From contig DDUM01000054.1 in NCBI GenBank assembly GCA_002344795.1, forward strand, positions 66,062 through 130,061: a stretch of DNA of 64,000 nucleotides. Reading direction: 5' to 3'. The stretch is from Flammeovirgaceae bacterium UBA2338 (lineage in GTDB: Bacteria; Bacteroidota; Bacteroidia; Cytophagales; Cyclobacteriaceae). A model generated the notes under the pieces. The model saw only the letters and a program-made list of their open reading frames with translations, was not told the origin of the DNA and made no database searches. Below are positions 1 through 64,000 of the stretch, piece after piece. How positions within the stretch are numbered: position 1 is the stretch's first letter; the number at the start of each line of letters is the position of its first letter. A program made the translations under genes and the position numbers.

Positions 1-1545
1 ATCCCTTACCTGTCGGGATCGGCAGTAAAAGACAATGAGGCCGGTACCCCATCAGAATATGACCCGGGTGTAGGCTTCGATGCAAAGATTGCAGTGACAC
101 CAAGCCTCAATCTGGATATGACCGTCAATCCTGACTTTTCGCAGGTGGAGGTGGATCAGCAGGTAATCAATCTCACGCAATTTGAATTTGGTTTTCCTGA
201 AAGGAGACAATTCTTTTTAGAAAACAACGATTTATTTGAGCAACCAGGCTTCCCTGACACCCGGCCGTTTTTTTCCAGACGAATAGGATTAGTACGGGAT
301 TCATCAGGGGCCCTTCAAAAGGTGCCGATACAATACGGTGCCCGGCTCAGTGGTAAGCTGGGATCTAAATGGCGAGTGGGACTGATGAATATGCAAACGG
401 ATGATAAGCCTGCATTAGGATTGCCTAAGCAAAACTATACCGTGGGGGTTGTTCAACGGAACATTGGTCTTTCTAATATTGGTTTTGTGATGGTGAACAA
501 AGAGTCGTTGGGTGTTTCTGGTTATGACCCAACTACTTTCTATCATGAAAGCCTGGTGAAAGAAAATGTGGTGGGTACGGATACAACAAAAACATTAAGC
601 CGATACAACAGGGTGTTTGGCGTTGATTTTAATTTAAGAGGATTAAAAAATAAATTACGAGGAGACATGTACTACCATCAGTCCATTGATGCCGGAGTAA
701 GAGATGAGAACTATTCTTTTGGAACTTTTCTGGGGTACTATGGCAGAAATATAAGTATACTGTTGGCACAAAACGGAGCTGGAGAAAACTTCAATGCCGA
801 GGCAGGGTTTGTCCCCAAGTTGGGCGTATTCTCAGGATATTATTCCGGCTTTAGCCGCGTGGAGGGCAGGTTATTCCCCAAAAGCAACAAAATATCCAAT
901 ATGGGTCCCTTTGCTGAACTGAATTTTACCAATATTTCCGGGTGGCGGAACAGAGATAAAAATGTGAAAGTGGGATACTCCATCAGTTTTTTTAATACAG
1001 CGACTTTAGAGGCAAGCGGGGAGAAGAATTTTCAGCAGCTTACCCGTGATTTCAATCCCGTTGACTCTAAAACATACGATAGTTTTCTTAAAGGTGATTC
1101 TTATGATTGGAATAGGGCTTCCATCAGCTATTCCTCCGATCAGCGGCCACGCCTTACCTATAAGATTGGAGGAAGCGTGGGATCCTTTTATAATGGAACC
1201 AATAATAACGTAAATGGCCAGCTGAAGTACCGGTTTCAGCCTTATGGAAGCTTTTCTGTTCAATTTGATTACAATGACATCAACCTGCCGGGTAATTATG
1301 GTAAGAAAGAATTATTCCTGATTAGCCCTAAGCTGGACATTACTTTTACACAAAAGCTGTTTTTAACGGCATTTGCACAGTACAACGATCTTTCTGAGAA
1401 TGTAAACCTGAATACTAGATTTCAATGGAGATTTAAACCAGCTTCAGATTTTTTTGTTGTATACACAGAGAACTACTTGTCCAGCAATTTTGTCAATAAG
1501 AACAGGGCATTAGTACTCAAGTGGACTTACTGGTTTAATCTTTGA
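1..1545 (+). CDS. DUF5916-type outer-membrane beta-barrel protein, 5'-partial (frame is open from base 1)
   Basis: Frame 1 reads IPYLSGSAVKD...FDAKIAVTPSLNLDMTVNPDFSQVEVD...FPERRQFFLEN...PFFSRRIG and ends YWFNL; collinear with the 8704-10980 paralogue. Confidence 0.85.
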   Translation: MPYLSGSAVKDNEAGTPSEYDPGVGFDAKIAVTPSLNLDMTVNPDFSQVEVDQQVINLTQFEFGFPERRQFFLENNDLFEQPGFPDTRPFFSRRIGLVRDSSGALQKVPIQYGARLSGKLGSKWRVGLMNMQTDDKPALGLPKQNYTVGVVQRNIGLSNIGFVMVNKESLGVSGYDPTTFYHESLVKENVVGTDTTKTLSRYNRVFGVDFNLRGLKNKLRGDMYYHQSIDAGVRDENYSFGTFLGYYGRNISILLAQNGAGENFNAEAGFVPKLGVFSGYYSGFSRVEGRLFPKSNKISNMGPFAELNFTNISGWRNRDKNVKVGYSISFFNTATLEASGEKNFQQLTRDFNPVDSKTYDSFLKGDSYDWNRASISYSSDQRPRLTYKIGGSVGSFYNGTNNNVNGQLKYRFQPYGSFSVQFDYNDINLPGNYGKKELFLISPKLDITFTQKLFLTAFAQYNDLSENVNLNTRFQWRFKPASDFFVVYTENYLSSNFVNKNRALVLKWTYWFNL

Positions 1546-1614
1546 AATGGGTGCAGTAATGGCATCTTTAAACTATTTTTGTCCTGTAGTTTTGTTAGAC
1601 TTGATTGATGTATA

Positions 1615-2736
1615 ATGGCATTTGGGTTATTTAAGAAAAAGGAAAAAAAACAGGAGGGAGGTTATGGACCCCACTACCATGATCTGACCGTAAGCGATAT
1701 TATTGAAGAAACCAAGGATGCGATTACGATCGTCTTTGATCATCCTGCCGAAAAGAAAATAACCTACCGGCCGGGACAATTTCTCACACTCATTGTACCG
1801 GTAGGGGGTAAGGAGGTAAGAAGGGCTTATTCGCTGTGCTCCTCACCTTTTGTAGATGAATCGTTGGCCGTTACTGTAAAACGGGTGGATAACGGATTGA
1901 TGTCCAATCACCTTCCAGATCATTTGAAGAAGGGAGATAAGGTAAAGGTCATGGAGCCGATGGGTCAGTTTGTTACCGAATTTGACAAATCCAACAAAAG
2001 ACATCTAATCCTCTTCGCAGGAGGATCGGGAATTACTCCGATGATGTCCATTATCAAGAGTATTCTTAATCAAGAACCAGAAAGTATTCTGTCGTTGATT
2101 TACTGCAACAGGGACATTGATAGTATCATTTTCAAAGATCAACTGGAAAAAATACAGACTACCTTTGAAGGCAGGCTGCACATCATTCATGTGTTGGACA
2201 ATGCACCAATGAATTGGCAGGGATACTCAGGACTCCTCAATGGAGAGATGCTGGCTAAATTGGTAGAACGCATTCCTGATTGGGGAATTGATAAAACTAC
2301 TTACCTGATGTGTGGCCCGGAAGGGATGATGAAAAATGTAGATACCTTATTGGCGGCACGAAGTATTCCGAAAGAAAAAATATTCAAGGAAAGTTTTGTA
2401 CAGGGCACAATTGATAAGGCATCTAAAAAAGAAGAAGTAGCCGTTGCCGATGAGGAATTAAAAACAAGAGTGGTGACCATCCGATATGATGGGGAAGAGT
2501 ATAAGGTAGAGGTGCCACCCGATAAGTTCATCCTGGAGACGGCCCTGGATATGGGAATTGATCTTCCCTACTCTTGCCAAAGTGGGTTGTGTACAGCATG
2601 CAGAGGCAAAGCCTTGTCAGGAAAAGTAAAACTGGACGAAGAGGAGGGACTCTCTCAATCAGAAAGAGATGAAGGGTATGTGCTGACTTGTGTAGGTCAC
2701 CCCCTCACAGATGATGTAGTGATTGAAATAGGATAA
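1615..2736 (+). CDS. FAD/NAD(P)H-binding reductase with C-terminal [2Fe-2S] ferredoxin (PaaE-like oxygenase reductase)
   Basis: RAYSLCS FAD motif, AGGSGITP NAD motif, MCGP, C-terminal CQSGLCTAC...LTC. Confidence 0.85.
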   Translation: MAFGLFKKKEKKQEGGYGPHYHDLTVSDIIEETKDAITIVFDHPAEKKITYRPGQFLTLIVPVGGKEVRRAYSLCSSPFVDESLAVTVKRVDNGLMSNHLPDHLKKGDKVKVMEPMGQFVTEFDKSNKRHLILFAGGSGITPMMSIIKSILNQEPESILSLIYCNRDIDSIIFKDQLEKIQTTFEGRLHIIHVLDNAPMNWQGYSGLLNGEMLAKLVERIPDWGIDKTTYLMCGPEGMMKNVDTLLAARSIPKEKIFKESFVQGTIDKASKKEEVAVADEELKTRVVTIRYDGEEYKVEVPPDKFILETALDMGIDLPYSCQSGLCTACRGKALSGKVKLDEEEGLSQSERDEGYVLTCVGHPLTDDVVIEIG

Positions 2737-3693
2737 CTATTCATTAATCCATTCCACCGCTTTGTTAAAAATCATAGCGGGATCATTTACCAATTCATCA
2801 GGTGTCAGTTGACCGCGTTGCTCAGTCTCAGTTCTGTCGGCCAAAAAAGCAACTGTAAGATACAGTACTGAACCATCAGAAAGCGAGAAGGTTTGATTTC
2901 CACCTGCTCTTCCACAAGTTTGAGGTCCAAAACTGCGCGTATTGGTCTTTCCGATAAAGGCAATGGCCACTGCCTCTGCTGCGTTAGTGGTGGCATGATC
3001 TACAAGAATAGCCACCTTGCTCTGGGGGCTTAATAACGTATAGGGAAAACTTACGGCTACTACTGCTTTATCGTCATAGTGTGCAGCACCATCATTATAT
3101 CCAATTGCATTTTTTACATTATCACTGTCTACAAAATAACCTGCTGTGCCATTTCCTAATATTGGTCCTATTCCAGCCAGCATTGGCCACATATTACCTC
3201 CTGTGTTTCCGCGTAAGTCTATGATCCAACCTTTTAAATCCGCTTTGTCCTGAGCATTGATATCACCATGCATTTTTTCTGCGAAGATGGCAGCATTTAC
3301 ACCCGTGCTGCCAAACGAAGAAATTTTTATATAGCCGACACCATCAGGAACAGTTACTTCTGGTGCGGCAGTATCTGTGCAGGGCGTACTAAAAGTGAGG
3401 GGCTCTCCCAATCTGGTGATTAAAAAACTGGTCTGGTCATTGATCATTTCAAGCGCCAGAAGAACACTCTCTTTGGTATCATCAATGGTAGCAGCTGTAG
3501 TACCCTTTTGTTGAACGGCAAGTCGTAATGCACCCCAGTCAATTGACTTGCGGTTAACATGGTTTTGCTCCATATAATCCACCATCTGATTGAGGTACTC
3601 CTCTACGGTAGTTTGTTTGAAATAGGGCTCTTGCGTAGAGCATCCGAATTGAATCAACGCTATTACCAATATGCTTACAATCGATCTTTTCAT
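2737..3693 (-). CDS. S41 family peptidase-like lipoprotein; catalytic Ser position holds Asn
   Basis: Lipobox-like IQFGC, GYIKISSF, IIDLRGNTGGNM, LVDHATTNAAE in place of LVNxxSASASE; start set at ATG 3693. Confidence 0.8.
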   Translation of the reverse strand: MKRSIVSILVIALIQFGCSTQEPYFKQTTVEEYLNQMVDYMEQNHVNRKSIDWGALRLAVQQKGTTAATIDDTKESVLLALEMINDQTSFLITRLGEPLTFSTPCTDTAAPEVTVPDGVGYIKISSFGSTGVNAAIFAEKMHGDINAQDKADLKGWIIDLRGNTGGNMWPMLAGIGPILGNGTAGYFVDSDNVKNAIGYNDGAAHYDDKAVVAVSFPYTLLSPQSKVAILVDHATTNAAEAVAIAFIGKTNTRSFGPQTCGRAGGNQTFSLSDGSVLYLTVAFLADRTETEQRGQLTPDELVNDPAMIFNKAVEWINE

Positions 3694-3766
3694 GTTCTGT
3701 CTTCTAACTGGCAAAGCTAATTATTATTGCCTGGTTATTACTTCTGCAAGAAGGGGGATTTTAGCA

Positions 3767-5269
3767 TTACTTCATTTTTTGTAGTGTAAATCCTGCCAGA
3801 TCGAGTGCAGTTACTTCTCCAGCAGTATTGAGTTGGAAAAGGGCAGTCATATCACCATTCCACTTTTTTTCCATTGGGCCTTTGAAGGTGTCAAAGTTCC
3901 AGTGCGACAGCGTTGCCTTGTGCATGTTGTTAATATTCACTGATAAATTATTTCCATCAGTAGATACTTTCACTTCTCCCAGCAACTTATCTTGATAGGT
4001 TCCAGTGTAAGCAGATAGCGGTAGAGAAGGCTTTGTGTTTGCCACTCTTTTTTCATCTTGTGCTTTTTGAGCTGCTTTTCCTGCTTCAAAAAGCTGTGTA
4101 TAAAGTTTTAGAAAATCGCTGCTCCAGTCGGTGGTGCCTCCAAGTGCAAAGAGGTCAAAGGCTTTGTACATAAGTGCATGGCGTACTTCTACGTGATCGG
4201 TATTTCCAAATACGTACACTGCAATCCTTTCTTCTGGTATCTGCCCGTGAATGGCAATAGACCCCGGAAGGCTTCCGGTATGGAAATTTAATTTTCTTCC
4301 TTTGTAATCTTGCTGGAACCACCCTAAACCATAGGAGGTGAAATTTGGTTTGGTGAGTTGAGCGGTAGGATAAAACTCTGATGAAGGAACCAGTGTTTGC
4401 ACGCTAGTCATCTCCTCCCATGTTTTGGGTTGAACCAAACGACCACCCTCATATTTGCCGCTGTCTAACATGCTTTTTGTCCATTTACTGATGTCTTCAA
4501 TAGAAGACCAAACTGATCCAGCGGGCCCAATGGCATCCGCACTCATGTCTTCGATCACTATGTTTTTGCCCTCCATTTTCATGTGTGGCTTTGTTCTGTT
4601 TGTGTTGGGAGCCGCGTTTAGTGTGGGATAGGTGTTGTTCATTCCCAGAGGACTGAAAATTCTTTCTTTAACAAATTCTTCCCAGGGTTTTCCGCTTACT
4701 TTTTCTATTACCTGACCGGCAGCGAGATAGAAAATGTTTTGATAGATAAAACTCGACCGAAAAGAATAACTTGGCTTCACCCATCGCATCCTCTCCAATA
4801 TTTCTTCACTACTAATATCCATATAGCTCCATAAGAAATCGGTATTTCCTACACCACTGTTATGAAGAAAAAGGTCTTTAATTCTCATCTCTCGTGTTAC
4901 ATAGGGATCGTAGAGTTGAAACTCCGGCAGGTACTTTATAACAGGGTCGTTCCAATCCACCTTGCCTTCATCCACTAAGATGCCCATGCAAGTGGCCGTC
5001 ATGGCTTTGGTGGTAGAAGCACAGGCAAATAAAGTGTTGTTGTCTACTGCATTGTTGGTATTCAACTCACGCAAACCATATGCTTTTTTGAATATCACTT
5101 CGTTGTCTTTGACAACGGTAATAGCCAGTCCTACAGCGTCCCATTGCTTTCTCGCATTTTCTACATAAGTGTCAAACTCCTTAAGCTGTTGAGTAAGTGC
5201 TTTTGACTGTGCAAAAGCAAAGTTTATAGTAAGAACACCACAGAATAGAAGCAGGCCAATTTTTTTCAT
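3767..5269 (-). CDS. Serine hydrolase, beta-lactamase/class C family, with DUF3471-like C-terminal domain
   Basis: Signal peptide, ASTTK (SxxK), YQN (YxN), HTG; C-terminal LSAYTGTY. Confidence 0.85.
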   Translation of the reverse strand: MKKIGLLLFCGVLTINFAFAQSKALTQQLKEFDTYVENARKQWDAVGLAITVVKDNEVIFKKAYGLRELNTNNAVDNNTLFACASTTKAMTATCMGILVDEGKVDWNDPVIKYLPEFQLYDPYVTREMRIKDLFLHNSGVGNTDFLWSYMDISSEEILERMRWVKPSYSFRSSFIYQNIFYLAAGQVIEKVSGKPWEEFVKERIFSPLGMNNTYPTLNAAPNTNRTKPHMKMEGKNIVIEDMSADAIGPAGSVWSSIEDISKWTKSMLDSGKYEGGRLVQPKTWEEMTSVQTLVPSSEFYPTAQLTKPNFTSYGLGWFQQDYKGRKLNFHTGSLPGSIAIHGQIPEERIAVYVFGNTDHVEVRHALMYKAFDLFALGGTTDWSSDFLKLYTQLFEAGKAAQKAQDEKRVANTKPSLPLSAYTGTYQDKLLGEVKVSTDGNNLSVNINNMHKATLSHWNFDTFKGPMEKKWNGDMTALFQLNTAGEVTALDLAGFTLQKMK

Positions 5270-5335
5270 AAGAGCTTGTTTTTAGAAAGATATAAAATCA
5301 TATGTTAAAATACAGATCAACAAATTTCAATAACC

Positions 5336-5602
5336 CTATTGCCCTTTTTCGAGCGCTGATTTGTTCTTTTTTATTATTCTAAATATGGCCGGAATGGCTA
5401 TCAATACCCAAATGACATTGATGAGCGCTGAAGGAAATGCACCATAATATACAGTGTTGGCGATGAGAAAAGCGGCACCGGTAAGATTGAGAATTTGAAA
5501 CAGGAGAGAGCCAGAGTCTATCTTTTGGTAACTGTTTAATCCATAGGCGAGAATCACTTCCACCGATCCAATCCATCCAAGTATATCTATGAGTAATTTC
5601 AT
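5336..5602 (-). CDS. Small three-helix membrane protein (CBU_0592-like)
   Basis: Three hydrophobic segments, GWIG...AY and NLTGA...N.IW pattern; start set at ATG 5602. Confidence 0.65.
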   Translation of the reverse strand: MKLLIDILGWIGSVEVILAYGLNSYQKIDSGSLLFQILNLTGAAFLIANTVYYGAFPSALINVIWVLIAIPAIFRIIKKNKSALEKGQ

Positions 5603-5637
5603 GTTACATAAATATGCAATTTTGACGGGGTGGTCAA

Positions 5638-5698
5638 ATACGCGATTCAAATGTTGAGCTGTCAATTGTTAATCACAGTGAGTGTATACGCGATTCAA
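5638..5698. repeat. 13-bp direct repeat ATACGCGATTCAA, two copies (5638-5650, 5686-5698), in a divergent promoter region
   Basis: Read directly from the sequence; 48-bp period. Confidence 0.8.
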
Positions 5699-5773
5699 TA
5701 ATAATTTACTTTGATTTAGTTTTCCTAAATGATCAGAAATTATAAATGTGCTGGGTGGAGCAACCAATTTGAC

Positions 5774-5781
5774 TAAATTTG
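5774..5781 (+). promoter_or_regulatory. Bacteroidota -7 promoter element TAAATTTG
   Basis: Matches TAnnTTTG about 30 nt before ATG 5811. Confidence 0.5.
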
Positions 5782-5810
5782 CGCATCGATTTTTTACAAT
5801 CCACACATTC

Positions 5811-7535
5811 ATGAGTTCAGCACTATCTATTCCAAAAAGACCAGCACGCCAGTTTCTACCCGAAGATTTCACAGTAACCACCTGGGAGACTTTGAAACCT
5901 TATTTTGACAAGCTCATGGATATGGAGTTGTCTTCACTCGGTCAGCTAGAAAAATGGTTGAAGCACCGCAGTGAGTTAGAATCTGTTGTTTCTGAGGATG
6001 CAGGATGGAGATACATTCACATGACCTGCTTCACAGAAAATGAAGAGCATAGAAAGAGATATCAGGATTTTGTAGAAAACATTCAGCCACATATGTCACC
6101 CCTGTCGGATGCCCTTAACAAGAAATTGATGTCATGTGAATACATGAAATCCCTTGAAAAACAGGAAGGCTATGATATGATGGTGCGAAACATCAGAAAG
6201 GAAATTGAACTGTTCAGAGAGGCGAACATTCCATTGTTTACTGAGATCAACATGAAAACCCAGAAGTATGGGCAGATTTCTGGTGCGATGGCTGTTGAGA
6301 TAGATGGAAAGGAGCTGACCATGCAGCAGGCAGGTGTGTTGCTAATGTCTACCGATAGAGAAAAAAGAGAAACAGTTTACAGAACAATTCTGGAAAGAAG
6401 ACTTAAAGATAAAGAGACATTGGATCAATTGTTTTCGGAGTTGATCCAATTGCGAACCAAAGTGGCTTCCAATGCTGACTTTTCCAATTTTAGAGATTAC
6501 ATGTTTAAGTCTTATGGCCGTTTCGACTACACACCTGAAGACTGCTTTCAATTCCATGAAGCTATTCACTCTGCGGTAGTTCCTATTTTGGACAAGATGG
6601 CTCAGCGAAGAAAGGAAAAGTTGAGGGTATCTGCATTACGACCTTGGGATAAGGCTGTAGATCCTGAGGGGAGAGAGCCGCTAAAAGCATTTAAGGACGG
6701 AAAAGAACTTACAGAAAAAGCGATTACTGTATTTACAAAATTAGATCCTTATTTGGGCCAATGTCTCAGTATCATGCGTGAAATGGGACATCTGGATTTG
6801 GATTCCAGAAAAGGTAAAGCACCAGGTGGGTACAATTATCCTTTGGCTGAGATTGGCGTTCCGTTCATTTTTATGAACGCTACATCTACTCTGAGAGACA
6901 TGACAACCATCATGCACGAGGGGGGACATGCTGTACACAACTTCCTTACCATGGATTTAGCGCTCAATGATTTTAAATCGCCTCCAATGGAAGTGGCCGA
7001 ATTGGCCTCCATGTCCATGGAGCTGATTTCTATGGATCATTGGAATGTTTTCTTTGACAACGAAGCTGATTTAAAAAGAGCCAAGCTGGAGCACCTGGAA
7101 GATTTGATTGCTACCCTTCCCTGGGTGGCTACAATTGATAAGTACCAGCATTGGATATATGAAAACCCCGGACATACACCGGAGGAAAGAAAAGTGAACT
7201 GGAACAGAATTGTGGATGAATTCTCTGATAGTATTACAGACTGGAACGGACTTCAGGAGGGAAAAGACTACATGTGGCAGAAGCAGTTGCACTTATATGA
7301 AGTACCCTTTTACTACATAGAATATGGAATGGCTCAATTGGGAGCAATTGCGGTTTGGAGAAATTATAGAAAAGATCCGCAAAAGGGATTGCAGGGATAC
7401 ATGAATGCCTTAAGGTTAGGGTATATGAAAACGATCCCTGAAATTTATTCGGCAGCAGGTATTCGTTTCGACTTTAGTAAAGAATACATTAAGGAGTTAA
7501 TGGAGTTTGTAAAGCAAGAAATCGATAAAATCTAG
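5811..7535 (+). CDS. M3 family oligoendopeptidase (PepF-like)
   Basis: HEGGH zinc motif, GKAPGGY, EVAELASMSME, HLYEVPFYYIEY; start set at ATG 5811. Confidence 0.9.
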   Translation: MSSALSIPKRPARQFLPEDFTVTTWETLKPYFDKLMDMELSSLGQLEKWLKHRSELESVVSEDAGWRYIHMTCFTENEEHRKRYQDFVENIQPHMSPLSDALNKKLMSCEYMKSLEKQEGYDMMVRNIRKEIELFREANIPLFTEINMKTQKYGQISGAMAVEIDGKELTMQQAGVLLMSTDREKRETVYRTILERRLKDKETLDQLFSELIQLRTKVASNADFSNFRDYMFKSYGRFDYTPEDCFQFHEAIHSAVVPILDKMAQRRKEKLRVSALRPWDKAVDPEGREPLKAFKDGKELTEKAITVFTKLDPYLGQCLSIMREMGHLDLDSRKGKAPGGYNYPLAEIGVPFIFMNATSTLRDMTTIMHEGGHAVHNFLTMDLALNDFKSPPMEVAELASMSMELISMDHWNVFFDNEADLKRAKLEHLEDLIATLPWVATIDKYQHWIYENPGHTPEERKVNWNRIVDEFSDSITDWNGLQEGKDYMWQKQLHLYEVPFYYIEYGMAQLGAIAVWRNYRKDPQKGLQGYMNALRLGYMKTIPEIYSAAGIRFDFSKEYIKELMEFVKQEIDKI

Positions 7536-7981
7536 CCTCTTAGCTTGTCAAGAAGTCGGCTGAGTTGGTTGGCCTCGGCCTCAGTGAGGTTGCTCATTAT
7601 GTTATCCAGGGAGGATACCTGAGCATCGGACTTCTTGAGTAATTCCAGGCCTTGTTCGCTTATTTTAATACTGGCAGCACGTTTGTCTTCCGGACTCTTA
7701 TTTTTTACAATCAACTTCTTCAAAAGAAGACGATCCAACAGCCGGGAGACGTCAGAGTTTTTGTCCATCATTCTGGACTTTATTTCTGATCCTGATATTT
7801 GATTGGGATGCTGACCTCTTAGAATAGATAAGATATTAAACTGTTGTGAGGTAATGCCAAATTGAGAGAAGAAATCTTTATGTAGGTTGGCAAGCCAACC
7901 CGAGGTGTAGATGATGTTAATGGCAGCTTCCTGATAAATGTTTCTAAAACGAGATTGTTTTATTTCTTCTTTTATGTTCAT
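7532..7981 (-). CDS. MarR family transcriptional regulator
   Basis: ITSQQFNILSIL, VSRLLDRL, DKRAASIKISEQG winged-helix pattern. Confidence 0.9.
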   Translation of the reverse strand: MNIKEEIKQSRFRNIYQEAAINIIYTSGWLANLHKDFFSQFGITSQQFNILSILRGQHPNQISGSEIKSRMMDKNSDVSRLLDRLLLKKLIVKNKSPEDKRAASIKISEQGLELLKKSDAQVSSLDNIMSNLTEAEANQLSRLLDKLRG

Positions 7982-7993
7982 AGTGAAATAAAA

Positions 7994-8030
7994 ATAGGGA
8001 AGGAGCGCTATTTTAAAGAACCTTCCCTAT
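7994..8030 (-). terminator. Hairpin downstream of yceI
   Basis: ATAGGGAAGG (7994-8003) pairs with CCTTCCCTAT (8021-8030); T-rich tail on the minus strand; loop is long (17 nt). Confidence 0.5.
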
Positions 8031-8040
8031 AAAATATCTT

Positions 8041-8613
8041 TTAGACTTTGCTTAGCTGCAATTTACACTCAATCTCCACTTCATCCCCTACTACAAACTC
8101 TCCTGATTCTAGCTTGTTGCTCCATTTTAGGCCATACTCCTGACGGTTGAGTTTACCATTCAATTTAAAACCTGCCTTCATTTCCTTTCCGGTATTTATC
8201 GAGCCGCCATAATTCACATCAAAAACAACATCGTTGGTTACATCACGCATTGTAAGTTTGCCTTTTAGCTGATACTTGCTCCCTGTCTTCACCAAGTTCC
8301 CTTTGAAGGAAATAGTAGGGAATTTTTCAGCATTGAAAAAATCATCTGATCGCAAATGCCCGTCCCGTTTTTCATTTTCGGTATTAACTGACGCTACCTG
8401 AGCAATAAATTCCACTTCAGCTCCATTGAAATCTTCCGACTTAGCAGTCACCTTGCCTTCGAACTGTTTAAAATTCCCCTCGACTTCGGATATCATCATG
8501 TGAGTAACATTAAATCCTATCTTACTGTGTGCCTGATCGATCCTCCATGTGCCCTGTCCAAAAGCTAGGCTTACCAGGGTGCTTAATACGAGTATTGCTA
8601 TTGTTCTTTTCAT
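8041..8613 (-). CDS. YceI family lipid/polyisoprenoid-binding periplasmic protein
   Basis: Signal peptide, WRIDQAHSKIGF, RDGHLRSDDFF, GKLTMRDVT, LNRQEYGL. Confidence 0.9.
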   Translation of the reverse strand: MKRTIAILVLSTLVSLAFGQGTWRIDQAHSKIGFNVTHMMISEVEGNFKQFEGKVTAKSEDFNGAEVEFIAQVASVNTENEKRDGHLRSDDFFNAEKFPTISFKGNLVKTGSKYQLKGKLTMRDVTNDVVFDVNYGGSINTGKEMKAGFKLNGKLNRQEYGLKWSNKLESGEFVVGDEVEIECKLQLSKV

Positions 8614-8627
8614 GGTTTAAATATTTT

Positions 8628-8666
8628 ATTGTATAGTACAATGTAACTAAAACAATGTTTAAACAT
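8628..8666. promoter_or_regulatory. Two palindromes upstream of yceI-marR, candidate MarR operators
   Basis: ATTGTA-TAG-TACAAT (8628-8642) and ATGTTTAAACAT (8655-8666). Confidence 0.5.
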
Positions 8667-8703
8667 CTATAAATCCTGTTCTATCAAGATACGATATAGA
8701 ATG

Positions 8704-10980
8704 TCAAAGATTAAACCAATAGGTAAGTTTTAGCACCAACGATCGGTATTTAGGCTGTCCTATCTGAAAAGACTCTCCATGCTCGAATGAGGAAGCAAAA
8801 TAATTATCAGTATAAACGATGAAAAGGTCAGAAACAGGCTTGAATCTCCATTGCAGACGGGAATTTATATTCAAATTTTCAATCTGACTATTGTACTGTA
8901 CGAAGGTAGTCCAAAAGACATTTTTGGTAAAAGTGAAATCAAACTTCGGCCCTATTAGAAAAATATCTGCGCTGGCATAGGGTTGCGGCAACCTGATTCG
9001 GTTATAAGAAAAATCCATAGACACCACCCCGTACGGTTGGTAACGGTATTTTATATCACCACCCAGGTTTAAACGGGTACCATTAAAGTATCCGCCCATT
9101 CGGGTGTTGAAGCCGTAGGAGATTTTTTTTCGTTCATTTGAATTGAACCAACCCATTATTACATTATTATGATAAGAAGTGCCTGCTGCCAGTTCCAATG
9201 ACTCAGTTCGTGTAGGATCAAACGAATTAAAGAGGTAGACAAATTCTCGCCTGAGGCGTATATTAAAGTAGGTCATATTCGTAAACCTCATTTGATACAT
9301 AAGATTGACGTCATAATCAGTTACACCATTTGTTTGATTCCTGTACAAATCGAAGTCAAACCCCGGACCATATTTTTGGATGATATTTGAGTTAGGGTAG
9401 AAGTTGTACCAGACGTTGGAGGAAGCGCGATGGTAATCTACCCGTCTTGCAAAGCCTACTTCTGGATTGTAGTTGGCACCTATGTTTTGCAAGCTGGTTC
9501 GTATTTCCCATTTCAATGTATTGTATTCGATGTCGGCACCTGAAGCAAAAGTAGAGTCCAGTTTAGATGCATCGAAGGAGCGATGGTAAAAGAACTTACC
9601 ATTCCAATGGTTATTGGCAGTGGCCAGGTTGTAATCCAGTCCTATAATTCTATTGTAATCATTGGGAGACAATGTAAAAGAGCCATCCAAAGAGTCTTTG
9701 AATGCCTGCTTGTTTATGATGATCATTCCAATGTTGGATCTGGAAAATACTTTATGCTGGAAGGTGGCGACAGTGTAGTTATTAGATAGCAGGCCAATAC
9801 TACGGTCTTGCTCTCCTTGCATATTTAAAACACCTACACGCAGATTATTATTGATCTTACCACTCAACCTTACTCCATATAGTATTTTGTTTTGCACGTT
9901 TTCTCCTGACGCAGTGTCTTCTGCAATGCCTATTCTCCGGGAAAAGAATGGCCGCATGCGGTCTACACCGAAATCAGAAAATAAGTCTGCGTTCTCAAGG
10001 AAAAATTGCCTGCGTTCAGGAAAGAAAATTTCAAATCGATCCAGATTGGTTACCTGTTGATCTACATCTACCTGAGAAAAATCCGGATTGACAGTAATAT
10101 CCAGATTGAGGGCGGAGTTGAGCGCAATTTTGGCATCTCCTCCAAAACTGAGATTACCTTCTTGTGGGGTTCCTGCTTCAAAATCTCTTTGCTGGGCAGT
10201 GGCCATATAAGGGATCACTGAAATATTAGCTCCAGGTTTTTTTAGTGGGGTATCCCAAATCAATTCCCTGTTAAAGGCTAAAGCCGAAATACTGAAATTC
10301 TGTGGGATGGGTGACCAGGTAGACTTCTCTCCTGTTTGACTATCAATCCTAAAAAAATTGATATACCATGAACTGAGATCTTCTTTAAAACGAAGCGTTT
10401 TGAATGGTATCGCAAATTCTGCTGTCCAGTAACCTTCAAATTGTTTGGCTTCTGCATGCCATTTGTTGTCCCAATTCAATGAAAAGGAATTCCAACCACC
10501 CCCACCATTGGAAATAAGCCCCTCCCGCTGAACTCCGAAGGGATTTACACCAAAAATAAATGCATTGGTTCTGTCTTTGAAGGTGTCAAAAACCACAGAA
10601 ATTCCATCATTGGCATCACCCTTAAAGTCCCTTCGAAGGGAGGGAGTAACGTATTTACCCGTTCCTCCGATGTTATTATACATTTTGGCCGCGATGTATA
10701 TATTGTTATTATCATAGGCCATCCTAATTTCTGTGTTGATCTGTGAATAGGTGGTATCAGATGGGAAAAACTGTTTAAACTGATCTGCCACCTGCGCGTC
10801 TTGCCATACAGGCTCATCTAAATCACCATCTATTGTGATCCTCTCATCAGTTTTAAAGATACTTAGCCCTGGTTGTTGGGCAAATCCCACATGGCTTAAT
10901 AAACTAACAAATAGGAAAAAAGCGACACGCACAGTACTCGGGTTAATTTCAAAGCCGCAATGATACAGCTGATTGCCCAT
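8704..10980 (-). CDS. CBM9-like domain plus DUF5916 outer-membrane barrel protein
   Basis: IDGDLDEPVW and YDNNNIYIAA N-terminal domain; TVNPDFSQVDVD, FPERRQFFLEN; ends YWFNL. Confidence 0.85.
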   Translation of the reverse strand: MGNQLYHCGFEINPSTVRVAFFLFVSLLSHVGFAQQPGLSIFKTDERITIDGDLDEPVWQDAQVADQFKQFFPSDTTYSQINTEIRMAYDNNNIYIAAKMYNNIGGTGKYVTPSLRRDFKGDANDGISVVFDTFKDRTNAFIFGVNPFGVQREGLISNGGGGWNSFSLNWDNKWHAEAKQFEGYWTAEFAIPFKTLRFKEDLSSWYINFFRIDSQTGEKSTWSPIPQNFSISALAFNRELIWDTPLKKPGANISVIPYMATAQQRDFEAGTPQEGNLSFGGDAKIALNSALNLDITVNPDFSQVDVDQQVTNLDRFEIFFPERRQFFLENADLFSDFGVDRMRPFFSRRIGIAEDTASGENVQNKILYGVRLSGKINNNLRVGVLNMQGEQDRSIGLLSNNYTVATFQHKVFSRSNIGMIIINKQAFKDSLDGSFTLSPNDYNRIIGLDYNLATANNHWNGKFFYHRSFDASKLDSTFASGADIEYNTLKWEIRTSLQNIGANYNPEVGFARRVDYHRASSNVWYNFYPNSNIIQKYGPGFDFDLYRNQTNGVTDYDVNLMYQMRFTNMTYFNIRLRREFVYLFNSFDPTRTESLELAAGTSYHNNVIMGWFNSNERKKISYGFNTRMGGYFNGTRLNLGGDIKYRYQPYGVVSMDFSYNRIRLPQPYASADIFLIGPKFDFTFTKNVFWTTFVQYNSQIENLNINSRLQWRFKPVSDLFIVYTDNYFASSFEHGESFQIGQPKYRSLVLKLTYWFNL

Positions 10981-11052
10981 AAGGAGCTGACTTTTATGAT
11001 GAGTGGATGATCAGCAGGATTGACGCAAGCCGCTCACATAGAATGCGTTAAG

Positions 11053-11778
11053 TTAATCTGTGATGTAAAAATCAGAGACCATTTCATGATAAGGATGGGT
11101 GCGTTTTCCTTCTTCGTTAATCAAAATAAGTTCCCGTTCCTGATAAGCAACAGAACGATATGCAAACTCCAGTAATAGCCGCTCCACTGGTCTGGACTCC
11201 TTATGCCGAACACTCATTTTTTTATTACACAACAAATTAGCAGATGCAGCCATTTTAGTAAAAGCCACACCTTCTGAATGGGGAAGAATAAGACATAATC
11301 GTCCATCAGGGTGTAACAGTCGTTTACAACCTTCAATTATAGCAGAATGGGGTAATTCATCCGTATGACGTGAAAGATTTCTCTTTGGGTCGGGCGCCTT
11401 ATGGCTATTGACGAAATAGGGTGGGTTTGAAACGATCAAATCGTACCTTAATGAAGTCGAAAAGTGCTGAAGTGATGAATGGGAAAGTTTGATTTTTTTG
11501 TTCCAGGCAGAGGCATTCACATTCTCCAGCGCCTGTTGGTAAGCATCAAAATCTATTTCTATAGCATCAATATGTACATTTTCTACTGATCGCTGTGCAA
11601 GCATTAAAGCAATCAATCCTGTTCCGGTGCCTATATCAAGTATATTTTGGGCTCCATTTATTTCTGTCCAGGAGCCTAACAGCACGCCATCTGTGCCTAC
11701 CTTCATTGTAGACCGATCGTGTTGTATATAAAACTGCTTGAAATAGAACGCGTTGTCTGGGCCGTTTTTTCTGTGCAT
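11053..11778 (-). CDS. tRNA1(Val) adenine-37 N6-methyltransferase (YfiC/TrmN6 family)
   Basis: FYFKQF...MKVGTDGVLLG, LDIGTGTG, SNPPY. Confidence 0.85.
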   Translation of the reverse strand: MHRKNGPDNAFYFKQFYIQHDRSTMKVGTDGVLLGSWTEINGAQNILDIGTGTGLIALMLAQRSVENVHIDAIEIDFDAYQQALENVNASAWNKKIKLSHSSLQHFSTSLRYDLIVSNPPYFVNSHKAPDPKRNLSRHTDELPHSAIIEGCKRLLHPDGRLCLILPHSEGVAFTKMAASANLLCNKKMSVRHKESRPVERLLLEFAYRSVAYQERELILINEEGKRTHPYHEMVSDFYITD

Positions 11779-11807
11779 CTTTCTAAAATTGAAATAAAAT
11801 TATAAAA

Positions 11808-13484
11808 ATGACTTTTAAATCTGACCTCGAAATAGCTCAGGCTTCACAACTAAAGCCAATTGTTGAAATCGCTAAAAAACTCGGCATCAAGGAAGAGTAC
11901 CTTGAACTCTATGGCAAGTATAAAGCTAAGTTACCTCTGGCTTTGACTGACGAAAAGAAAATCTCAAAGGCGAAGTTGGTGTTGGTAACTGCGATGACGC
12001 CTACACCAGCAGGTGAAGGGAAGACTACCACCTCTATCGGTTTGTGTGAAGGTCTGAATAAGCTCGGCAAAAAAACTACTGTTGTGATACGAGAGCCTTC
12101 ACTGGGGCCTGTATTTGGAATGAAAGGTGGGGCGGCTGGCGGAGGATATTCCCAGGTGGTTCCTATGGAAGACATCAACCTCCATTTTACAGGTGACTTT
12201 GCGGCCATTGAGAAGGCAAATAATCTTTTGGCGGCCCTTATTGATAATGATATTCAAAAGCCAGATGGAGGAATGGGGATAGATCCCCGCACCGTGGAGT
12301 GGAAAAGAGTAATGGATATGAATGACAGGGCCCTTAGAAATATTGTAACTGGGTTGGGAGGAAAGAGTGGGGGAATGATCAGAGAAACCGGATTTAACAT
12401 TACGGCTGCTTCCGAAATTATGGCCATACTATGTCTGGCTAAAAATCTAAATGATTTAAAAGAAAAAATAGGAAACATCTATATCGGAGATACTTATGAA
12501 AAGAAAGCCGTGTTTGCGAAAGACATCAAGGCGCAAGGGGCTGTCGCTTTACTTTTGAAGGAAGCCATAAAGCCGAATCTTGTCCAGACGCTGGAAGGAA
12601 ATCCTGCCATTATTCATGGAGGACCTTTTGCCAACATAGCGCAAGGTGCCAACTCTATTATTGCAACCAGAATGGGAATGAGCCTTTCTGATTTTGTGGT
12701 AACCGAAGCTGGTTTTGGATCGGATTTAGGGGCTGAAAAATTTATTGATATTGTATCGGGTTATGGAGGGTTTTCTCCGCATGCGGTCGTATTGGTTGCC
12801 ACCATTAGGGCACTGAAGTATCATGGTGGTGTGGAACGAGAAAAGTTGACTGAATCTAATCTGGAGGCAGTGAAAGCAGGTTTTGCCAATCTGGAAAAGC
12901 ACATTGAAAACACAAAGATTTTTGGCTTGCCTGCAGTTATATCATTGAATAAATTTATTACCGACTCAGAGGAGGAGATCAACTGGGTGATGGAGAAATG
13001 TAAAACGTTAGGTGTGCAAATTGCGCTGGCAGAAGGATGGGAGAAGGGGGGAGAAGGAATGATGGAATTGGCGGAGAAGGTTGCGCATGCTGCAGAAGTA
13101 TTTGATGGCAAATGTTGGCCAGTTTACCACTGGCAGGATAGTATACAGGAAAAAATAGAGGCGGTGGCTATTAAAATTTATGGAGCTAAAAATGTTGAAT
13201 TTCTGCCAAAAGCCAGACAGAACCTGAATAAAATTGAAAGACTGGGACTAAGTGATAAACCGGTTTGCATTGCAAAAACCCAAAACTCCTTCTCTGATGA
13301 CGCAAAGAAAAGGGGCAGGCCAAAAGATTTTACCATAACTGTGCGTGAGATAGAGATTGCAGCGGGTGCAGGATTTGTTATCCCAATAACGGGTGATATG
13401 CTGAGAATGCCGGGGCTTCCCTATGTGCCAGCCTCCATGGGTATGGATATTGATAACGATGGCAAAATTTCAGGGCTCTCCTGA
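11808..13484 (+). CDS. fhs: Formate--tetrahydrofolate ligase
   Basis: TPAGEGKTT, REPSLGPVFG, GGAAGGGY, HGGPFANIA, TEAGFG, AKTQ, MPGLP. Confidence 0.97.
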   Translation: MTFKSDLEIAQASQLKPIVEIAKKLGIKEEYLELYGKYKAKLPLALTDEKKISKAKLVLVTAMTPTPAGEGKTTTSIGLCEGLNKLGKKTTVVIREPSLGPVFGMKGGAAGGGYSQVVPMEDINLHFTGDFAAIEKANNLLAALIDNDIQKPDGGMGIDPRTVEWKRVMDMNDRALRNIVTGLGGKSGGMIRETGFNITAASEIMAILCLAKNLNDLKEKIGNIYIGDTYEKKAVFAKDIKAQGAVALLLKEAIKPNLVQTLEGNPAIIHGGPFANIAQGANSIIATRMGMSLSDFVVTEAGFGSDLGAEKFIDIVSGYGGFSPHAVVLVATIRALKYHGGVEREKLTESNLEAVKAGFANLEKHIENTKIFGLPAVISLNKFITDSEEEINWVMEKCKTLGVQIALAEGWEKGGEGMMELAEKVAHAAEVFDGKCWPVYHWQDSIQEKIEAVAIKIYGAKNVEFLPKARQNLNKIERLGLSDKPVCIAKTQNSFSDDAKKRGRPKDFTITVREIEIAAGAGFVIPITGDMLRMPGLPYVPASMGMDIDNDGKISGLS

Positions 13485-13497
13485 TGTAGGATAAACT

Positions 13498-14346
13498 ATG
13501 AGCTTGTCTGTAAAACCAATTGAGATAACGAAAGTTAGTGAAGGCGGAAGCAAAGTAATACCAGACTTGATGGCGGTAGAAGAACCGCTTGAGATCAGAA
13601 TTGGTTATGGCGCTTTGGGTGAAAGACAACAGAAAAGTTTATCAGTAACCATGCGTACGCCAGGCCATGATTATGAATTGGCTATTGGGTTTCTATTTAC
13701 AGAAGGGATAATTGACGCCTATGATCAGGTAGAACTTATTAAGTATTGCGAAGATGCAGGCAGACAGGAGGAGAGAGAAAACGTAGTTAGGATTGAACTT
13801 AAGCCAGGAGTAAATTTTGATTTAAGTAAGCTACAGCGTAATTTTTATACTTCCTCCAGTTGTGGGGTATGTGGTAAGTCATCTATTGAAGCAGTTCATG
13901 TAACCTGCACACAAATTCAGGATAACATTAATATAGAAAGAAAGGTTATCCACGGATTGTCAGATAAATTAAGAGATGCCCAACAAATTTTTGAACATAC
14001 GGGTGGCCTTCATGCGGTAGGACTATTTGATTTGAGTGGTAAACTATTGCTTACCCGCGAGGATGTGGGCAGGCACAATGCCATGGATAAAATCGTAGGG
14101 GCATGTTTGTTTAAAAATGTAATTCCATTATCCAAAACCATTCTGTTAGTTAGCGGTCGTGCGAGTTTTGAATTAGTTCAAAAAGGATTACGTGCAGGGG
14201 TTCCAATCATGGCTGCAGTTGGGGCTCCTTCCAGCTTGGCAGTTACTTTAGCGAAGGATTTAGGGATGACCTTATTGGGTTTTGTCCGAGGGGGCAGTTT
14301 TAATATATACTGCGGAGCGCAACGGATAGACTCAAAAAGACTGTAG
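13498..14346 (+). CDS. fdhD: Formate dehydrogenase accessory sulfurtransferase
   Basis: EEPLEI, TMRTPG, SSCGVCG, TGGLHA, DVGRHNAMDK. Confidence 0.95.
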   Translation: MSLSVKPIEITKVSEGGSKVIPDLMAVEEPLEIRIGYGALGERQQKSLSVTMRTPGHDYELAIGFLFTEGIIDAYDQVELIKYCEDAGRQEERENVVRIELKPGVNFDLSKLQRNFYTSSSCGVCGKSSIEAVHVTCTQIQDNINIERKVIHGLSDKLRDAQQIFEHTGGLHAVGLFDLSGKLLLTREDVGRHNAMDKIVGACLFKNVIPLSKTILLVSGRASFELVQKGLRAGVPIMAAVGAPSSLAVTLAKDLGMTLLGFVRGGSFNIYCGAQRIDSKRL

Positions 14347-14530
14347 CAGGGTTTATAGGCACTATTTTTAAAGTTTATTTTCATCGTCCATCGTGCTCAT
14401 TAGCCTCTCACATCATTAAATGTTCTGGTAACAACAATGGTGGGCAGTTTTAATTTTCTTTGATTAAATTAGGCTTACTTAAACATTGAATGTGGAGCTG
14501 GGTATTGAGTGAAAATGAATTAAAGAAACC

Positions 14531-16183
14531 ATGTCTGATAATCTGTCAAAATTAGCCGCTCGAAAAGGCCTTGAGAATCCCCTTTTTGAAAAATTGGTTA
14601 CGATTTCTAAGGAGAAGCGAACCCCAAACCCGGAGGAAATGAGAGCCCTGGCCAAAGAATTTTTGGTGGGCAATGCCAATGTTCACGGCACTGTGAGTTT
14701 CTATGATTTTCTGAAAGCGGAAAACCAATCTAAAAAGGTATTTGTCTGCAATGGTAGCGCATGTTTGGTGGCTGGCACTCAGGATGACTTGAAAAAGAAG
14801 TTGGGTGCTCATTTTAAAGAGGAAGAAATTGGGCACATGTGCTGCCTTGGCAGGTGCCATGAAAATAGTGCCTACCATTATGAAGGGAAAAATTATTCAG
14901 GTAAGAGTGGATTAGCAATTGATGAAGTAATAAAAGGAAAGGGTGAAAACGGAGACATGTATCATGTGCAGTCCAATTTGAAAGACCCAATTCTGACCAA
15001 CCCTTATCCGGAAGAAAAATCTTTTTTTGATTTTGTTAGAACTTGCCTGACAAGAGACAGGGATGAATTGCTCACAGAAATAAAAAAATCAAATGTGCGC
15101 GGTAGAGGCGGTGCGGGTTTTCCTATGGGCCTTAAATTGGAGTCGTGTAAGAATGTGCCAGGCGATCAAAAGTTTGTCGTGTGCAATGCGGATGAAGGTG
15201 ATCCGGGAGCTTATTCTGATCGTTACTTGTTGGAAAAACAGCCTCATCTTCTGTTGTTCGGAATGTTGATGGCCGGGTACATTATCGGATCCAACAAGGG
15301 AGTGATTTATATAAGAGGAGAATACCCTGAGTCGATCACCGCAATTGATGAAGAAATTGAAAAGTGGGAGAAGAATGGACTCCTGGGGGAGAATATCAAC
15401 GGAAGTGGAGTTGATTTTAGGTTTAAAATAATTGAAGGAGCAGGAGCATATATCTGTGGTGAAGAAACTGCCTTGTTGTCGTCTATTGAGGGGCAACGCC
15501 CCGAAGTAAGAGTAAGACCACCTTATCCAACTCAAGAAGGGTTGTTCAACCTACCTACAGTGGTAAACAATGTGGAAACAAGCGCTACGCTTTATTATAT
15601 CCTGAAGCATGGGGGTGAACAATACGCATCATTGGGTACTGGAAAATCCACAGGCTCAAAGCTGGTGTGTCTCGATAGTTTCTTTAATAATCCGGGCATG
15701 TATGAAATTGAGATGGGAACACCGTTTTCGGTTGTTGTTAATGATTTTGGAAAGGGATTTAAAGAAAAAGTAAAAGCCATTCAGGTGGGAGGCCCGCTGG
15801 GAGGAATCGTTCCTGCAGAGAAGATCGATGATCTGACACTTGATTTTGAATCATTCGCCAGTAATGGATTTTTACTGGGGCATGCCGGTGTGGTGAGCAT
15901 TCCTGAAGACTTTCCAATGATTGAGTATTTGGCACATCTTTTTGAATTTACAGCAGTGGAGTCGTGTGGTAAATGCTATCCATGCAGCATTGGTTCTGTT
16001 CGTGGAATGGAATTGATTAAAAAATCACAGAAGGAAGATTTTAAAATTGATCGTCAATTAATGGATGATTTGTTAGAGACATTGGAGATAGGGTCGCTAT
16101 GTGCACTGGGTGGTGGCTTGCCACTGGGAATAAAGAATGCATTGAAGTATTTTGATAAAGAATTGAAAGCCTATTTTGCTTAA
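14531..16183 (+). CDS. NAD-linked formate dehydrogenase diaphorase subunit; NuoE-like and NuoF-like domains fused (FdsG-FdsB type)
   Basis: N-terminal CNGSAC...CLGRC [2Fe-2S]; GRGGAGFP, NADEGDPG, YICGEETAL, ESCGKCYPC...CALG. Confidence 0.88.
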   Translation: MSDNLSKLAARKGLENPLFEKLVTISKEKRTPNPEEMRALAKEFLVGNANVHGTVSFYDFLKAENQSKKVFVCNGSACLVAGTQDDLKKKLGAHFKEEEIGHMCCLGRCHENSAYHYEGKNYSGKSGLAIDEVIKGKGENGDMYHVQSNLKDPILTNPYPEEKSFFDFVRTCLTRDRDELLTEIKKSNVRGRGGAGFPMGLKLESCKNVPGDQKFVVCNADEGDPGAYSDRYLLEKQPHLLLFGMLMAGYIIGSNKGVIYIRGEYPESITAIDEEIEKWEKNGLLGENINGSGVDFRFKIIEGAGAYICGEETALLSSIEGQRPEVRVRPPYPTQEGLFNLPTVVNNVETSATLYYILKHGGEQYASLGTGKSTGSKLVCLDSFFNNPGMYEIEMGTPFSVVVNDFGKGFKEKVKAIQVGGPLGGIVPAEKIDDLTLDFESFASNGFLLGHAGVVSIPEDFPMIEYLAHLFEFTAVESCGKCYPCSIGSVRGMELIKKSQKEDFKIDRQLMDDLLETLEIGSLCALGGGLPLGIKNALKYFDKELKAYFA

Positions 16184-16204
16184 ATGGGGTAAACAAAGAA
16201 GGTT

Positions 16205-18973
16205 ATGAGTGAACAAAAAAACATTGCATATATCAACAATCAACCTTTTGAATTTGAAAAGGGTGAAATGATCTTAAAGTTCGTGAGAAGGGTAGAGGAG
16301 TCCATCAACGTACCTACACTATGTGATGCGCCCAATCTTAAGCCATTTGGTACGTGCCGGGTTTGTAGTGTAGACGTAGCCCTTGAAAAAAATGGCAAAG
16401 CAAAAACGATGGCTTCCTGTCACACTCCCGTAATGGCAAATTCTTACATCTACACGGATAGTGAAAGAATTACCCGGCTGAGAAGGAATATTCTTGAACT
16501 GGTGCTTACTGACTACCCTTTGGATCGCTTGTATGAGAATAAGTCAGGGAAAAATGAGTTGCAAAGTGTAGCTAATCAGTTGCGCATCACACCAGATGAT
16601 ATTCGGTACCCTTTGGGAAAAAATCATTTGGACAAAAAACCTGACAACTCACATGCCTATATGCGTGCGGATTTGTCCACTTGCATTAATTGCTATCGGT
16701 GCATAAGGGCTTGTGATGAGGTACAAGGTGAGATGGTATTAACAATGTCAGGACGTGGGTTTGATAACACCGTCACCATGGGTATGAATGAAGGATTCAA
16801 GGACTCTGATTGTGTGAGTTGTGGTGCCTGTGCTCAGGCATGCCCAACTTCTGCGATCACGGATATATTTAACTCTAAACAGACCGTACCGGATAAAGTA
16901 ACCCGAACTGTTTGTACTTACTGTGGAGTGGGTTGCAACCTGGATGTAGCTACTGTAAAGGGAGAAATAAAATCCATTCTTGCTCCCTATGATGCAGAGG
17001 TAAATCAAGGGCACACTTGTTTAAAAGGACGATATGCCTTTCAGTTTTATAATCACGAAGATCGCTTGCGGAGCCCATTGATTAAACGCAACGGAGAATT
17101 TGAAAAGGCAACCTGGGATGAAGCTTACGATTTTATTGTAAACAAATTTACTGAAATTAAATCCAGCAATGGTTCTGATGCTATTGCCGGTATTTCCTGT
17201 GCCAGAGCAACCAACGAGGAAAATTATCTCATGCAGAAATTTATTCGTGCGGTGGTAGGAACCAACAACATTGATGGGTGCGCTCGTGTGTGCCACTCAC
17301 CTACTGCTTTGGGTATGCAACGCACTTTTGGAACCGGTGCGGCCACCAACTCCATTAAGGACATAGCATTCACTGATTGTATCATGGTGATTGGAGCAAA
17401 TCCCACCGATGCTCACCCAGTCACTGGCGCCAAGATCAAACAAAAGGCCATGAAGGGTACTCCTCTGATTGTTATTGATCCACGCAAAATTGAATTAGCG
17501 CGTTTTGCTACTTACCATCTACAACTTCGACCAGGAACCAATGTGGCTTTGCTCAATATGATGATGCATTATATTGTGAAAGAAGGTTTGGTGGATAAGG
17601 ATTTCATTCAAAAAAGAACGGAAGGATTCGAAGTATTTAAAGAAAGTATCCTGAAGCTGAATATGGATGAATTGGAATCCATTACCGGTGTAGATAAGAA
17701 TTTGGTAAGAGAAGCTGCAATGGCTTATGCCAAAGCAAAGAATGCCATGTCATTCCACGGGTTGGGAGTGACTGAACATTTCCAGGGAACCTTTACCGTT
17801 ACACTCATAGCAGACCTTGCAATGATCACCGGAAACATAGGTAGGCCGGGTGTTGGTGTCAATCCTTTGCGTGGGCAAAACAATGTGCAGGGCATGGCAG
17901 ACATGGGTGTGCAGCCCCATCAGGGTGCAGGATACCTGGCAGTGGACGATCCTAAGAATCATAGTTTATTCCAGGATTTTTACGGTGTGGATTTGCCTTT
18001 GCACGAAGGTTATAAAATTCCGGAAATGTTTGATGCGGCCATTGAGGGCAAGCTGAAAGGGCTGTGGATTATCGGGGAGGATGTAGTGCAAACAGATCCG
18101 AATACCAATCATGTGAAGAAGGCACTTTCCAATCTGGATATTCTCATAGTAAGTGAACTCTTTATGACGGAGACAGCTAAGATGGCCGATGTAATACTTC
18201 CTGCAGCCTCATTTCTGGAGAAAAGCGGAACATTTACCAATGGAGAAAGAAGAATCCAAAGAGTAAATGCGGTGGTAGATCCATTACCAGGTACTAGAGT
18301 GGATGGTCAAATTATCGTTGATATCATGAATAGGATGGGTTATAAACAACCTGACTATCATCCACGAACCGCATTGGAAGAAATTTCACAAATCGTTCCT
18401 TTCTTTAAAGGAGTTAAATGGGATGAACTGGGTGACAATGGAAAACAATGGCCTGTGCTGGAAGATGGAAAGGGAACAGAGATTATGCATAAGGATGTGT
18501 TTAAGATTGGAAAGGGTCAAATTATATTCCACCATTTTGAAGAATCCTCTGAAATTTTAGAGAACAGTGAATCGTTTCCATTTATTCTTACCACCAATCG
18601 TGAATTGGAACACTACAACTGTGGCGCGATGACACGTAGAACACCCAATGTGGAGATTCTTACGGAAGATATGTTGCTCATCAATAAACATGATGCTGAA
18701 GATAAGGGAATAAAAGATGGTGATATTGTATGCGTGAGCTCTGCAAGAGGTAAGGTGGATTTGAAAGCAAAAGTGACGAACGAAGTGAAACCAGGTGTAC
18801 TTAGCACTACGTTTCACTTTCCGGAGGTACTAGTAAATATTCTCACGTCTGGTGTATCTGATTCTGAAGCCATGTGTCCCGAGTACAAGGTGGTGGCTGT
18901 AGATGTACGAAAAGCCCGCAAAGCAGGAATGAGAAAATTGGGTGAAGTTGAAGAGCGCAAAGTGCATGTTTGA
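16205..18973 (+). CDS. fdhF: Molybdopterin formate dehydrogenase alpha subunit (FdsA/FdhF type, Cys ligand)
   Basis: [2Fe-2S] C..CRVC..C; CINCYRCIRAC and CVSCGACAQAC; CTYCGVGC..C; CLKG; active-site RVCH; PLRGQNNVQG. Confidence 0.92.
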   Translation: MSEQKNIAYINNQPFEFEKGEMILKFVRRVEESINVPTLCDAPNLKPFGTCRVCSVDVALEKNGKAKTMASCHTPVMANSYIYTDSERITRLRRNILELVLTDYPLDRLYENKSGKNELQSVANQLRITPDDIRYPLGKNHLDKKPDNSHAYMRADLSTCINCYRCIRACDEVQGEMVLTMSGRGFDNTVTMGMNEGFKDSDCVSCGACAQACPTSAITDIFNSKQTVPDKVTRTVCTYCGVGCNLDVATVKGEIKSILAPYDAEVNQGHTCLKGRYAFQFYNHEDRLRSPLIKRNGEFEKATWDEAYDFIVNKFTEIKSSNGSDAIAGISCARATNEENYLMQKFIRAVVGTNNIDGCARVCHSPTALGMQRTFGTGAATNSIKDIAFTDCIMVIGANPTDAHPVTGAKIKQKAMKGTPLIVIDPRKIELARFATYHLQLRPGTNVALLNMMMHYIVKEGLVDKDFIQKRTEGFEVFKESILKLNMDELESITGVDKNLVREAAMAYAKAKNAMSFHGLGVTEHFQGTFTVTLIADLAMITGNIGRPGVGVNPLRGQNNVQGMADMGVQPHQGAGYLAVDDPKNHSLFQDFYGVDLPLHEGYKIPEMFDAAIEGKLKGLWIIGEDVVQTDPNTNHVKKALSNLDILIVSELFMTETAKMADVILPAASFLEKSGTFTNGERRIQRVNAVVDPLPGTRVDGQIIVDIMNRMGYKQPDYHPRTALEEISQIVPFFKGVKWDELGDNGKQWPVLEDGKGTEIMHKDVFKIGKGQIIFHHFEESSEILENSESFPFILTTNRELEHYNCGAMTRRTPNVEILTEDMLLINKHDAEDKGIKDGDIVCVSSARGKVDLKAKVTNEVKPGVLSTTFHFPEVLVNILTSGVSDSEAMCPEYKVVAVDVRKARKAGMRKLGEVEERKVHV

Positions 18974-19043
18974 TACAAGTCACCAATTAGGGTTGATGTG
19001 AAGTTGCCGTACAGAGCTATTTCAAATTTAATACCTAAATCGT

Positions 19044-19051
19044 TATCTTTG
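19044..19051 (+). promoter_or_regulatory. -7 promoter element TATCTTTG for the toxin-antitoxin pair
   Basis: Exact TAnnTTTG ending 17 nt before ATG 19069. Confidence 0.6.
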
Positions 19052-19068
19052 TTATTCAAATTAGCAAG

Positions 19069-19302
19069 ATGAGTGCAATTGAATTGAAAAAGAACCTTCA
19101 TAAAATTGTTGATCGCATTGAGGATGAAAGGTTGCTTAGAACTATATGCAGCTTTCTGGAAGTAAGAGAGAAGTCGACTGATGGACAGATGTGGGATTCC
19201 CTGACTGAAAGTCAGAAAAGGGAAGTTCTTGAGGCATATGCAGAATCAGAAAATGATTCAAACCTAATTGAAGACAAGGATGTTTGGGAAGGCCTAAAAT
19301 GA
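19069..19302 (+). CDS. Putative antitoxin (addiction-module-like)
   Basis: 77 aa, acidic C-terminus LTESQKREVLEAYAESE; ATGA overlap with the RelE/ParE gene. Confidence 0.7.
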   Translation: MSAIELKKNLHKIVDRIEDERLLRTICSFLEVREKSTDGQMWDSLTESQKREVLEAYAESENDSNLIEDKDVWEGLK

Positions 19303-19589
19303 AACTAGTCTGGACTGAGAAAGCCAAAGCAAGAATGGCCGAAATCTTAGATCACATTGAACTAGAATTCGGTATCGCCTCCCGACAATCATTTAGAGAA
19401 AAGGCAAAAGACTTTACCAGGTTGCTAATCGAGTTTCCCGAAATTGGAACCTTGGAAATCAAAGACAAGAATTTGAGGGGTTTTCAACTGACTAAGCAAA
19501 CAAGAATATTTTATCGTATAAAGAAAGATCAAATCGTTATTTTAACTTTTTTCGATTCAAGGCAAGACCCAAAGAAAAGGCCATTGTAG
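19299..19589 (+). CDS. RelE/ParE family toxin
   Basis: MKLVWTEKAK...LIEFPEIG...LRGF...RIFYRI...ILTFFDSRQDP; start ATG 19299. Confidence 0.85.
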   Translation: MKLVWTEKAKARMAEILDHIELEFGIASRQSFREKAKDFTRLLIEFPEIGTLEIKDKNLRGFQLTKQTRIFYRIKKDQIVILTFFDSRQDPKKRPL

Positions 19590-19692
19590 AGGTTTTTGTA
19601 TTATTTTTTGGTTGGATCTGTGATACCAGCAGTGTATATACTGTAAGGTTTATAATTCAATTTCTATTAATTTCAATTCTAATCTTTTAGGC

Positions 19693-22600
19693 ATGGTTGT
19701 ACATCCTCGCATAATATTCTTTTTTACTATTCTCGTAATGGTAACCTTCGTTCCGGTTGCGGCTCAGCAGTTTGATGCTGAGAATTTCTCGAATCTAAAA
19801 ATTCGCAATGTTGGGCCTGCCAATATGAGTGGGCGAATTACTGCTATTGATGTAGTGCAGTCCAATACTAAAATTATTTATCTGGGAGCAGCCTCTGGTG
19901 GTGTGTGGAAATCTGAAAATGGGGGAAGCGCCTGGGAAAGTATTTTTGACGAGAATCCCACTCAAAATATTGGTGCTATAGCGGTGCAACAAAATAATCC
20001 AAGCGTGGTATGGGTGGGTACCGGAGAAGGTAATCCACGCAACTCTATGAACCTTGGATTGGGGTTGTTCAAAAGTTTAGATGCGGGAACAACATGGGAA
20101 AACGTGGGATTGGAGAATTCTAAAGCCATTCATCGTATTCTTATCGATCCTCACAATCCCAATACTGTTTATGTGGGTGTGATGGGCGATCCATTTACTC
20201 CTGATAACAATAGGGGTGTTTATAAAACGATAGATGGAGGAAAAACTTGGAACAAGATTTTGTTCACCAACAGCCAATCTGGTGTAGGGGATATGGTGAT
20301 GGATCCATTTAATCCCAATAAGATATTTGCTGCCATGTATGAGCATCATCGTACGCCCTACAGCTTTACTTCAGGGGGACCGGGTTCTGGTTTGTACCTC
20401 ACTCATGACGGGGGCGAGACCTGGAAGAAATTAGGAGCTGAAAATGGATTGCCAAAAGGGGAAATGGGTCGGACGGGTATTGCCATTGCCAGGAGCAATC
20501 CAAATAGAGTATATGCCAAAGTGGAGGCTACCAAAAATGCTTTGTACAGAAGTGAAGATGGAGGACTTAGCTGGAAAATGATTAACGACAATCCACGGTT
20601 TACCAACAACCGACCTTTTTATTTTCAGGACATAGCGGTAGATCCGTTTGATGAGAATAGACTGTATAATATTTATCAGCCACTTTCAGTAAGTGAAGAT
20701 GGAGGTAAAAGTTTTGATCCGGAGCCGATGATCCCTGCAGATGAAACAAAAGGGATACATGCAGACTTCCACGCTTTTTGGGTTGACCCCAACGATCCGA
20801 CATTTTTTATTATTGGAGGTGATGGTGGTATTGGCATCACGCACGACAAAGGCAAGAGCTGGTATTTCCCTGAGAGTATACCAGTAGGGCAGTTTTATCA
20901 CATCAATGTGGATAACGATATGCCCTACAATGTATACGGAGGACTTCAAGACAATGGAAACTGGTCTGGTCCGGGGTATGTGTGGAAACGTGGAGGGATA
21001 AGAACTTTGTATTGGCAGTATTTGGTAGGAGGTGATGGCTTTTACATTTCCCCTGATGCTGAAAATTCGAGATTTGGTTATGGCACATCACAAAACGGAA
21101 ATCTCTACCGCTATGATAAACTAACCGGTTATTACCAAAGTATAATGCCTCCGGAGCCAGACCTTAAAACCAGGTTGCGGTTTAATTGGAATGCAGGATT
21201 TGCTCAAGACCTTACCAATAGTGCTACAGCATACTACGGAAGTCAATTCCTTCACAAGACAACAAACAAAGGAGCTACGTGGGAAATCATATCCCCTGAC
21301 CTCACAACAAATAACCCTGAACACCAAAAGCAGGATTATGGTGGATTGACCATTGATGCATCAGGAGCAGAAATTTATAATTCTATTTTGAGCATAGCGC
21401 CCAGTAAATTGGATAATAAAATCATTTGGGTAGGAACGGATGATGGCAATGTGCAATTGACACAAAACGGAGGACAGACGTGGAGTAACCTTACAGCAAA
21501 TATTAAAGGATTACCAAAGGAGAGTTGGATTGCGCAGATACAAGCATCCAGGTTTAATAAGGGCGAAGCATGGGTGGTAGCCAATAATTATAGAAAGGGG
21601 GATTTTAGTCCGTACCTGTACAGAACAAAGGACTTTGGAAAAACATGGCAACGTGTAGTTGATGGCACTAAAGTAAAGGGTTATGCACTTTCCTTAATGC
21701 AGGATACAGAAGAACCCAAACTTGTCTTTTTGGGCACTGAGAATGGATTGTGGATCAGCATAGATGAAGGGAAAAACTGGGAACAATTTCGAAATGGATT
21801 CCCTTCGGTATCCACTATGGATATGACCATTCAGGAACGTGAGTCCGCATTGATTGTGGGAACGTTTGGTCGCTCTATTTGGATTTTGGACGATCTAAAC
21901 ACTTTGAGGAAAGTAGCCGGGTCAGGAATTACAAAAGACCTTACCGTTTTTCCCGTCAATGAAACGGTTCAGGTAAAGGGACTTTTTATTAATCCACCCG
22001 GTAATATCTGGACAGGATTTCACACCACTTTTGAAGGAGAAAACAGACCTTTTGGAAGGGTTGAAATTCCATTCTATGTGAGAAATGTTTCAGAGATGGA
22101 TAGCGCAAATGTGAAGGGACTGATTTATGATGGGAATAATAGATTGATTCAAACTATTTCGTCATCCCAACTTGATAAGGGGTTGAATTATATCACCTGG
22201 AAATTGGATGAAGACAAAGCCAGACTTCCAGGGGCTTACATGGGAGATGATCCAAAAGGGATTCCGGTAGTACCCGGCAGCTATAAGGTTGTGTTGAGTT
22301 ATTTGGGCCAGAAAGATTCTACCGTGGTTAAGGTAATTCCTGATCCACGCTTTGATGATTTGACGGAAGTGGATGAATCCAATTATGAGATTTCGAAAAG
22401 ATTGGATGTGGCTACAGCCAAATTGGCTAAGGAACTTGAGCGAATTAATGAAAGTGAAGGCATTGTTGATCAAATTCTTCAGCAAATAAAAGCTAATGCG
22501 ACTGCAAGGGATGGCGAATTAGTGGAGGTTTCCGAAAAAATAAAGAAAGGGCTAAATGACTTAATGGATATGGCCCGGGCCCCCCGACCTAAAAAACAGG

Positions 22601-22833
22601 TGGGTGCCTGGAGTTCATTTGAGGTAACACCACAATCAAAACTTTCGGATGCACAACAAGCGTTAAGAGCACGTTTGTACAAACCATCGGTACAAGATGT
22701 TGAGAGAGTGGAGGTGGCAGAGCAACTGATCAATGAATTTGTAATAAAGTCTAATTCGTTTTTTGATAATGAATGGAAAACCTATCGCGACAAGGTGAAA
22801 TCAGCAAATCTCAATTGGTTTAAAGAAAAATGA
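19693..22833 (+). CDS. Secreted VPS10/BNR-repeat beta-propeller protein (often annotated glycosyl hydrolase)
   Basis: Signal peptide, RNVGPANMSGRI, many SxDxGxTW repeats, helical C-terminus. Confidence 0.85.
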   Translation: MVVHPRIIFFFTILVMVTFVPVAAQQFDAENFSNLKIRNVGPANMSGRITAIDVVQSNTKIIYLGAASGGVWKSENGGSAWESIFDENPTQNIGAIAVQQNNPSVVWVGTGEGNPRNSMNLGLGLFKSLDAGTTWENVGLENSKAIHRILIDPHNPNTVYVGVMGDPFTPDNNRGVYKTIDGGKTWNKILFTNSQSGVGDMVMDPFNPNKIFAAMYEHHRTPYSFTSGGPGSGLYLTHDGGETWKKLGAENGLPKGEMGRTGIAIARSNPNRVYAKVEATKNALYRSEDGGLSWKMINDNPRFTNNRPFYFQDIAVDPFDENRLYNIYQPLSVSEDGGKSFDPEPMIPADETKGIHADFHAFWVDPNDPTFFIIGGDGGIGITHDKGKSWYFPESIPVGQFYHINVDNDMPYNVYGGLQDNGNWSGPGYVWKRGGIRTLYWQYLVGGDGFYISPDAENSRFGYGTSQNGNLYRYDKLTGYYQSIMPPEPDLKTRLRFNWNAGFAQDLTNSATAYYGSQFLHKTTNKGATWEIISPDLTTNNPEHQKQDYGGLTIDASGAEIYNSILSIAPSKLDNKIIWVGTDDGNVQLTQNGGQTWSNLTANIKGLPKESWIAQIQASRFNKGEAWVVANNYRKGDFSPYLYRTKDFGKTWQRVVDGTKVKGYALSLMQDTEEPKLVFLGTENGLWISIDEGKNWEQFRNGFPSVSTMDMTIQERESALIVGTFGRSIWILDDLNTLRKVAGSGITKDLTVFPVNETVQVKGLFINPPGNIWTGFHTTFEGENRPFGRVEIPFYVRNVSEMDSANVKGLIYDGNNRLIQTISSSQLDKGLNYITWKLDEDKARLPGAYMGDDPKGIPVVPGSYKVVLSYLGQKDSTVVKVIPDPRFDDLTEVDESNYEISKRLDVATAKLAKELERINESEGIVDQILQQIKANATARDGELVEVSEKIKKGLNDLMDMARAPRPKKQVGAWSSFEVTPQSKLSDAQQALRARLYKPSVQDVERVEVAEQLINEFVIKSNSFFDNEWKTYRDKVKSANLNWFKEK

Positions 22834-22838
22834 TAGAG

Positions 22839-23921
22839 CTAAGCAGCAATAGGTTGATTGTATACCTTTCCTTCCCACTCCTCTAATCTTGGATTCATCA
22901 TATAAAACCATAGGGGAGGAACAAGGGCGATAATGATCATGGTGGGATAGCCGAATGGCAGTTGCGGACTGTAATCATAATGATTTAATACCTGGTACCG
23001 CTTGATGGCGTTGGCGTGATGATCGGAATGTCGCTGTAATTGGAACAAAAAGAAATTACTCATCACATGGCTGGAGTTCCAGGAATGCAGGGGATTTACT
23101 CTTTCTGGTTTCCCGTTTTTTTCTTTTCTTAGAATGCCATAATGCTCTACATAGTTTACCAATTCTAATAGTGTAAAGGCAAAGAAGCTTTGGGCAAAAA
23201 AGAACAGCGGTATCAGCCAATTGATGGTGCCTGCTGGGCTAAAAATGAAAGTGAGTAGCACACAAAAAAGAATAGGGAGAAGGGCAAACCAAATCATCTG
23301 ATTCTGCAAACTGAAGGCAGACAAACCTTTCCTTTTCAAACTTTCGATTTCCAGCTTCCAAGCATGGATGTATCCCAAAAATACAGAGCGCAACCAAAAC
23401 AGATAAAAGGTTTCATTTTTTCGTGAGGTGGCTGGGTCCTCTAGAGTAGCCACCTGAACATGGTGCCCCCGGTTATGCTCAATGTAAAAATGCATGTAGC
23501 TGACCGTCATCAATAGCAGCTTACTATAAAATCTTTCCAGGGAGGACTTTTTGTGACCGAGTTCGTGGGCGACAGTAATCCCAATTCCGCCAGTTACTAA
23601 TGAGAAGCTGATAATGAAACCTACCCACTCGTACCAAAAAGTAAGTGTGCCTGTGGAGACAACATAGGCTCCCCAGAAAACCATCCCCATCTGAAAGTAA
23701 GTCCAGATATAGGTGACGAAACGGTAATAAAACTCATTGCCTACAATTTTGGCTTTGTCACCTTCAATATTGGTAGAGTCTATTCCAATGAGCTGATCCA
23801 CAAGCGGAAGGACAACAAAAGCAAAACCAACAGCCAGAAAATTCCACCAACCACCCATATAGTAGCCCAAGACTACCAGTGCGGGAACTTCAAAAGCATA
23901 AAAGAATTTAAGTTTTCTCAA
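22839..23921 (-). CDS. alkB: Alkane 1-monooxygenase (integral-membrane di-iron)
   Basis: All four motifs present: HELGH, EHNRGHH, NYVEHYG, LQRHSDHH; TTG start. Confidence 0.92.
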   Translation of the reverse strand: MRKLKFFYAFEVPALVVLGYYMGGWWNFLAVGFAFVVLPLVDQLIGIDSTNIEGDKAKIVGNEFYYRFVTYIWTYFQMGMVFWGAYVVSTGTLTFWYEWVGFIISFSLVTGGIGITVAHELGHKKSSLERFYSKLLLMTVSYMHFYIEHNRGHHVQVATLEDPATSRKNETFYLFWLRSVFLGYIHAWKLEIESLKRKGLSAFSLQNQMIWFALLPILFCVLLTFIFSPAGTINWLIPLFFFAQSFFAFTLLELVNYVEHYGILRKEKNGKPERVNPLHSWNSSHVMSNFFLFQLQRHSDHHANAIKRYQVLNHYDYSPQLPFGYPTMIIIALVPPLWFYMMNPRLEEWEGKVYNQPIAA

Positions 23922-24065
23922 AAGTAGTAAAATTTGCTGCTTACGAATTTAGGAGATTATTGGTGAAAACGCCAGTAGATTATACCGTTGGTTGCCTCAT
24001 TGGCATCATGTATGTTTGGCATAATGACTTTCAACAACAAAAAAATAACTTTGTATTAATTAGAT

Positions 24066-24073
24066 TATCTTTG
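24066..24073 (+). promoter_or_regulatory. -7 promoter element TATCTTTG (second candidate TAACTTTG at 24046-24053)
   Basis: Exact TAnnTTTG matches about 105 nt before the helicase start. Confidence 0.6.
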
Positions 24074-24107
24074 TGGCGATATTGAGATTGGATGGATTGC
24101 CTCCCTT

Positions 24108-24163
24108 TGCTGCATGACCGCAGCATGTAAAATGTAAGGTGCTTCGTCTGGCCTTACATTTTT
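24108..24163 (+). promoter_or_regulatory. Structured 5' leader of the DEAD-box helicase (two hairpins)
   Basis: TGCTGC/GCAGCA (24108-24125) and AAAATGTAAGG/CCTTACATTTT (24129-24162). Confidence 0.55.
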
Positions 24164-24179
24164 AGTTAAAAACACATAT

Positions 24180-25862
24180 ATGAAATCATTTGATGCCCTC
24201 GGTCTGTCCGAGGAAGTAGTGAAGACTATCACTGAGATGGGCTTTGAAACGCCAACCCCTATTCAGGAGCAGGCAATTCCCATACTTTTAAAAGGAGATA
24301 CCGATCTTGTAGGATTGGCACAAACGGGTACTGGTAAAACAGCCGCCTTTGGACTTCCATTAATTGAATTGGTGGATTCCGGAAATAAGACTACCCAGGC
24401 ACTCATTGTAGCACCTACCCGCGAGTTGAGCGTACAGATTACGAGTGACTTGGAAAACTTTAGTAAATCGATAAAGTCTCTGAACATTGTTACGGTTTAT
24501 GGCGGTGCAAGTATTTCAGATCAAATTAGGAAGATAAAACGAGGAGCTAATATTATTGTGGCCACCCCGGGTCGATTGATCGATTTGATATCACGCAAAG
24601 TGGTAGATCTCACAGCTATTAAGTATCTCGTTCTTGATGAAGCGGATGAGATGCTTAACATGGGATTTAAGGAAGATATCGATGAAATACTTTCTACCAC
24701 CCCGAAAGAGAAAACAGTATGGTTGTTTTCTGCTACCATGCCCAGAGAGGTAAGGACGATAGCAAAGAACTACATGAAAGATCCTGTGGAGCTTACCATG
24801 GATGTTCAGAAGACGGGAAATGAAAATATAGAGCATCAGTATTCTGTGGTAAGTGAGCGCGACAAGTACCTGGCGTTGAAACGCCATGTTGATTACAATC
24901 CTGGAATTTTTGGCGTTATTTTTTGTCGTACCAAAATAGACACCCAAAAGATTGCAGAGCATCTGATCAAAGACGGCTACAGTGCGGATGCATTGCACGG
25001 AGATTTATCGCAGATGCAGCGCGACCGGGTGATGCGAAGCTTTAAAAACAATGCGTTACAATTACTGGTTGCTACGGATGTAGCTGCCCGTGGTATTGAT
25101 GTGAGTAACATTTCGCATGTTATCCATATGAATATGCCGGATGAGATGGAATTCTATACTCATCGCAGTGGACGAACTGCCAGGGCCGGGAAAAAAGGCA
25201 TCTCGTTGGCAATTGTATCCAAGCGGGAGATAGGAAGAATACAGCAGATTGAGCGAACTATTAAAAGACGATTTACAAAGGTATCCGTTCCCACAGGCAA
25301 TGAAGTGTGCCAAAAGAAACTGCTTGATTTGACTTACCGGGTGCGTGAAGTAGAGATCAATGAAAAGGAAATGGATTATTTTCTTCCGGAGGTATTTCAT
25401 GAGCTACAAAACTTATCCAAAGAAGATATCATCAAGCGTTTTGCAGCGATTGAGTTCAACCGCTTTTTAGCGTATTACAGAGATGCACCAGATTTGAATC
25501 AAAATGCGCCAGAGCGTCATGCTGATGATCGCGCATCCATTTCGTCAAATGCTGACCGGGTTTTTATCAACGTAGGTAAGATGGATGGTTTGGATAAAGG
25601 TAGTCTCCTCGGTTTAATATGCGACTTTGGAGAATTGGATAAATCCCATATTGGAAAGATTGACATAAAGGGAGCCTACTCATTTTTTGAAGTAACCAAG
25701 AAGGAGACAGAGAAAGTCTTTAAAGGGTTTGAAGATGTAGAGGTGAGGGGACGGGCAGTACGCCTTGAATTGACAAGCCCCAAGAAGGAGAAGTATTCAG
25801 ATAAGAAAAAGGAAAGGTTTTATGGGTCGAAGAACAAACCCAGAACCAGGAAAAGGTATTAA
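24180..25862 (+). CDS. DEAD-box RNA helicase with DbpA-type C-terminal RNA-binding domain (DeaD/CsdA-like)
   Basis: AQTGTGKT, PTREL, TPGRL, DEAD, SAT, HRSGRTAR; C-terminal VFINVG...FFEV. Confidence 0.93.
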   Translation: MKSFDALGLSEEVVKTITEMGFETPTPIQEQAIPILLKGDTDLVGLAQTGTGKTAAFGLPLIELVDSGNKTTQALIVAPTRELSVQITSDLENFSKSIKSLNIVTVYGGASISDQIRKIKRGANIIVATPGRLIDLISRKVVDLTAIKYLVLDEADEMLNMGFKEDIDEILSTTPKEKTVWLFSATMPREVRTIAKNYMKDPVELTMDVQKTGNENIEHQYSVVSERDKYLALKRHVDYNPGIFGVIFCRTKIDTQKIAEHLIKDGYSADALHGDLSQMQRDRVMRSFKNNALQLLVATDVAARGIDVSNISHVIHMNMPDEMEFYTHRSGRTARAGKKGISLAIVSKREIGRIQQIERTIKRRFTKVSVPTGNEVCQKKLLDLTYRVREVEINEKEMDYFLPEVFHELQNLSKEDIIKRFAAIEFNRFLAYYRDAPDLNQNAPERHADDRASISSNADRVFINVGKMDGLDKGSLLGLICDFGELDKSHIGKIDIKGAYSFFEVTKKETEKVFKGFEDVEVRGRAVRLELTSPKKEKYSDKKKERFYGSKNKPRTRKRY

Positions 25863-26461
25863 TCGTACGCCATTCGGAATAAGGCTCGCTTTTCTCCGGT
25901 GTAATCTTTGTCAATTTCCTTGATGTAATCTTTATTCTTTTCTAGAAATGCATTGTAGCGTGAGGCTACCCGGTCATATTGTGACCGGTATTCACCCACC
26001 CGTTGTTCGCTCATTTTTACTTTATCTATAAGCCTTTGGGCGGCCATATTTTTAACGAACTCAGTGTCAGCTTCTGCGAGGCTCAGTATTTCAGAAACCA
26101 GGGAATTGGAGGCAAAATCGTATTCTTCTATCACATAGTTATTGGCCAGTGATTTTTGTGTGAAACGAATTCGGTCTAATTGATCCAATCTCTGTTCAAG
26201 GGTGACTAACTCCTTATCGTCAAATTCTTCTTTTTGGTGCATCATTTGAATCAAACCATGCATGGCTTTGGTTTTTTCTTTTTCATCCCAGACCATCACA
26301 TTCCAGGCGTGCAACAAACTATCCTGAAGGATAAGATAAGTTTCTGTTAACGAGTCTATTTTAGTGAATGTGGTTTTCTGCTGTGTCGCTTGTTGTTTAT
26401 TACAAGACAGTAACCAGATAAGGGACGTTATAAGGACTATGTAAGACGCTTTTTTGATCAT
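25859..26461 (-). CDS. Helical lipoprotein, weakly LemA-like
   Basis: Lipobox LLSC; C-terminal RVGEYRSQYDRVASRYN resembles the LemA tail. Confidence 0.5.
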   Translation of the reverse strand: MIKKASYIVLITSLIWLLSCNKQQATQQKTTFTKIDSLTETYLILQDSLLHAWNVMVWDEKEKTKAMHGLIQMMHQKEEFDDKELVTLEQRLDQLDRIRFTQKSLANNYVIEEYDFASNSLVSEILSLAEADTEFVKNMAAQRLIDKVKMSEQRVGEYRSQYDRVASRYNAFLEKNKDYIKEIDKDYTGEKRALFRMAYD

Positions 26462-26513
26462 TCGTTATTTGTTCCCGTACATACGAAATTCATTCAAAAA
26501 TGTTAGAAATTAC

Positions 26514-26996
26514 TCAAACCGGTTTAAATTGTTCAAAAGCTTCTTTGCAATTATTGCAATAGTAGATTGCCCGACACAAAGTTGGACCAAACGGATTTTT
26601 AAGGTCTGTATTGGTTTGGTTGCATCTGGGGCATTCAGCATTTTCCAGAATTTCAAGATCGGTGAATAGCTTGCTGTCAGGTGGGGGGGCGAGGCCATAT
26701 TTTTTGAGAGCTGCCTTACCTTTTTCTGAAATAAGATCCGAACTCCATGGTTTTCTAAATGTAACTTCTACCTCAACTTCTTGCCCATGTTTTTGAAGTG
26801 TATCAATAATATCGTTTTTCATATAATCAATAGCCGGGCAGCCAACAAAGGTGGGGGTCATTTCTATTTTCACTTTGTCTCCGATAGAAACATTTGTAAT
26901 CACCCCCAGGTCAACTAAGGAAAGAACAGGTATCTCCGGATCTTTGACTTCTTCGAGCCACTCATAAATCTTTTCTATGGTAATAGTTTCTGCCAT
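26514..26996 (-). CDS. paaD: Phenylacetyl-CoA epoxidase subunit D
   Basis: VKDPEIPVLSLVDLG, TPTFVGCPA, WSSD...G..AL..YGLAPP, CPRC, FGPTLCRA..YC..C.EAFEQFK; start ATG 26996. Confidence 0.9.
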   Translation of the reverse strand: MAETITIEKIYEWLEEVKDPEIPVLSLVDLGVITNVSIGDKVKIEMTPTFVGCPAIDYMKNDIIDTLQKHGQEVEVEVTFRKPWSSDLISEKGKAALKKYGLAPPPDSKLFTDLEILENAECPRCNQTNTDLKNPFGPTLCRAIYYCNNCKEAFEQFKPV

Positions 26997-27027
26997 TCTT
27001 ATGAATAAGTAGTATCGACTGGTTCCA

Positions 27028-27783
27028 CTACCATTCTGCAGTTGGATCAATATTGAACACCTCGCTCATTTCATCCAGTAACGGTTGCAAATGTTCTGTA
27101 TGATTTCCTATACGCCCTCCATAATGGGGCGTTATGGTTTCCCATTTTGGAAGTTGTAATTGGGTTTGTGTAATGAGAGACTCTACTTTCTTTTTCCACT
27201 TTTCTTCCAAAGCTTTTTCTCCTTCAAATATCCCATCATTGATTAGGTCGCTTTCGTAGGGAGATGGCTCGAAAATACCAAGTGCATAAGGAAGGGCAAA
27301 TTCCAGTGATTGTTGAAGCCTGCTAATACTTTCTTTTGTCGCTGTTCCTAATTGCTTTACCCAAATATTGGCGTGCATTGTATGATACCGCAATTCACCT
27401 CGCACTTTGGTTGCCAACTGTGCAAGTGGCTCAAAGGAGGATTGACCTAACATTTCAAAACGAAGTGCCTCTGCTGTATCGTAAAGAAAGTGCCGGATTA
27501 AACTGAAGTCGTATTCTGCATTGGGAAGTTCGGTGAAAACGGTATTGTGAAACTGATCTGCGGTTCTTGTAAAGGCAGTGGTGTCTGGATCTTGCTCACC
27601 GAGGTCGTTCAAAATAGTATACAACGCCAGACTATGCCCTATTTTATCCTGCGCCATAGAAGAGAAGGCAATATCCTCTTCCAGTAATGGACCAAAACCT
27701 GTCCATTCAGAATTTCGATGACCTAAAATAAGTTGGTCATCTGCCATTTTATAAAGAAGTTCTTTGATGGCTTCGTGATTCAT
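27028..27783 (-). CDS. paaC: Phenylacetyl-CoA epoxidase subunit C
   Basis: ADDQLILGHRNSEW, LEEDIA, QDKIGH, ELRYH. Confidence 0.92.
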   Translation of the reverse strand: MNHEAIKELLYKMADDQLILGHRNSEWTGFGPLLEEDIAFSSMAQDKIGHSLALYTILNDLGEQDPDTTAFTRTADQFHNTVFTELPNAEYDFSLIRHFLYDTAEALRFEMLGQSSFEPLAQLATKVRGELRYHTMHANIWVKQLGTATKESISRLQQSLEFALPYALGIFEPSPYESDLINDGIFEGEKALEEKWKKKVESLITQTQLQLPKWETITPHYGGRIGNHTEHLQPLLDEMSEVFNIDPTAEW

Positions 27784-27808
27784 TTTTGTTTATGAATTAT
27801 AGTTGAAA

Positions 27809-28414
27809 TCATTTTTTTGATGCATCGAGAAAAGTTTTTAGTTTTTCACCTCCCTTATAGGCTGCGGCATCTCTGAATTTTTTTTCAGGCAGTGTAAGCC
27901 ATAGATCCAGGTCCTCTTGATTGGTAAACCTAATATCACTTGTGCGAATTGCCCAGATATTAAAAACCTGTTTTTCCGTTCTTAACTGTTTGCTGGCAAG
28001 CCAAAGCGCTTCATTTGGATTGGTCGCCTCTACTGTTCCCACATGCTGATGTTGTTTTCCGCGTTTGAACATGTGAAAAATTTCGTAAGAAGCTTTTTTG
28101 CCCTCTTGAGCAGCTTCACTCACATGGTCATATGCATCGTCATCACCTTCTGTTAAAACAGAGACATGAATATTTCTAGTTTCCGCTACATAAATAGAGA
28201 CACAGGTAAACCTTCTGGTGAATGCTTCTTTGGCCAGAACATACGCCATTTCCAGATTAGGGGCATGAACGATTCCTTCATGTTGGAAAGGTTTATTTGC
28301 CTTTGGCTGTACAAATACCTGAAAGGTTCCAAACTGATCCAGAGGTACTTTTGGGGTGGTATTGGCACTACCTGTTTGAGGTAATCGGTTGACTCTTGGA
28401 TCTAGGGATTTCAA
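27809..28414 (-). CDS. paaB: PaaB-like protein with two tandem PaaB domains
   Basis: aa ~31-85 FQVF..H.G.VHA..EMA..AKEAFTRR and aa ~110-186 YEIF..H.HVG.VEA..IW..EKKFR...Y; lies between paaA and paaC; TTG start. Confidence 0.85.
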   Translation of the reverse strand: MKSLDPRVNRLPQTGSANTTPKVPLDQFGTFQVFVQPKANKPFQHEGIVHAPNLEMAYVLAKEAFTRRFTCVSIYVAETRNIHVSVLTEGDDDAYDHVSEAAQEGKKASYEIFHMFKRGKQHQHVGTVEATNPNEALWLASKQLRTEKQVFNIWAIRTSDIRFTNQEDLDLWLTLPEKKFRDAAAYKGGEKLKTFLDASKK

Positions 28415-28527
28415 AGGATAATTATTTATGTTTTTTAATGTTACAAGCCTTAAACAATGAATTCAATTGAGAAAGTTAGCTTCATCCTCCGACTTACAAA
28501 ATGACTTTTGTCAGTCGGATTTACTGG

Positions 28528-29514
28528 CTAAGCCAGTGGAGTGAGGTATGCTGTTTTTGGAGTCCGTAAGGCTTCTCTCACCCATCGTCCCCTTTCTTCC
28601 GCAATTCTCCTTACTTCCAGCCTTTCTTTATTGCAGGGGCCATCGCCATTGATTACCCGTTTGAATTCTTCCCAGTCTGGTTCTGTATACATCCATCTTC
28701 CGGTCTCCGTATCTTTTTTAAGATTGGGGTCAGGAATGGTGAAGCCAAGTTCCCAAATTTTGGGCACGTACATGTCCAAAAATTGGTTTCTCATATCATC
28801 ATTGGAACCCATTTTTACCTTCCACTTCATGAGTATTTCAGTGTGCACAGAAATTTTATCAGATGGCCCGAAGAAATGCATCATAGGTGGCCACCAGCGA
28901 TTGAGCGCTTCCTGAAACATGTCTCTTTGTTTTTGAGTGCCAGAAGCAAGATAGATGACGCAATGATGTCCATATTTTAAATGGAATGATTCCTCTGCAC
29001 AAATTCTATCAAGAGCCCTGCAATAAGGGCCATAGCTTCCCTTGGCATTCGCCAGCTGGTTAACAATTGCTCCGGCATCGACCAGCCAGGAAATGAAACA
29101 ACAATCTGCCCAGGTAAAGGTGGGATAATTAAAAATGTTCGAATACTTGGACCTTCCGTTAATGAGGTCGTCTATCATTTCTTCACGCGACTTTCCCAAA
29201 GTTTCTGCAGCACTGTACAAAAGTTGACCGTGCCCCACCTCATCCTGCACTTTTGCCATTAAGGCCATTTTGCGCTTAAACCCAGGTGCCCTGGTAATCC
29301 AGGTCCCTTCCGGGAGGGCACCAATAATTTCGCTATGCGCATGCTGTTCAATCATTCTGATAAGCTGCTTTCTGTATAGCTTGGGCATCCAGTCTGAGGG
29401 CTCAATTTTTTCACCTCTGTCAATTCGCGCTTCGAATTCAGCTAATTGGATTGGATCTTCACCAGTATGCTCGTCAGGTTTTATTCCTTCGAATGTATTT
29501 CCGCCTCCGTACAT
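28528..29514 (-). CDS. paaA: Phenylacetyl-CoA epoxidase catalytic subunit A
   Basis: [50 protein letters not shown]. Confidence 0.95.
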
Positions 29515-29570
29515 AGGATATTATTTTTAAGTAAAAATAAAGTAAAATACGCCTAGATAATAGTTTTTAA

Positions 29571-29584
29571 CTAACATCTGTTAG
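29571..29584. promoter_or_regulatory. Palindromic operator CTAAC-ATCT-GTTAG upstream of paaA (PaaR-type)
   Basis: Perfect 5-4-5 inverted repeat between the TetR gene and paaA. Confidence 0.7.
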
Positions 29585-29609
29585 CCGTATTAACAATACA
29601 ACAGGGATA

Positions 29610-30203
29610 TCAGGCCTTTTGTTTCTTTAGGCCGTTGACGAGCATGTCGGAGAGTTGCTGACCAATATTGACTGAATCAATTTTTCCATCTGGATTGTAC
29701 CATTGCGGCATCCAATTGAGAGACGAAAAGAGAGTCATTACCGAAAGTTTGGTATCAATATTCTCTTTGAATTCACCGTTTTTGGTTCCTTCTTCTATTA
29801 TTGCTTTGAAGCGATTGATGTAATTGATGCGCAGAAGAAGAAAATCTCTCAGAAAAGGGCCACTCAGGTGTCGATGTTCATTCATGAACACAGCTGATGC
29901 CGTAAGGTCTTTGGCCATTACGCTTATATGGCCAATAATCCCCAGCCTTAGTTTTTCACTGGCAGAGACATTTTGCTTTTCCACATCTTCAAGGGACTTT
30001 CTGAATTCTGCCGCCATGTCAAAGCAGAGACTCCTCAGAATTTCTTCCTTAGATTTAATGTGTGAGTATAAACTCGCGGCTTCAATTCCAAGCTTTTGTG
30101 CTAAATCTCGCATGGAGGATGCCGCATAACCTTTTTCTCTGAACAATTCTGCCGCCATGCGGATGACCTGTTCTTTACGCGATAAATTCATTACAGCTTC
30201 CAT
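29610..30203 (-). CDS. TetR/AcrR regulator (PaaR/KstR2-like)
   Basis: AAELFREKGYAASSMRDLA..GIEAASLYSHIKSKEEI; C-terminal SSLNWMPQWYNPDG. Confidence 0.9.
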   Translation of the reverse strand: MEAVMNLSRKEQVIRMAAELFREKGYAASSMRDLAQKLGIEAASLYSHIKSKEEILRSLCFDMAAEFRKSLEDVEKQNVSASEKLRLGIIGHISVMAKDLTASAVFMNEHRHLSGPFLRDFLLLRINYINRFKAIIEEGTKNGEFKENIDTKLSVMTLFSSLNWMPQWYNPDGKIDSVNIGQQLSDMLVNGLKKQKA

Positions 30204-30230
30204 ATCAATCTACACCCGAAGATAATTAAT

Positions 30231-30238
30231 TAAATTTG
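30231..30238 (+). promoter_or_regulatory. -7 element TAAATTTG (divergent TATCTTCG variant on the minus strand at 30217-30224)
   Basis: Both lie in the 52-bp divergent gap, about 15 nt before each start. Confidence 0.5.
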
Positions 30239-30255
30239 ATAAAAGTTGAACTCTC

Positions 30256-30750
30256 ATGAAATTCAGTTCTATCAAAGAATATTTCTATAAGCTTAATAAC
30301 CTTTGCTACGTGATTACATTAATTCCTTTAGGGTTATTTATCTTTCTCTATTTGAAAATGCAAGAAGGAAAAATTTATGCCATCATTCAAGAGCAGCAAT
30401 ACCTATTGATTACACAAATTGCAGTTTTCGTTTTATGCGCTGTTATCCTAACGATCGTTCACTTGGGAGTAAAGAAAAAAATGAAGACCTATTCCCGCGA
30501 ATTGGGGCTGGGTAACAAGATGACAAAGTATTTTTATTTGTCTCTAAATAGAATAGCCTTAGGAGCTTTTACCTCTGTGCTGGTGGCTGCCGGGCTTTTG
30601 ATTACAGGAAGTGAAATATTCAGCGTTTACTTTTTGGGAATACTATTATGGATGGCTTACCAGTGGCCAACGCCAAAAAAAATGTGTGCTGAGTTGCAGC
30701 TGAAGGGGGATGAAAGGGAGATGATATTATATAAAAGAGAGTCCCTCTGA
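30256..30750 (+). CDS. Hypothetical four-helix membrane protein
   Basis: Four hydrophobic segments, C-terminal QWPT; clean ORF with promoter and terminator. Confidence 0.7.
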   Translation: MKFSSIKEYFYKLNNLCYVITLIPLGLFIFLYLKMQEGKIYAIIQEQQYLLITQIAVFVLCAVILTIVHLGVKKKMKTYSRELGLGNKMTKYFYLSLNRIALGAFTSVLVAAGLLITGSEIFSVYFLGILLWMAYQWPTPKKMCAELQLKGDEREMILYKRESL

Positions 30751-30767
30751 ACAGAGGAACTCTCTTT
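30734..30767. terminator. Bidirectional terminator hairpin between convergent genes
   Basis: AAAGAGAGT-c-CCTCTG / CAGAGG-a-ACTCTCTTT. Confidence 0.7.
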
Positions 30768-30792
30768 AAAAATTTGATATTTAATTATTTTG

Positions 30793-31869
30793 CTAAAAGG
30801 TGACTCCAAAACTAAAGGCATTTAAAGCAGGGCCTTTTCCTTCACTAAACAATTCATTCATATCGTAATTGAAGAACAAGTCGACATCATTAAATCCTAT
30901 CTGAAGGCGAGTTCCATAGCGAATGTTTTCAAGGAAATAATTGTCGTGGTTGCGCTCTCTTTTCTTATCTCCGCTTTCCTCAAATACCTGCTTGGTGTAA
31001 CTGTCTATGCGATAACCTGCATATGGGCCGACACCTATTCTGAAAGAGTTGGCACCGCGACTGTCAAATAGCATCGGTTTTCTTCGGTTGCCTCCAAAAT
31101 CAATGACAGGAATAAATGAAGCGTTGACATATGAGGCAGTAAGCTTACTTTTTTTATAGTTCAGGTCTCGCAGATCGGTTGAAAAGGTAACACCTGCATC
31201 GTCTTTGGTCATGATGGTTCGCTGATCTTCAAATTTGAAATTGTACCAACTTACTCCCACACCCCATTCCAGAAAGAATTTTCTTGCTAACCGTGTCCTT
31301 TGAATAGAATTGATACCTACATACCATGAACCGAATGGTTTGACTGTATAGAGGTCGTTGTTACTGTCTGGAAATTTACCATCAGTGAGTAAGTTATTTG
31401 TTCCAATATCAAAATTAATTGAAGATGTAGTCCGTCTGCCTCTGTAACTCCTATTCCTATGTTGCTCATTATTTCTGTAAGAGCGATCATTGCCTTCATA
31501 GGTTATCCATTCACTGTCATCGTTTCCATAGGTTCTGTTGGAGTCTTCATCCTCTGGCCACTCATAGGTGATTTCATCATCGTTATCATTGGTAACTGAG
31601 GGCTCAAGGTCATTGTCCAATAGATAGTCGGAAGGAGGAGTTGCTACATTCGACCTGTCTTCATTTTCCAGCTTTGTGATCATGTCATTCATCAAAGCCT
31701 GAAAGTCGTAGTACTTAAGCGTTTGTAGGTCATTCTTATGTATAGCAAAGATCACTTTACTGGATTCTCCTATTTTGATTACTACAGAATCTGGTGCAGA
31801 AGTTTGTGAAAATGCAAATGGGCTCATTCCTCCAATTATCAACAACAATACTATTATTTTCTTATTCAT
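30793..31869 (-). CDS. Outer-membrane beta-barrel protein with acidic low-complexity linker
   Basis: Signal peptide from ATG 31869; YKKSKLTASY..IP, GPYAGYRI, ends GVTF. Confidence 0.75.
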   Translation of the reverse strand: MNKKIIVLLLIIGGMSPFAFSQTSAPDSVVIKIGESSKVIFAIHKNDLQTLKYYDFQALMNDMITKLENEDRSNVATPPSDYLLDNDLEPSVTNDNDDEITYEWPEDEDSNRTYGNDDSEWITYEGNDRSYRNNEQHRNRSYRGRRTTSSINFDIGTNNLLTDGKFPDSNNDLYTVKPFGSWYVGINSIQRTRLARKFFLEWGVGVSWYNFKFEDQRTIMTKDDAGVTFSTDLRDLNYKKSKLTASYVNASFIPVIDFGGNRRKPMLFDSRGANSFRIGVGPYAGYRIDSYTKQVFEESGDKKRERNHDNYFLENIRYGTRLQIGFNDVDLFFNYDMNELFSEGKGPALNAFSFGVTF

Positions 31870-31873
31870 ATTC

Positions 31874-32596
31874 TTATCTGTTATTCTTCTTGTCTTCTTT
31901 TTTAAAGTTGAGGGCAAAGAGATCTTCTTTGGCCTGGCGCAATCCACTGAGTGTACTTTCGCCTGTTCTTATATTGTTAGCAACATCAAGCACTTTTTGA
32001 AGTCCATTTTTCCTTTCAAAAGGCTGATCTATTTCTGGCACCTGTGAAGCCTTTTTGGTATATGATTTTAATTCATACACAATTATAATAGGCTTCGTTG
32101 TGGCTTCAATAGTAGTTGCTTCAATATCAGGATCACCTTGAAACGGATTACTATCCATCAGAGCTACCGACTCATTAGGTTCAGTTATCAAGTCTATACC
32201 TGGTTGCTCCATGTTTTCATTTTTATGTTTTTCGTTGTTCTGTGCAACCGGTGTTTTCGTTTTTTGAGCAGGAGTGATGGGAGTCTGTGCTGTTTTATTT
32301 TCCCCAAGATTTTTTGGTTCATCTACTTCCTTTTGAACAACCACAGGTTCTTTTGTTTTTAACTCGTTAGTTGTTACTTCTGCGATTTTTGCCGAAGTGT
32401 TGTCATTAGTATTATTATATAACCAGAATGCTGAAACCAAAAGCAAAAGTGCAGCGGCAGCCCTAAACCAGATTACTGCTTTATTTTTTTTTGAAGCACT
32501 TGAAGAAATTTTTACCCAGGCACCTGGTGAGGGCTCCACAGTATGGGACTCAAGTTTTTTCTTGAATAAATTGTCTATTTGATTACTCATAACCAT
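31874..32596 (-). CDS. Putative anti-sigma membrane protein
   Basis: IDNLFKKKLE..VEPSPGAW, one TM helix, overlaps the ECF sigma stop. Confidence 0.65.
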   Translation of the reverse strand: MVMSNQIDNLFKKKLESHTVEPSPGAWVKISSSASKKNKAVIWFRAAAALLLLVSAFWLYNNTNDNTSAKIAEVTTNELKTKEPVVVQKEVDEPKNLGENKTAQTPITPAQKTKTPVAQNNEKHKNENMEQPGIDLITEPNESVALMDSNPFQGDPDIEATTIEATTKPIIIVYELKSYTKKASQVPEIDQPFERKNGLQKVLDVANNIRTGESTLSGLRQAKEDLFALNFKKEDKKNNR

Positions 32597-33164
32597 TTGA
32601 TTTTTTTGTCTCCACTTCCTTTTCCAACGCGTTCAATTTCTTTTTCAACAATACCCTGGCTCTGCTCAACTGAGATTTAGACGTGTTCTCACTTATCTCC
32701 AGTTGCTCAGCAATTTCTTTATGTGTGTACCCATCGATGGCATACAGGTTAAATACCATGCGATAACCTGTTGGAAGTTCTCCAACCATTCTTAATAAAT
32801 CATCCGCCTCCAAATGATTTTCCAATTGACCAAAGTCTGGATTTTTATCTACTGCCTCTATTTCTGTTTCCAGATACATGTTTTTGTTTCTTCTTAAATA
32901 AGTCAGTGATTCGTTAACAACAATTCTTCGCAACCAACCTTCAAAACTTCCCTCTGCTTTAAACTGATCAATTCTTTCGAACACTTTTGTAAAAGCAACC
33001 ACCAGTACATCTTCCGCTTCCATTTTTGATGGTACGTACCGACAGCATAAGGCATACATCTTTCCTGAATATTGTGCATACAAGGACTCCTGGGCACGCG
33101 AATCCTGCCTTTTGCATCCTTCAATCCACTCAGTTTCTTTAGCGCTGTAAATCTGGAGTCCCAT
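32583..33164 (-). CDS. ECF RNA polymerase sigma-70 factor
   Basis: EAEDVL...F.KVF, SFEGWLRRIVVN, LPTGYRMVFNL...YTHKEIA, TSKSQLSRA. Confidence 0.93.
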   Translation of the reverse strand: MGLQIYSAKETEWIEGCKRQDSRAQESLYAQYSGKMYALCCRYVPSKMEAEDVLVVAFTKVFERIDQFKAEGSFEGWLRRIVVNESLTYLRRNKNMYLETEIEAVDKNPDFGQLENHLEADDLLRMVGELPTGYRMVFNLYAIDGYTHKEIAEQLEISENTSKSQLSRARVLLKKKLNALEKEVETKKSNGYE

Positions 33165-33182
33165 TTAAAGTGTTTCAATAGC

Positions 33183-33213
33183 AAGATGCTGAACCTCACC
33201 CTGAGGTTGCATC
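33183..33213 (-). promoter_or_regulatory. Candidate autoregulated ECF promoter TGCAACC-N16-CATCTT embedded in a hairpin
   Basis: Minus strand -35 at 33205-33211 and -10 at 33183-33188; GATGC/AACCTCA arms pair across 33185-33213. Confidence 0.5.
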
Positions 33214-33228
33214 CGCTCAATATTTATT

Positions 33229-33672
33229 TTAGTAGGTAGCCTGATAATTGATGGTAATCGGTAGCCATGCAAACTCTTTTTCCTTTATAATGATGGGGTT
33301 GATGGAGTTGTTTTGATCAAAACGATTGGCATATAGTCCGTTATCCTCCTTTACAAAAATGCTGTATTCTCCCGCTGGTAGGTGTAATGTAAAGGTACCG
33401 TCTTCCTGGGTGGTTACTATGGTTACGAGTTTGGTTTTGATACCTGAAAAAAACCCATCAGAAGACATGGTGACCTCCTTAATTGTTGTGAGTTCATAAA
33501 CATGCAATTCTCGCTGTACCCCATAATTGGATGATTTCTTTGAACCGGGCCCTGGCATTTGATTTCCAGATGCCCAAAGCACTTGCCCTTTTATTCCTTG
33601 CCTGGGTTGCATGGAAGAACAGGCTGAAAGTAGGATGATAAGAAGGATTAAGAATTCCCTCATAACTTTCAA
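33229..33672 (-). CDS. Lipoprotein with carboxypeptidase-regulatory/transthyretin-like beta domain
   Basis: Lipobox LSAC; GIKGQ...DGTF..LPAGEYSIFV; paralogue of 33713-34138. Confidence 0.7.
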   Translation of the reverse strand: MKVMREFLILLIILLSACSSMQPRQGIKGQVLWASGNQMPGPGSKKSSNYGVQRELHVYELTTIKEVTMSSDGFFSGIKTKLVTIVTTQEDGTFTLHLPAGEYSIFVKEDNGLYANRFDQNNSINPIIIKEKEFAWLPITINYQATY

Positions 33673-33712
33673 TTTACTACATTATTGAGTGAATAACAAT
33701 GTAGAAATTTTG

Positions 33713-34138
33713 TCAGCGGTGGGAGGAATAGTTGATGGTAATCGTAATCCATTCACTTTTGTTTTGCCCTAATGACACCGGGCTTAGATTGTCAGTTGCA
33801 TCTTGTAAGTTACCATAGAATCCATTTTGATAGCGTACAAATACGGAGTACCTACCAGCAGGAAGTTTGGATTTGAAAGAACCATCCCACTTACAAAAAA
33901 ATCGATCCACCACCGGAGTGTAAATTTTTGTAATGATTCCGTCAACGATGTCAACTTCAGCGGTTGATGTCAATTCATGCACAAATACTTCGAGAGGAAT
34001 GCCATTATAGGCGACAGTTTGAGACGCCTTAATGCTTTCAGGAGTAGACCAATAAAGTTGGCCTTTAATTCCAAATCGTTGCGCTTGCAAATGGGATAGT
34101 GAGATCAACCAGAAAGCAAGGGTTATCATCTTTTTCAT
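33713..34138 (-). CDS. Exported paralogue of the 33229-33672 protein
   Basis: Signal peptide; GIKGQ...DGSF..LPAGRYSVFV...ITINY. Confidence 0.7.
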   Translation of the reverse strand: MKKMITLAFWLISLSHLQAQRFGIKGQLYWSTPESIKASQTVAYNGIPLEVFVHELTSTAEVDIVDGIITKIYTPVVDRFFCKWDGSFKSKLPAGRYSVFVRYQNGFYGNLQDATDNLSPVSLGQNKSEWITITINYSSHR

Positions 34139-35538
34139 ATGGAGGTGAACAACTCAAATGATTCAAGGTATTCGGGTACGATACAATTCCAATTATAGGT
34201 TGATTTTATTTTATCTTGTAATGCCTCCGCGGCATGGACTTCCCCATGTATTATAAAAGTCATCTTTGGCGATGATTCAAAGTTGGAAATCCATTGCATT
34301 AATTCCTCCTGGTCTGCATGAGCGGAAAGACCTCTTACCTCCATAACGGAACATTTTACAGGTACCTCTATTCCAAAAATCCTTACGGATTCGCTGCCAT
34401 CTAAAATATCTCTGCCTCTTGTTCCTTCTGCCTGATACCCTACAAATAAAAGCGTATCATTTTTATTGGGTAAACGGTGGTAGAGATGATGCAATATCCT
34501 GCCACCAGTACACATGCCGCTGGCTGAGATGATGATTCCAGGTTCCCTTCGATCGTTAAGTTCTCTTGAGCTATCTGCTGAGTTACAAAAATGAATATTG
34601 GCTGAATCGAAAATACTGAGTAATGTTCCTTTTTTATTTTGAACGTTAAGTTTGTGCGTACTACTGTGTTTTTCGTATAAATTAGTTACGCTGATAGCCA
34701 TTGGACTATCCATAAAAACAGGGAGGTCAGGTATTCTGTTAGAGGTAATGAGTTTGTTCAAATAGAGTAAAAGATTTTGGGTTCGCCCAACAGCAAATGC
34801 GGGAATAATTACGGATCCTCTTTTATCATATGTATAATTAATTGCTTCAGCGAGATCTCGCTCTATCTCCTCGATTGGGTTGACTCTGTCTCCGTAGGTA
34901 GATTCAATAAATAATATATCAGCATTTTTTATTACAGAAGGAGCATACATCAGCGGATCATTGTTTCGGCCGAGATCTCCTGAGAACACAATTTTTTTCT
35001 TTTGCTCGTTTCCCTGCAAGTTAATTTCAACAATGGCTGCGCCCAGTATGTGTCCTGCATTATAAAATTTGGTGCTGATCCCTTCTGCCAAGTCTACTTC
35101 TTGCTCCAGAGGATAAGACTCCACCATTTCTAGTACTTTCCTTGCGTCTTCAACTCCAAACAAAGGCTGAGGTTTGCTGTGCTGCGAATAACCTTTCTTA
35201 TAAGCAAACTGGGCCTCCTCCTCCTGCAGCTTGCCGGCATCCAACAGTAGAATTTTCATCAGGTCTTCTGTAGCATGGGTGCAAATGATTTTACCTCCGT
35301 ACCCATCTTTCACCAACCGGGGCAGATAGCCGGTGTGATCAATATGGGCATGCGTAATCACCACCATATCAATTAGAGATGGGTCTATGGGTAGTTCATT
35401 CCAGTTTCTAAGTCGAAGTTCTTTCTTGCCTTGAAACATACCACAATCGACAAGTATTTTTTTATCATCTATTTCTAATAAATATTTGGAGCCCGTTACA
35501 CTTTTAGCTCCTCCAAGAAATTTTACACGTACATCCAT
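34135..35538 (-). CDS. MBL-fold beta-CASP ribonuclease-like hydrolase
   Basis: VDCGMFQG, THAHIDH, AGHILG, FSGDLG, ESTYG, PAFAVGR, LSAHADQ; start set at ATG 35538. Confidence 0.9.
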   Translation of the reverse strand: MDVRVKFLGGAKSVTGSKYLLEIDDKKILVDCGMFQGKKELRLRNWNELPIDPSLIDMVVITHAHIDHTGYLPRLVKDGYGGKIICTHATEDLMKILLLDAGKLQEEEAQFAYKKGYSQHSKPQPLFGVEDARKVLEMVESYPLEQEVDLAEGISTKFYNAGHILGAAIVEINLQGNEQKKKIVFSGDLGRNNDPLMYAPSVIKNADILFIESTYGDRVNPIEEIERDLAEAINYTYDKRGSVIIPAFAVGRTQNLLLYLNKLITSNRIPDLPVFMDSPMAISVTNLYEKHSSTHKLNVQNKKGTLLSIFDSANIHFCNSADSSRELNDRREPGIIISASGMCTGGRILHHLYHRLPNKNDTLLFVGYQAEGTRGRDILDGSESVRIFGIEVPVKCSVMEVRGLSAHADQEELMQWISNFESSPKMTFIIHGEVHAAEALQDKIKSTYNWNCIVPEYLESFELFTSI

Positions 35539-35586
35539 CACATTTACTTTGTTGTCAGTAAAGGAGCGCATTCTTTTAGAAATATA

Positions 35587-35607
35587 AAAGGGGCTTTACG
35601 CCCCTTT
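35587..35607 (-). terminator. Intrinsic terminator after the pspC gene
   Basis: AAAGGGGC / GCCCCTTT stem with T-rich tail on the minus strand. Confidence 0.75.
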
Positions 35608-35627
35608 CAATTTCATTTATCAACTGC

Positions 35628-38012
35628 TTACCTGTTTTTAATTACCCTGGCATCTCCTCTGTGCGACACATTGCTGGCAAAGCTCTGATTAATCTCCAGT
35701 GACTCATTGACATACACCTTTGCGGAAGAGGCTCCATTTGCGTCTATTATAGCACGATCTACTTCATACTGATAAGCACGTAACCCAGAAGCACCCGTTA
35801 TTTTAGCTTCCATAAAGGTACCTCTGCCTTCCAGATCTAGAAATGAGGCTCCGGTAATATCTATGTCGAGGGTACTCACATCTAATCTACCATCCGCAAC
35901 AACAGCTCCTGTTAGTTTTATTTCTACATCGCTTTCCTTAAAGTTTCTGAATTTTAATTTTCCCGCTCCCTTTACATCCAAGTCCCTTAAATGTGGCATA
36001 GTAATGTTGATGGTAACCTTGTCATCTTCAAAAAGATTGTTTTTCCAAAAAAAACGCTCCTGATCATTGTCATAGTCAATTACTAGGGTTTTATTTTCTA
36101 TATATAAATCATAGTGCTGCTTTTGGCTATTCGATCCAACTAGCTCAACGGAATAATCATCACCTCTTTCAATTCTGATATCAAATAAGCCGCTAATTTC
36201 TACAGACTCGAAATTGGTAAGTTCGTTGTTACGGTAGATTTTTATTGAACTGCTTGATTTTTCGCAAGTAATGCATTCAAGTCCTGAGGTAGTCATTCTC
36301 CAGGTATCATCACTGTTATAATTGCGGTAGTAGTGGCCGCCATAGTTGTCAATTAAATCCCAAAGGTATTTGTCAATGACGATATCCTGATTGTAAGGCA
36401 CATACACATCAATATTAATACGCTGTGCACGGAAGGCCGCCTTGTCTTTAAAAGTAATATTGGAATCAAATGTATAAATACTGTCTTGCCTCAGAATCTG
36501 ATAGGTGACTGTTTCTGCATTTTCAATAGCTGCTTTGCGTGTTGGCCCTTGCGCTTCAAAACGTTTTACAATTCTTATATTGTTTTCATCCTGCCCAATT
36601 ATGCGAAGGGAACTTACATCGTAGTCTTCAAGACCCACTTCGTTGATTTTGAAAACTAAAGTTTTTCCGTCTACAGGGTACTGCTCCTCCTGCCTTACCG
36701 TCCCCTCCTCTCGGAAGGAGTAGATGGTTTGAGGTATTTTGAAACTGAGGATGGCCAGGCATATAAAGAATAAAACAAATAAGCTCCAGCCTACAATAGG
36801 TTTGAAAATGACACGCTTTACAATTACAGAAATGCCAAGTAGTGCTAGGAAAAGTGCTGGAACGAGAGCAGTCACAAATCCAGTAAGAAGTACCCAAAGA
36901 GGGAACGTATTTCTCATGGCTTCAATGGGTAACCCCAGTCCCTTTACGTCCATGTTCCACCAAAATGGTTCAGGCCCCATTGAGAACACCCCTAAAACTG
37001 CCCCTGCGGAGAAGAATAGGCTGAAAAGTAGGATGATTCCAATCATGGTAATAAGCACCCCAAAGCCTACTCGCAGAATCTCAACTGACATGGAGAAAAT
37101 TGGTCCCAATATTTTAGCCAGCCCATTGATAATCATTGCAATAAGACGGAAAGGGAACAAAATTATTTTTGCCAATACGCTTTCCTCTTCGTTGTCCTTT
37201 TCATTGAGTCCTTTCTTTACGGATGACTCTATGTTAGATAGTGTAACGGGTTCTCCCTGCATCTGCATTTTCTCTGTAATGGATTTAGCCTCTGGCAAGG
37301 CTATCCATAAGATGATGTAGGTTAAAAACCCAATACCACCAATTATTGTAAAAACCACAAAGAGAACTCTGACCAGGGTGATATCAATGCCAAAAAAAAC
37401 ACTGACCCCAGAGGCTACACCTCCAATTACCTTTTTCTCCGGATCCCTAAACATTTTCTTTACTTCTTCCTCTTCTTCCAACTCTGCTGATGCTGGTAGG
37501 AGAATCCAGAGAATGATGTAAACAAGTAGCAACCCTCCATAGCTACCTAGCACCAATAATGCAAACAACAGTCGTGGCCAAACGGGATCGATATTGAAGT
37601 AATGGGCTAAGCCAGCACAAACTCCACCCAGTATTTTCCTCTTCTGATCGCGGTATAACTTCTTCGAAGTTGTACCCTGACTTGAAGATCTCTTTTCTTT
37701 TTTTGTGGATTTTGTAGTTTGTGTACCACCAGCATTTTCCTGCTCTTCGGCTGCTTTAAAGTCGCTTACGCTTCCCATGGTGTGAATCAGTGAATTCACA
37801 TCATCTTTAGTAATGACTTGCTTTCCCTCACTTAATTTTGAGAGAAATAATTCGGCAATTCTACTTTCAATGTCTGCGAGAATTTCACTGTTATCTTCAA
37901 AAGAAGAGAAGTAAGCGTTGATGGAATCAAGGTATTTGCGGAGTATGTCATATCCGTCTTCTTCTATATGGAAGATGATTCCGCTAATATTGATGCTAAT
38001 ATTCTTTTTCAT
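35628..38012 (-). CDS. PspC-domain membrane protein: HAAS-like N-terminus, two PspC domains, C-terminal DUF2807/GIN beta-solenoid
   Basis: LRKYL...DIESRIAEL; LYRD..RKILGGVCAGLA and MFRD..KVIGGVASGVS; repeated GAGKL/GASFL/GASGL/GASSA. Confidence 0.88.
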   Translation of the reverse strand: MKKNISINISGIIFHIEEDGYDILRKYLDSINAYFSSFEDNSEILADIESRIAELFLSKLSEGKQVITKDDVNSLIHTMGSVSDFKAAEEQENAGGTQTTKSTKKEKRSSSQGTTSKKLYRDQKRKILGGVCAGLAHYFNIDPVWPRLLFALLVLGSYGGLLLVYIILWILLPASAELEEEEEVKKMFRDPEKKVIGGVASGVSVFFGIDITLVRVLFVVFTIIGGIGFLTYIILWIALPEAKSITEKMQMQGEPVTLSNIESSVKKGLNEKDNEEESVLAKIILFPFRLIAMIINGLAKILGPIFSMSVEILRVGFGVLITMIGIILLFSLFFSAGAVLGVFSMGPEPFWWNMDVKGLGLPIEAMRNTFPLWVLLTGFVTALVPALFLALLGISVIVKRVIFKPIVGWSLFVLFFICLAILSFKIPQTIYSFREEGTVRQEEQYPVDGKTLVFKINEVGLEDYDVSSLRIIGQDENNIRIVKRFEAQGPTRKAAIENAETVTYQILRQDSIYTFDSNITFKDKAAFRAQRINIDVYVPYNQDIVIDKYLWDLIDNYGGHYYRNYNSDDTWRMTTSGLECITCEKSSSSIKIYRNNELTNFESVEISGLFDIRIERGDDYSVELVGSNSQKQHYDLYIENKTLVIDYDNDQERFFWKNNLFEDDKVTINITMPHLRDLDVKGAGKLKFRNFKESDVEIKLTGAVVADGRLDVSTLDIDITGASFLDLEGRGTFMEAKITGASGLRAYQYEVDRAIIDANGASSAKVYVNESLEINQSFASNVSHRGDARVIKNR

Positions 38013-38018
38013 TTTAGG

Positions 38019-38351
38019 CTACTTTGAATTATTAGTGATCTTCTGAGTTGAAAGTACAAGGTCTTTCCATGTGTCGGAAAGCCCATCAAGAAAATTTTTT
38101 CCCATATTGGTGAGTGTGTAATATTTACGAGGTGGTCCAGACTTTGATTCCACCCATTTATACTCTAGTAGTCCAGCATTTTTGAGGCGGGTAAGAAGAG
38201 GGTACAGCGTTCCTTCAACGACTATCATTTTAGCTGCTGTCAATTCCTCAAGCATATCTGAAGCATAAACTTCACCTCTTGAGATAATGTGAAGAATGCA
38301 GTACTCCAATATCCCCTTCCTCATCTGAACTTGTGTGTTTTCCAGGTTCAT
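38019..38351 (-). CDS. PadR family transcriptional regulator
   Basis: QMRKGILEYCIL, EGTLYPLLTRL, GPPRKYYTLT; start set at ATG 38351. Confidence 0.92.
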   Translation of the reverse strand: MNLENTQVQMRKGILEYCILHIISRGEVYASDMLEELTAAKMIVVEGTLYPLLTRLKNAGLLEYKWVESKSGPPRKYYTLTNMGKNFLDGLSDTWKDLVLSTQKITNNSK

Positions 38352-38392
38352 ACATCCAATTTTAAATGACTCATACAACTGTATACGGAAAA

Positions 38393-38413
38393 GTACTATG
38401 TATGACCAAGTAC
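38393..38413. promoter_or_regulatory. Candidate PadR operator GTACT-N11-AGTAC
   Basis: GTACTATGTATGACCAAGTAC, outer 5 bp perfectly inverted plus inner GT/AC, just upstream of padR. Confidence 0.55.
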
Positions 38414-38662
38414 CTTATGAAATATTTTTAAAATCATCGAATTCAGCCTGAAATCACACATTTTATTTTAAAATATTTTTTAATATGACAATTATTCAGA
38501 TGAAAGGAAAGTTAACAGTCCATCAGGTATATACCCCGATGATTACTTTGTACTGCCTTTTTTGCTACCTGTTACTTTGACTTTTTAAATCGTATTTAAA
38601 TGGGTACTACTGCCTATTTTTACTGAATTGTTCTAAACCTGTGTTAAGTTGGTTTCGCGCTG

Positions 38663-41600
38663 ATGAATAAGCCTCCCTTTGTTTTTTCAATATTATTGGC
38701 CTTACAGCTGTTTTTGAGCCCTAATGCCAGGGCGCAGTATGCCAATGACTGGATAGATTTCGGGAAAGAGTACTATAAAGTTACTGTAGCAGCCGATGGA
38801 GCCTATAGGCTCACTTTTAATGATCTTCAAAATGCTGGGTTTCCGGTAGGTTCGGTTGACCCTAGACGCATTCAGCTCTACCATAGGGGTGTAGAACAGT
38901 CAATTATTGTACAAGGACAAGCAGATGCTCAGTTTGATCCTGGTGATTACATTGAATTTTATGGTAAGAAAAATGATGGTGTCAACGACACAAAATTGTA
39001 CACTGCTGCCAATTTACAACCCCATCTCTACTACAATTTGTACAGCGATACTTCCGCCTATTTTCTTACCTGGAATCAATCGATTGTTCAAGGGAAGAGG
39101 ATGTCTACATTTTCTGAAGTGAATATCACAAACATTCCCAAGGAAACATTTCACTACAATGAGCAATTAAAAGTTTACTCCAATGAATATTCAACAGGAC
39201 TAACTGTAAGTGGTGTACTTCAGTACACACAGTTTGACGAAGGAGAAGGATGGACAGGCTCGACCATATGTATTGGTAACGCGGGTTGTACCGGACAACA
39301 GGATTTTACCATTAATAATTTGGCAGGAGGAATTGTGCCTGGGGGTGTTCCTCAATTAGAAATGTTATTGGTAGGAAGAGATGCACTTAATCATTTGGCC
39401 GAGGTTTATGTAGGATCTTCTACGGGTTCACTTCGACTATTAACAACTGAAAGTTTTGTTAACTATCAAACAAAAAAAATCAACCTTCCACTTGAATGGG
39501 CAGACATTAGCGCAGGGGGCCAACTTATAGTCCGAGTAAAGGCACTGGGAGTGGGAGGAGTACGCGATCGGTTGAGTGTCTCCTATATTAAGGTAATCCA
39601 TCCACAGGATTTTGATATGGCCGCCCAAAATTCGAAGTGGTTTATATTAGCCGAGAAACCTTCTGACAAATCTTATATTGAAATCACCAATCCGGGAGCA
39701 GGGTTGTCAATCTGGGATATTACCGATCCAAATCTGATTGAGATAATTGGAACTAACCCTGCCGGATCCAATACGAGTGCTGTGGTTCCCAATACCGCAG
39801 ATAGCAGAAAGCTTTATGTTAAAAACACTTTTCTAACGCCCGTTATTAAGCGTACCAGCTTGAGGCAGATATTTCCTTCTGCTCACAATTATATTATTAT
39901 TTCCAATAAAGCATTAATGAAACCAGCATTGGGTTATTCTGATGCGGTAAAGGCCTATGGTGGATATAGAGCTTCAGTAGAAGGAGGAGGTTATGATACT
40001 TTGGTGGTTTCAATGGATCAGCTTTATAATCAATTCAATTACGGGGAAAGTTCGTCATCAGCCATTTATGAATTCATGAAGTTTATGGTTGACAATGGGG
40101 ACCCCAAGTACCTCTTCTTAATTGGGAAAGGTCTTAATGTTTCACAAGGGTATTTTAGAAAAACTATTTTTGGGCCCAACGACTTTAAAGACCTGGTTCC
40201 CTCTGCCGGTATGCCTGGTTCAGATATGGCTTTTACTGCAGGGTTGGGGGGCACCACGTTTGAGCCCGCTGTGCCTACAGGAAGAATTACAGCAAGCAGT
40301 CCCACACAAGTTGCTTCTTATCTTAACAAAGTAAAAGAAACAGATGCTCTTGGGTTTGATGAATTATGGAGAAAGGATGTGTTGCATTTGAGCGGAGGGA
40401 TTCAGCCCCTGGAGTTGACTACTTTCAGACAGTACATGGATAACTTTGGTGATGTGGCGGAAGGTCCATACTATGGAGGGAAGATTAAAACAATAGGAAA
40501 GCAAGAACCGAATCCAGTTGAGCTTATTAATGTTTCTGAAGAGGTAAACAAGGGGGTTAACTTCATTACGTTTTTTGGACACTCATCACCAAGTACAATA
40601 GATATTGACATAGGGTTTGCCACCGATCCGGTGTTAGGGTATAATAATCCAGGAAAGTATCCGGCTTTTTTAATCAATGGGTGTAATGCGGGGGTCTTCT
40701 TTTCCAATGGAACTGTTTTTGGTGAGGATTGGGTGTTGGCCGCCAATAAAGGAGCTCGTAGTTTAATCGCACATAGTTCTTTTGGTTTCGTAAGTACGTT
40801 AAGATCGTATACTCAATTATTTTATGAAATCGGTTTTGGAGATTCTACGTTTATAAGAACAGGGATAGGAGATATTCAAAAGGAAGTAGCACGGAGATAT
40901 TTAGAAATAAACGCTACAGGAATATCAACCGTAACCCAAGTGCAACAAATGATGATGTTGGGTGATCCGGCAGTAAAACTATTTGGTGCACTAAAACCTG
41001 ATTATGAAACCAATGAGAATTCGCTATACCTTGAATCGTTCGATGGAAAGCCTGTTACGGCTTTAACAGATTCCTTTGCTATAAAGGTGATTGCAAGAAA
41101 CTTTGGATCGGTAAGTAAAGCGAATCTTGGGGTAAGGGTAACGAGAACATTCAATGATAAGACATCTATAACCTACGACTCTGTCTTTAATTCCCCTGGT
41201 TCAATAGATACACTCTCTTTTCTTCTCAAAAGAGAAGAGGGAGTAAGTGGGTATGGTAGGAATCAATTTTTAGTAGAATTAGATTTTGAAAATAAAATTG
41301 AAGAACTGAATGAGGATAACAATGTGGCTTTCTTGGAATTATCTATTCCGTTAAGTGGTACCAGAAACTTGTTGCCGAGACCGTTTGGGATCGTTAGCCA
41401 GCAAGATGTTGTTCTTAAGTGGCAAAATACTGATCTTCTCTCATTACCCAGAGCGTATAATATTGAGGTGGATACTGTGAACACATTCAACAGTTCATTT
41501 TTAAAACAAGCAACACTTGAGGGAAAGGTACTGCTGGAATGGTCAGTCTCATTACTTGAAAAAGATTCACTTGCTTATTACTGGAGAACTAAGTTGGCTG

Positions 41601-43621
41601 ACCCACAACCTGAGGAGAATGAAGAGTGGGCAACCAGTTCTTTTACTTATATCCACAATGGTGATGAAGGGTGGGCACAGGTTCATTTCCCTCAATATCT
41701 TGAAAACCCTACTGAAGGATTAATTACAGATCCGGTGGTAAGAGAACTTAAGTTCGAAGAAACCTCTGCTACAGTTTTTGTAAACAACTTTGGAGTAAAT
41801 CATCCATCACCATCTACTACCTCTTTTAAAATAAATGACATAGAGTATAACCTGGGCACACAAGGGCAACCCTGTAGAAACAATACCATCAATTTCGTTG
41901 CCTTTGACAAAACTACTTTAGTTCCTTATGCGGGTATACCATTTATTTTTCAAGATCCTAGAACTTGTGGGAGGGAGCCACAGGTAATTAATAGTTTTAA
42001 ATTAGCAGAACTGGAAACGGGAGGAAATGATGATTTGCTGAAGTACATTGATAATATTAAGGTAAGTGATTCAGTTGCTATTTTTTCAATGGGTAACGCT
42101 AGTTATACTTTATGGCCAGCCAATGTAAAATCAAAACTAGAAGAGCTGGGAATAAGTGGGGCTCAGTTATCATTGCTACAGGATGGCGAGCCGGTAGCGA
42201 TTTTTGGAAAAAAAGGAGGTACCCCTGGAGATGCAGTAATTGTAAAATCGATTGACACACCAGCAGATGAGCAGGAGCTGCAGGTAAGCAAATCCCTGAC
42301 AGGGAAGTACAATAATGGTAAAATGGTTTCTGTGTTAGTGGGGCCAGCCAATAGTTGGCAAAACTTTAGTCCGAACGTAAGGCGAACGACTGCTTCAGAT
42401 AACTACTCATTTGATTTGATTGGAGTAAGCCTTTTAGGGATAGAGACATTACTCTTTTCCAATGTTACGGCAGCCGTTGATCTCTCAGGAGTTGATGCCT
42501 CAAGTTTTCCAATGATGAAATTGATTTTATACACTGAGGATGAAGTGGATCAAACACCAGTCCAGCTTCATAATTGGATTGTGAATTATGAGCCGGTGGC
42601 AGAGGGAGTACTGTTGTTTAGGGAGGCACTGGAAAACGGTATGGTTTCAGAAGGGAAATTGTGGAAGGCTAGTTATTCATTTTTGAATATCTCTGAAAAG
42701 TTATTTACTGATTCGCTGGAAGTGAAGTTTAAAACTTTTAGCAAGGAGCAGAGAGCATCTGAAAACAAACAGATAAATATTATGGCACCCTTACCGGGTG
42801 ATACAACCCATTTTAGTTTTATGGTTGATACCAATCAAAAGGGAGGACTTAATGATGTGAATGTTTTTGTAAATGACAGAATTCTTCCTGAGCAATACTA
42901 TGAGAACAATACGCTCGAGCTGCTCAATTATCTTGATGTACAGGTGGATGAGATTGTACCTGTACTGGATGTAACTGTTGACGGAAGGTATGTTGAGGAT
43001 GGTGACTTTGTTGGAAGCACTCCCTTTATAGTGGCAACGATTTGGGATGAGAATCAATTTATCCCAAAGAAAGATACCCTTGGTGTGCGTGTGTTGTTAA
43101 AGCCTCCATGCATAGGAAGTTGTGAGTTTGAATCGATTTACTTTAGTCGTTCGGACATTGAATGGTTTCCGGCAACAGACAACTCGGACTTTCGGATTGA
43201 ATATAAGCCCGATCTTTTACTTGAGGGTGAATATACATTGAGAGTTGAGATTGCAGATGGTAGTGGTAACATGGCAGTGACGCCATACGAAGTCAGGTTA
43301 AAAGTTGACCTGAACACTGCTATACATTTTATTGAACCCTATCCAAACCCATCCACCGATAAAGTATTTTTTGAGTTTGTAGTCTCGGGTAACAGGCCAC
43401 CGGATTCATACCAATTACAAATCTTTGCTTTAGATGGAAGATTGGTAAGGACTTTCTCCAGAAGTCAGAAAAGTTTGCATGTTGGTCGTAACCAACTCGC
43501 CTGGGAAGGTAATGGAAATCAAGAAACGTCACTGAAAGGAGGGATGTACATTTACAAGTTGGGGATAACCATAGATGGAATCCCTCATTTCAGAAACGGT
43601 AAAATTATATTAATTCGGTAG
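38663..43621 (+). CDS. C25 (gingipain-family) protein, PorU2-like T9SS sortase homologue with C-terminal T9SS domain
   Basis: Signal peptide, YLFLIGKG, FFGHS and INGC dyad, LGDPA, C-terminal PYPNPST...GMYIYKL. Confidence 0.82.
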   Translation: MNKPPFVFSILLALQLFLSPNARAQYANDWIDFGKEYYKVTVAADGAYRLTFNDLQNAGFPVGSVDPRRIQLYHRGVEQSIIVQGQADAQFDPGDYIEFYGKKNDGVNDTKLYTAANLQPHLYYNLYSDTSAYFLTWNQSIVQGKRMSTFSEVNITNIPKETFHYNEQLKVYSNEYSTGLTVSGVLQYTQFDEGEGWTGSTICIGNAGCTGQQDFTINNLAGGIVPGGVPQLEMLLVGRDALNHLAEVYVGSSTGSLRLLTTESFVNYQTKKINLPLEWADISAGGQLIVRVKALGVGGVRDRLSVSYIKVIHPQDFDMAAQNSKWFILAEKPSDKSYIEITNPGAGLSIWDITDPNLIEIIGTNPAGSNTSAVVPNTADSRKLYVKNTFLTPVIKRTSLRQIFPSAHNYIIISNKALMKPALGYSDAVKAYGGYRASVEGGGYDTLVVSMDQLYNQFNYGESSSSAIYEFMKFMVDNGDPKYLFLIGKGLNVSQGYFRKTIFGPNDFKDLVPSAGMPGSDMAFTAGLGGTTFEPAVPTGRITASSPTQVASYLNKVKETDALGFDELWRKDVLHLSGGIQPLELTTFRQYMDNFGDVAEGPYYGGKIKTIGKQEPNPVELINVSEEVNKGVNFITFFGHSSPSTIDIDIGFATDPVLGYNNPGKYPAFLINGCNAGVFFSNGTVFGEDWVLAANKGARSLIAHSSFGFVSTLRSYTQLFYEIGFGDSTFIRTGIGDIQKEVARRYLEINATGISTVTQVQQMMMLGDPAVKLFGALKPDYETNENSLYLESFDGKPVTALTDSFAIKVIARNFGSVSKANLGVRVTRTFNDKTSITYDSVFNSPGSIDTLSFLLKREEGVSGYGRNQFLVELDFENKIEELNEDNNVAFLELSIPLSGTRNLLPRPFGIVSQQDVVLKWQNTDLLSLPRAYNIEVDTVNTFNSSFLKQATLEGKVLLEWSVSLLEKDSLAYYWRTKLADPQPEENEEWATSSFTYIHNGDEGWAQVHFPQYLENPTEGLITDPVVRELKFEETSATVFVNNFGVNHPSPSTTSFKINDIEYNLGTQGQPCRNNTINFVAFDKTTLVPYAGIPFIFQDPRTCGREPQVINSFKLAELETGGNDDLLKYIDNIKVSDSVAIFSMGNASYTLWPANVKSKLEELGISGAQLSLLQDGEPVAIFGKKGGTPGDAVIVKSIDTPADEQELQVSKSLTGKYNNGKMVSVLVGPANSWQNFSPNVRRTTASDNYSFDLIGVSLLGIETLLFSNVTAAVDLSGVDASSFPMMKLILYTEDEVDQTPVQLHNWIVNYEPVAEGVLLFREALENGMVSEGKLWKASYSFLNISEKLFTDSLEVKFKTFSKEQRASENKQINIMAPLPGDTTHFSFMVDTNQKGGLNDVNVFVNDRILPEQYYENNTLELLNYLDVQVDEIVPVLDVTVDGRYVEDGDFVGSTPFIVATIWDENQFIPKKDTLGVRVLLKPPCIGSCEFESIYFSRSDIEWFPATDNSDFRIEYKPDLLLEGEYTLRVEIADGSGNMAVTPYEVRLKVDLNTAIHFIEPYPNPSTDKVFFEFVVSGNRPPDSYQLQIFALDGRLVRTFSRSQKSLHVGRNQLAWEGNGNQETSLKGGMYIYKLGITIDGIPHFRNGKIILIR

Positions 43622-43632
43622 TCAGCAATTTA

Positions 43633-44103
43633 TTAATGGGCATGTCCACCAGGACCGTGCACATGTCCGTGTTCTAATTCTTCTTTTGTGGCTTCACGGA
43701 TGTCAACCACTTCTATTTCAAAGTTTAATGGAACCCCAGCCAACGGGTGATTACCATCAACAGTCACTTCTTCGGCACCTACTTCTGTGATTGTTACTAT
43801 CTGACCGTTTTGAGTATTGAACTGCATGCCTTTATCCACCTTTTGATCTCCAAATGCTGATTTGGGAACTTTTTGAATGAGCTTATCATTTTTCTCTCCA
43901 TATCCTTTTTCTGGAGCAATTTTAAGGTCAAGCTGATCTCCGCTTGCTTTTCCTTCAAGTCCTTCTTCCATTCCGATAATTAAATTACCACGGCCATGTA
44001 AGTAGTGAAGTGGGTCTTTCCCTGAACTTGAATCCAGGACATTGCCGTTATTGTCTCGAAGTGTGTAATGAATAGATACTACAGCGTCTTTAGAGATTGT
44101 CAT
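43633..44103 (-). CDS. slyD: FKBP-type peptidyl-prolyl isomerase SlyD
   Basis: VSIHYTL, PEKGYG, DGNHPLAG, His-rich tail HGHVHGPGGHAH. Confidence 0.93.
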   Translation of the reverse strand: MTISKDAVVSIHYTLRDNNGNVLDSSSGKDPLHYLHGRGNLIIGMEEGLEGKASGDQLDLKIAPEKGYGEKNDKLIQKVPKSAFGDQKVDKGMQFNTQNGQIVTITEVGAEEVTVDGNHPLAGVPLNFEIEVVDIREATKEELEHGHVHGPGGHAH

Positions 44104-44690
44104 TTTAAAAAGGTTTAGTGATGTAATAAATTATTGATGTAAAAAAATAATAGAAGGAAAGAAGAGTAAAGGTTAACAAAACTAAGCCTCTTATTATACC
44201 TCAAATTTAGGTATTACTATTACAAATTGAAAACCTGATGGATCATAAATACCCAGTTTAACACCATTTTCTTGAAGGACACATTGAATTTTCTTTATGG
44301 CCATATTTTACTTATTCTTCTCGAAGATGCGCGTAACCCAATTTGATCAAGAGAGTATTTTGGGCTAGGGTCATTCTTATTGACTCATCTTGTTGACCAC
44401 ACCATACCACAGATTGAGTGACTAAGCCATTTCGAAGGGATGAATTCTTCGTTTAGGATTTCAGTATTGGCATAAAATATTTTGGATTGAATCTATTATT
44501 GTTAGTTTAGTTCCATGTCACTTTAAACAGTAGGGGATAAATAAGTTGGTGTCAATTTCCTTACAAAGTATACACCAAATTGAAGTATAAATATTATTCT
44601 ATTGAAGGCATAATTGAGCTGATGTGGGTTCTTGAATTAGAAACCGAATGAACAATAAATCGAAATGGGGTATAAACAAACATTAAATGC

Positions 44691-45341
44691 ATGAGCAGTA
44701 AAGTCAACCTGTCTTCTCTTGGCAAAAAGAAAGTCGCAATTATTGAGGATAATAAAGAGCTTCGGGAGGGATTTGACTTTATTATTAAAAGTTCCAACAA
44801 GTATAATATTACTGGCCTTTATGATAGCTACGAAGAGGCCAATTTAAAAATTGCTAAAAATCTACCTGATGTCATTTTGATGGACATTGAGCTTCCTGGT
44901 AAAAATGGTGTAGAAGCAACCGCGCTTATTAAAGAAAAGTTTTCACAAGTAGAAATAATTGTCATTTCGGTTCATGACGACAATAACCTTATTTTAGAAG
45001 CATTTAAGGCTGGAGCTTCAGGTTATTTGATCAAAGATTTTAATTACACTGAACTCATTCAGGCGATAGATGATGTGCTTTCGGGAGGATCCCCCATGAG
45101 TGGCAGTGTTGCCAGGTTGGTGGTGGATCAGTTTCATGTTAATGTTAATTCACCTCTTAGCCATCGTGAAATTCAGGTGTTACAAATGATTTCAAGAGGA
45201 ATGACTTATTCTCAAATTGCTGAAGAGCTAAGTATTTCCAAAGAGACCTCCAAAGTTCATATAAGAAACATCTATAAAAAACTTCAGGTGAATTCTAAAG
45301 CTGAAGCGATTGCATTAGCACAAAGAGAGCGATTTATCTAA
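44691..45341 (+). CDS. NarL/LuxR family response regulator with no adjacent kinase
   Basis: IIED, LMDIELPG, GASGYLIKD; LSHRE..VL...YSQIA...SKVHIRNIYKKL. Confidence 0.92.
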   Translation: MSSKVNLSSLGKKKVAIIEDNKELREGFDFIIKSSNKYNITGLYDSYEEANLKIAKNLPDVILMDIELPGKNGVEATALIKEKFSQVEIIVISVHDDNNLILEAFKAGASGYLIKDFNYTELIQAIDDVLSGGSPMSGSVARLVVDQFHVNVNSPLSHREIQVLQMISRGMTYSQIAEELSISKETSKVHIRNIYKKLQVNSKAEAIALAQRERFI

Positions 45342-45589
45342 AGATATCACTTCTTTATTTTTATTGAATAGATTTTCTTAAAAATTACCTCTACCGTTGC
45401 TCGGGGTATTATTCATGCTATGGGTTAGTTGCATAACGCAATACCTTTCACACAGTAGTCTTTTTCTCGAAAAATACTCACAATTGGATTAGGGTCTTTC
45501 ATACTGGATTCGAAGAAATTTGGAATAAGCAATTGTATGTGCATTGCACATATATTGTGAAACCTAATTACTAATTTAATCTAAAACCT

Positions 45590-48500
45590 ATGAAGAAGTT
45601 TTTACTATTATGCTTCTCATTCGTTTTTGTACTCAGTGCCTGGGCGCAAGAGCGAGTGGTTTCTGGGAGAGTTACGGCTGCGGATGATGGCTCGACTTTG
45701 CCTGGAGTAAACGTGATTCTGAAAGGAACCGCAAATGGAACGGTTACCGATGTGGAAGGTAACTACCGATTGAATGTACCGTCATCAGGTGGAACATTAG
45801 TGTTCTCATTTATTGGTCTTCAAACTCTGGAGGTTGCTATTGGTGAACGCTCAACCATTGATCTTAGTATGGCTGCAGATGTACGTCAACTTACTGAGGT
45901 GGTGGTAACTGCTGTCGGTATTGAGCAAAACAAACGAACCTTGGGATATTCTGTTCAGAATGTAAAGGCTGATGACATCGTAAACGCCCGCGAGACTAAC
46001 TTGCTTAATGCACTTAATTCAAAGGTAGCAGGTGTATCTGTCGTTAGTTCTTCTGGTGCTCCAGGGGCATCTTCTAATGTTAGAATTAGAGGAAATACAT
46101 CTATTAATGGATCTAACTCTCCATTGTTTGTAGTGGATGGTGTTCCAATTGACAATTCAACAGGCGGACAAGGTAATGGTACTGGTGGAGTTGATAATTC
46201 CAATAGAGCAATTGACATAAATTCAAATGACATCGAGTCTTTAACTGTTCTTAAGGGAGCTTCCGCAACTGTTCTTTACGGTATTAGAGCAGCTAATGGT
46301 GCTATCATTATTACCACTAAAAAGGGAAAGTCGGGTAAGCCACAAGTTGACTTTAATACAACTTATACACTTGATCAAGTGAATAAGTTACCTGAATTCC
46401 AAATGAAATATGCACAAGGCCGACCTGTAGGTGGAGTGAATACTTGGAGAGGACCAGATACGTTCGAAGGTAATAGTTATGGTCCTGCAATTGCTGATCT
46501 AGAATTTGATGGCTCAGTTTATCCATTTGACAAGAATGGTAAATTAGTACCAAAAGGTACTGGTAATGGAGTTCCTGCTCGTAGTTATAATAATACGGAA
46601 GATTTCTTTATCACCGGACAAACTTGGGATAAAAACATTTCAGTTTCTGGTGGAACCGATAAATCTACGTACTACTTATCTTTTGGTAACTTAAAGACTT
46701 CTGGTATTATTCCTAATTCAGAATGGGAGAGAACAACTACAAAACTAACTACTGATACTAAAATAACGGATAAGCTCACCGCAGGAATGTCTGCAACATT
46801 CTCCAATACAGGTGGCAGTAGATTACAAAGAGGATCTAATATTTCTGGCGTTGCCTTAGGGTTATACAGAAATACCCCAACCTTTGATGCAGGTAATGGT
46901 AAAACGGGGCAAGAGGCCGCTGATGATCCTTCTACTTACGAGTTGCCAGATGGTTCACAAAGAAGTTACAGAGCTGGTATCTATGACAGTCCATATTGGA
47001 CTGTAGCAAAAAATCAGTTTGATGATAATGTAAATAGAATCATAGGCAATGTTAACCTGAAATATGAAATTACACCATGGTTGCAGGCCACTTATAAGAT
47101 TGGGTTGGATCATTATACTGATAAAACCAAAGGTTTTGCTGACGTAAAATCAGCTGCATTTCCTACTGGAACAATTGTAAACCTTGATATCAATAGTACT
47201 GATATAAACTCTGACTTATTATTTATAGTTAATAAAGACATCAATGAAGACTTAAATCTCAATGCTGTTTTTGGACATAACTATTACACATTTGATTATT
47301 ATACCGATTTTGCTCAGGGTACTGACTTTGGTTCTCCAGGATTTAGTAATATATCTAATGCCGCAACTGTTACTGCTACTGAAGGCTGGAACAGAAAAAA
47401 AATTAATGGTGTTATGGCAGATATTAAATTTGACTATAGAAATTTTCTATTCTTAAATTTAACAGGGCGTAATGACTGGTCATCGACCTTGCCAAGTGAT
47501 AATAATTCGTTTTTCTATCCAGCTGCAGCTTTAGGGGTTGATGTTACTGAAGCTTTTGGTATCGGTACTAATAGCCCTTTTTTATCTTATGCTAAATTGA
47601 GAGGATCATGGGGGCAAGTTGGTAATGATGCGCCTACTTTCGTAACCAGAAGTTACTTTAATTCAGCAACAGCTGGAGGAGATGGATTTATTGCTGGTAT
47701 TGGTTTTCCTGCCTTTGGAACTAATGCTTTTGAAAGAAGTAATACCTTAGGTAACGATAAGTTAAAAGCTGAATTAACAACTACCTATGAGTTTGGCGGA
47801 GAGTTCAAGTTTTTCAATGGACGACTAGGGTTTGATTACACATACTATAATAGTGAAACGGTAGATCAAATCATCAATATTAACATCTCAAATACAACTG
47901 GTTTTGGAGGACTTATAGCCAATGCGGGTACCATAGAAAACAAAGGGCATGAACTTTTAATTACAGGTACTCCTGTTAAGGCTGGAGATTTCTCGTGGAA
48001 TATTGAAGTGAATTTCACTAAATACGAATCGCTAGTGAAGGAGTTGGCGCCTGGTACGGATAGAATATTCCTGGCTGGATTTACATCAGCTTCTTCCAAT
48101 GTGATTGCCGGTAAACCTTATGGTGCGATCTATGGAAATGCATTTCAAAGAAACGATGAGGGTAAGTTGGTTATTGGCCCGAATGGATGGCCAAATGTTG
48201 ATCCTGCAGGAGATAAATATTTAGGTGATCCTACTCCAGATTGGATTGCAGGCATTAGAAATACCTTTTCATTTAAAGGTCTGAGCTTATCTGCATTGTT
48301 AGACATTAGACAAGGTGGTGATATTTGGAATGGAACCGGAGGCATTTTGAATACTTTTGGAACTTCTAAAAAATCTGGTGATGAAAGGGAAACTAGAGGA
48401 TACGTGTTTGATGGTGTTCTAGCCGATGCAAATGGAAACCCAACTGAAGGTATCAACAATATACCAGTTGATTTCGCTAATCCTGCAGATGGAGTTGCTG

Positions 48501-48799
48501 GTAATAAGTGGAACAGATATGGTTTTGGAGGTTTAGTTGAAGAAAACATTCAGGATGGATCTTGGATAAGACTTAGGCAACTTACTTTGGCTTATCAAAT
48601 ACCACCATCAATACTTTCGAAGCTTGGTATATCAAAAGCCTCGTTTTCTGTTCAGGGTAGAAACCTTTGGCTGAAAACTGATTATGATGGGATAGACCCA
48701 GAAACTAACTTAACAGGTGCTTCTAACGGTATTGGTTTGGATTATTTTAATATGCCAAATACCAAAAGTTACGGAGCTACTTTAAACGTAACATTTTAA
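45590..48799 (+). CDS. SusC/RagA TonB-dependent transporter
   Basis: LPGVNV..KGT, VRIRG..S, PLFVVDG, IESLTVLKGASATVLYG.RAANG; ends LNVTF. Confidence 0.95.
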   Translation: MKKFLLLCFSFVFVLSAWAQERVVSGRVTAADDGSTLPGVNVILKGTANGTVTDVEGNYRLNVPSSGGTLVFSFIGLQTLEVAIGERSTIDLSMAADVRQLTEVVVTAVGIEQNKRTLGYSVQNVKADDIVNARETNLLNALNSKVAGVSVVSSSGAPGASSNVRIRGNTSINGSNSPLFVVDGVPIDNSTGGQGNGTGGVDNSNRAIDINSNDIESLTVLKGASATVLYGIRAANGAIIITTKKGKSGKPQVDFNTTYTLDQVNKLPEFQMKYAQGRPVGGVNTWRGPDTFEGNSYGPAIADLEFDGSVYPFDKNGKLVPKGTGNGVPARSYNNTEDFFITGQTWDKNISVSGGTDKSTYYLSFGNLKTSGIIPNSEWERTTTKLTTDTKITDKLTAGMSATFSNTGGSRLQRGSNISGVALGLYRNTPTFDAGNGKTGQEAADDPSTYELPDGSQRSYRAGIYDSPYWTVAKNQFDDNVNRIIGNVNLKYEITPWLQATYKIGLDHYTDKTKGFADVKSAAFPTGTIVNLDINSTDINSDLLFIVNKDINEDLNLNAVFGHNYYTFDYYTDFAQGTDFGSPGFSNISNAATVTATEGWNRKKINGVMADIKFDYRNFLFLNLTGRNDWSSTLPSDNNSFFYPAAALGVDVTEAFGIGTNSPFLSYAKLRGSWGQVGNDAPTFVTRSYFNSATAGGDGFIAGIGFPAFGTNAFERSNTLGNDKLKAELTTTYEFGGEFKFFNGRLGFDYTYYNSETVDQIININISNTTGFGGLIANAGTIENKGHELLITGTPVKAGDFSWNIEVNFTKYESLVKELAPGTDRIFLAGFTSASSNVIAGKPYGAIYGNAFQRNDEGKLVIGPNGWPNVDPAGDKYLGDPTPDWIAGIRNTFSFKGLSLSALLDIRQGGDIWNGTGGILNTFGTSKKSGDERETRGYVFDGVLADANGNPTEGINNIPVDFANPADGVAGNKWNRYGFGGLVEENIQDGSWIRLRQLTLAYQIPPSILSKLGISKASFSVQGRNLWLKTDYDGIDPETNLTGASNGIGLDYFNMPNTKSYGATLNVTF

Positions 48800-48826
48800 T
48801 TAATAGCGGATGAATAAATATTTATT

Positions 48827-50212
48827 ATGAAAAATATAAAATATATAATACTTCTGAGTTTGGGCTTGTCACTCTCCATCTCAAGTTGCGAATACGGTGA
48901 CGAGAATGTTGACCCAACAAGACAGGCCGATGTTAAATTGAACCTGATATTGCCTACTGCTATAACGCAAGCAGCTTATAATCAATCTTCCACAGCAGCT
49001 CGATTGTCTGGAATTTTGATGCAACACTTTTCTGGTTTTGATGCACAGCAAAATGATTTGGAGAACTACGTTATTGACGAAAATGCCTTAGATAATTTTT
49101 GGAATTTTGGTCTCTATGGTGGCGTGATGAAGGATGCTGTGGTGATGATTGAAAAGGGAACTGAAGAAGGGCAACCTTACTATGTAGGTATAGCCAAAAT
49201 ATTAATGGCAAATGCATTGGGTACAGGGACTTCAATATTTGGCGATATGCCCTATACAAAGGCTTTCTTAGGTACTAAAGACCTAAAGCCTGCCTATGAC
49301 TCCCAAGAATCCATTTACAATTCCATTCAGACACTCTTGACTGAAGCCATCACTGAATTAAGCAAGCCAGCTGTTGCTGGTGGGCCAGCAGCAGGTTCTG
49401 ATTTGATTTTTAAGGGTGATGCTGCCAAATGGATTGCAACTGCACATGCACTTAAGGCTCGCTATTTTATGCATCTGCAAAAAGTGAACAATAGCAATGC
49501 TTCCAGTGCTTTAGCTGAAATTGCCAGTGCTTTTACAAGTTCAGCCAATCAACCTGATTTTAAATGGGATGCCGCTTCTGCATTTTCAAATCCATATGCC
49601 TTGTTTGGTAGAGGACGTCCGAATACATTGGTAATTAACCAAGGTTTTGTGACTAAATTGGCTGGGGACCCTCGTTTGAATTTGATTACCGATGGTACAT
49701 CCTTCTATACAACCGCTACCGGCTTATTTTGGACAAAAAACACAGCTCCTAGTCCTATAATTTCTTATACTGAATTGAAATTTATTGAAGCGGAAGCCTT
49801 GGCAAGAACAAGCTCCCTGGCCGCTGCACAAACTGCCTTCGTAGCAGCAGTTCAGTCTAGTATGAATTATATGGGTGTTAGCAGTGCAAATGCTGCGACT
49901 TACATTGCAGGTTTACCTGATTTGACTTCAATGTCTGTTACAGGTGCTATATCAGCGATTATGGGTGAAAGTTATAAAGCATTGTATGGTCAGGCTGAGC
50001 TGGAGGTTTGGGTTAATTATAGGAGAACGGGCTTTCCAGCGCTTACGCCTAATCCAAATGGAGTCAAAGGAAACAACCCAAGTGGTGCAATTCCTAAAAG
50101 AATAACGTATGCTCAAAATGAAAGGATTACAAACGCTGAAAATTTAGCAGCTGCGATAGCAAATCAGGGGGCAAACAATAACCTGGATGTTCCTTTATGG
50201 GCGTTCAAATGA
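48827..50212 (+). CDS. SusD/RagB family lipoprotein
   Basis: Lipobox ISSC, FGDMPY..A, PAYDSQE, W...A.ALKAR, YTELKFIEAEA, W..YRRTGFP. Confidence 0.92.
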   Translation: MKNIKYIILLSLGLSLSISSCEYGDENVDPTRQADVKLNLILPTAITQAAYNQSSTAARLSGILMQHFSGFDAQQNDLENYVIDENALDNFWNFGLYGGVMKDAVVMIEKGTEEGQPYYVGIAKILMANALGTGTSIFGDMPYTKAFLGTKDLKPAYDSQESIYNSIQTLLTEAITELSKPAVAGGPAAGSDLIFKGDAAKWIATAHALKARYFMHLQKVNNSNASSALAEIASAFTSSANQPDFKWDAASAFSNPYALFGRGRPNTLVINQGFVTKLAGDPRLNLITDGTSFYTTATGLFWTKNTAPSPIISYTELKFIEAEALARTSSLAAAQTAFVAAVQSSMNYMGVSSANAATYIAGLPDLTSMSVTGAISAIMGESYKALYGQAELEVWVNYRRTGFPALTPNPNGVKGNNPSGAIPKRITYAQNERITNAENLAAAIANQGANNNLDVPLWAFK

Positions 50213-50244
50213 TAATTATTGATTAGAATATTTTATTTATTGAT

Positions 50245-51072
50245 ATGATTATAAATATGAAGAACATATTCAAAAGTGGATTCTTATCACTGGCATTGAT
50301 GCTTATAATTAGTGCCTGTGGTGACGAACCTTACGATGTTGCAGATGGCGGTTCATTAGGCGCTATTATGGCACCTGTTACTGATGTTACTTTTTTAGGA
50401 GGCATATCTACCGGTGTTGATGTGGCTTTAAATAAATTTGCTAATGAAGGAGTAACTGTTACTGCAGTAAATGTCACGAAGCAGTTGTTGACTACTGGTG
50501 GAAATTCGGATCCGGTTAAATACGCAATTACGGGAGATACATTTACTCAGACCGTCTCTGAATTGTATGCCGATGTACCGGTAGGAGGTGTTGTTCAAAG
50601 CAATTCTACCTTGACCCCAGGTGATAAATGGGAATTATCGTATAGTATGTCTTTGGCGGATGGTCGTACCATGGCTATTGGAACAAAAACTAAAATTACT
50701 TTTCTATGCGCACCCTATCCGGGTGTTTGGACTATAGAGATGCATGATTCCTTTGGTGATGGTTGGCAAACCAATGACGGTAATGGTGGAAATGGAATTC
50801 AGATTACCCTGAATAAAACAACTGTGTTAGAGGTGGGATTATGCAGCCCTTATCAGCCAAGTCCTTTTACTTGTACACCTGGTGTTTCGAATGGAACGGC
50901 AACCATTACAATCCCTAATGGAACACAAGAAGCATCCTGGTTCTTCCCAGGAGATAGGTGGGGCGAAATTTCATTTGAAATTTATGGACCAACCGGAGCC
51001 TTAGTTTTTGCTAGTGGTGCTCCGGGTGCTCAGGGTGCTGGAATTTTACCTGTAATTCTTTGCGCTCCATAA
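50245..51072 (+). CDS. Surface lipoprotein, third gene of the susCD unit
   Basis: Lipobox ISAC; C-terminal domain with WTIEMHDSFGDGW. Confidence 0.75.
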   Translation: MIINMKNIFKSGFLSLALMLIISACGDEPYDVADGGSLGAIMAPVTDVTFLGGISTGVDVALNKFANEGVTVTAVNVTKQLLTTGGNSDPVKYAITGDTFTQTVSELYADVPVGGVVQSNSTLTPGDKWELSYSMSLADGRTMAIGTKTKITFLCAPYPGVWTIEMHDSFGDGWQTNDGNGGNGIQITLNKTTVLEVGLCSPYQPSPFTCTPGVSNGTATITIPNGTQEASWFFPGDRWGEISFEIYGPTGALVFASGAPGAQGAGILPVILCAP

Positions 51073-51167
51073 ATTGGATAAATGATGTTGAACATTAACC
51101 TCATCATTTCAGCTGGAACCATTCAGTTGAACTTGTGCAATGAATAAAAGTAGGGGTTAAGACGTAG

Positions 51168-51204
51168 AAAGCCATCCGGATAGTTCGGATGGTTTTTCTT
51201 TTTT
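51168..51204 (+). terminator. Intrinsic terminator of the susCD operon
   Basis: AAAGCCATCCG / CGGATGGTTTT stem followed by TTCTTTTTT. Confidence 0.8.
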
Positions 51205-51315
51205 CTTGAATAAGCATGTATAAAGCGCAAATAAAAAAAGTGATAGCACCTTGTCAAGGGTGAATTATTTATTGGGAGGTACTTCAATCAAAACAGTGGT
51301 TAACAAGTATAGCAT

Positions 51316-51927
51316 ATGAAGACAATCAGAGAATATTCATTAGCTTTTGTACTTGCATCGTTCTTGTTGGTGTCGGGGTGCGATTCGGAAACTAAAACAA
51401 TTGTTTGTAACTGCGAAGGAACATTGACAATGTTTGAGAATTATAGAGGCATTGTTGCCTTTAGTAGAACTGATCAGTTTATTATTGTTTCAGATCAGCT
51501 AGGATTTGTTGTCCCTTGCGAGGGATTTGATTCTGCCATGATGATTGATGGTGAAAAGATTATATTCTCAGGAACCTACATTTCAAACTGCACCGAATAT
51601 AATACCTCATACGGCATTAACACATTTAATGTTCAATTGTCAAGCATTGAGCGTTCAGATACTATTTACAGCAAACCGCCCTTAAAAATTGAAATAATTA
51701 AATCAGAAGACTATGGTTACCCAGTTGGATTCGGTTATCGCTTGGAATATAAAAATACCTTTAAAATTTTACAGCCGTTTTTGCCTGGGGTCGGAGGATT
51801 CGTTCCGTTTTCGACTAGTGCGGATGCATTTAAGATAGCTGTCAAAACAGGTTATCGATTAAGTAAAATAAATGACTTGCCATCAACCCCGTTTACTGAC
51901 CTTTACTATTTACGAATTATTAATTAG
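51316..51927 (+). CDS. Lipoprotein with DUF4907-like C-terminal domain
   Basis: Lipobox VSGC; GFGY...ILQPFLPGVGG..PFSTSADAFKIA. Confidence 0.6.
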   Translation: MKTIREYSLAFVLASFLLVSGCDSETKTIVCNCEGTLTMFENYRGIVAFSRTDQFIIVSDQLGFVVPCEGFDSAMMIDGEKIIFSGTYISNCTEYNTSYGINTFNVQLSSIERSDTIYSKPPLKIEIIKSEDYGYPVGFGYRLEYKNTFKILQPFLPGVGGFVPFSTSADAFKIAVKTGYRLSKINDLPSTPFTDLYYLRIIN

Positions 51928-51974
51928 TCACATACACGAGAAATTAATATTCAGTTGGACTATCAAACCCACTC

Positions 51975-52040
51975 AATAAGGTAACTATTCAAGCCGTTGT
52001 AACTTATTTTGACAGCGGAGGCGCTTGCGCTTCACCTGAA
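51975..52040 (+). pseudogene. Unannotated remnant of a paralogue of the 52739 secreted protein
   Basis: Translates NKVTIQAVVTYFDSGGACASPE versus NKVTLQAVIQYFDPNGSGSCASPE at 52997-53068. Confidence 0.75.
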
Positions 52041-52053
52041 AAACAACAAATGC

Positions 52054-52732
52054 ATGAAAGATCTTAAATGTCTTGTACTTCTAATGATACTTTTGGGATT
52101 CACGATCTCATCCTCAGCACAATCATTTATTTCAGAAGTTGAAATATTTGGTGGTACATCTCACAGTTATCTTAGGTGGGACTTCCCATACAGGCAAAAC
52201 TTGAATTTATCATTCGTAGGTGGAATTGGTGTAACTCACATTGTTAGAGAACGAATCGAAATTGATGCCAAAATTATGGTTGAGGAAAAAGGTTTCCAAA
52301 CTGATTATGTAGAGACGCTTTTTGATGCCAATAACAATGCAATAACATCACGATATATTCAATCTGGTCAACTAAGGTATACAACACTAGTCCTTATGCC
52401 TAGGATATTATTGGACAATAGAAATCATTTTTTTACTGGTATAGGATCTTATTTTTCATTGTTGAATAGAGCGAGCGAAACCAGTGGAAAGGTTTTCAAT
52501 AGATGGGTCTCAGTTCTCATTCAATCATACAGAAACCACTAAAAACTTTAGATCGTTTGACTTTGGTATTTCTGCTGCCATTGGGTACAAAAGGCCTTTG
52601 GGTACTAAGTTTGGAATAACAAGTCAACTCTTCCTGAATTGGGGACTCACCAATATTTCAGACCTTCCACTTAGTGCCACTAAAATTAGAAACGTTTCAA
52701 TGTCACTTTTAATTGGACTAAACATAAATTAA
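52054..52732 (+). pseudogene. Small outer-membrane beta-barrel (PorT/OMP_b-brl_2-like) split by a +1 frameshift near 52480
   Basis: ORFs 52009-52542 and 52484-52732 join into ~225 aa: signal peptide, EEKG, YTTLVL, GIGSYFS.L, then FDFGISAAIG...WGLTNI...LLIG. Confidence 0.75.
52085..52150 (+). repeat. 66-bp exact direct repeat, copy 1 (copy 2 at 57035-57100)
   Basis: TGATACTTTTGGGATTCACG...GAAGTTGAAATATTTG identical at offset 4950. Confidence 0.9.
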
Positions 52733-52738
52733 CGAACC

Positions 52739-54085
52739 ATGAAACTTATAAAAAAAAATCTCGTACTGGCCGTAATCTCGTCCGGTTTTTGTTCTCAAGC
52801 GCAACCAATAATCACTTCACAAGTTGGTGCGCTAACTCTGGTCTGCCCTGGGGCCCCAATTAGGTATGAGATAAATTCTTCGGGATCTAGTTTTTGTCAG
52901 GTGAATTGGACAATTACAGATGGATCTGGGAGCTACCAGTTTGGAAGTACTAGTACTTCCTCTATAATTTTTATTTCATGGGACGATCGAAAACCAAACA
53001 AAGTTACCCTTCAGGCGGTTATCCAGTACTTTGATCCGAATGGTTCGGGTTCGTGCGCCAGTCCGGAAACAATTACACGCACCTTTACCCACGTCCTTCG
53101 TTCAGTATTTGGAGAAACGATTACAGCGGGGACACTTCCTGCAGTTCCTTATTGTAATACATCAGCAGTAAATGTCTTGGTGAATCATATGTATATACAA
53201 AATACTGGGGGCATTGCCGAGCCCCCATTGGCCGAAGTGAATAACTATCAATGGATTCTGCCTACCGGCTGGAAAGAAGTAGGAGGGGCATCTGGAACGG
53301 TTTATACTAACGCAAATGCAATTGCGATAGAACCGATCAATCCAAGTGGAAATTGCTCCGCAGGAGGGAATATTTTGGTGAGAGGAATAGCAGGCCTAAC
53401 CAGCTGTGCAGGACTATTGGTAAGTCAGAGCTATCAAAAAACAATTCCACTTAACAGGACACCATCTTTTACAATATCCGCTTCTGGTGGATATACTGGC
53501 CAACAGCAGTGTGGTCAAACAACCCCAGTAACTTTTTCAGTTCCCGCTCAATCCTGTGCCTCAAGTTACACATGGAATTTCCCATCCGGCTGGAGTGGAT
53601 CATCCACCTCTAACTCCATTGTATTAACTCCAAGTGGAGGCGCAAATGTGGCAGGTTCAATCACTGTGACGACAAGTGTAAACAATGGATTATGCACGTT
53701 AGCTTCACCACAATTTACTATTTCTTATAGCAATCCCACACTTTCAATATCAAGTGGTAGTCCTGTATGCACAACCGGAAGCACTTTTACACTGAACAAC
53801 GTTCCTCCAGGTTCATCTGTTAGCTGGCAAGCAAGCCCGTCTTCATTATTTAGTAGCAGCTCTGGGAGTGGAGCAAGTGCATTCTTGACTGCTCTTTCAT
53901 CAAAAAGTAGTGGTGCCGGAGATATTACCTTTTATGTCAGTAATCCAGGATGTAACCTAAATGCAATAGTGCCTGGCTCTCTTTGGGTGGGTAAGCCTTC
54001 AGGTGTTATTACTAATCCCACAGGTGTACCAGCCGTTGAGGCCAATTTAGGTAGCTGGGTTGTATTTTGGGCTATAATAACATAA
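52739..54085 (+). CDS. Secreted Ig/PKD-like repeat protein, C-terminally truncated (T9SS signal absent)
   Basis: Repeated Y.W..P.GW modules, Ser/Thr/Gly-rich; stops 3 codons after a segment shared with the 54888 protease. Confidence 0.7.
   Translation: MKLIKKNLVLAVISSGFCSQAQPIITSQVGALTLVCPGAPIRYEINSSGSSFCQVNWTITDGSGSYQFGSTSTSSIIFISWDDRKPNKVTLQAVIQYFDPNGSGSCASPETITRTFTHVLRSVFGETITAGTLPAVPYCNTSAVNVLVNHMYIQNTGGIAEPPLAEVNNYQWILPTGWKEVGGASGTVYTNANAIAIEPINPSGNCSAGGNILVRGIAGLTSCAGLLVSQSYQKTIPLNRTPSFTISASGGYTGQQQCGQTTPVTFSVPAQSCASSYTWNFPSGWSGSSTSNSIVLTPSGGANVAGSITVTTSVNNGLCTLASPQFTISYSNPTLSISSGSPVCTTGSTFTLNNVPPGSSVSWQASPSSLFSSSSGSGASAFLTALSSKSSGAGDITFYVSNPGCNLNAIVPGSLWVGKPSGVITNPTGVPAVEANLGSWVVFWAIIT
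53981..54073 (+). repeat. Diverged direct repeat, copy 1 (copy 2 at 56421-56513)
   Basis: LWVGKPSGVITNPTGVPAVEANLGSWVVFWA versus IWVGKPSGVITNPSGVPAVEANIGNWVVLWA, 26/31 aa identical. Confidence 0.9.
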
Positions 54086-54870
54086 TGAAGGTCTGTTCGG
54101 AAAATAAAGGAATTTCATGGTATCAAGAAAGAATCGTAGATGCATCAAGTGCTAATCTGGGATTGGTAATTTTATTTTTTTTGACTTGCATAACTTCGCT
54201 TTATGCATTCGGACAGAATGGCTTTGCGCTTTCAGCCCCAGTGATTTACAGCAAAGTTGAAGCACCAAATAACTGGAGTCCTCCAACTGCTGTCAATCGA
54301 CTAAATCAATTCAATGGGACATCAATAGGATACGGGATAAATTTGAATTACTCGTTTCGACCAACTTTTATTACCAAAAACCAACATTTCTTTTTGAATA
54401 TTGGAGCTGGTTATTATAATCAACGATTCGACTTAGAAAGGCCATTCGATTATGTCTCGCCACTGCTGCCCATATTCTATACTGATTTATACTCTTACTA
54501 TTGCTGGCAATTGTCAGCAGGATTAACTTACAATTATCCGCTGTCCAAAAATTATTTTCTGTCAGGTAATTTAAGTTATAACAAGCTAAATTCATTTCGA
54601 CAGGAATATACCCCAACTTCTAACCACGGTTATGGTGAACTAACTCAAGTCAATCATAATCGAATAGATTTTGGTAACACTCTAGTCCTTGCAATCGGCC
54701 TTAATAGGAACTTAGGAAATGGATTTTTACTAGGACTAAATGTTTTGGTGCCTTTGTATATTCGTTGGCGTAATGATAAAATCTTTAAAGATGACCCAAC
54801 GGAATTTTCACATCCAAAATTTAGTTTGGGCTCCAGCATAAGTATAACCTATCGTTTAAAAAATATTTAA
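54067..54870 (+). CDS. Small outer-membrane beta-barrel protein; start uncertain
   Basis: Signal-like LVILFFLTCITSLYAFG-Q at aa ~33-50; alternating aromatic strands; ends SISITYRL. Confidence 0.65.
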   Translation: MGYNNIMKVCSENKGISWYQERIVDASSANLGLVILFFLTCITSLYAFGQNGFALSAPVIYSKVEAPNNWSPPTAVNRLNQFNGTSIGYGINLNYSFRPTFITKNQHFFLNIGAGYYNQRFDLERPFDYVSPLLPIFYTDLYSYYCWQLSAGLTYNYPLSKNYFLSGNLSYNKLNSFRQEYTPTSNHGYGELTQVNHNRIDFGNTLVLAIGLNRNLGNGFLLGLNVLVPLYIRWRNDKIFKDDPTEFSHPKFSLGSSISITYRLKNI

Positions 54871-54887
54871 CTTCTAAAACATGAAAC

Positions 54888-56978
54888 ATGAGACCAATTT
54901 TACTTCTGACCTTGTTCCTTGCCTCTTTGAATTTTGCAAAGGCGCAAGTAAAAACAAATTTTAACAATGCTGAGGTAATAACTGCCAAGGGAAAATTCGA
55001 TAAAAATTATCTGACAAAATCACCTCACACAATCCCAGCCAAGGATATCAAGGCTCTCCTTGAAAGAGAATCTCTAGAGAATAAATCCGGAGAGCCGAAA
55101 CCGTTTAAGATTGCTGAGGCCGTAAAAGTTGATATTGATGTTGTAAAAGAGGCTGCATGGGTGGAGGAAGTAGGATTTGCACATGGAAAATATACTATTG
55201 TTGCAAGTGGCGCAAAATCCATCAGCGCAAACTTCGATCGATTCAAACTTCCAAGGGGATCGGAATTGTATGTTTACAGTGCGAATGGAGAGATGATCAC
55301 TGGCCCCGTAACAGAGAATGAAAACAATGAGAATAATTTTTGGGGTACATGGGTCTATAAAGGCGAGGCGCTAACAGTTGATTTTAAAACCCCTATTGAA
55401 AGTAAATCAGAAATCAAACTTCATATCTCAAGCATAGCTTATGGATACAAAGAACTTTATGTCAATAATTTTGGGGAGTCTGCCGCTTGTAATATAAATG
55501 TGTTATGCATACAGGGTAATGGTTGGGAAAACGAGCGAAATTCAGTAGCTCTGATATTGGATGCCAACAGCATAGCATTGTGTACCGGAGCATTAATCAA
55601 CAACACCTGTAATTTTAACACACTAAATTTTTTAACCGCAAATCATTGTTTTGATGGGAACCCTGCAAATTGGAAATTTACTTTTCAAGCTTGGAGCTCA
55701 ACTTGCAATCCATCCCAAAATGCCAACGGAGTTACCTTAAACGGTTCTACTTTAAGAGCGCGTAATGCAGCTAGCGATTTTTGTTTAGTTGAATTAAACC
55801 AAATGCCCCCTGCAAATTCAAATATCACGTTTGCTGGATGGAATAGGAATCCCGCTGCTGCCTTAAATACGGTGGGAATTCACCATCCTGCTGGGGACGT
55901 TATGAAAATTGCAATTGACGCAAATCCCCCTGTAGCTGTGGCATGGTTTACAGGGGCGACAAACCATTGGAGGGCTCATTTTCAACAAGGGACTGTCCAG
56001 CCTGGATCATCTGGATCTCCACTATTTGATCAAAATCATAGAATAATTGGCCAACTACACGGAGATCAAAATAATCAAGGAAATTACTGCACTCAACAAA
56101 TCGGTGAATATGGTAGATTTGATGTTTCATGGGTGGGGGGTGGAACGAACGATACAAGACTAAGTAACTGGCTTGATCCAAATAATACGGGGGCATTGAC
56201 TACAGACACTCGAGGAAATGAAATAACAGGACCTGCACTTGTTTGTACAACTGCAAACTATACTTTTGATGGGCAAGTAACATGGTCATCGAGCAATCCA
56301 AATGGATTAAACATTAATTCCACAACGGGGGCAGCCACACGCGTTAACAAATTCAATGGTCAGGTTACCATTACGGCAACTATAAATAGTGGTTGTGGAG
56401 GCGTAAATGTTGATAGGACTATCTGGGTAGGTAAACCATCAGGTGTTATCACCAATCCCTCAGGTGTGCCAGCTGTTGAGGCGAACATAGGCAATTGGGT
56501 TGTATTATGGGCAACCTCAACTCCAGGTGCCACAACCAGTTCGCTAAATTGGTGGACCAATAATGCAGCGGCTCTTAATTTAAATGTAGGTTATGGAAAT
56601 TGTTCGGTGGAATGCTTACAAGCAGGTTATAACTTTATCTATGTAACTTCCAGCAATGCCTGTGGTACCAATTTGGTTCGTCAAATACCGATCAGCGTTA
56701 CATCTGGCGGTTGTCAAAATCCACCTTGCAATCCCATGTTCGTATCCCCGAACCCCTCATCCTCATATTTCGAAGTAAGCCTTGATTTGACACGTGAAGA
56801 ATATACGAAAGGGTACGATGTTAAACTATATGATAGCAACCAAATGAATTTGGTATATCAAACTACCTCTACCGAACCGATAATAAGGATTGAGACATTG
56901 AGCCTCAAAAAGGGGATGTATATACTACAAATGACGACCTACAAACAGGTGATTACAGACAGGGTTTTAATTGAATGA
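54888..56978 (+). CDS. Secreted trypsin-like (lysyl endopeptidase-type S1) protease with PKD-like and T9SS type A C-terminal domains
   Basis: Triad FLTANHC / SDFCL / PGSSGSPLF; C-terminal VSPNPSS...KGMYIL. Confidence 0.88.
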   Translation: MRPILLLTLFLASLNFAKAQVKTNFNNAEVITAKGKFDKNYLTKSPHTIPAKDIKALLERESLENKSGEPKPFKIAEAVKVDIDVVKEAAWVEEVGFAHGKYTIVASGAKSISANFDRFKLPRGSELYVYSANGEMITGPVTENENNENNFWGTWVYKGEALTVDFKTPIESKSEIKLHISSIAYGYKELYVNNFGESAACNINVLCIQGNGWENERNSVALILDANSIALCTGALINNTCNFNTLNFLTANHCFDGNPANWKFTFQAWSSTCNPSQNANGVTLNGSTLRARNAASDFCLVELNQMPPANSNITFAGWNRNPAAALNTVGIHHPAGDVMKIAIDANPPVAVAWFTGATNHWRAHFQQGTVQPGSSGSPLFDQNHRIIGQLHGDQNNQGNYCTQQIGEYGRFDVSWVGGGTNDTRLSNWLDPNNTGALTTDTRGNEITGPALVCTTANYTFDGQVTWSSSNPNGLNINSTTGAATRVNKFNGQVTITATINSGCGGVNVDRTIWVGKPSGVITNPSGVPAVEANIGNWVVLWATSTPGATTSSLNWWTNNAAALNLNVGYGNCSVECLQAGYNFIYVTSSNACGTNLVRQIPISVTSGGCQNPPCNPMFVSPNPSSSYFEVSLDLTREEYTKGYDVKLYDSNQMNLVYQTTSTEPIIRIETLSLKKGMYILQMTTYKQVITDRVLIE

Positions 56979-57003
56979 TTTATTGAGGCTCAAGCTTAGA
57001 TTG

Positions 57004-57320
57004 ACGAAAGATATTAAATGCCCTATCCTTCTAGTGATACTTTTGGGATTCACGATCTCATCCTCAGCACAATCATTTATTTCAGAAGTTGAAATATTTG
57101 CAGGGCCATCATTACTTTCTATTCGAGATAACAATCAATATAAGAAATATGGGGAGATTAAGATTGGGTATTCCTTTGGAGCAGGATTGGTTCATAAAAT
57201 CAGCAAAGTTGGGCTGTCAATACCCTGATAGGTTTTGAGAGAAAGGGATATAACAAGAACCATTATAAAAAGGATCCCCCTCTTTTGCCGAATGACCAAT
57301 TACCTATAGAGAATATCTAA
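57004..57320 (+). pseudogene. Degraded small beta-barrel gene sharing its 5' end with the 52054 gene
   Basis: ACG aligned to ATG 52054, 66-bp identity, stop at 57226-57228, shifted frame continues LIGFERKGY to TAA 57320. Confidence 0.75.
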
Positions 57321-57370
57321 AAATTCGACTATTTTGACTCTTTGTAATTTTTAAAGAATCTTTACAAGGA

Positions 57371-58588
57371 GTGAGACAAAAGGAAGCTAAGTATCAATTC
57401 GAAGCGGTGTTTAATCATGCCACAATTGGAATGATTATAGCCGATTCAGAAGGGAGAATCACACAGTTCAATCGGTTTGCCGAAACACAGTTTGGTTATT
57501 CTGAAGAAGAGGTCATTGGCGAATCAATAGAGATGCTGCTTCCAGTAGAGATGAAAGAGCGGCATATCCATCATCGTGACCAATTTATCAAAGCTCCATC
57601 CAATAGAGCAATGGGAGCGGGTAGAGATTTATTCGCAAAACGAAAAGACAACACAGTATTTCCTGTTGAGGTCAGCCTGAGCCATTTTAAGAAAGAAGAG
57701 GAGAGCTTTGTAATCGCATTTATTATAGATATCTCAGTAAGAAAAAAAAATGAAGCAGAGCTAGCGGAGTCCACAGAGAAGATAAAAATAATAAACACTG
57801 AGCTGGAGGAAAAGATAGACAGCAGAACCAAAATGCTGCGTGAGACCTTAGCAGAACTGGAGGCATCCAAAGAGAATTTGCATAAGGCGTTAAAAAAAGA
57901 AAGAGAATTAGGAGATCTTAAGTCCAGATTTGTAACCCTGGCCTCGCATGAGTTTAGAACTCCTTTAAGTACGATTTTGTTGTCAGCATCTTTAATAGGA
58001 AAATATACTTTAGAAGAGGAGGATGTAAAAAGACAAAAGCATGTTGACCGGATAAAAGAAGCAGTTAACAATATGCGTGACATTTTAGAAGACTTTCTGT
58101 CTTTAGGAAAATTGGAAGAAGGACAGGTGGATGTCAATATGGAATTACTATCCAATGAAGAACTAAAAGAAGAGCTCTATAAGGTGGTAAATAGTATGGA
58201 GCAGCTTCGTAAAGATGGGCAAAAAATCAACTTTGAGTGTAATGCAGATGCTGTAAAAGTCGACAAGAAGCTAATGGCAAGTGTTCTCTCCAACCTTCTT
58301 TCCAATGCAATAAAATTCAGCCCGGAGAACTCGAAAATTCAATTGAAATGTGAAATGAGTAATAATGTATTTCGTTTTATGGTAAAAGATGCTGGAATTG
58401 GCATATCAGAGGAGGACCAGCAACATCTATTCGAACGATTTTTTAGGGCTCAGAATGCATCCAATATACAAGGTACTGGGTTGGGCTTAAATATTGTATC
58501 CAAATACCTGGAGTTGATGGGGGGTAAAATAAACTGTAAAAGTGAGATAAATGTTGGGACTACCTTTTACATAGAAATTCCGCAATAA
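57371..58588 (+). CDS. PAS-domain sensor histidine kinase, FixL-like heme-PAS
   Basis: LLPxxxxxxH (His65) and AMGAGR (Arg85); HEFRTPL; NLLSNAIKF, DAGIG, GTGLGL; GTG start. Confidence 0.88.
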   Translation: MRQKEAKYQFEAVFNHATIGMIIADSEGRITQFNRFAETQFGYSEEEVIGESIEMLLPVEMKERHIHHRDQFIKAPSNRAMGAGRDLFAKRKDNTVFPVEVSLSHFKKEEESFVIAFIIDISVRKKNEAELAESTEKIKIINTELEEKIDSRTKMLRETLAELEASKENLHKALKKERELGDLKSRFVTLASHEFRTPLSTILLSASLIGKYTLEEEDVKRQKHVDRIKEAVNNMRDILEDFLSLGKLEEGQVDVNMELLSNEELKEELYKVVNSMEQLRKDGQKINFECNADAVKVDKKLMASVLSNLLSNAIKFSPENSKIQLKCEMSNNVFRFMVKDAGIGISEEDQQHLFERFFRAQNASNIQGTGLGLNIVSKYLELMGGKINCKSEINVGTTFYIEIPQ

Positions 58589-58635
58589 TCCGTTTTACTT
58601 TTGCTAATCTTGTATTAGTGGAATAATATTTCTTT

Positions 58636-59694
58636 ATGAAAAACATTCTGATCATCGAAGATAACCTGGAGGTAAGGGAGAATACGGCTGAGATCCTTGA
58701 ATTGGCCGGCTACAAGGTGTTTACAGCAGAGAACGGTAAAATTGGAGTAGAAGTAGCCATTGATGAGAAGCCTGACCTAATTGTATGCGATATTATGATG
58801 CCTGTGCTGGATGGCTACGGGGTGCTTCATTTGCTCAGTAAAAACCCCGAAACCACAACTATCCCATTTATTTTTTTAACTGCAAAAGCAGAGAAAAGCG
58901 ACTATCAAAAGGGGATGGAAATGGGTGCGGATGGGTATATTTCTAAACCTTTTGATGACACTGAGCTTCTTAATGCAATCGAAACAAGGTTAAGAAAGAG
59001 TGAGATTCTGAAACGAAGCTATACTCATGACCAGGCGGGTGTAGATAGTTTTATTGATTCAGTAAAGTCAAGTACCAATATAAAATTGCTGTCAGACGGT
59101 TATGAGGTGGCTAAGTTCAAGAAAAAGCACTCCTTGTATTCTGAAGCAGGATATCCCCGGAATTTGTTTTTTGTAAAATCCGGAAAGGTAAAAACCTATA
59201 AAATCAACGAGGATGGCAAAGAGTTGATTATTGAGGTAAGCAGTACTGGAGACTTTGTAGGCTATACACCTATTTTGGAAGATACTATTTACAAAGATGC
59301 TGCTGAAATATTGGAGGATGCTGAGGTAATGATCATTCCTCGTGAGGATTTTGTTAACCTGATTAGCTACGATAGTCAGGTAGCTGGCCAGTTTATCAAA
59401 CTGCTTGCAAAAAATGTTAGAGAAAAAGAAGATCGGTTGCTTAGTCTGGCATATAACTCTGTGCGTAAACGTGTCGCTTCCGGTTTGATTGAAATATTTG
59501 ACAAGTTCAAAGGGGAGACGCAAGAGGACACCAGAATAAAAATATCACGCGATGATTTGGCAAGAATCGTAGGCACTGCAACAGAATCTTTAATCAGGAC
59601 CTTAAGCGATTTTAAAAGCGAAAAATTGATAGATATTGAATCTGGTAAAATACTTATCCTCCAGGAAAACAAGTTGAGGTATTTGTCCAATTAG
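58636..59694 (+). CDS. Response regulator fusing REC, cNMP-like and Crp/Fnr HTH domains
   Basis: IIED, CD52IMMP, FLTAK; second half YNSVRKRVA and ISRDDLARIVGTATESLIR. Confidence 0.9.
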   Translation: MKNILIIEDNLEVRENTAEILELAGYKVFTAENGKIGVEVAIDEKPDLIVCDIMMPVLDGYGVLHLLSKNPETTTIPFIFLTAKAEKSDYQKGMEMGADGYISKPFDDTELLNAIETRLRKSEILKRSYTHDQAGVDSFIDSVKSSTNIKLLSDGYEVAKFKKKHSLYSEAGYPRNLFFVKSGKVKTYKINEDGKELIIEVSSTGDFVGYTPILEDTIYKDAAEILEDAEVMIIPREDFVNLISYDSQVAGQFIKLLAKNVREKEDRLLSLAYNSVRKRVASGLIEIFDKFKGETQEDTRIKISRDDLARIVGTATESLIRTLSDFKSEKLIDIESGKILILQENKLRYLSN

Positions 59695-60050
59695 TGGTTA
59701 TTCATCAGTTCGGCTTCATGGTTCTGTCTTTCCAATGACCAATCTTCGGTTAATGAAGTTTCGATCCACATGGAGCCGGATTTGCGGTAAACCAGGCACA
59801 ATATTCCTGTTTTTTCAAGAACTATAGCTTTTAGCTGGGCTACGGTGGTGGAAGGGCTCAGATTTACAGAAATAGAATCTTTACTCAGTGGAAAGTTAGA
59901 AGCCAAAAGGGGGCCTGTTTTGTAATTCTTGCTATCAGAAGGATTTAATAGAGGTTTGAAAAACTCAATTTTTAAGAATGGAAAGAGCGTTGTGAAATCT
60001 TTCTGAAAACCACCTACTGATTTACCTTCATCAATTTTTAGAACCGGCAT
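59691..60050 (-). CDS. Hypothetical cytoplasmic protein
   Basis: FPFLKIEFF, TTVAQL, VYRKSG.MWIET.LT.DWSL..QN; start ATG 60050 or TTG 60068. Confidence 0.7.
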   Translation of the reverse strand: MPVLKIDEGKSVGGFQKDFTTLFPFLKIEFFKPLLNPSDSKNYKTGPLLASNFPLSKDSISVNLSPSTTVAQLKAIVLEKTGILCLVYRKSGSMWIETSLTEDWSLERQNHEAELMNNH

Positions 60051-60088
60051 TTGACTGAATACTAACAATGCATTTTAACCTATTCTCC

Positions 60089-60096
60089 CAAAGTTA
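60089..60096 (-). promoter_or_regulatory. -7 element TAACTTTG
   Basis: Exact TAnnTTTG on the minus strand, 23 nt from the proximal Fnr-type box. Confidence 0.65.
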
Positions 60097-60119
60097 ACTA
60101 CACACTGGCCGCATTTTAA

Positions 60120-60153
60120 TGATTGCTGTCAAGTTGGGCTATGATAAAAATCA
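60120..60153. promoter_or_regulatory. Tandem Fnr/FixK-type boxes
   Basis: TGATTGCTGTCA (60120-60131) and TGATAAAAATCA (60142-60153), 22-bp period. Confidence 0.7.
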
Positions 60154-60263
60154 CTTCATCATTAGGACTTACAATACACGCCCTAAAGTTGCTGCGAGAC
60201 CTGTTGCGAACATCCCTAAAATGGAACCCTTACTTTTTACTTTGGACACTAGTTTGGTTTCTA

Positions 60264-62627
60264 TCACAAATGTTCTGCGATCATGATATTTTCTATTCCC
60301 CTAATCATAGCATCTGGATTAAAGGAAATCGAGTCAATACCACACTCGACAAGAAACTTAGTATATTCCGGATAATCACTTGGAGCCTGACCACATAGCC
60401 CCACTTTTACACCGGCATTCTGCGCAGCGTCTATAAGGTGCTTGATTTGCGTTTTAATGGCTTCATTATTTTCATCAAATAGGTTGCTGACAATTGCTGA
60501 ATCGCGATCCAATCCCAGTGTGAGTTGTGTTAAATCATTAGAGCCAATGGAAAAGCCATCAAAAAGTGCGGCAAACTCTTTAGCCAGAATGATATTGCTG
60601 GGTATTTCAGCCATTACGTAAACCTCTAGTTTGTTTTGTCCCTGAACCAAACCATTTTTTTTCATTTCTTCTAATACTTTCTCTCCTTCCTGAATTGTTC
60701 TGCAAAAGGGGATCATTACCTTAACGTTGACCAGCCCCATATCATCTCTTAACTTTTTGATGGCTGCACATTCCAATGCAAATCCATCTCTATATCTTTC
60801 GTTGTAATACCTACTAGCCCCTCTGAATCCCAACATGGGATTTTCTTCTTCCGGTTCAAATGGTTTTCCACCCAGTAATTTTGCGTACTCATTTGATTTA
60901 AAATCACTCATTCTAACAATAACATCTTTTGGATAGAAGGCGGCTGCAACCAAAGCAAGGGACTCTGCAAGGGTATCAATAAAAAATTGTTTTTTGTCTT
61001 TATAATGCCTGGTGAGCAAGTCTATTTTACTTTTGTCTGAATCATCCATTAGCTCATTATATTTTACCAATGCCATCGGATGTACCTGTACGCTATTGTT
61101 GATGATAAACTCCATCCGCAGCAAGCCAACACCTTGATTGGGGTAGCTGGCGTGAAACAATGCTTTCTTAGGATCCGCCAGTATCAGCATGGGTTTTACC
61201 CTGGTGTTCTTCAGGTGTTCAAGGGATGTTTCCTTTACTTTCCATTCCAACTTTCCTTCATAAACAAACCCTTCATCACCACTTGCGCAGGACACTGTGA
61301 TGAGCTGATTGTCTTTCAACTTTTGCGTTGCGTAAAGTGTGCCCACCAGGGCGGGTATGCCAAGTTCGCGGGCAACAATAGAGGCGTGACTGGTTCGACC
61401 ACCTTGGTTTGTAACAATACACACCGCTTTTTTAAGCAATGCATTCCAGTCAGGGTTGGTTATGTCTGCAACAATAATATCGCCTTGTTTTACTTTTTTA
61501 CTATCAGCAAGACTTTCTACAATTGTTACTCTACCACTAACAATAGATTGACCAACCGCTTTGCCGCTTACAATTGGCACAGCATCTGTTTTTAGAGTGT
61601 ATTCTTTTAGGGTTATTGATTTCTGTTTTGCATGTATGGTTTCGGGGCGCGCCTGTACAATAAAAAGTTGATTATTTAATCCATCTTTTGCCCATTCTAT
61701 GTCCATTGGCATTTTGTAATGTTTCTCAATTTGATAACACCAATTTCCCAATTGTTCTATTTCTTTAGGAGTTAGCACATATTGATCTCTTAAATGAAAA
61801 GGGGTTTGCTTCCATTCTGTAGATCCATGTTCATTATAGACAACCATTTGTTGTTTGGAGCCCATAGTTCTGTATACGAGACTTTTCCTGTTTTGCTCAA
61901 GCAAAGGTTTTAACAGGTAGAATTCATCTGTATTCACTGCTCCTTGTACAACGCTTTCCCCCAATCCCCAGGCACCTGTAATGTAGATTAGATTCTTATT
62001 GCCGTTTTCAGGTTCAATGGTGAATGCTACTCCTGCACAACTTTTGTCAGAGCGTACCATCAACTGTATTCCCACTGATAGCCCCACCTGATCATGCTTA
62101 AAACCATTGTCGATTCGGTATTTAATAGCCCTGTCATTATACAAAGAAGTGTAACACCCCATTACAGCTGTGTATAATTGATCTATGCCCCGTACATTCA
62201 GAAATGAATCATGCTGACCAGCAAAACTGGCTTCTGGTGAATCTTCTGCTATTCCACTACTGCGTACAGCAAAAGTAACCTCCTCCCCATAGGTACTGAT
62301 GATCTTTTGATAAGCCGATTGTAATGATGCTTTGACGTCAGTTGGTAATGTGGCCTTGCTTACAATGTCTCTGCAATAGTTTCCAATTTCTGATAAATTA
62401 TCCATAGAGGATAATTCAAGTGAACTAAGTTTGACTTCGAGGAGTTCTCCCAGCTTATTCGAATCTATAAATTTTACGAAGGCATCAGCGGTAAGGGCAA
62501 ACCCATCAGGGATATTGATATCATATTGAGACAGGCTTTGAATCATCTCACCAAGAGATCCATTTTTACCTCCAACTAGAGGAAGATCCCTCATCGTTAT
62601 TTTTGAAAACGGAATTATATAATTCAT
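60264..62627 (-). CDS. ppsA: Phosphoenolpyruvate synthase
   Basis: VGGKNGSLGEM, AVRSS..EDS..ASFAGQ, GAWGLGE, DIEWAKD, GGRTSHA, EENPMLGFRGA, SIGSNDLTQ. Confidence 0.95.
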   Translation of the reverse strand: MNYIIPFSKITMRDLPLVGGKNGSLGEMIQSLSQYDINIPDGFALTADAFVKFIDSNKLGELLEVKLSSLELSSMDNLSEIGNYCRDIVSKATLPTDVKASLQSAYQKIISTYGEEVTFAVRSSGIAEDSPEASFAGQHDSFLNVRGIDQLYTAVMGCYTSLYNDRAIKYRIDNGFKHDQVGLSVGIQLMVRSDKSCAGVAFTIEPENGNKNLIYITGAWGLGESVVQGAVNTDEFYLLKPLLEQNRKSLVYRTMGSKQQMVVYNEHGSTEWKQTPFHLRDQYVLTPKEIEQLGNWCYQIEKHYKMPMDIEWAKDGLNNQLFIVQARPETIHAKQKSITLKEYTLKTDAVPIVSGKAVGQSIVSGRVTIVESLADSKKVKQGDIIVADITNPDWNALLKKAVCIVTNQGGRTSHASIVARELGIPALVGTLYATQKLKDNQLITVSCASGDEGFVYEGKLEWKVKETSLEHLKNTRVKPMLILADPKKALFHASYPNQGVGLLRMEFIINNSVQVHPMALVKYNELMDDSDKSKIDLLTRHYKDKKQFFIDTLAESLALVAAAFYPKDVIVRMSDFKSNEYAKLLGGKPFEPEEENPMLGFRGASRYYNERYRDGFALECAAIKKLRDDMGLVNVKVMIPFCRTIQEGEKVLEEMKKNGLVQGQNKLEVYVMAEIPSNIILAKEFAALFDGFSIGSNDLTQLTLGLDRDSAIVSNLFDENNEAIKTQIKHLIDAAQNAGVKVGLCGQAPSDYPEYTKFLVECGIDSISFNPDAMIRGIENIMIAEHL

Positions 62628-62679
62628 TGGATTCTATTTTAAGGGAGAGTAAAATACAGAACTATTCACCACGGTGAGA

Positions 62680-62713
62680 TGATAACCATCAAGACACCGA
62701 ATGATAAAGGTCA
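62680..62713. promoter_or_regulatory. Tandem Fnr/FixK-type boxes upstream of ppsA
   Basis: TGATAACCATCA (62680-62691) and TGATAAAGGTCA (62702-62713), 22-bp period. Confidence 0.7.
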
Positions 62714-63772
62714 ATTTTGAATGCTTGATGTACCTAAAAGCACCGACCAGGTTTTCAGTTTTGGCGAGTTATCAACGATAAGCTTGGCGATGGCAAGAAA
62801 AGGCACAAATAGAATCATGCCTGCAACACCCCAGATAATGCCACCAACAACGATTGCACTAATTGTAGCTAAGGCATTGATTTTCAATTTATTGCTAACA
62901 GCAAGTGGAAATATTAGGTTGGCTTCCAGGTATTGAACAAGGGAGAACAAAAAAACAACCCCTATTGGATACCAAATTGAATTGTAAGTGATCCATGACA
63001 TGGTCATGGGTAAGAGTGCCCCAACCATAATACCGACATAAGGGATGAAGGTAAGAATGGCCGCAGTATAGCCGAAGAAAATAGCATGAGGTACGCCCAA
63101 TACAAGTAATCCAACACTGTTTAATGTACCTACAGCAAGGTAAACAATACCCATACCTTTAATGAAGTTGTAATAGGCCGTAATGGTTTGACTGAGAACA
63201 GCTTTGATGCCTACTCGGCTTTCTATCGGGAAAATCATATACAAGGCCTTCACCAGCCTTTTTCTGTAAAAAAGTATAAGTGTTGAGTATATGGGAACCA
63301 GAATAAGCAAAACTGCAGATAGACTATAAGTGGATATCAAATGCCGAATAAGAGTAAACAAATTACCACTAGATTGATTGAGAATTTGGGTGAGGAGCTC
63401 ATTTTGCCGTATACGACTAACACCAAAAGTGGTGAATATATAGCCGCTGAATTGTTCGATAACTTCGAGGAGTTTTACTTTGATTACGGGCCACTCTGAA
63501 ATGAAGGTAGTAAACTGATATACCAATAGGAGGATTATTGCGGCTCCAAAAAGAATAACAACCGACATACTAAAAAGTATCGAAGCCATTCTGTTAATTG
63601 ATTTGCCTTCCAGCCACACACAAATGGGGTAGAGTACGAAACTAATCAGGACAGCAAAACTTAATGGAATAAAAAATGTGCGTCCGAAATACAGGATTAC
63701 GGATCCAAAAAAAACAGCTTGTAAAGCGACCAGATAACTATTGTTCCCTTTTGGAAGTGAGCGCAGTCCCAT
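62711..63772 (-). CDS. AI-2E (PerM/UPF0118) family transporter
   Basis: FFIPLSFA, PICVWLE, FIPYVG, VQYLEANLIFP, IWGVAGMILFVP. Confidence 0.9.
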   Translation of the reverse strand: MGLRSLPKGNNSYLVALQAVFFGSVILYFGRTFFIPLSFAVLISFVLYPICVWLEGKSINRMASILFSMSVVILFGAAIILLLVYQFTTFISEWPVIKVKLLEVIEQFSGYIFTTFGVSRIRQNELLTQILNQSSGNLFTLIRHLISTYSLSAVLLILVPIYSTLILFYRKRLVKALYMIFPIESRVGIKAVLSQTITAYYNFIKGMGIVYLAVGTLNSVGLLVLGVPHAIFFGYTAAILTFIPYVGIMVGALLPMTMSWITYNSIWYPIGVVFLFSLVQYLEANLIFPLAVSNKLKINALATISAIVVGGIIWGVAGMILFVPFLAIAKLIVDNSPKLKTWSVLLGTSSIQN

Positions 63773-63898
63773 TTGATTGATAATTATAATTTTTTTTTAA
63801 GAAAAGGAATCAATAGCCTTGGATATTCCATGACTTTCAGATTTCAAAATATGAACAGTACGATTGTGCATATTAAAACGACTGACCCCATTATTCTA

Positions 63899-63953
63899 TG
63901 ATAACAGTAAGTCAGGTGAATGATAAAAGTCAGTAAATAATTGATAAAAGTGT
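63899..63953. promoter_or_regulatory. Three phased Fnr/FixK-type boxes upstream of the AI-2E gene
   Basis: TGATAACAGTAA (63899), TGATAAAAGTCA (63921), TGATAAAAGTGT (63942); periods 22 and 21 bp. Confidence 0.6.
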
Positions 63954-64000
63954 ACTTATTTGAGGTGTCTATCTTTTAATACATCGCTTCTTTTAATTCC

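Follow-up and report, generated by a model that had tools for sequence, protein, structure and literature searches.

The formate dehydrogenase alpha subunit (FdsA) encoded in the window (the whole stretch of 64,000 nucleotides that was analysed) is, judged by its sequence, without a binding site for the off-path cluster A4. The gene itself reads as that of an intact formate dehydrogenase (FDH) under purifying selection, in which the loss of ligands is not decay. The loss of A4 is real but fairly ordinary: it is clade-wide, recurs in many lineages and is known from a solved enzyme. The product is very probably a working alpha-beta NAD+-dependent Mo-FDH whose dead-end cluster was shed by the ancestor of a mostly Cytophagales clade. 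The features of the locus are listed in Table 1.

Table 1. Features of the formate dehydrogenase locus (positions refer to the window)
Feature	Positions	Strand	Evidence
fhs, formate-tetrahydrofolate ligase, directly upstream, same orientation	11808..13484	+	Pfam FTHFS, E=8e-252
fdhD, sulfurtransferase for FDH Mo cofactor maturation	13498..14346	+	NF001943, 311 bits (cut-off 269); Pfam FdhD-NarQ
fdsGB, fused diaphorase subunit, 550 aa	14531..16183	+	Pfam; PDB matches to FdsB, HydB, Nqo1
fdsA, formate dehydrogenase alpha subunit, 922 aa	16205..18973	+	TIGR01591; Pfam; PDB match 6TG9_A
[2Fe-2S] site, A5 equivalent, main path: C40, C51, C54, C72	16322..16420	+	Pfam Fer2_4
Remnant of the His/3Cys [4Fe-4S] (A4 / N5-type) site, Y104-PLD-R108-LY-E111-NKSGK-N117	16514..16555	+	Alignment to R. 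capsulatus FdsA
Two ferredoxin-type [4Fe-4S] sites, A2/A3 equivalents: C160/163/166/170 and C203/206/209/213	16682..16843	+	Pfam Fer4_7, Fer4_Nqo3
Mo-proximal [4Fe-4S] site, A1 (N7 equivalent): C237, C240, C244, C272	16913..17020	+	Pfam Molybdop_Fe4S4, residues 231-284
Catalytic Cys363 (Mo ligand) and His364, block ARVCHSPT	17291..17296	+	Aligned to R. capsulatus FdsA CARVCHSPT (Cys386)
Catalytic Arg556, block NPLRGQNNVQG	17870..17872	+	Block identical in R. capsulatus FdsA

FdsA is a Cys-type Mo/W-bisPGD enzyme with a NuoG-like N-terminal Fe-S domain. It scored 834.1 bits against the Fdh-alpha model TIGR01591 (cut-off 666.25), covering the full 672-position profile, and stayed below the cut-off of the NuoG model TIGR01973 (307 bits vs. 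470); the Pfam domains found were Fer2_4, Fer4, Fer4_7, Fer4_Nqo3, Molybdop_Fe4S4, Molybdopterin and Molydop_binding. All 16 remaining Fe-S cysteines are present, as the initial annotation had stated for the other cluster motifs, and were 100% conserved in 80 relatives from both the cluster-less and the cluster-bearing clade, and Cys363, His364 and Arg556 were invariant across the alignment of FdsA relatives.

Regarding the A4 site, the initial annotation had reported that all four His/3Cys ligands are gone at 16514-16555 and that the spacing and the ELQ anchor are retained. Both statements were borne out by a phmmer comparison with FdsA of Rhodobacter capsulatus (6TG9/6TGA, E=1e-235), in which DYPLDRLYENKSGKNELQ of the query landed gap-free on DHPLDCLTCAANGDCELQ; H117, C121, C124 and C130 are replaced by Y104, R108, E111 and N117, respectively, with codon 104 (TAC) beginning at 16514 and codon 117 (AAT) finishing at 16555. 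The domain PF10588 (NADH-G_4Fe-4S_3), carried by the homologues that keep the motif, was absent from FdsA in the Pfam search. The four residues of the R. capsulatus protein are the ligands of cluster A4 (Radon et al. 2020, PMC7171172), which is located at the contact between the two FdsA subunits, away from the Mo-to-FMN chain (PMC7171172), in agreement with the earlier assignment of the site as A4 of FdsA and N5 of NuoG, off the main path near the dimer interface. A motif shifted to another position was excluded, since FdsA is devoid of Cys between C72 and C160 and the cluster-less clade gains no conserved Cys anywhere. An AlphaFold2 model of FdsA (built on a 55-sequence alignment) had a mean pLDDT of 76.6, with values of 45-57 over residues 100-230, the sites of intact clusters included; given this low pLDDT of the Fe-S domain, the model is silent on loop packing.

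Among the 80 closest species genomes, 30 share the pattern Y-[R/K/Q]-x-N and 49 keep H-C-C-C, with no intermediate; the 120 nearest homologues have lost the motif in about 70% of cases. A sequencing or assembly artefact was excluded, the state being found independently in the genomes of 30 species and also in about 80 homologues from metagenomes. When the loss was mapped on a phylogeny, the cluster-less sequences grouped, with good support, into a single clade composed mainly of Cytophagales (SH-like support 88 in FastTree, SH-aLRT 99 in IQ-TREE). Roseivirga echinicomitans KMM 6058, a cultured organism, carries the Y-type gene as well. A Bacteroidales cluster (P0124), also cluster-less, sits outside the group formed by Cytophagales and the sequences with the motif kept; a topology joining the two cluster-less Bacteroidota groups was not rejected by the AU test (p=0.34), and one loss and two losses both fit. 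Y104 and N117 were invariant among 31 cluster-less relatives, as were P105, E118 and L119, with free variation at positions 106-116, K, R or Q occupying position 108. The replacement of T154 by R co-varies with the loss (94% of the cluster-less vs. 2% of the cluster-bearing sequences). A literature search found no paper on FdsA-type enzymes of Bacteroidota.

The His/3Cys cluster is not universal in the FdsA-type family. A comparison of 103 representatives at 50% identity gave, for those with intact catalytic residues, 21 of 36 without the motif and 15 of 36 keeping it, and, for the catalytically dead ones, 64 keeping it and three having lost it (odds ratio 30, uncorrected for phylogeny). The losses converge on identical replacements (His by Tyr, the last Cys by Asn). 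It is conceivable, if rather less than an even bet, that the cluster is systematically expendable in true FDHs and retained in catalytically dead 'wire' relatives. If this were true, A4 would have no catalytic role and its functions would be limited to dimer coupling, oxygen repair or docking, and the cluster-less Cytophagales clade together with its 70%-identical cluster-bearing sisters would be a natural pair for probing the cluster's job.

The gene fdsGB lies 21 bp upstream of fdsA. The first part of its product is a NuoE-like [2Fe-2S] domain (C73, C78, C105, C109; Pfam 2Fe-2S_thioredx 19-134) and the second a NuoF-like FMN/NAD domain (Complex1_51K 184-355) with a [4Fe-4S] site (C479, C482, C485, C524; NADH_4Fe-4S 466-547); all of these cofactor ligands are conserved in the cluster-less and the cluster-bearing clades. 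A tie between cluster loss and the fused FdsG/B subunit was excluded because the cluster-bearing sisters share the fusion, and likewise a tie to fhs, which is linked to the FDH operon in related loci of both kinds (17 cluster-less, 11 cluster-bearing). No extra gene conserved alongside cluster-less operons was found in the neighbourhood comparison. The host genome contains a separate nuoF-nuoG pair on contig C22. Its NuoG still has the N5 motif (HPHDCPVCDEGGSC), and the loss is therefore confined to the FDH; this NuoG was the sole other match in a search of the host genome for a second, cluster-bearing FdsA, and no such FdsA was found.

The enzyme would be cytoplasmic and composed of the alpha subunit FdsA, as the catalytic subunit, and the fused gamma/beta subunit FdsGB; electrons would reach the [4Fe-4S] cluster and FMN of FdsGB and then NAD+. 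Cluster A4 would be a side branch unneeded by this electron chain, dropped in the ancestor of the mostly Cytophagales clade, after which the loop would have been re-fixed around the invariant Tyr and Asn. The enzyme is expected to be active and to carry no replacement cofactor, and by analogy with FDH1 of Methylorubrum extorquens (MeFDH1) its quaternary form is probably a simple alpha-beta protomer. The initial description of an FDH lacking inter-protomer wiring holds trivially, because the cluster is gone.

Several other readings of the lost ligands were weighed. That the gene is decaying or its product inactive, the loss being the first sign of pseudogenisation, is highly improbable. Four cofactor ligands are gone and the operon is patchy, the Y-type DNA pattern being present in only four of 401 phylum genomes and missing from three genomes of the same genus; however, the reading frame is intact, the dN/dS of the whole gene relative to the nearest relative (L001) is 0.026 (dS 0.64) and that of the N-terminal domain 0.017, the other ligands and the catalytic triad are invariant in the 31 cluster-less sequences, down to 69% identity, and neither fdhD nor the diaphorase gene is damaged. 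The selection and conservation data thus all but refute decay, which had been named at the outset as one outcome that would speak against a functional loss. It is also quite unlikely, if slightly less so, that the remodelled loop binds another metal, a cluster not ligated by Cys, or a new protein partner standing in for the second protomer. The invariant Y104, P105, N117, E118 and L119 and the co-varying R154 do amount to a new constraint and not to free drift, but Tyr, Arg/Lys/Gln, a variable residue and Asn form an implausible set of Fe-S ligands, the positions between the invariant residues vary freely, cluster-less operons bring no conserved added gene, and the invariant Asn precedes a helix predicted with low confidence at residues 118-125, where it may fit a plain helix N-cap.

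Somewhat more weight, although still well short of a probable explanation, falls to an FdsA-FdsA dimer that persists by protein contacts alone and holds two electrically insulated catalytic units. The subclade of the query (YPLDRLYE) keeps L106 and L109, the counterparts of L119 and L122, the leucines that intercalate at the interface in R. capsulatus FdsA, so that a dimer without electronic coupling would be possible, and the cluster-bearing Bacteroidota sisters keep HPLDCLTC. Against this, most members of the cluster-less clade have replaced these leucines (e.g., YPKEKFET), among the 50%-identity representatives the leucine pair and the FdsD-binding Trp are both kept only in the Rhodobacter/Cupriavidus type, and the only solved cluster-less enzyme, MeFDH1, is a single alpha-beta unit (PMC10869683). 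The favoured reading of an alpha-beta enzyme that has shed A4 makes the cluster-less state a stable, selected and recurrent natural outcome, and the missing PF10588 in such FdsA proteins should not be taken as a defect during annotation.

The N5 cluster of NuoG/Nqo3 occupies a homologous H-x3-C-x2-C-x5-C site in an equivalent N-terminal fold, the ligands of which are lost in the query FdsA. In complex I, N5 is part of the main chain (N4 -> N5 -> N6a) and cannot be lost; the same site lies on the main path in complex I and on a side branch in FDH.

The closest solved homologue is the FdsABG(D) enzyme of R. capsulatus and Cupriavidus necator (6TGA, 6TG9, 9WXB; aligned residues 30-903, E=1e-235), the 50%-identity representative of which (P0125) is 47% identical to the query FdsA. 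The catalytic Cys-His-Arg and the main chain A1-A2-A3-A5-B-FMN are shared, whereas the R. capsulatus/C. necator type keeps A4 (H117/C121/C124/C130), has separate FdsG and FdsB subunits, and forms a dimer of heterotetramers with FdsD bound via Trp917, a position occupied by Ser887 in the query. A search for FdsD (PF11390) had no match in the host genome; as the control genomes gave none as well, this only hints at the absence of the gene. In the R. capsulatus enzyme, electron transfer takes place within, not between, tetramers (2026 review, PMC13397495).

FDH1 of M. extorquens AM1 (PDB 7VW6/7E5Z/7XQW) has been published as an enzyme without the dimer-interface cluster; it is an active two-subunit alpha-beta enzyme of solved structure that is heavily used for CO2 reduction (PMC10869683, PMC13397495). 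The query resembles it in the two-subunit architecture and NAD+ dependence (here predicted from the genes), in an alpha subunit with sites for three [4Fe-4S] and one [2Fe-2S] cluster and the His/3Cys cluster missing, and in a beta subunit that joins an FdsG-like [2Fe-2S] module to an FdsB-like FMN/[4Fe-4S] module; MeFDH1 has no FdsD, and the query FdsA likewise is without the FdsD-binding Trp. Unlike the query, MeFDH1 is a tungsten enzyme with an N-terminal extension of roughly 65 residues, and DQPERATSHDPSSHFW, what is left of its loop, bears no relation to YPLDRLYENKSGKNEL of the query. The query FdsA scored 567 bits against the alpha subunit of MeFDH1 (7VW6_A), 788 bits against R. capsulatus FdsA and about 1500 bits against cluster-bearing Bacteroidota proteins; being nearer to cluster-bearing homologues than to MeFDH1, it represents an independent loss in a separate lineage. 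The earlier view of the protein as a special natural minimal FDH could not be upheld, as MeFDH1 is already known with an equal build and the loss is common in the family; since MeFDH1 already fills that role, no new kind of enzyme is revealed.

The cluster-bearing sisters are FdsA proteins of Chitinophagales, Flavobacteriales and some Cytophagales (e.g., Splendidivirga corallicola BMA10, Reichenbachiella). They resemble the query in sequence (68-72% identical), in the fdsGB-fdsA operon with a fused beta subunit and in the missing FdsD-binding Trp, and differ from it in keeping DHPLDCLTCEVN[GN]NCELQ and in scoring for PF10588. Metal-dependent NAD-linked FDHs are intensively studied for CO2 reduction, and here a large uncharacterised clade, mostly Cytophagales, has its nearest cluster-bearing sisters at about 70% identity. 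With a shared operon, a fused beta subunit and presumably FdsD in neither, the two form a matched pair that is cleaner than R. capsulatus vs. M. extorquens and is suited to asking whether oligomerisation, oxygen tolerance, catalytic bias or stability depends on A4.

The 922-aa product of fdsA (P0001) matched TIGR01591 (formate dehydrogenase subunit alpha) with 834 bits (cut-off 666) and contains the Pfam domains Fer2_4, ferredoxin-type Fer4, Molybdop_Fe4S4, Molybdopterin and Molydop_binding. The closest solved structure was FdsA of Rhodobacter capsulatus (RcFdsA; 6TG9/6TGA, E=1e-235, query residues 30-903). The ligands of A4, the His/3Cys [4Fe-4S] cluster of RcFdsA homologous to N5 of NuoG, are His117, Cys121, Cys124 and Cys130 (Radon et al. 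2020, PMC7171172), and the phmmer alignment was gap-free at this site (DYPLDRLYENKSGKNELQ over DHPLDCLTCAANGDCELQ). Y104, R108, E111 and N117 therefore stand at the positions of the A4 ligands, all four of which are replaced with the spacing preserved, in agreement with the initial annotation. Also borne out were its statements that the remaining cluster motifs are intact (the other 16 Fe-S cysteines, C363-H364 and R556 were all present) and that the lost cluster lies off the Mo-to-FMN path: in R. capsulatus FDH (RcFDH) the chain from bis-MGD to FMN consists of A1, A2, A3, A5 and B6, both A4 and G7 are outside it, and A4 is located at the FdsA-FdsA dimer interface between Leu119 and Leu122 (PMC7171172). 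A shifted motif was ruled out, as the stretch of P0001 from C72 to C160 is free of further Cys; PF10588, present in cluster-bearing homologues, was not found by Pfam. The FDH alone is affected, since NuoG of the same genome retains the homologous N5 motif (NHPHDCPVCDEGGSCHLQ). This long NuoG (at least 892 aa), encoded in a complex I nuoF-nuoG pair (contig C22, locus L082), is the only further NuoG-fold protein in the genome.

Coordinates of the A4 site, the FDH gene cluster and the adjacent genes (window positions)
Feature	Position	Strand	Description
fhs	11808-13484	+	FTHFS, E=8e-252; 5' of fdsA
fdhD	13498-14346	+	NF001943, 311 bits; 5' of fdsA
fdsGB	14531-16183	+	550 aa; NuoE-like [2Fe-2S] domain fused to NuoF-like FMN/NAD/[4Fe-4S] module
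fdsA	16205-18973	+	ORF, 922-aa product P0001
A4 site	16514-16555		codon 104 (TAC) to codon 117 (AAT) of fdsA
fhs-fdhD-fdsGB-fdsA	11808-18973	+	single co-oriented cluster
77-aa ORF and toxin gene	19069-19589	+	directly 3' of fdsA; 101-aa ParE-family toxin (PF05016, E=1.6e-11)

Linkage to fhs was also seen in related loci, 17 cluster-less (FdsA without the A4 ligands) and 11 cluster-bearing, suggesting that formate oxidation is coupled to the folate C1 pool in a conserved manner in Bacteroidota. The 77-aa ORF, without a match in the Pfam scan, overlaps the toxin gene by 19 bp, and the two look like a type II toxin-antitoxin pair. They hold the position occupied by fdsC/fdsD in proteobacterial operons; FdsD was not among the genes 3' of fdsA, and a search of the genome for FdsD gave no match, though it gave none in the control genomes either. 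The Y-type DNA pattern was absent from the three genomes of the same genus (G171, G311, G379) and occurred in 4 of 401 from the phylum; the FDH operon thus appears accessory and patchily distributed.

Among the best 120 matches examined from a 5.8-billion-protein collection, about 70% read TDYP-x2-[RKQ]-x2-x-x5-NEL and the rest, at about 70% identity, TDHPLDCLTCEVN[GN]NCELQ. In the 80 nearest species-representative genomes, H-C-C-C was found in 49 and Y-[R/K/Q]-x-N in 30 (locus L052, likewise Y-type, was missed by the search pattern and is outside the 30), with no intermediate ligand states. fdsGB was fused in all 67 loci having a complete upstream flank, which makes the fusion independent of cluster loss. 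The cluster-less sequences formed one clade (SH-like support 88 in FastTree; SH-aLRT 99 in IQ-TREE, mixture model), placed among unresolved cluster-bearing Bacteroidota lineages, with members from Cyclobacteriaceae, Roseivirgaceae, Flammeovirgaceae, Fulvivirgaceae and Vicingaceae. Also cluster-less is P0124 (59% identity, EYPPDKLKPYPGMLPTEF), a Bacteroidales cluster that branches outside the whole group; joining it to the Cytophagales cluster-less clade was not rejected by the AU test (p=0.34), hence there were one or two losses within the phylum. Three MAGs from other phyla, two of Acidobacteriota and one of Fibrobacterota, are nested within the clade and point to transfer or mis-binning. Regarding other-phylum FdsA deep within Bacteroidota clades generally (L034 and L050, Acidobacteriota; L010, Fibrobacterota; L053 and L057, Pseudomonadota; all MAGs), where Aridibacter and Pyrinomonadaceae fdsA genes stand among Roseivirga and Cyclobacteriaceae sequences, the placement reflects either a horizontally transferred operon or contigs assigned to the wrong bin.

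Decay of the gene is excluded by a dN/dS of 0.026 for the whole gene against L001 (closest species genome, 97% identity, dS 0.64; N-terminal domain 0.017, codons 96-125 0.015), by 100% conservation of the Mo ligand and the Fe-S cysteines other than those of A4 in 31 cluster-less and 49 cluster-bearing relatives, by the invariant catalytic His and Arg (55-sequence alignment) and by diaphorase ligands conserved in both groups alike. Within the cluster-less clade, Y104, P105, N117, E118 and L119 are invariant, with drift in residues 106-116; cluster loss is accompanied by a co-varying T154->R change. In FdsGB, the columns A303G, R486S (adjoining cluster ligand C485) and P533G divide the two clades completely or almost so, which may reflect co-adaptation or merely shared ancestry.

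When 1.84 billion representatives at 50% identity were scanned in full with HMMER, 103 of the top 150 matches had a NuoG-type N-terminus; [H/G]-C-C-C was kept in 79 of these and not in the other 24. Catalytic Cys-His-Arg was intact in 15 keeping versus 21 lacking the motif, and the active site was dead in 64 versus 3 (Fisher odds ratio 30, p=1.5e-9, uncorrected for phylogeny; the sample was ranked by its similarity to a query that is itself cluster-less). Catalytically intact cluster-less representatives came from Bacteroidales, Planctomycetota, Nitrospinota, Myxococcales and others, with Tyr for His and Asn for the last Cys recurring in several lineages; other representatives showed partial ligand states (HCPC, Q-CC, H..C). 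The 64 of 79 motif-keeping representatives (within P0124-P0273) that have lost Cys-His-Arg are FDH-like 'wire' proteins, commonly annotated as formate dehydrogenase.

Judged from the sequence, the Mo-to-FMN chain is complete without A4. Formate would be oxidized at Mo-bisPGD (C363, H364, R556), and electrons would pass through A1 (C237/240/244/272) and two ferredoxin-type clusters to the [2Fe-2S] cluster (C40/51/54/72), then through the FdsGB [4Fe-4S] cluster (C479/482/485/524) and FMN to NAD+. An ancestor giving up the cluster-mediated dimer contact may have been left with a surface His-ligated cluster as an iron-costing dead end, which would have been discarded before the loop was re-stabilized. 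Asn117 sits immediately before a helix (118-125) predicted by an AF2 model that is unreliable in the Fe-S domain, and tentatively fits a helix N-cap; Tyr104 is plausibly a cavity filler. L106 and L109 are retained in the subclade of P0001, not in most of the cluster-less clade. The enzyme could consist of one alpha-beta unit or form an insulated dimer.

While the observation in the initial annotation was confirmed in full, its interpretation was supported only in part, as the idea of a special 'natural minimal FDH' was not borne out: FDH1 of Methylorubrum extorquens (MeFDH1) is a natural FDH that lacks inter-protomer wiring, has a solved structure and is already in use. The homologous loop of its alpha subunit (7VW6/7E5Z) aligned as Cys-free (ADQPERATSHDPSSH--FW); Park et al. 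report the missing dimer-interface cluster as its one major difference from RcFDH and infer that this cluster is unnecessary for MeFDH1 (PMC10869683). A 2026 review gives the same cofactor count as Park et al., notes the wide use of MeFDH1 in CO2-reduction devices and places electron transfer in RcFDH inside each tetramer, not across tetramers (PMC13397495). The FdsD-binding Trp917 of R. capsulatus FdsA is Ser887 in P0001, and the Trp is absent across the Bacteroidota family; among the representatives, Trp917 and both interface leucines occur together only in the Rhodobacter/Cupriavidus type. A literature search found no characterized member of the cluster-less clade. P0001 would work in the manner of MeFDH1 but is of another lineage, as it scored 567 bits to 7VW6_A versus 788 to RcFdsA, which bears the cluster, and about 1500 to the Bacteroidota sisters that also bear it; P0001 is a further case, from an independent lineage, of an already known kind of enzyme.

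Follow-up and report, generated by a model that had tools for sequence, protein, structure and literature searches.

The prevailing view of the T9SS is that a single general shuttle, PorV, serves type A CTD cargo, whereas private barrels exist only for type B cargo. PorT is a member of PF13568 (OMP_b-brl_2), PepK of P. gingivalis is a T9SS-secreted lysyl endopeptidase, and rgpA, kgp, and hagA of P. gingivalis possess shared, recombining C-terminal adhesin/CTD regions. In F. johnsoniae, PorP/SprF-like shuttle barrels accompany type B CTD cargo, as in the pairs SprB–SprF and Fjoh_3952–Fjoh_3951 (PMC12618676, PMC9143113). All type A CTDs tested were handled by PorV (PMC12618676).

The window considered here (the whole stretch of DNA that was analyzed, 64,000 nucleotides) belongs to a sludge-dwelling member of the Cyclobacteriaceae. 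Its island at 51960–57320 consists of repeated units in which a small barrel gene is followed by a type-A-CTD cargo gene. The order of the elements, from 5′ to 3′ a PKD cargo relic, barrel B1a, cargo 1, barrel B2, a lysyl-endopeptidase-type protease, and barrel B1b, had been proposed in a preliminary description and was confirmed by the reading frames and by homologues. The features are as follows:

51960..52052, + strand: cargo 0 relic, left from a third PKD-type cargo gene; ∼29 codons remain, with deletions on both sides
52054..52732, + strand: barrel B1a, a distant PF13568-like outer-membrane barrel; pseudogene with one frameshift at ∼52484–52509
52056..52160, + strand: left copy of the leader patch common to B1a and B1b; 66 bp are exact at 52085–52150
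52739..54085, + strand: cargo 1, 448 aa; signal peptide and PKD_6, cut off ahead of its final Ig-like module and type A CTD
53979..54072, + strand: start of the C-terminal module in cargo 1, 94 nt left and shared with the protease; deletion junction at ∼54073
54085..54870, + strand: barrel B2, an intact gene for 261 aa; outer-membrane barrel with 8 predicted strands
54888..56978, + strand: serine protease, 696 aa; prepro region, S1 catalytic domain (196–440), Ig-like modules, type A CTD
56367..56978, + strand: protease C-terminal module, made up of the CTD and the last Ig-like domain; replaced relative to the nearest relative
57001..57320, + strand: barrel B1b, also called barrel 3; pseudogene of the PF13568 type, frameshifted at ∼57207–57210, 3′ end deleted

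Intact genes are limited to B2 and the protease; the other four of the island's six elements are pseudogenes or relics. The GC content of the island was unremarkable and its GC skew somewhat flatter than that of the flanks, which is not decisive. A promoter and terminator scan, which did not include Bacteroidota promoters, yielded no excess over shuffled sequences and nothing between the genes. Contigs from RNA libraries crossed both the cargo 1/B2 and the B2/protease boundary; because depth over the locus in these runs was low and about that of the flanks, DNA carry-over is possible and the contigs are weak evidence for co-transcription. In a profile search of the host's own genome, 30 CTD matches above the cut-off made up its T9SS cargo repertoire, and a barrel gene preceded just one of them, the one at the present locus; an upstream barrel as a general trait of type A cargo was thus rejected for this genome. 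Within the genus, orthologues of the flanking genes were only 40–49% identical and lay on different contigs, which left no syntenic empty site for comparison.

Residues 196–440 of the protease matched PDB 1arb (E 4e-42, phmmer), and its TANHC, SDFCL, and GSSGSP motifs align with the His/Asp/Ser triad motifs of that enzyme; by homology it is a lysyl-endopeptidase-type S1 protease, for which specificity toward lysine is predicted. Trypsin_2 and Por_Secre_tail were recognized in Pfam; the CTD scored 31.3 bits with PF18962, against a cut-off of 27, and 30.6 bits with TIGR04183, against a cut-off of 23. With this CTD and a signal peptide, the protease classifies, as judged from its sequence, as T9SS type A CTD cargo. 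The locus of the relative designated L036 was 88.6% identical (blastn), the homology stopping at 56367: between the two, B2 is 85% identical and the protease 92% over its first 450 residues (prepro and catalytic part), but the CTD only 34%. The module break inside the protease lies at 56367–56419. Cargo 1 shares the opening 94 nt of the C-terminal module: 56419–56512 and 53979–54072 are 82% identical, both edges being sharp.

Cargo 1 contained PKD_6 (Pfam, E 1e-12); a CTD was absent in the Pfam search, and the protein fails the type A CTD test. Its full-length homologues comprise 576–643 aa and bear PF18962, and cargo 1 is 56% identical to one of them, the cargo of locus L047, as far as residue 413. 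The stop codon overlaps the start of B2 (TAATG). Upstream of B1a, 51975–52046 encodes 24 aa that are 67% identical to cargo 1 (tblastn, E 3e-5), and 51966–52052 corresponds to residues 82–110 of the full-length L047 cargo homologue (59% identity).

No match for B2 was obtained in Pfam and NCBIfam searches, PF13568 included. Comprising 199 cluster representatives and lacking a Pfam model, it defines what appears from sequence comparison to be a new protein family, which is scarce (5 of 401 genomes of the order). The AF2 model of B2 (pLDDT 85) retrieved barrels of the OmpA/OmpW/OpcA type with Foldseek, FadL matches being poor (TM about 0.2). When loop topology was taken from this predicted model and the usual orientation of outer-membrane proteins, loops and strands were equally conserved (0.69 each), L1 reaching 0.74 and L4 0.76. 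Homology to the B2 of L036 begins only at 54173, and an atypical N-terminal extension of 24 residues is visible in the alignment; because the first ∼29 codons have no homology to relatives, the 5′ end is regarded as a fusion, and the copy of B2 in the window, which carries it, may be impaired.

The B1 barrels are of another kind. B1a is read in two overlapping frames, and the L047 barrel could be aligned across both; B1a matched the B1 family with an hhalign probability of 90.6, and its C-terminal part matched PF13568 only weakly (E 0.012, 16 bits; cut-off 27). B1b has ACG in place of ATG, preceded by an in-frame TTG, and stops at 57320 in a three-frame reading, with ∼140 codons missing at its 3′ end. 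It is 65% identical to the intact L047 barrel, which itself scored above the PF13568 cut-off (E 4e-13, 50.3 bits). The AF2 model of a B1-type barrel is of low confidence (pLDDT 56), with a strand pattern compatible with 8 strands. Treating B1 and B2 as one family was rejected: because their profile–profile match was limited to the signal peptide (probability 3.8), the two were handled as unrelated. Between B1a and B1b, 52056–52160 and 57006–57110 are 90.5% identical over 105 nt, including the exact 66 bp at 52085–52150 and 57035–57100; outside this leader patch, identity drops to 27% upstream and 45% downstream. The patch over both barrels is read as a probable gene-conversion tract.

All three internal homology pairs that the preliminary description had located (relic and cargo 1; cargo 1 and protease; B1a and B1b) lie where it placed them, are far beyond chance, and were recovered when the island was compared with itself; the repeats at the locus amount to just three short pairs. 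That every break coincides with a cargo/barrel boundary was true only in part: the junctions at 52046/52054 and 54073/54085 lie just before a barrel start, whereas the patch ends inside a barrel, the break at 56367–56419 is inside the protease, and a further one is the end of barrel 3.

The preliminary description had also assumed that barrel and cargo genes form pairs, an idea that a failure to co-occur elsewhere would undermine. They do co-occur in other genomes: B2–protease and B1–PKD cargo recur, tightly spaced, in many genomes and in unrelated contexts. The protease gene directly follows B2, with gaps of −4 to +20 nt, at 16 of 21 distinct loci (the window, G005, L019, L021, L027, L029 [remnant only], L030, L033, L034, L036, L040, G196, G240, L056, L058, and L060), and this adjacency holds across families of the order, down to 28–32% barrel and 47–53% protease identity. 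B1 is followed by a PKD_6 and CTD cargo gene at seven of eight loci of the present lineage. The reading frames of a pair overlap or nearly abut, and both pairings are kept in other Cytophagales genomes and in metagenomes. At least eight genomic contexts were found, among them cysS/topA, the inside of a nuo operon, a position after a cox operon, and one beside a toxin–antitoxin pair. The island in the nuo operon (L023) had no target-site duplications or terminal repeats, only shared cargo tails. No papers on such barrel–cargo pairs were found in the literature.

The cargo tails follow a course of their own. In three genomes, neighboring cargo genes have C-terminal modules that are shared or homogenized, and orthologous proteases of different genomes bear unrelated CTDs. 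In G005, two unrelated barrel families are partnered by cargo that bears the same CTD (81%).

Taken as a whole, the locus is probably a largely decayed array of two-gene operons, now a fixed fossil. Each unit consists of a gene for a small outer-membrane β-barrel and, within 0–20 nt, a gene for a T9SS type A CTD protein. In one type of unit, B2 (the putative new family, with 8 predicted strands) precedes the lysyl-endopeptidase-type serine protease; in the other, the PF13568-like B1 precedes a PKD-like multi-Ig protein. Of the B1 units there remain B1a with its frameshift, cargo 1 lacking the secretion tail, the truncated B1b, and the 29-codon cargo relic. The three internal homologies are traces of past events: that at 51975–52046 is the deletion relic of a third cargo, the Ig and CTD module is common to cargo 1 and the protease and was cut by a deletion in cargo 1, and a short patch read as gene conversion covers the leaders of B1a and B1b. 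The weakest part of this proposal concerns the role of B2, the link between barrel and cargo being drawn solely from gene order: B2 and the protease may cooperate at the cell surface, most likely by docking or anchoring of the conserved prepro/catalytic part rather than the CTD. Two observations suggest this: it is the catalytic part, not the CTD, whose variation B2 follows, and the predicted extracellular loops are as conserved as the strands.

A wider version, in which two unrelated families of small 8-stranded barrels are private surface partners of type A cargo, B2 of a Lys-C-type protease and B1 of a PKD-like protein, dock its mature or pro-form after export, and travel with it as mobile modules, is conceivable, and we put it forward tentatively. 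If true, type A export, in which all cargo is regarded as dependent on PorV and the common attachment complex, would gain a cargo-specific layer, and the pairs would pass as modules from one genomic site to another, the nuo operon included.

That the duplicates simply decayed, with the barrels as mere neighbors whose adjacency goes back to common descent of a small island, is unlikely, even though several observations fit it. Solitary barrels do occur: B2 lacks the protease at 5 loci, and G013 has three intact barrels in tandem without cargo, in a genome without a protease orthologue. The more remote PF13568 barrels reside in housekeeping contexts and the more remote Lys-C-like proteases have no barrel upstream, and B2 identity tracks protease identity, as simple co-inheritance predicts. 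However, adjacency has outlasted the divergence of both partners to the identities given above in at least eight contexts, each of the two unrelated barrel families holds its own cargo family, and the sole intact unit of the locus is a complete pair. Decay of a tandem duplication, the plainer option offered in the preliminary description, proved too simple: because the B1 barrels have only ∼45% nucleotide identity outside the patch and two unrelated barrel families are involved, the copies are old paralogues and such decay does not suffice.

Barrels that read the CTD, as cargo-specific T9SS shuttles or anchors and thus a type A counterpart of PorP/SprF, are a quite improbable solution. The pairs are tightly linked in apparently stoichiometric operons, like those of SprF-like shuttles with type B cargo (PMC12618676), and their cargo bears a true type A CTD. 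Nevertheless, it is the CTD that differs between the window and L036 (34%) when barrel (85%) and catalytic part (92%) are kept, and the G005 CTD is on cargo of two unrelated barrel families; such exchange of CTDs irrespective of B2 makes the role of a CTD-specific shuttle unlikely for B2. Moreover, the barrels have 8 predicted strands and lie upstream, no PF11751 match was obtained for B1a, B2, barrel 3, and their intact relatives at E ≤ 0.1, profile and fold comparison revealed no PorV-like match, and PorV serves every type A CTD tested (PMC12618676).

An active cassette, with recombination between internal repeats still ongoing and varying the surface as in antigenic-variation systems, is very improbable. 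The direct repeats have sharp edges, 66 bp over the leader are exact, truncated copies could serve as silent donors, and C-terminal modules did move between neighboring genes in the three genomes. But only a few short repeats are present, in part diverged (82%), and the "donors" are frameshifted barrels rather than variable surface parts. No recombinase domain was found among the genes within 10 kb and no invertase or inverted-repeat architecture at the locus. Of the sampled words of the locus, 99% were present in 20 metagenome runs from 12 studies (2014–2024), and Logan contigs of 4 runs from four independent studies covered 52121–57064 with 0 differences and no alternative joints; contigs are blind to rare rearranged subpopulations, and because all runs appear to stem from one clone, this invariance applies within one widespread strain only. 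The depth of the internal segment (4944 bp) equaled that of the flanks in the 4 runs, so there is no sizeable subpopulation with a deletion or excision. At this level, the locus displays neither the heterogeneity nor the recombinase and silent array of a cassette or antigenic-variation system, and we infer that today it is fixed, a fossil rather than a device for switching. Module exchange, as envisaged in the preliminary description, holds as history (the gene-conversion patch and the Ig and CTD swaps) but not as an active process, given four dead elements of six, identical contigs, equal depth, and no recombinase. That the junctions are artefacts of a metagenome-assembled genome is hardly credible, despite the fact that the genome is in 102 contigs and that unitigs and contigs break at the 66-bp repeat (and only there, the other junctions sitting within single contigs), since independent assemblies from four studies reproduce the same 4944-bp internal contig, unchanged and with the same flanks, the repeat unitig has ∼2x the depth of the flanks, and a single linear path uses all unitig pieces.

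The conserved barrel–protease operon is offered as a candidate case in which type A cargo would be handled at the surface in a cargo-specific way. The exchange or homogenization of Ig and CTD tails between neighboring cargo genes, independently of the enzyme body, bears on the evolution of secretion tags and on the annotation of truncated cargo as pseudogenes.

Like the PorP/SprF pairs, the present ones bind an outer-membrane barrel gene to one T9SS cargo gene, are conserved as pairs, and are repeated as paralogues. In contrast, the present barrels have only ∼220 mature residues and 8 predicted strands, are outside the PorP/SprF family (PF11751/TIGR03519), and are located upstream of type A cargo instead of downstream of type B cargo, with a CTD that varies independently of the barrel. 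PorV (LptO) and the attachment complexes PorU–PorV and PorZ–PorQ share with the proposed partners that outer-membrane barrels act on type A CTD proteins after translocation; PorV and PorQ, however, are 14-stranded, FadL-like, and deal with many cargo proteins, whereas B1 and B2 are small and each tied to one cargo family. As for the small PF13568 barrels, the closest intact relative of barrel 3 is a clear match and B1a a weak one, but the present subfamily specifically precedes PKD_6 and CTD cargo, and B2 is outside PF13568. The protease resembles Achromobacter protease I/Lys-C (PDB 1arb, 4nsy) in its catalytic domain, triad motifs, prepro region, and C-terminal extensions, to which it adds Ig-like modules, a type A CTD, and a barrel gene ahead of it. 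As in rgpA, kgp, and hagA, C-terminal modules of T9SS cargo are homogenized or exchanged between paralogous or neighboring genes, but the exchange observed here joins adjacent, unrelated cargo: a protease, an M43 peptidase, and a PKD protein.

Two conserved two-gene units, each consisting of a small barrel gene and a following cargo gene with a type A T9SS sorting domain (CTD), were identified, one of which is intact at this locus. The island comprises six elements:

~51960-52052, relic of a PKD-type cargo gene
52054-52732, barrel B1a (ATG start), with one frameshift near 52484-52509
52739-54085, cargo 1, 448 aa, PKD_6 domain, no CTD
54085-54870, barrel B2
54888-56978, protease, 696 aa, Trypsin_2 domain and type A CTD
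57001-57320, barrel B1b (barrel 3), with ACG for ATG behind an in-frame TTG, frameshifted near 57207-57210, its final ~140 codons lost by deletion

The upstream side is occupied by a SusC/SusD pair, a 275-aa ORF, and a DUF4907 protein, and the downstream side by a haem-PAS kinase. No recombinase gene was found within 10 kb of the locus, and no second copy of any of its genes elsewhere in the 4.16-Mb assembly of the same genome. A Peptidase_C25 (gingipain/PorU-type) protein of 1652 aa with a weak CTD match is encoded at 38663-43621, 8 kb upstream of the locus. Full-length homologues of cargo 1 are 576-643 aa long and contain PF18962; thus, cargo 1, at 448 aa and without a CTD, has lost ~130-200 residues including its secretion tail. 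The ATG of B2 overlaps the stop codon of the truncated cargo 1 (TAATG at 54083-54087), and present-day B2 may be translationally coupled to this pseudogene.

The preliminary description had seen here a shuffled barrel and cargo array with three internal homology pairs, and both the gene order and the pairs were reproduced by the ORF map and a repeat search. Between the B1 leaders (52056-52160 and 57006-57110), identity was 90% over 105 nt, 66 bp of which were exact, and fell to 27% upstream and 45% downstream of the repeat; the exact patch is most plausibly a gene-conversion tract, short and recent, between paralogues that are themselves old. The regions 53979-54072 and 56419-56512 were 82% identical over 94 nt, with both edges sharp in an alignment of the surrounding DNA. 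The third pair involves 51975-52046, whose 24 encoded residues are 67% identical to cargo 1 and 59% identical to residues 82-110 of a full-length homologue. That breaks always fall at a barrel/cargo boundary held for two junctions, not for the remaining ones.

Pairing of B2 was counted over all retrievable B2 loci, 21 of which are distinct. In 16 of them, a Lys-C-type protease gene directly followed B2 (the window and, among other genomes and loci compared, G005, L019, L021, L027, L029, L030, L033, L034, L036, L040, G196, G240, L056, L058, and L060; L029 is included although its protease is a remnant only). Spacing ranged from a 4-nt overlap to a gap of ~20 nt, two B2 paralogues stood ahead of one protease in three loci, and adjacency was kept at barrel identities of 28-32% and protease identities of 47-53%. 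B2 occurred without a protease in L022, L028, L038, L046 (a marginal match), and G013, where three intact barrels lie in a row (B2, B1, B2) and the genome contains no protease orthologue. A cargo gene with PKD_6 and CTD followed a B1-type barrel in seven of eight loci of the lineage (window, G005, G343, G206, G176, MAG SZAS-69, and L047). Barrel and cargo genes do co-occur in other genomes. More distant PF13568 matches, from other families, adjoin dnaX or FemAB-like genes and no cargo. In the genome studied here, a barrel precedes 1 of 30 type A CTD genes, only at this locus; type A cargo therefore does not come with a barrel as a rule.

The units reside in unrelated contexts: the cysS/topA interval, the position following a cox operon, that following a HigB/HigA-like pair, and the nuoH/nuoI interval of SZAS-69. 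In the latter (L023, 6678-9793), an M43 peptidase gene with CTD, a B1 barrel, and a PKD+CTD cargo gene form a same-strand island, with neither mobility genes nor repeats detected at its flanks. In L021, a B2-B2-protease unit is immediately preceded by the gene of a group II intron reverse transcriptase (5796-7112), and the contig ends with a tyrosine integrase gene. Three further type A CTD genes of the same genome, all located outside the window (C2 near 22934, C18 near 9203, and C41 near 23305), are each preceded by a gene for one of a set of paralogous proteins. These are 240-275 aa long and have a signal peptide, repeats of Ig-like type, and a transmembrane helix at the C-terminus, which may be another partner and cargo arrangement.

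B2 gave no Pfam or NCBIfam match. Its AlphaFold2 model, a confident one (30-homologue alignment; pLDDT 85), has eight long antiparallel strands, and the best PDB fold matches were outer-membrane barrels of the OmpA, OmpW, and OpcA type, with modest TM-scores (0.40-0.46). The family is small, with 199 representatives (E<=0.001) among 1.84 billion proteins; within the order it occurs in 5 of 401 genomes, within the genus in 3 of 25. In a profile-profile comparison of B1 and B2, the signal peptide alone matched; by sequence, they are different families. B1a belongs to the B1 family as a distant member (hhalign probability 90.6), and its C-terminal part matched PF13568 below the cut-off (E 0.012; 16 bits versus 27). 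The intact 249-aa barrel of L047, to which barrel 3 is 65% identical, belongs to PF13568 (E 4e-13), and its AlphaFold2 model showed eight strands at low confidence.

Judged by its sequence, the protease belongs to the S1 lysyl-endopeptidase branch, with a putative specificity for lysine; its catalytic domain matched Achromobacter protease I (1arb) with E 4e-42 and the triad motifs aligned. In the closest relative, L036, gene calling splits the protease (3737-5857) into ORFs of 373, 34, and 225 aa, which may reflect decay there too, or assembly errors. More distant Lys-C-like proteases from other genera (31-38% identity) are preceded by small lipoprotein or unrelated genes, not by barrels. In L009, L011, and L012, from other genera of the Cytophagales, the small lipoproteins encoded ahead of such T9SS proteases (145-228 aa) may be inhibitors or other partners.

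Comparison with L036 revealed past exchange. DNA identity was 88.6% over 54173-56367, with no detectable likeness beyond that span. Since homology starts only at 54173, the first ~29 codons of B2 are non-native; its N-terminus carries an unusual 24-residue extension, and the deletion that truncated cargo 1 also took the original B2 start. Since homology ends at 56367, the protease has received a different last Ig-like module and CTD: its first 450 residues (prepro region and catalytic domain) are 92% identical to L036, the CTD 34%. The replaced module starts where the similarity to cargo 1 starts, which indicates that cargo 1 and the protease once bore the same tail. In G005, the CTDs of the protease and the adjoining PKD cargo are 81% identical, whereas those of orthologous proteases across genomes mostly share 16-34% (46-65% in a few: G005, L019, and L030). 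In SZAS-69, the 3′ parts of the M43 peptidase and adjoining PKD cargo genes are 77-87% identical at the DNA level over ~350 nt. The island's left border, the 3′ end of the DUF4907 gene (51768-51932, 165 bp), differed from the window by 25 substitutions and a 1-bp deletion in a contig of one RNA-library run (X28), with identical flanks, and looks like a strain-level recombination patch.

A barrel and its cargo would act together: their reading frames touch or overlap, each of the two unrelated barrel families retains a cargo family of its own, and neither strong sequence divergence nor relocation has broken up the pairs. In B2, predicted extracellular loops are as conserved as strands (0.69 versus 0.69), which is unusual among outer-membrane proteins; conservation peaks in loops L1 and L4, and most invariant polar residues lie in the loops. 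Such conservation suggests, as far as the model goes, a conserved ligand on the outside of B2. The most economical candidate would be a conserved portion, prepro or catalytic, of the protease encoded with B2, which the barrel would hold or receive at the cell surface. We hold this putative assignment tentatively, with rather less than even confidence, a main objection being the loci in which the barrel stands alone. That B2 instead reads the CTD, in a PorP/SprF-like role, is unlikely, since B2 does not track it: between the window and L036, B2 is 85% identical but the CTD 34%, and G005 has a single CTD type on the cargo of the two barrel families. In line with this, PorV handled all type A CTDs tested in published work (PMC12618676).

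The cassette proposed in the preliminary description is thus supported in part, as to conserved pairs and past exchange; signs of shuffling today were not seen. Of the locus's sampled 31-mers, 99% were present in 20 metagenome runs from 12 studies (sludge, bioreactors, 2014-2024). In four runs from four studies, Logan contigs, which drop rare variants, covered 52121-57064 with zero differences from the window. Depths of the internal segment equaled those of the flanks (28 versus 25.6/25.1; 13.1 versus 13.9/14.3; 14.5 versus 16.1/20.1; 55.6 versus 56.3/55.6), and unitigs broke only at the 66-bp repeat, which had ~2x the depth of its neighbours. As to shuffling, the locus is probably a fixed fossil, rare variants lying below contig-level sight. 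Identical contigs and equal depths exclude a large deleted subpopulation, and likewise junctions that are assembly artefacts. Contigs of RNA libraries ran across both the cargo 1/B2 and the B2/protease boundary, with a low depth that matched that of the flanks.

The point of interest is therefore the conserved B2-protease unit, less so the B1-PKD unit, and not shuffling; the independent exchange of Ig+CTD tails among adjoining cargo genes is a further one. No paper on small barrels upstream of type A cargo was found in the literature, and the barrels gave no PF11751 match (E<=0.1). Among described systems, the closest is the pairing of type B CTD cargo with a private PorP/SprF barrel; the present units have barrels of another family and size, a different gene order, and a different CTD type.

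Follow-up and report, generated by a model that had tools for sequence, protein, structure and literature searches.

A FixL-type haem-PAS kinase and a receiver-Crp/Fnr fusion regulator as a candidate low-oxygen switch in a Cyclobacteriaceae genome

A genome of the family Cyclobacteriaceae (Bacteroidota) was found to encode what appears to be a two-gene switch, in which a kinase with a FixL-type, predicted haem-sensing domain is paired with a response regulator that fuses a receiver to an FNR/FixK-type body. We put the probability that the pair is a two-protein switch for hypoxia (or another gas or redox signal) at roughly 60 %, and the genes that it most likely activates form an adjacent island with low-oxygen and dormancy functions. 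Both genes lie in the window, the whole 64 000 nt stretch of DNA that was analysed, with the limits and orientation assigned to them in the original prediction:

57371..58588, + strand: soluble sensor histidine kinase, 405 aa, GTG start (ORF list, Pfam and AF2 model)
58636..59694, + strand: response regulator, 352 aa, with a receiver (REC), a linker, a cNMP-binding-like beta-barrel and a Crp-type HTH (ORF list and Pfam)

A direct kinase-regulator partnership had been proposed and is supported by synteny: of 80 loci in other species of Bacteroidota, 72 have the kinase gene immediately upstream of the REC-Crp gene and in the same orientation. The suggestion that similar pairs may be widespread was likewise borne out: at least 594 species-representative genomes carry the pair, and of 151 genomes sampled from the phylum Bacteroidota, 20 have it. 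The kinase/REC-Crp design is a widespread one without a published study found in our literature search. For Bacteroidota, that search turned up no article on either REC-Crp regulators or FixL-type kinases, in agreement with the earlier statement that no characterised example was known in this phylum. To our knowledge, oxygen sensing in aerobic and micro-aerobic Bacteroidota (Cytophagales, Chitinophagales, Sphingobacteriales and Flavobacteriales) is essentially undescribed. The pair comes with a sharply defined operator, which is a testable prediction, and if the proposed reading is true it would show how phosphorylation can control the Crp/Fnr fold, a new regulatory mechanism.

The kinase and its PAS domain

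The kinase was predicted to consist of a PAS domain (Pfam residues 9–121), a long coiled coil, HisKA (184–251) and HATPase_c (298–404), with all three Pfam matches over the curated cut-offs. It has no membrane segment (maximum Kyte-Doolittle mean over 19 residues, 0.77), and the AF2 model has a continuous helix across residues 122–211. In the homologue comparison, A191-S192-H193-E194-F195 was invariant. The features of the kinase gene are as follows:

57395..57736, + strand: PAS domain of FixL/DosP type (haem type), residues 9–122 (gapless FixL alignment, profile and Foldseek)
57563..57565, + strand: His65 codon CAT, candidate proximal haem ligand, aligned to BjFixL His200
57623..57625, + strand: Arg85 codon AGA, candidate distal ligand-binding Arg, aligned to BjFixL Arg220
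57947..57949, + strand: His193 codon, phospho-acceptor, in the H-box ASHEFRTPL (HisKA match and sequence reading)
58262..58582, + strand: HATPase_c catalytic domain (Pfam PF02518, 94 bits)

The PAS domain was aligned with those of BjFixL (1dp6) and RmFixL (1d06) over about 117 residues without gaps, placing His65 on His200 and Arg85 on Arg220 of the IIGIGR motif. The motif spacing from which the original prediction had drawn the FixL comparison was also recovered: LLP occupies residues 56–58, His65 lies six residues on, AMGAGR occupies residues 80–85 and Arg85 follows exactly 20 residues after His65. The literature confirms the roles of His200 and Arg220 in FixL, where the distal Arg forms a hydrogen bond to the bound ligand and matters for O2 binding (PMC10765370). 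Among the other FixL residues with described roles (PMC10765370), the distal hydrophobic residues Ile215, Leu236 and Ile238 align with Ala80 (variable), Val101 and Leu103, and the propionate partners Arg206 and His214 align with Gln71 (variable) and Arg79 (invariant). Pocket positions I22, I53, L56, L57, V101, L103 and F117 remain hydrophobic across the partner kinases.

The best PDB matches of the PAS domain were FixL (E 2e-15) and DosP (5e-12). A family profile built from 57 partner-kinase PAS domains retrieved 14 haem-PAS sequences from the PDB (FixL, DosP/EcDOS and FG214, the last at 1.6e-21) with E-values of 6e-25 to 1e-20; the next match, a LOV domain, reached only 1e-8, some 12 orders of magnitude away. 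An identity as a LOV/flavin PAS was rejected, as LOV domains reach only this value against the family profile; no LOV-type Cys motif was seen on direct reading of the PAS sequence. For the predicted fold, a search with the whole kinase was dominated by kinase cores and uninformative on haem, and the comparison for the haem question was then made with a PAS-only AF2 model (pLDDT 92.6), in which His65 lies inside helix 59–74. The 21 best PDB matches of this model by Foldseek were all FixL or EcDOS (TM-scores normalised to the query, 0.66–0.89; rmsd 1.7–3.0 Å), and rank 22 was 3bwl, a PAS domain for which haem binding is not described. By sequence profile and predicted fold, the PAS domain therefore falls in the FixL/DosP/FG214 haem-PAS clade, in keeping with the FixL-type class originally assigned to it.

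The expected conservation of the two residues held fully for His65 and partly for Arg85. His65 was invariant in 73/73 close orthologues and 65/65 partner kinases. The position of Arg85 was Arg in 74/74 close orthologues, but in the more distant set of 65 partner kinases 29 have Arg, 24 Met and 7 Leu (Met or Leu in 31/65), so the distal Arg is present in the kinase studied here but is not a family-wide feature.

The receiver-Crp/Fnr fusion regulator

The regulator matched Response_reg (residues 4–116), cNMP_binding (160–244) and HTH_Crp_2 (279–348), with scores of 98 bits for PF00072, 59.6 for PF00027, 48.5 for PF13545 and 24.4 for PF00325, all above the curated cut-offs. This three-domain set was common to all 120 regulator homologues among the matches listed, and none of the 60 top-ranked PDB matches for the regulator is a receiver-Crp fusion. 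The features of its gene are as follows:

58789..58791, + strand: Asp52 codon, receiver phospho-acceptor (sequence reading and homologue comparison)
59113..59367, + strand: cNMP-binding-like barrel (Pfam PF00027)
59581..59598, + strand: recognition helix T316-E-S-L-I-R321, E-x3-R, FNR/FixK type (sequence reading)

The receiver was found to be intact, with E8/D9, D52, T82 and K104 all present; across 28 regulator homologues D9, D52, T82 and K104 were invariant and E8 nearly so. Its best NCBIfam matches were OmpR/PhoB-family regulators. The barrel segment reads GDFVGY...KDA where, in a by-eye alignment, E. coli CRP has G-E...R-S-A, which we take to be the cAMP-contact motif; as far as is readable from the sequence, the barrel is without CRP's cAMP contacts. 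The recognition helix reads GTATESLIRTLSDF, and its E317 and R321 were invariant in the 28 homologues, which span several orders. The single Cys of the regulator is C51, located in the receiver, so there is no FNR-type Cys cluster. The original description of both proteins was accurate wherever it could be checked, including the genes, His65, Arg85, the intact receiver with Asp52, the TESLIR helix and the Cys content.

The kinase scored 113 bits against the NCBIfam FixL equivalog NF041777 (cut-off 850), with the match limited to the PAS part (kinase residues 9–136 on FixL positions 124–251), and the regulator scored 74.6 bits against the FixK equivalog NF050806 (cut-off 300), level with its scores against the Fnr and CRP models (72 and 71.3 bits). 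As both proteins are below these cut-offs, the pair is best regarded as an analogue, not an orthologue, of the Fix cascade.

Candidate tandem operators and putative targets

The candidate operator consists of two TGAY-N4-ATCA boxes spaced exactly 22 bp. In the window there were five operator matches (three sites) against 0.03 expected. Over the whole genome, spacing 22 gave 5 exact and 18 one-mismatch matches, compared with 0 exact and 0–8 one-mismatch matches for every other spacing from 14 to 35, and of the 18 genome matches, 8 fall in the 14 kb that follow the regulator gene. The same pattern was seen in the 80 regulator loci, with 147 matches at spacing 22 versus 0–6 at other spacings; these loci held 106 distinct tandem sites, distributed over 55 of the 80, and 60 of the 106 were within 2 kb of the operon.

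Promoters with tandem boxes have the Bacteroidota -7 element and no conserved -33 element. A TAnnTTTG motif, which was not selected for, appeared exactly 23 nt after box 2 (77 oriented sites). Because box 2 ends 23 nt before the -7 element, the box centres are placed near -41.5 and -63.5. This arrangement is the geometry of a class II activator, with binding by the regulator predicted. The operators and putative target genes inside the window are as follows:

59691..60050, − strand: 119-aa protein of no known family, gene oriented towards that of the regulator (convergent); the best operator and a -7 element lie in its promoter
60089–60096, − strand: -7 element TAACTTTG, 23 nt downstream of the operator at 60120..60153
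60120..60153, − strand: tandem operator TGATTTTTATCA-N10-TGACAGCAATCA, 0 mismatches, promoter of the 119-aa gene
60264..62627, − strand: ppsA (PEP synthase), putative target, operator 52 nt upstream (Pfam)
62680..62713, − strand: tandem operator TGACCTTTATCA-N10-TGATGGTTATCA, 0 mismatches, upstream of ppsA, with the -7-like TATTTTAC 23 nt downstream
62711..63772, − strand: AI-2E family transporter, putative target, operator upstream (Pfam)
63899..63954, − strand: three boxes at 22-bp phasing, located between the divergently oriented AI-2E gene and P-type ATPase-HPF operon

These genes belong to a 14-kb island that starts directly after the regulator gene with the 119-aa protein, ppsA, the AI-2E transporter and the P-type ATPase-HPF operon, which begins just beyond the window end, and that also holds universal stress proteins (Usps) and an AAA_33/APH-like pair. 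Three tandem sites are located just downstream of the regulator gene inside the window, and more just past its end. Elsewhere in the genome, sites are located ahead of a Usp-CcoI operon, an M50-CBS protease and YceI, and probably also Dps, OsmC and RtcB. The ccoN promoter of this genome carries one box and lacks a phased second one. In about six relatives a tandem site lies ahead of the kinase-regulator operon itself; unlike these relatives, which show autoregulation, this genome has no tandem site upstream of the kinase gene. Overall, the putative regulon of this genome resembles a dormancy and stress set more than one for respiration or nitrogen fixation.

Synteny across the 80 loci placed ppsA, APH-like, AAA_33 and M50-CBS genes near the pair in 0/80, and AI-2E, P-type ATPase and HPF genes near it in 2–4 loci. 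The local target genes are lineage-specific regulon members, not a conserved core. A homologue of the 119-aa protein was present in 28/80 regulator-centred loci, usually near the regulator, and the family was seen only in Bacteroidota. Searches for a Pfam, NCBIfam or PDB relative returned only sub-threshold ubiquitin-like matches, in 6–7 of 24 members.

Among relatives, the genes preceded by sites were Usp (7), COX1+FixO (6), CcoI-type ATPase (6), DoxX (5), Rrf2 (4), HSP20 (3), radical-SAM HemN (3) and ScdA (3). The FNR/FixK-type boxes around the pair, which in relatives stand ahead of ccoNO, ccoI/fixI and hemN, are consistent with the FixK-like output that had been predicted. The idea that one tier of the cascade is removed is supported by a genome of the same family in which genes for a FixL-like kinase, a NarL/FixJ-type regulator and a stand-alone Crp protein lie in a row; here, the receiver and Crp body form one 352-aa chain. 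All parts of the original interpretation that are open to computational testing were thus supported. Other stand-alone Bacteroidota homologues, about 35% identical to the regulator, have an N-terminal Cys motif and the same helix (GTATETAIRLLSEF) and adjoin the same tandem boxes. Within one family, the same Crp/Fnr body is thus driven three ways, by a fused receiver, a Cys motif or a FixJ-type relay, which amounts to a natural experiment in signalling architecture. A role for the receiver as an inter-dimer bridge at the tandem boxes is less likely, given that homologues without a receiver have these boxes too.

Proposed mechanism, alternatives and known systems

In the proposed mechanism, the soluble kinase would hold haem b on His65 of its FixL/DosP-type PAS domain, with Arg85 on the distal side hydrogen-bonding bound O2. 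At low O2 the unliganded kinase would autophosphorylate His193, as in FixL, and the phosphate would pass from there to Asp52 of the adjacent regulator. The OmpR/PhoB-like receiver sits where FNR-like relatives have an N-terminal Cys cluster, and its phosphorylation would most likely promote an active dimer of the Crp/Fnr body, two such dimers occupying the two boxes 22 bp apart. At the level of sensor and operator, the pair would work like a FixL-FixJ-FixK cascade in which FixJ and FixK are merged into one step, and at the level of the regulon like the mycobacterial DosS/T-DosR dormancy system.

A broader proposal can be put forward tentatively, as something we would sooner doubt than expect: that REC-Crp/Fnr hybrids and haem-PAS kinases are the main hypoxia and dormancy switch of aerobic Bacteroidota. 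The hybrids would then be an unstudied response-regulator class in which Asp phosphorylation replaces the FNR iron-sulfur cluster in gating dimerisation, two cooperating dimers would act on 22-bp-phased boxes at class II promoters, the regulon would have converged on mycobacterial DosR content and promoter geometry, and the 119-aa protein could be a FixT-like feedback element.

Two alternatives concern the signal. It is unlikely, though worth weighing, that the kinase binds haem and responds to NO, CO or the haem or cellular redox state, with the regulon serving a nitrosative or redox stress response. Targets in relatives do include ScdA/RIC, Rrf2-type regulators, hemerythrin and DoxX, and FixL's distal Ile215 is replaced here by a small residue; the distal Met of 24/65 partner kinases recalls the His/Met coordination of redox-type haem-PAS proteins such as FG214 and EcDOS (Met95). 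Against this, the FixL-type distal Arg is kept here and in every close orthologue, ccoNO, ccoI and hemN are classical low-O2 targets, and a separate Crp paralogue of this genome, located inside a nor-like/RIC/Rrf2 cluster, could serve NO sensing. A PAS domain that binds another small ligand or none, its FixL-like motif reflecting shared ancestry only, seems less probable again. Haem binding is predicted here from sequence and fold comparison, one of the two FixL propionate residues falls on Gln71 (the other on Arg79), and 3bwl follows the haem proteins directly in the fold search. However, 14/14 top profile matches are experimentally haem-binding and are followed by the 12-order gap, the candidate proximal His is invariant in the partner kinases while its neighbours vary, the pocket stays hydrophobic and a LOV-type Cys motif was not seen.

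The third alternative concerns the operator, namely that a different Crp/Fnr protein encoded in the genome is the main user of the tandem boxes and that the REC-Crp regulator has other targets. The genome has two further Crp-family paralogues with E-x3-R helices, C87 (VETVIR) and C36 (REVVSR), and genomes that lack the fusion and have Cys-type homologues also carry tandem boxes. As the paralogues have such helices and stand-alone FNR-like homologues elsewhere use the same boxes, the boxes are best seen as belonging to the Crp-body clade as a whole; their putative assignment to the REC-Crp regulator draws on proximity and co-occurrence. Nevertheless, the clustering of boxes at the REC-Crp gene, in this genome and in the 55 species, the invariance of the TESLIR helix across several orders, the sites ahead of the kinase-regulator operon in relatives and the lack of a Cys-cluster FNR homologue among the Crp-family paralogues of this genome make this reading improbable, and control of the boxes by the REC-Crp regulator is preferred.

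Among the closest known parallels is the FixL-FixJ-FixK cascade of Bradyrhizobium, Sinorhizobium and Caulobacter, together with hFixL-FxkR-FixK of Rhizobium leguminosarum. Shared features are the haem-PAS-type sensor with identical proximal His/distal Arg spacing, the layout of PAS, coiled coil, DHp and CA domains, a final Crp/Fnr-family regulator reading TGA-N6-TCA-type boxes (binding being predicted here) and fixNO (ccoNO), fixI (ccoI) and hemN among the targets in relatives. In contrast to the three proteins of that cascade there are two here; with the receiver fused directly to the Crp/Fnr body, neither a FixJ/FxkR-type regulator nor a transcriptional relay is needed. The kinase has one PAS domain rather than two, the equivalog scores are far under the cut-offs, the boxes are obligate 22-bp-phased pairs without the outer T/A of TTGAT-N4-ATCAA, the regulon is mostly stress and dormancy genes and the phylum is Bacteroidota.

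With DosS/DosT-DosR (DevR) of Mycobacterium tuberculosis, the pair shares a haem-based kinase (haem being predicted here) that feeds a response regulator. Regulon content is alike in universal stress proteins, a P-type cation ATPase (ctpF), an S30AE/HPF-type factor (which we take Rv0079 to be), the Rv2626c-Rv2625c operon (Rv2625c presumably being an M50-CBS protease) and alpha-crystallin. Phased tandem boxes are a further common feature, those of DevR/DosR promoters being placed at about -42.5/-63.5 and activation there being cooperative; members of that regulon are ctpF, Rv0079, Usps, hspX and the Rv2626c-Rv2625c operon (PMC3177182). However, the haem of DosS/DosT is in a GAF domain rather than a PAS domain, DosR is a NarL-type rather than a Crp/Fnr-type regulator, and the operator sequences are unrelated; the likeness is convergent, not homologous.

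The haem-PAS clade is also shared with FG214 of Fimbriimonas ginsengisoli, a haem-PAS-HTH one-component switch whose haem-binding PAS domain is PDB 10jx and in which the haem state controls dimerisation of the DNA-binding protein (preprint 10.64898/2026.03.15.711900). FG214 differs in its bis-His or His/Met coordination and in being one-component, without kinase, receiver or Crp/Fnr body. The regulator in turn shares its barrel, dimer helix, HTH body and E-x3-R helix with FNR and the Cys-motif FNR-like Bacteroidota proteins. FNR is an iron-sulfur O2 sensor of the Crp/Fnr family that holds a [4Fe-4S] cluster on Cys ligands. Here, a receiver and a linker of about 35 residues stand in place of the Cys-rich N-terminus, and the input would be phosphorylation by the kinase rather than direct cluster chemistry.

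The kinase-regulator pair

The pair consists of two open reading frames in the window, co-directional and separated by 47 nt.

57371-58588, + strand, kinase, 405 aa
58636-59694, + strand, response regulator, 352 aa

In the kinase, PAS (residues 9-121), HisKA (184-251) and HATPase_c (298-404) domains were recognized, and in the regulator Response_reg (4-116), cNMP_binding (160-244) and HTH_Crp_2 (279-348), all above the curated Pfam cut-offs. Every residue named in the original prediction was in place: LLP at 56-58, His65 and AMGAGR at 80-85 in the kinase, and Asp52, TESLIR at 316-321 and a single cysteine, C51, in the regulator. No hydrophobic segment was found in the kinase (maximum 19-residue hydropathy 0.77), and in its AF2 model residues 122-211 form a single unbroken helix linking PAS to DHp, so the kinase is a soluble protein of PAS, coiled-coil and kinase parts. 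YF1 (4gcz), a LOV-FixL chimera, ranked second in the whole-kinase fold search. The closest database relatives were proteins of Cyclobacteriaceae MAGs at 82-95 % identity. Among 80 regulator-centred loci from other Bacteroidota species, the kinase lay directly upstream of the regulator on the same strand in 72, with a gap of usually 5-50 nt; the two are a cognate pair.

The receiver was found to be as intact as predicted, with all catalytic residues present, Asp52 included; across 28 homologues from several orders D9, D52, T82 and K104 were invariant and E8 nearly so. Its best named relatives in NCBIfam were OmpR/PhoB-family receivers. The body is a complete Crp/Fnr module, on which the NCBIfam models for FixK, Fnr and CRP scored alike and all far below their cut-offs, and the recognition helix GTATESLIRTLSDFK was nearly constant in the same 28 homologues. 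The three-domain architecture was identical in all 120 homologues listed, relatives of the regulator are encoded in at least 594 species-representative genomes, and the full-length fusion was present in 20 of the 151 genomes sampled from the phylum. No receiver-Crp fusion structure was among the 60 PDB entries that matched the regulator best.

The region 5' of the kinase (51927-57320) is occupied by an array of small ORFs of beta-barrel-like type together with genes for secreted PKD/trypsin-like T9SS cargo, some of which look truncated. A protease near the pair carries a T9SS sorting domain (Pfam), which together with the Cyclobacteriaceae relatives marks the host as a Bacteroidota of Cytophagales type. 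The array seems unrelated to the switch.

Placement of the PAS domain

Searched alone against the PDB, the PAS domain matched BjFixL (2e-15), RmFixL and DosP (5e-12) best. A family profile was then built from 57 PAS domains, each from a kinase adjoining a REC-Crp regulator; it retrieved 14 distinct sequences at E values of 6e-25 to 1e-20, all of them FixL, DosP/EcDOS or 10jx, the haem-binding PAS domain of FG214 (preprint 10.64898/2026.03.15.711900), and the next match was the YtvA LOV domain at 1e-8. The 21 best structural matches of a PAS-only AF2 model (pLDDT 92.6) were FixL or EcDOS, with query-normalised TM-scores of 0.85-0.89 and an rmsd of 1.7-2.0 A against the FixL PAS dimer. The domain belongs to the haem-PAS clade, and binding of haem by it is very probable. 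The kinase itself is not a FixL orthologue; it scored 113 bits on the NCBIfam FixL equivalog, against a cut-off of 850.

The alignment with FixL proved gapless over about 117 residues and paired His65 with His200 and Arg85 with Arg220 of IIGIGR, as originally proposed. The accompanying expectation that both residues would be conserved held throughout for the histidine, present in 73/73 close orthologues and 65/65 partner kinases, and in part for the arginine, which was kept in all 74 single-PAS orthologues (at least 55 % identity) but in only 29 of the 65 partner kinases, drawn from many families. The remainder had Met (24), Leu (7) or other residues (5) at this position.

57623-57625, + strand, Arg85 codon of the kinase, compared across the 80 loci (L002-L081)

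This split suggests differing ligand chemistry inside a single signalling family. With residue roles taken from PMC10765370, FixL Arg206 and Ile215 correspond to Gln71 and Ala80, both at variable positions, His214 to an invariant Arg79, and Leu236 and Ile238 to conserved Val/Ile101 and Leu103. The distal side differs among haem-PAS domains, being His/Met in FG214 (preprint 10.64898/2026.03.15.711900) and Met95/Arg97 in EcDOS. We read the clade as one in which the proximal His is constant and the distal side can be tuned, as between FixL (Arg), EcDOS and FG214; the kinase of the window has the FixL-like Arg type. In a two-PAS paralogue family (566 aa), the His is retained and Asn or Ser replaces the distal Arg.

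A candidate tandem operator and its probable readers

Pairs of TGAY-N4-ATCA boxes spaced 22 bp apart, with up to one mismatch, gave five matches at three sites in the window against 0.03 expected by chance, all on the 3' side of the regulator gene and at most 4.3 kb from it.

60120-60153, tandem box site 1
62680-62713, tandem box site 2
63899-63932, tandem box site 3

Genome-wide, this spacing gave 5 exact matches and 18 with up to one mismatch, compared to 0 and 0-8 for each other spacing from 14 to 35. In the 80 loci (1.26 Mb) there were 147 matches at 22 bp versus 0-6 at other spacings. Counted as distinct sites they number 106, spread over 55 loci, and 60 of these sites lie no more than 2 kb from the operon. 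When 77 oriented sites were stacked, TAnnTTTG, a motif outside the search pattern and the Bacteroidota -7 promoter element, began exactly 23 nt past box 2; no conserved -33 element was seen in these sites. If TAnnTTTG is assumed to cover roughly -12 to -5, the centres of boxes 1 and 2 fall at about -63.5 and -41.5, respectively, which corresponds to a class II activator site with another dimer placed two helical turns further upstream. Conservation did not extend to the outer T and A of the canonical FNR box TTGAT-N4-ATCAA (positions 0 and 13), a difference that may relate to the Ile of the recognition helix where FNR has Ser.

The genome encodes four HTH_Crp_2 proteins, none with a Cys cluster. 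Besides the regulator, one has a CRP-like helix and two have E-x3-R helices, one of these inside a nor-like/RIC/Rrf2 cluster, and these two paralogues could, judging by their helices, share half-sites with the regulator. Across genomes, tandem-box counts track the Crp-body clade: the median number of matches was about 4 in fusion-bearing genomes (range 0-21), most fusion-less genomes had 0-2, and the exceptions, with 6-17, encode stand-alone homologues that share about 35 % identity, carry helix GTATETAIRLLSEF and lie beside boxes. Binding of the tandem boxes by the regulator of the window is likely.

Most of the stand-alone homologues have the N-terminal motif C-x2-C-x8-C...C and a recognition helix almost identical to that of the regulator; they probably represent iron-sulfur, FNR-type counterparts of the fusion.

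L090, L091, L092 and L093 (loci of genomes G038, G078, G082 and G134), stand-alone Cys-motif Crp/Fnr homologues beside 22-bp boxes

The receiver thus takes the place that the Cys-rich N-terminus has in an FNR-like ancestor or cousin, and the tandem arrangement is a property of the Crp body, not of the receiver. One genome of the same family, G134, has a further arrangement.

L089:5066-7935, one strand, PAS-PAS-HisKA_3 kinase, NarL/FixJ-type regulator and 229-aa Crp protein

The first PAS of this kinase is FixL-like with the His kept and the Arg lost, the Crp protein has neither Cys motif nor receiver, and the surroundings include an Hsp20 gene as well as tandem boxes. The row is an uncondensed three-tier FixLJ-FixK-like layout, and it offers the best support for the earlier proposal that one tier has been removed in the fused pair.

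The Crp paralogue of the C36 contig (helix AREVVSR) lies with Rrf2 regulator, nor-like haem-copper oxidase and RIC/ScdA genes at C36:70202-82726, probably a separate NO/denitrification circuit.

Genes behind the candidate operator and the proposed relay

In the genome itself, the sites mark out an island beginning directly after the regulator gene.

Members of the island
119-aa gene, with perfect boxes and a perfect TAACTTTG
ppsA, behind a tandem site
AI-2E transporter, divergent from the P-type cation ATPase
P-type cation ATPase, then HPF/S30AE and tandem-Usp genes
second tandem-Usp gene
208-aa gene
AAA_33 and APH-like pair

A third, weaker box, ACACTTTTATCA at 63942-63953 (- strand), lies 22 bp upstream of the AI-2E/ATPase pair of boxes, giving this divergent region three phased boxes that might act in both directions. 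Elsewhere in the genome, sites precede a Usp-CcoI operon, an M50-CBS protease (a perfect site at C36:57570-57603, on the contig of the Rrf2/nor-like cluster) and YceI. With a -7 filter, 11 sites remained at spacing 22 versus 0-3 at other spacings; these probably include sites in front of Dps-, OsmC-, RtcB- and DUF302-like genes, named from N-terminal sequence alone. In other species, the genes behind sites included Usp (7), fused CcoNO (6), CcoI/FixI-type ATPase (6), DoxX (5), Rrf2 (4), and HSP20, HemN-type radical SAM, ScdA/RIC and cytochrome c (3 each), together with thioredoxin and hemerythrin; the kinase-regulator operon was itself behind a site in about six loci. Of these, ccoNO, ccoI and hemN are what FixK and FNR classically control at low oxygen. 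The genome's own fused ccoNO is split by an assembly break over two contig ends (C78:1432-2910 and C6:166032-166688); a single perfect box, TGACCAAAATCA (C78:1336), lies in its promoter, with no phased partner.

Computation supports the placement in the haem-PAS clade, the cognate pairing, the intact phospho-relay residues, the phased operator with its constant spacing to the -7 element and the genes behind it; the following relay is proposed. Haem would be bound on His65 and O2 with the participation of Arg85; the unliganded kinase would be on, as in FixL, and would pass phosphate to Asp52; phosphorylation would drive dimerisation of the regulator, two dimers would bind cooperatively, and low O2 would lead to activation. 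Given haem, O2 is quite likely the main signal, and we place the whole chain at a probability of roughly 0.6.

The pair resembles FixL-FixJ-FixK in its workings, with FixJ and FixK fused here, and DosS/T-DosR at the level of the regulon, where Usp, HPF, ATPase, M50-CBS and Hsp20 have parallels; cooperative binding to phased tandem boxes, at -42.5/-63.5, is likewise described for DosR-regulon promoters (PMC3177182). It belongs to neither system, because the equivalog tests fail and the architectures differ. Our literature search found no publication on a REC-Crp/FixL-type pair. New here are the strict 22-bp tandem architecture with its -41.5/-63.5 geometry, the dormancy-type island in the pair's own genome, the Arg/Met split in the kinase PAS, and the occurrence side by side of forms that are fused, Cys-type or three-tier.

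The best tandem operator, with a perfect -7 element, belongs to the 119-aa gene.

59691-60050, - strand, 119-aa protein, in convergent orientation to the regulator gene, whose stop codon it overlaps

The protein matched no known family and gave weak ubiquitin-like signals. A homologue was present in 28 of the 80 loci, usually near the regulator, and by pure conjecture from analogy it may be a FixT-like feedback element. The family shares an invariant C-terminal motif, R-x-S-G-x-x-W-I-E-x-S-L-T-x-x-W-x-L-x-x-Q-N.

Follow-up and report, generated by a model that had tools for sequence, protein, structure and literature searches.

Paired FNR-type boxes at a fixed 22-bp spacing recur across Bacteroidota and at the locus studied here most likely serve a receiver-Crp regulator of low-oxygen genes

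Introduction

The closest described counterparts of the promoters analysed here are the class II promoters of proteobacterial FNR and FixK. They share the core TGAT-N4-ATCA, a centre at -41.5 (predicted in our case) and a Glu/Arg recognition helix in the regulator, and the targets are alike as well, with cbb3 oxidase and its maturation genes, hemN, denitrification genes and Usp. In the FixL-FixJ-FixK system of rhizobia and Caulobacter, as is predicted for our locus, a kinase whose haem-PAS domain has the His and Arg of FixL acts upstream of a FixK-like DNA-binding module with a similar regulon, and a relative (G135) has the unfused order of kinase, NarL/FixJ-type regulator and Crp protein. E. 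coli FNR has the same beta-roll, dimerisation helix and HTH, along with an N-terminal sensory module, which could in both cases control dimer formation. Two dimers of the same family at one promoter, one at -41.5 plus one upstream, are also a feature of the class III CRP/FNR promoters of E. coli. In the known tandem arrangements the upstream dimer sits at about -85 to -103, and these are individual promoters, not a family-wide rule. The DosS/DosT-DosR dormancy regulon of Mycobacterium is similar in that a haem kinase and a response regulator induce hibernation genes together with Usp and Hsp20-type genes under hypoxia.

For environmental Bacteroidota no regulator has been described for the oxygen control of respiration, of N2O reduction by clade II nosZ or of dormancy-type genes. 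A flavobacterial transcriptome study reported that cbb3 is induced under oxygen limitation (PMC9723704); neither the word Fnr nor the word Crp occurs in its main text. A 2026 preprint on F. johnsoniae RgzAB cites FixL only in passing. We found no published description of the system presented below in the literature on REC-Crp fusions, Bacteroidota Fnr regulons, tandem FNR boxes or TAnnTTTG with Fnr.

Results

Three tandem box pairs in the window

The window is a stretch of 64,000 nt from contig DDUM01000054.1 of Flammeovirgaceae bacterium UBA2338. A sequence-only reading had pointed out box pairs spaced by 22 bp at 60120/60142, 62680/62702 and 63899/63921. The coordinates and the spacing hold, and the three tandem pairs are confirmed as a real observation. 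The elements of the promoters are:

60120–60131 (unstranded): proximal box of the hypothetical-gene promoter, TGATTGCTGTCA, gene strand TGACAGCAATCA, predicted centre -41.5
60142–60153 (unstranded): distal box of the same promoter, TGATAAAAATCA, predicted centre -63.5
60089–60096 (minus strand): -7 element TAACTTTG, 6/6 specified TAnnTTTG positions, predicted start ~60084
62680–62691 (unstranded): proximal box of the ppsA promoter, TGATAACCATCA
62702–62713 (unstranded): distal box of the ppsA promoter, TGATAAAGGTCA, overlapping the stop codon of the AI-2E gene
62649–62656 (minus strand): weak -7-like element TATTTTAC, 4/6, predicted start ~62644
63899–63910 (unstranded): imperfect proximal box of the third site, TGATAACAGTAA, gene strand TTACTGTTATCA, one RTCA mismatch
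63921–63932 (unstranded): perfect box of the third site, TGATAAAAGTCA, distal for the minus-strand promoter
63942–63953 (unstranded): degenerate third box, TGATAAAAGTGT
63868–63875 (minus strand): poor -7-like element TAATATGC, 3/6, identical in the related locus L003, predicted start ~63863

The motif TGAT-N4-RTCA, proposed for all pairs, is fitted by the boxes at 60120, 60142, 62680, 62702 and 63921 when read directly, but the box at 63899 departs from it at one RTCA position. This mismatch lies in the upstream half, which is the usual mismatch type in proximal boxes. The core TGAY-N4-RTCA is present in five of the seven window boxes and is also found across species. A weaker box at 63942 does exist, but at 21 bp, not 22 bp, from the 63921 box, and it is not conserved in L003. 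The octamers were correctly placed 23 nt from the proximal boxes in all three promoters, but two of them are weak and only the first promoter has a consensus -7 element. As the sequence-only reading had it for the promoters it inspected, our scan gave no further tandem pair within the window. Further tandem pairs lie just past its 3′ end.

Allowing at most one mismatch, the tandem pattern matches three times in the window with 0.03 matches expected, and none of 100 shuffles reached three. The 4.16-Mb genome contains 427 exact boxes, which form nine pairs within 100 bp. Five of the nine are exactly 22 bp apart. With at most one mismatch per box, genome pairs peak at 13 for a distance of 22 bp over a background of ~3–4. 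A composite model (box, N10, box, N23, -7; threshold 14 bits) found 25 genome sites above 14 bits, and only 0–5 when either spacing was altered. The 60120 site has the highest score of the genome (31.4 bits) and the ppsA site scores 26.1 bits.

Neighbouring genes and predicted targets

The genes behind the three promoters are:

59691–60050 (minus strand): small hypothetical gene with its ATG at 60050 and a product of 119 aa; convergent with the regulator gene
60264–62627 (minus strand): ppsA (PEP synthase), predicted target; Pfam PPDK_N, PEP-utilizers and PEP-utilizers_C
62711–63772 (minus strand): AI-2E family transporter gene, predicted target; Pfam AI-2E_transport
63823–63831 (minus strand): remnant start of a DUF302 gene, ATGGAATAT, a gene that follows this promoter in relatives

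The 119-aa product had no Pfam or NCBIfam match. Its gene and its tandem site are both kept in the related loci L001–L007, and its homologues are the first gene behind tandem promoters in 11 loci; it is the most conserved of the predicted local targets of the regulator. The ppsA site is kept in L003, and a Chitinophagaceae genome (L035) likewise has a tandem promoter with an AI-2E gene behind it. The third site, with the AI-2E gene on its minus-strand side, lies in a divergent region that faces a P-type ATPase-HPF-Usp operon beginning at window position 64004, just past the window. Scored on the plus strand toward the P-type ATPase gene, this site has a poor -7 element and reaches no more than 14.1 bits; the 63921 box is possibly the proximal box for that operon too. 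By blastn, ~360 bp are missing here relative to L003 and L002, and the DUF302 gene is deleted. Judged from these relatives, the third site originally headed the DUF302 gene.

Other predicted targets in this genome are Usp-FixI-FixS, Crp-cytochrome c-NosZ, Dps-like, OsmC, YceI, HPF and Usp. In other species they include cytochrome c/nosZ, CcoN-FixO, FixI, HemN-like, ScdA/RIC, Hsp20, Usp and AI-2E. The low-oxygen character of these predicted targets is established, and the set, estimated at roughly 15–25 operons here, would comprise low-oxygen and stasis genes, among them the nosZ operon and the genes for cbb3 oxidase and its maturation (ccoN-fixO, fixI, fixS).

A FixL-like kinase and a receiver-Crp regulator

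Next to the first promoter lie two genes on the plus strand, the end of the kinase gene being 47 bp upstream of the regulator gene:

57371–58588 (plus strand): PAS histidine kinase, FixL-like haem-PAS sensor; Pfam PAS, HisKA and HATPase_c
58636–59694 (plus strand): hybrid response regulator REC-cNMP_binding-HTH_Crp; Pfam Response_reg, cNMP_binding and HTH_Crp_2

The best solved-structure matches of the kinase PAS are FixL haem domains (E 2e-15). In the alignment it keeps the proximal His (ERH versus SRH) and the distal Arg (GAGR versus GIGR), the residues that define FixL-type oxygen sensors, a class to which the kinase would belong. It is the likely partner of the regulator.

The regulator matches Response_reg (3.7e-28), cNMP_binding (3e-16) and HTH_Crp_2 (8.5e-13), the latter two above the cut-offs. 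A cNMP-binding-like beta-roll followed by a C-terminal Crp-type helix-turn-helix places it in the Crp/Fnr superfamily, and its receiver motifs (IIEDN...LIVCDIMMP...FLTA...SKPF), with Asp52 as the putative phospho-acceptor, and the adjacent histidine kinase place it among two-component regulators. No NCBIfam model reached its cut-off; the Crp part is nearest to FixK/Fnr/CRP. The protein is not FNR proper, as residues 1–116 form the receiver, the first 160 residues hold a single Cys and the NCBIfam Fnr model gives 72 bits against a cut-off of 228. Neither is it a FixK, which is a stand-alone, FixLJ-induced protein: it is fused to a receiver, and the FixK model gives 74.6 bits against a cut-off of 300. 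Our window scan for exact boxes gave none ahead of the kinase and regulator genes, and autoregulation was rejected on this ground.

Conservation across Bacteroidota

REC-Crp orthologues occur in more than 580 species records. In 80 other Bacteroidota species, 39 of the 61 box pairs near such orthologues are spaced by 22 bp, and in many species the sites cluster within 10 kb of the orthologue. We further selected 132 promoters of other species by a proximal box and a -7 element. A second box lies exactly 22 bp upstream in 83 of them, compared with 0–4 at other offsets. At the other-species loci TAnnTTTG (at least 5/6 positions) was found 44 times at the 23-nt gap and 0–7 times at any other offset. 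These counts are raw, without phylogeny correction, and since many of the compared loci come from metagenome bins of related taxa they do not represent independent events. The pairing and the gap recur around REC-Crp orthologues in other families, as expected from the proposal that the boxes are FNR/FixK-type operators. The boxes, both spacings and their conservation across families are established.

In a phylum sample of 301 genomes the tandem pattern occurs in 37 and the reversed-pattern control in none. In G064 the match came via a repeated element. REC-Crp is present in 41 of the 301 genomes, 21 of which also have the tandem pattern, with ~20 lacking an exact tandem. Within the class, 21 genomes have both, 8 the pattern only, 19 REC-Crp only and 27 neither, a moderate association of REC-Crp itself with the exact pattern. 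All eight in-class genomes with the pattern only encode a stand-alone homologue (E 1e-32 to 1e-41) with the same HTH; the motif GTATESLIRTLSDF of the regulator is common to such homologues. These are either Fnr-like with a Cys cluster or FixK-like and located behind an unfused kinase/regulator pair, and Cys-cluster members of the REC-Crp subfamily are found with the same tandem boxes in Chitinophagales bins. Co-occurrence with the regulator subfamily is established. The tandem layout, which had been tied to REC-Crp, does recur at its orthologues but is also used by receiver-less homologues, and so is not due to the REC fusion. As these homologues share the DNA-reading helix as well as the boxes, tandem binding would belong to the DNA-binding module. 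The same observation weakens the notion that the tandem sites are explained by a tetramer in which two Crp dimers are held together through dimerisation of their receivers.

Promoter geometry

In a flavobacterial start-site map the TAnnTTTG -7 element occupies -12 to -5 (PMC9723704). At almost all sites a sigma-A -7 element of this type is separated from the nearer box by 23 nt, and this fixed distance predicts box centres at -41.5 and -63.5, in good agreement with the earlier estimate of about -42 for the proximal box. The cross-species promoter comparison found neither a conserved -33 element nor a conserved spacer sequence in the gap, which fits a predicted activator-dependent class II layout. 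The outer T/A of TTGAT-N4-ATCAA is weakly kept in Bacteroidota boxes. One-way tandem promoters outnumber two-way ones (182 versus 24), and among 44 exact tandem sites there are 16 with -7 elements 22–24 nt out on both sides. Degenerate boxes are more often proximal (68) than distal (37), which would fit a promoter-side dimer that receives help from the upstream one. Cooperative tandem binding is plausible on this evidence.

Discussion

We consider it probable that the boxes are operators of a Bacteroidota branch of Crp/Fnr proteins, represented here by REC-Crp and activated at low oxygen through the FixL-like kinase. The most likely activator of the low-oxygen gene set would then be, in this genome, the uncharacterised receiver-Crp protein encoded next to the boxes. 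The sequence-only reading (FNR/FixK-type operators, a proximal box near -42, a hypoxia regulon of the neighbouring REC-Crp) is in this respect supported, with the FixL-like PAS and the cbb3 maturation, nosZ and Usp targets pointing the same way.

The operators could be real and yet read by another Crp/Fnr paralogue, with REC-Crp a mere neighbour. Candidates are a 211-aa protein on contig 36 with the canonical FNR E--SR helix and a nosZ-linked 205-aa protein, the gene of which itself lies behind a predicted site, as in cascades of the FixK-NnrR type. Glu and Arg in the recognition helix of three paralogues (C36 ...REVVSRL, C87 ...VETVIRA, C28 ...PESLSRI) might allow them to read similar half-sites. 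The paralogues, however, have only 22–25% identity with the Crp module and are without the common helix GTAxExxIRxLSxF, and REC-Crp is the only protein of this genome in the Crp subfamily that co-occurs with tandem boxes. In other genomes the stand-alone regulators adjoining tandem sites are closest to REC-Crp and not to these paralogues, and the clustering of sites near REC-Crp orthologues argues in the same direction, making a paralogue very unlikely as the reader. We find it unlikely, but less remote, that REC-Crp is the right regulator and the boxes are independent single-dimer sites, their pairing a relic of two-way promoters. The sites with -7 elements on both sides would suit this, as would the tandem sites of receiver-less regulators, which require no receiver-driven tetramer. 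Yet most tandem promoters are one-way and have nevertheless retained a second box at a distance of exactly 22 bp, and an idle distal box is hard to reconcile with the distal box being the better one on average.

Two further readings have next to no credibility. Chance or the composition of AT-rich intergenic DNA might produce matches to a core that is short and AT-rich, and the G064 match came via a repeated element, but this origin is refuted by the window, reversed-pattern and spacing-shift counts and goes against the sharp 22-bp and 23-nt peaks. LytTR regulators typically have a phase of 21–22 bp, which the spacing resembles, and phased direct repeats for such a response regulator were therefore considered. 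We rejected them, as each box is an FNR-type inverted repeat and the sites track the Crp subfamily; no LytTR-type regulator gene is encoded beside the sites.

Under our preferred reading, the FixL-like haem-PAS kinase would sense low oxygen and phosphorylate the receiver, and the activated regulator would occupy two 12-bp palindromes, TGAY-N4-RTCA, on one helix face with their centres 22 bp apart. The promoter-side dimer at -41.5, beside RNA polymerase, would act as a class II activator on a -7 element without a conserved -33, and the dimer at -63.5 would stabilise it. At two-way promoters the upstream dimer would be the -41.5 dimer of the opposite gene. A bolder version, to which we give slightly less than even credence, is that this Crp/Fnr branch works as an obligate dimer pair. 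Its bipartite operator of 34 bp would stand in for the -33 element and could drive two divergent promoters simultaneously. One DNA-reading module would be wired to an iron-sulfur cluster, an unfused FixLJ-like pair or a fused receiver. In Cytophagales and Chitinophagales, REC-Crp would be the as yet unnamed master switch that controls microaerobic respiration, N2O reduction and stasis genes in one step.

The tandem layout recurs across Bacteroidota and appears to mark a low-oxygen gene set. So sharply defined an operator makes regulon prediction usable in hundreds of genomes, and REC-Crp becomes a candidate master regulator family. The abutting dimers predicted at -41.5/-63.5 on promoters without a -33 element offer a testable mechanism, and the joining of one DNA-reading head to apparently three different oxygen inputs suggests a modular evolution of sensing.

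Compared with the known systems, DosR differs in its operator and in its output domain, which is of the LuxR type, and the likeness to it is functional only. In contrast to E. coli FNR, REC-Crp has a receiver in place of the N-terminal cysteine cluster. The upstream dimer of the class III promoters of E. coli differs from that in Bacteroidota, which would abut its partner at a predicted -63.5. Proteobacterial FNR and FixK use a single site, whereas about two thirds of the Bacteroidota promoters have the second box 22 bp upstream. Moreover, the Bacteroidota boxes keep the outer T/A at most weakly, the promoters are of the -7/-33 type with no conserved -33 element, and two divergent promoters often share a single 34-bp unit. 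Relative to FixL-FixJ-FixK, the kinase has a HisKA and not a HisKA_3 dimerisation domain. With the receiver fused to the Crp module, one phosphotransfer would replace the step in which FixJ activates fixK transcription.

Tandem Boxes and Promoter Geometry in the Window

The two-component pair is encoded on the plus strand, upstream of three minus-strand genes:

57371–58588, plus strand: PAS histidine kinase gene, paired with the REC-Crp gene
58636–59694, plus strand: REC-Crp gene, 352 aa, with receiver, cNMP-binding-like and Crp-type HTH domains
59691–60050, minus strand: hypothetical gene, 119 aa
60264–62627, minus strand: ppsA
62711–63772, minus strand: AI-2E family transporter gene
63831–63823, minus strand: remnant of a DUF302 gene (first codons ATGGAATAT), between a tandem-box promoter and the AI-2E gene

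The sequence-only reading had placed TGAT-N4-RTCA boxes in pairs 22 bp apart at three promoters. The boxes at 60120, 60142, 62680, 62702 and 63921 are exact, while the one at 63899 (TGATAACAGTAA) has one mismatch. All three 23-nt gaps between the boxes and TA-initiated octamers were right. The octamers were scored over the six specified positions of TAnnTTTG, the Bacteroidota −7 consensus; TAACTTTG is the sole full match (6/6), with 4/6 for TATTTTAC and 3/6 for TAATATGC. At the ppsA promoter, the distal box (62702–62713) and the stop codon (TGA) of the upstream AI-2E gene overlap, so that operator and coding sequence have bases in common.

Start sites mapped across the genome of Flavobacterium psychrophilum place TAnnTTTG at −12 to −5 (PMC9723704). 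With the 23-nt gap, this would put the proximal box at −47 to −36, centered at −41.5, in agreement with the claimed position near −42, and the center of the distal box at −63.5. Start sites are predicted on the minus strand at about 60084, 62644 and 63863. The predicted proximal position would correspond to the classic class II site of FNR and CRP.

Pairing and Spacing Exceed Chance

Box pairing exceeds chance by every count made. Three tandem matches (at most one mismatch) were observed in the window against 0.03 expected from shuffles. The 4.16-Mb genome, in which the window lies on contig 13, holds 427 exact boxes and only nine exact pairs at most 100 bp apart, five of them spaced by exactly 22 bp. 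The observation of tandem boxes was confirmed. Allowing one mismatch per box, we found a 22-bp peak of 13 pairs over a background of ∼3–4 genome-wide. At the three exact 22-bp pairs outside the window, the nearer box is likewise followed after 23 nt by a TA-initiated octamer (TACTTTTG, TACATTTA and TAAGTTGT). A position-weight model trained solely on other species scored 25 sites of this genome above 14 bits, and 0–5 if either spacing was altered.

The Arrangement Is Conserved Across Bacteroidota

Orthologues of REC-Crp are present in at least 583 species records, with identities of 83–95% in Cyclobacteriaceae and about 56–64% in Chitinophagaceae. In the 80 fetched orthologue loci (1.29 Mb), 39 of the 61 box pairs at most 100 bp apart are spaced by exactly 22 bp. 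Counts of TAnnTTTG (≥5/6) beside the 44 exact tandem sites peak at the 23-nt gap, with 44 occurrences against 5 at 22 nt, 7 at 24 nt and 0–4 at each remaining offset. Such −7 elements flank both sides in 16/44 sites, so that two divergent promoters share one 34-bp unit and each box is the near one for one direction. A two-way promoter of this kind is conserved at L013 and at 22 further loci of Chitinophagaceae, between the genes for an Rrf2-family regulator and cytochrome c, with one tandem unit of 34 bp and −7 elements 23 nt out both ways.

We also collected 132 promoters of other species defined solely by a proximal box, the 23-nt gap and the −7 element. A second box (at most one mismatch) was found exactly 22 bp upstream in 83 of these and with two mismatches in a further 16; no other offset occurred more than four times. 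No conserved −33 element was found within the gap between box and −7 element.

Among 182 one-way tandem promoters, a perfect distal box with an imperfect proximal one is seen in 68 and the reverse in 37. Mismatches in the proximal box lie in its upstream half, and the promoter-side TCA is nearly invariant. This pattern fits a weaker promoter-side dimer that would be helped by a strong upstream dimer. The third site of the window (TTACTGTTATCA) has the same form, with an imperfect proximal and a perfect distal box.

A Lost Gene at the Third Site

Compared with the 95%-identical relative L003, ∼360 bp are absent between the AI-2E gene and the tandem-box promoter (window 63773–63898 vs. L003:15059–15620). 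The missing stretch is a DUF302 gene in L003 and close relatives, deleted here. A tandem site is also predicted for another DUF302 gene of this genome, on contig 77. The region is divergent, with a P-type ATPase gene starting at 64004, and the plus-strand reading of the site scored poorly with the position-weight model. A further box at 63942 (TGATAAAAGTGT), 21 bp from its neighbor, shows no conservation in L003.

Which Protein Reads the Boxes

The pairing might be ascribed to the fusion of the receiver to the Crp module. The tandem pattern was found in 37 of 301 genomes of the phylum sample (a reversed-pattern control in none), full-length REC-Crp in 41 and both together in 21. Within the class, 21 genomes have both, 8 the pattern only, 19 REC-Crp only and 27 neither, a link that is only moderate. 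All eight pattern-only genomes encode the Crp module as a stand-alone homologue (E 1e-32 to 1e-41). Where both features are absent within the class, most genomes have homologues at just 1e-18 to 1e-29, or none, the exceptions being two from one genus. As these receiver-less homologues accompany tandem boxes, the pairing is no consequence of the receiver, and the fusion cannot explain it. Four pattern matches in G064, another sampled genome, were rejected as false positives; they belong to an element, TGATTTTGATCACTGATTTCGCTGATTTTGATCA with its variants, that is repeated at contig ends and unconnected with the regulon.

We examined two stand-alone forms. One, Fnr-like, has 235 aa with an N-terminal cysteine cluster (VDCKHCSNRFNSVFC) and is encoded beside fixI and ccoN in two Chitinophagales bins. 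In the 30 loci taken around relatives of this form, the 22-bp spacing is found in 25 of 29 box pairs, and the 23-nt gap recurs. The gene lies at L083:8910–9617 and also in L091–L108 (Chitinophagales and Saprospirales bins), where conserved tandem boxes precede ccoN and a 162-aa gene of unknown family. The other form, a 229-aa Crp protein from G135 (Cyclobacteriaceae), comes last in an operon with a tandem site upstream:

L081:5067–9100: DUF4136, cNMP-domain protein, two-PAS HisKA_3 kinase, NarL/FixJ-type regulator, FixK-like Crp

This operon resembles FixL-FixJ-FixK and corresponds to the REC-Crp system with its parts unfused. The first PAS domain of its kinase has Leu at the FixL distal Arg position.

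REC-Crp and both stand-alone forms have the helix GTAxExxIRxLSxF in common; in this genome, the remaining Crp paralogues deviate from it. We conclude from these sequences that the tandem operator probably goes with this DNA-binding module, whichever sensor is attached, and REC-Crp is the only member of the group in this genome.

Predicted Signal and Regulon

Among all solved structures, FixL haem domains are closest to the PAS domain of the kinase, with the proximal His and distal Arg aligned. Predicted targets in this genome are tandem-Usp with FixI and FixS; a Crp paralogue with cytochrome c and NosZ; YceI, OsmC, Dps-like ferritin, DUF302, DUF4136 and DUF6448; a GAPDH-like protein and further Usp genes; and, just beyond the window, a P-type ATPase with HPF and Usp. 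The Crp paralogue (205 aa) heads the cytochrome c–NosZ (clade II type) operon on contig 87 (8246–12000), behind a predicted site, which suggests a possible regulatory cascade like FixK-NnrR. The low-oxygen island runs past the window:

Contig 13, 130065–140000 (window 64004 onward): P-type cation ATPase, HPF (ribosome hibernation factor), two tandem-Usp genes, 208-aa coiled-coil-like gene, AAA_33 kinase
Contig 13, 133074, 134957, 137413 and 139828: additional tandem sites

In other species, first genes at tandem promoters encode the cytochrome c heading nosZ operons (23 loci), the divergent Rrf2 regulator (22), CcoN-FixO (10), FixI (9), FixS, HemN-like (7), ScdA/RIC (10), Hsp20 (10), Usp, YceI, ferritin and an AI-2E transporter. 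The predicted regulon would be a low-oxygen, denitrification and stasis set. The proposed link to hypoxia is supported by cytochrome c/nosZ, CcoN-FixO, FixI, FixS and Usp among the predicted targets. A predicted site at ppsA is limited to this genome and one close relative, making ppsA a lineage-specific recruit. Overall, the initial interpretation of a REC-Crp regulon is supported, with corrections for the origin of the pairing outside the receiver fusion, two weak octamers and the third site, which lies in a divergent region and has lost its DUF302 gene.

Comparison With Known Systems

Four features are unusual: an almost obligatory second box spaced by exactly 22 bp, tandem boxes on −7/−33 type promoters without a −33 element, use of the tandem unit in two directions, and a receiver fused directly to a Crp module. 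We found no description of these in the literature searched, and no NCBIfam model names the REC-Crp protein. The FNR-type boxes, the class II placement, the FixL-like sensor and the Crp/Fnr output are of known kinds.
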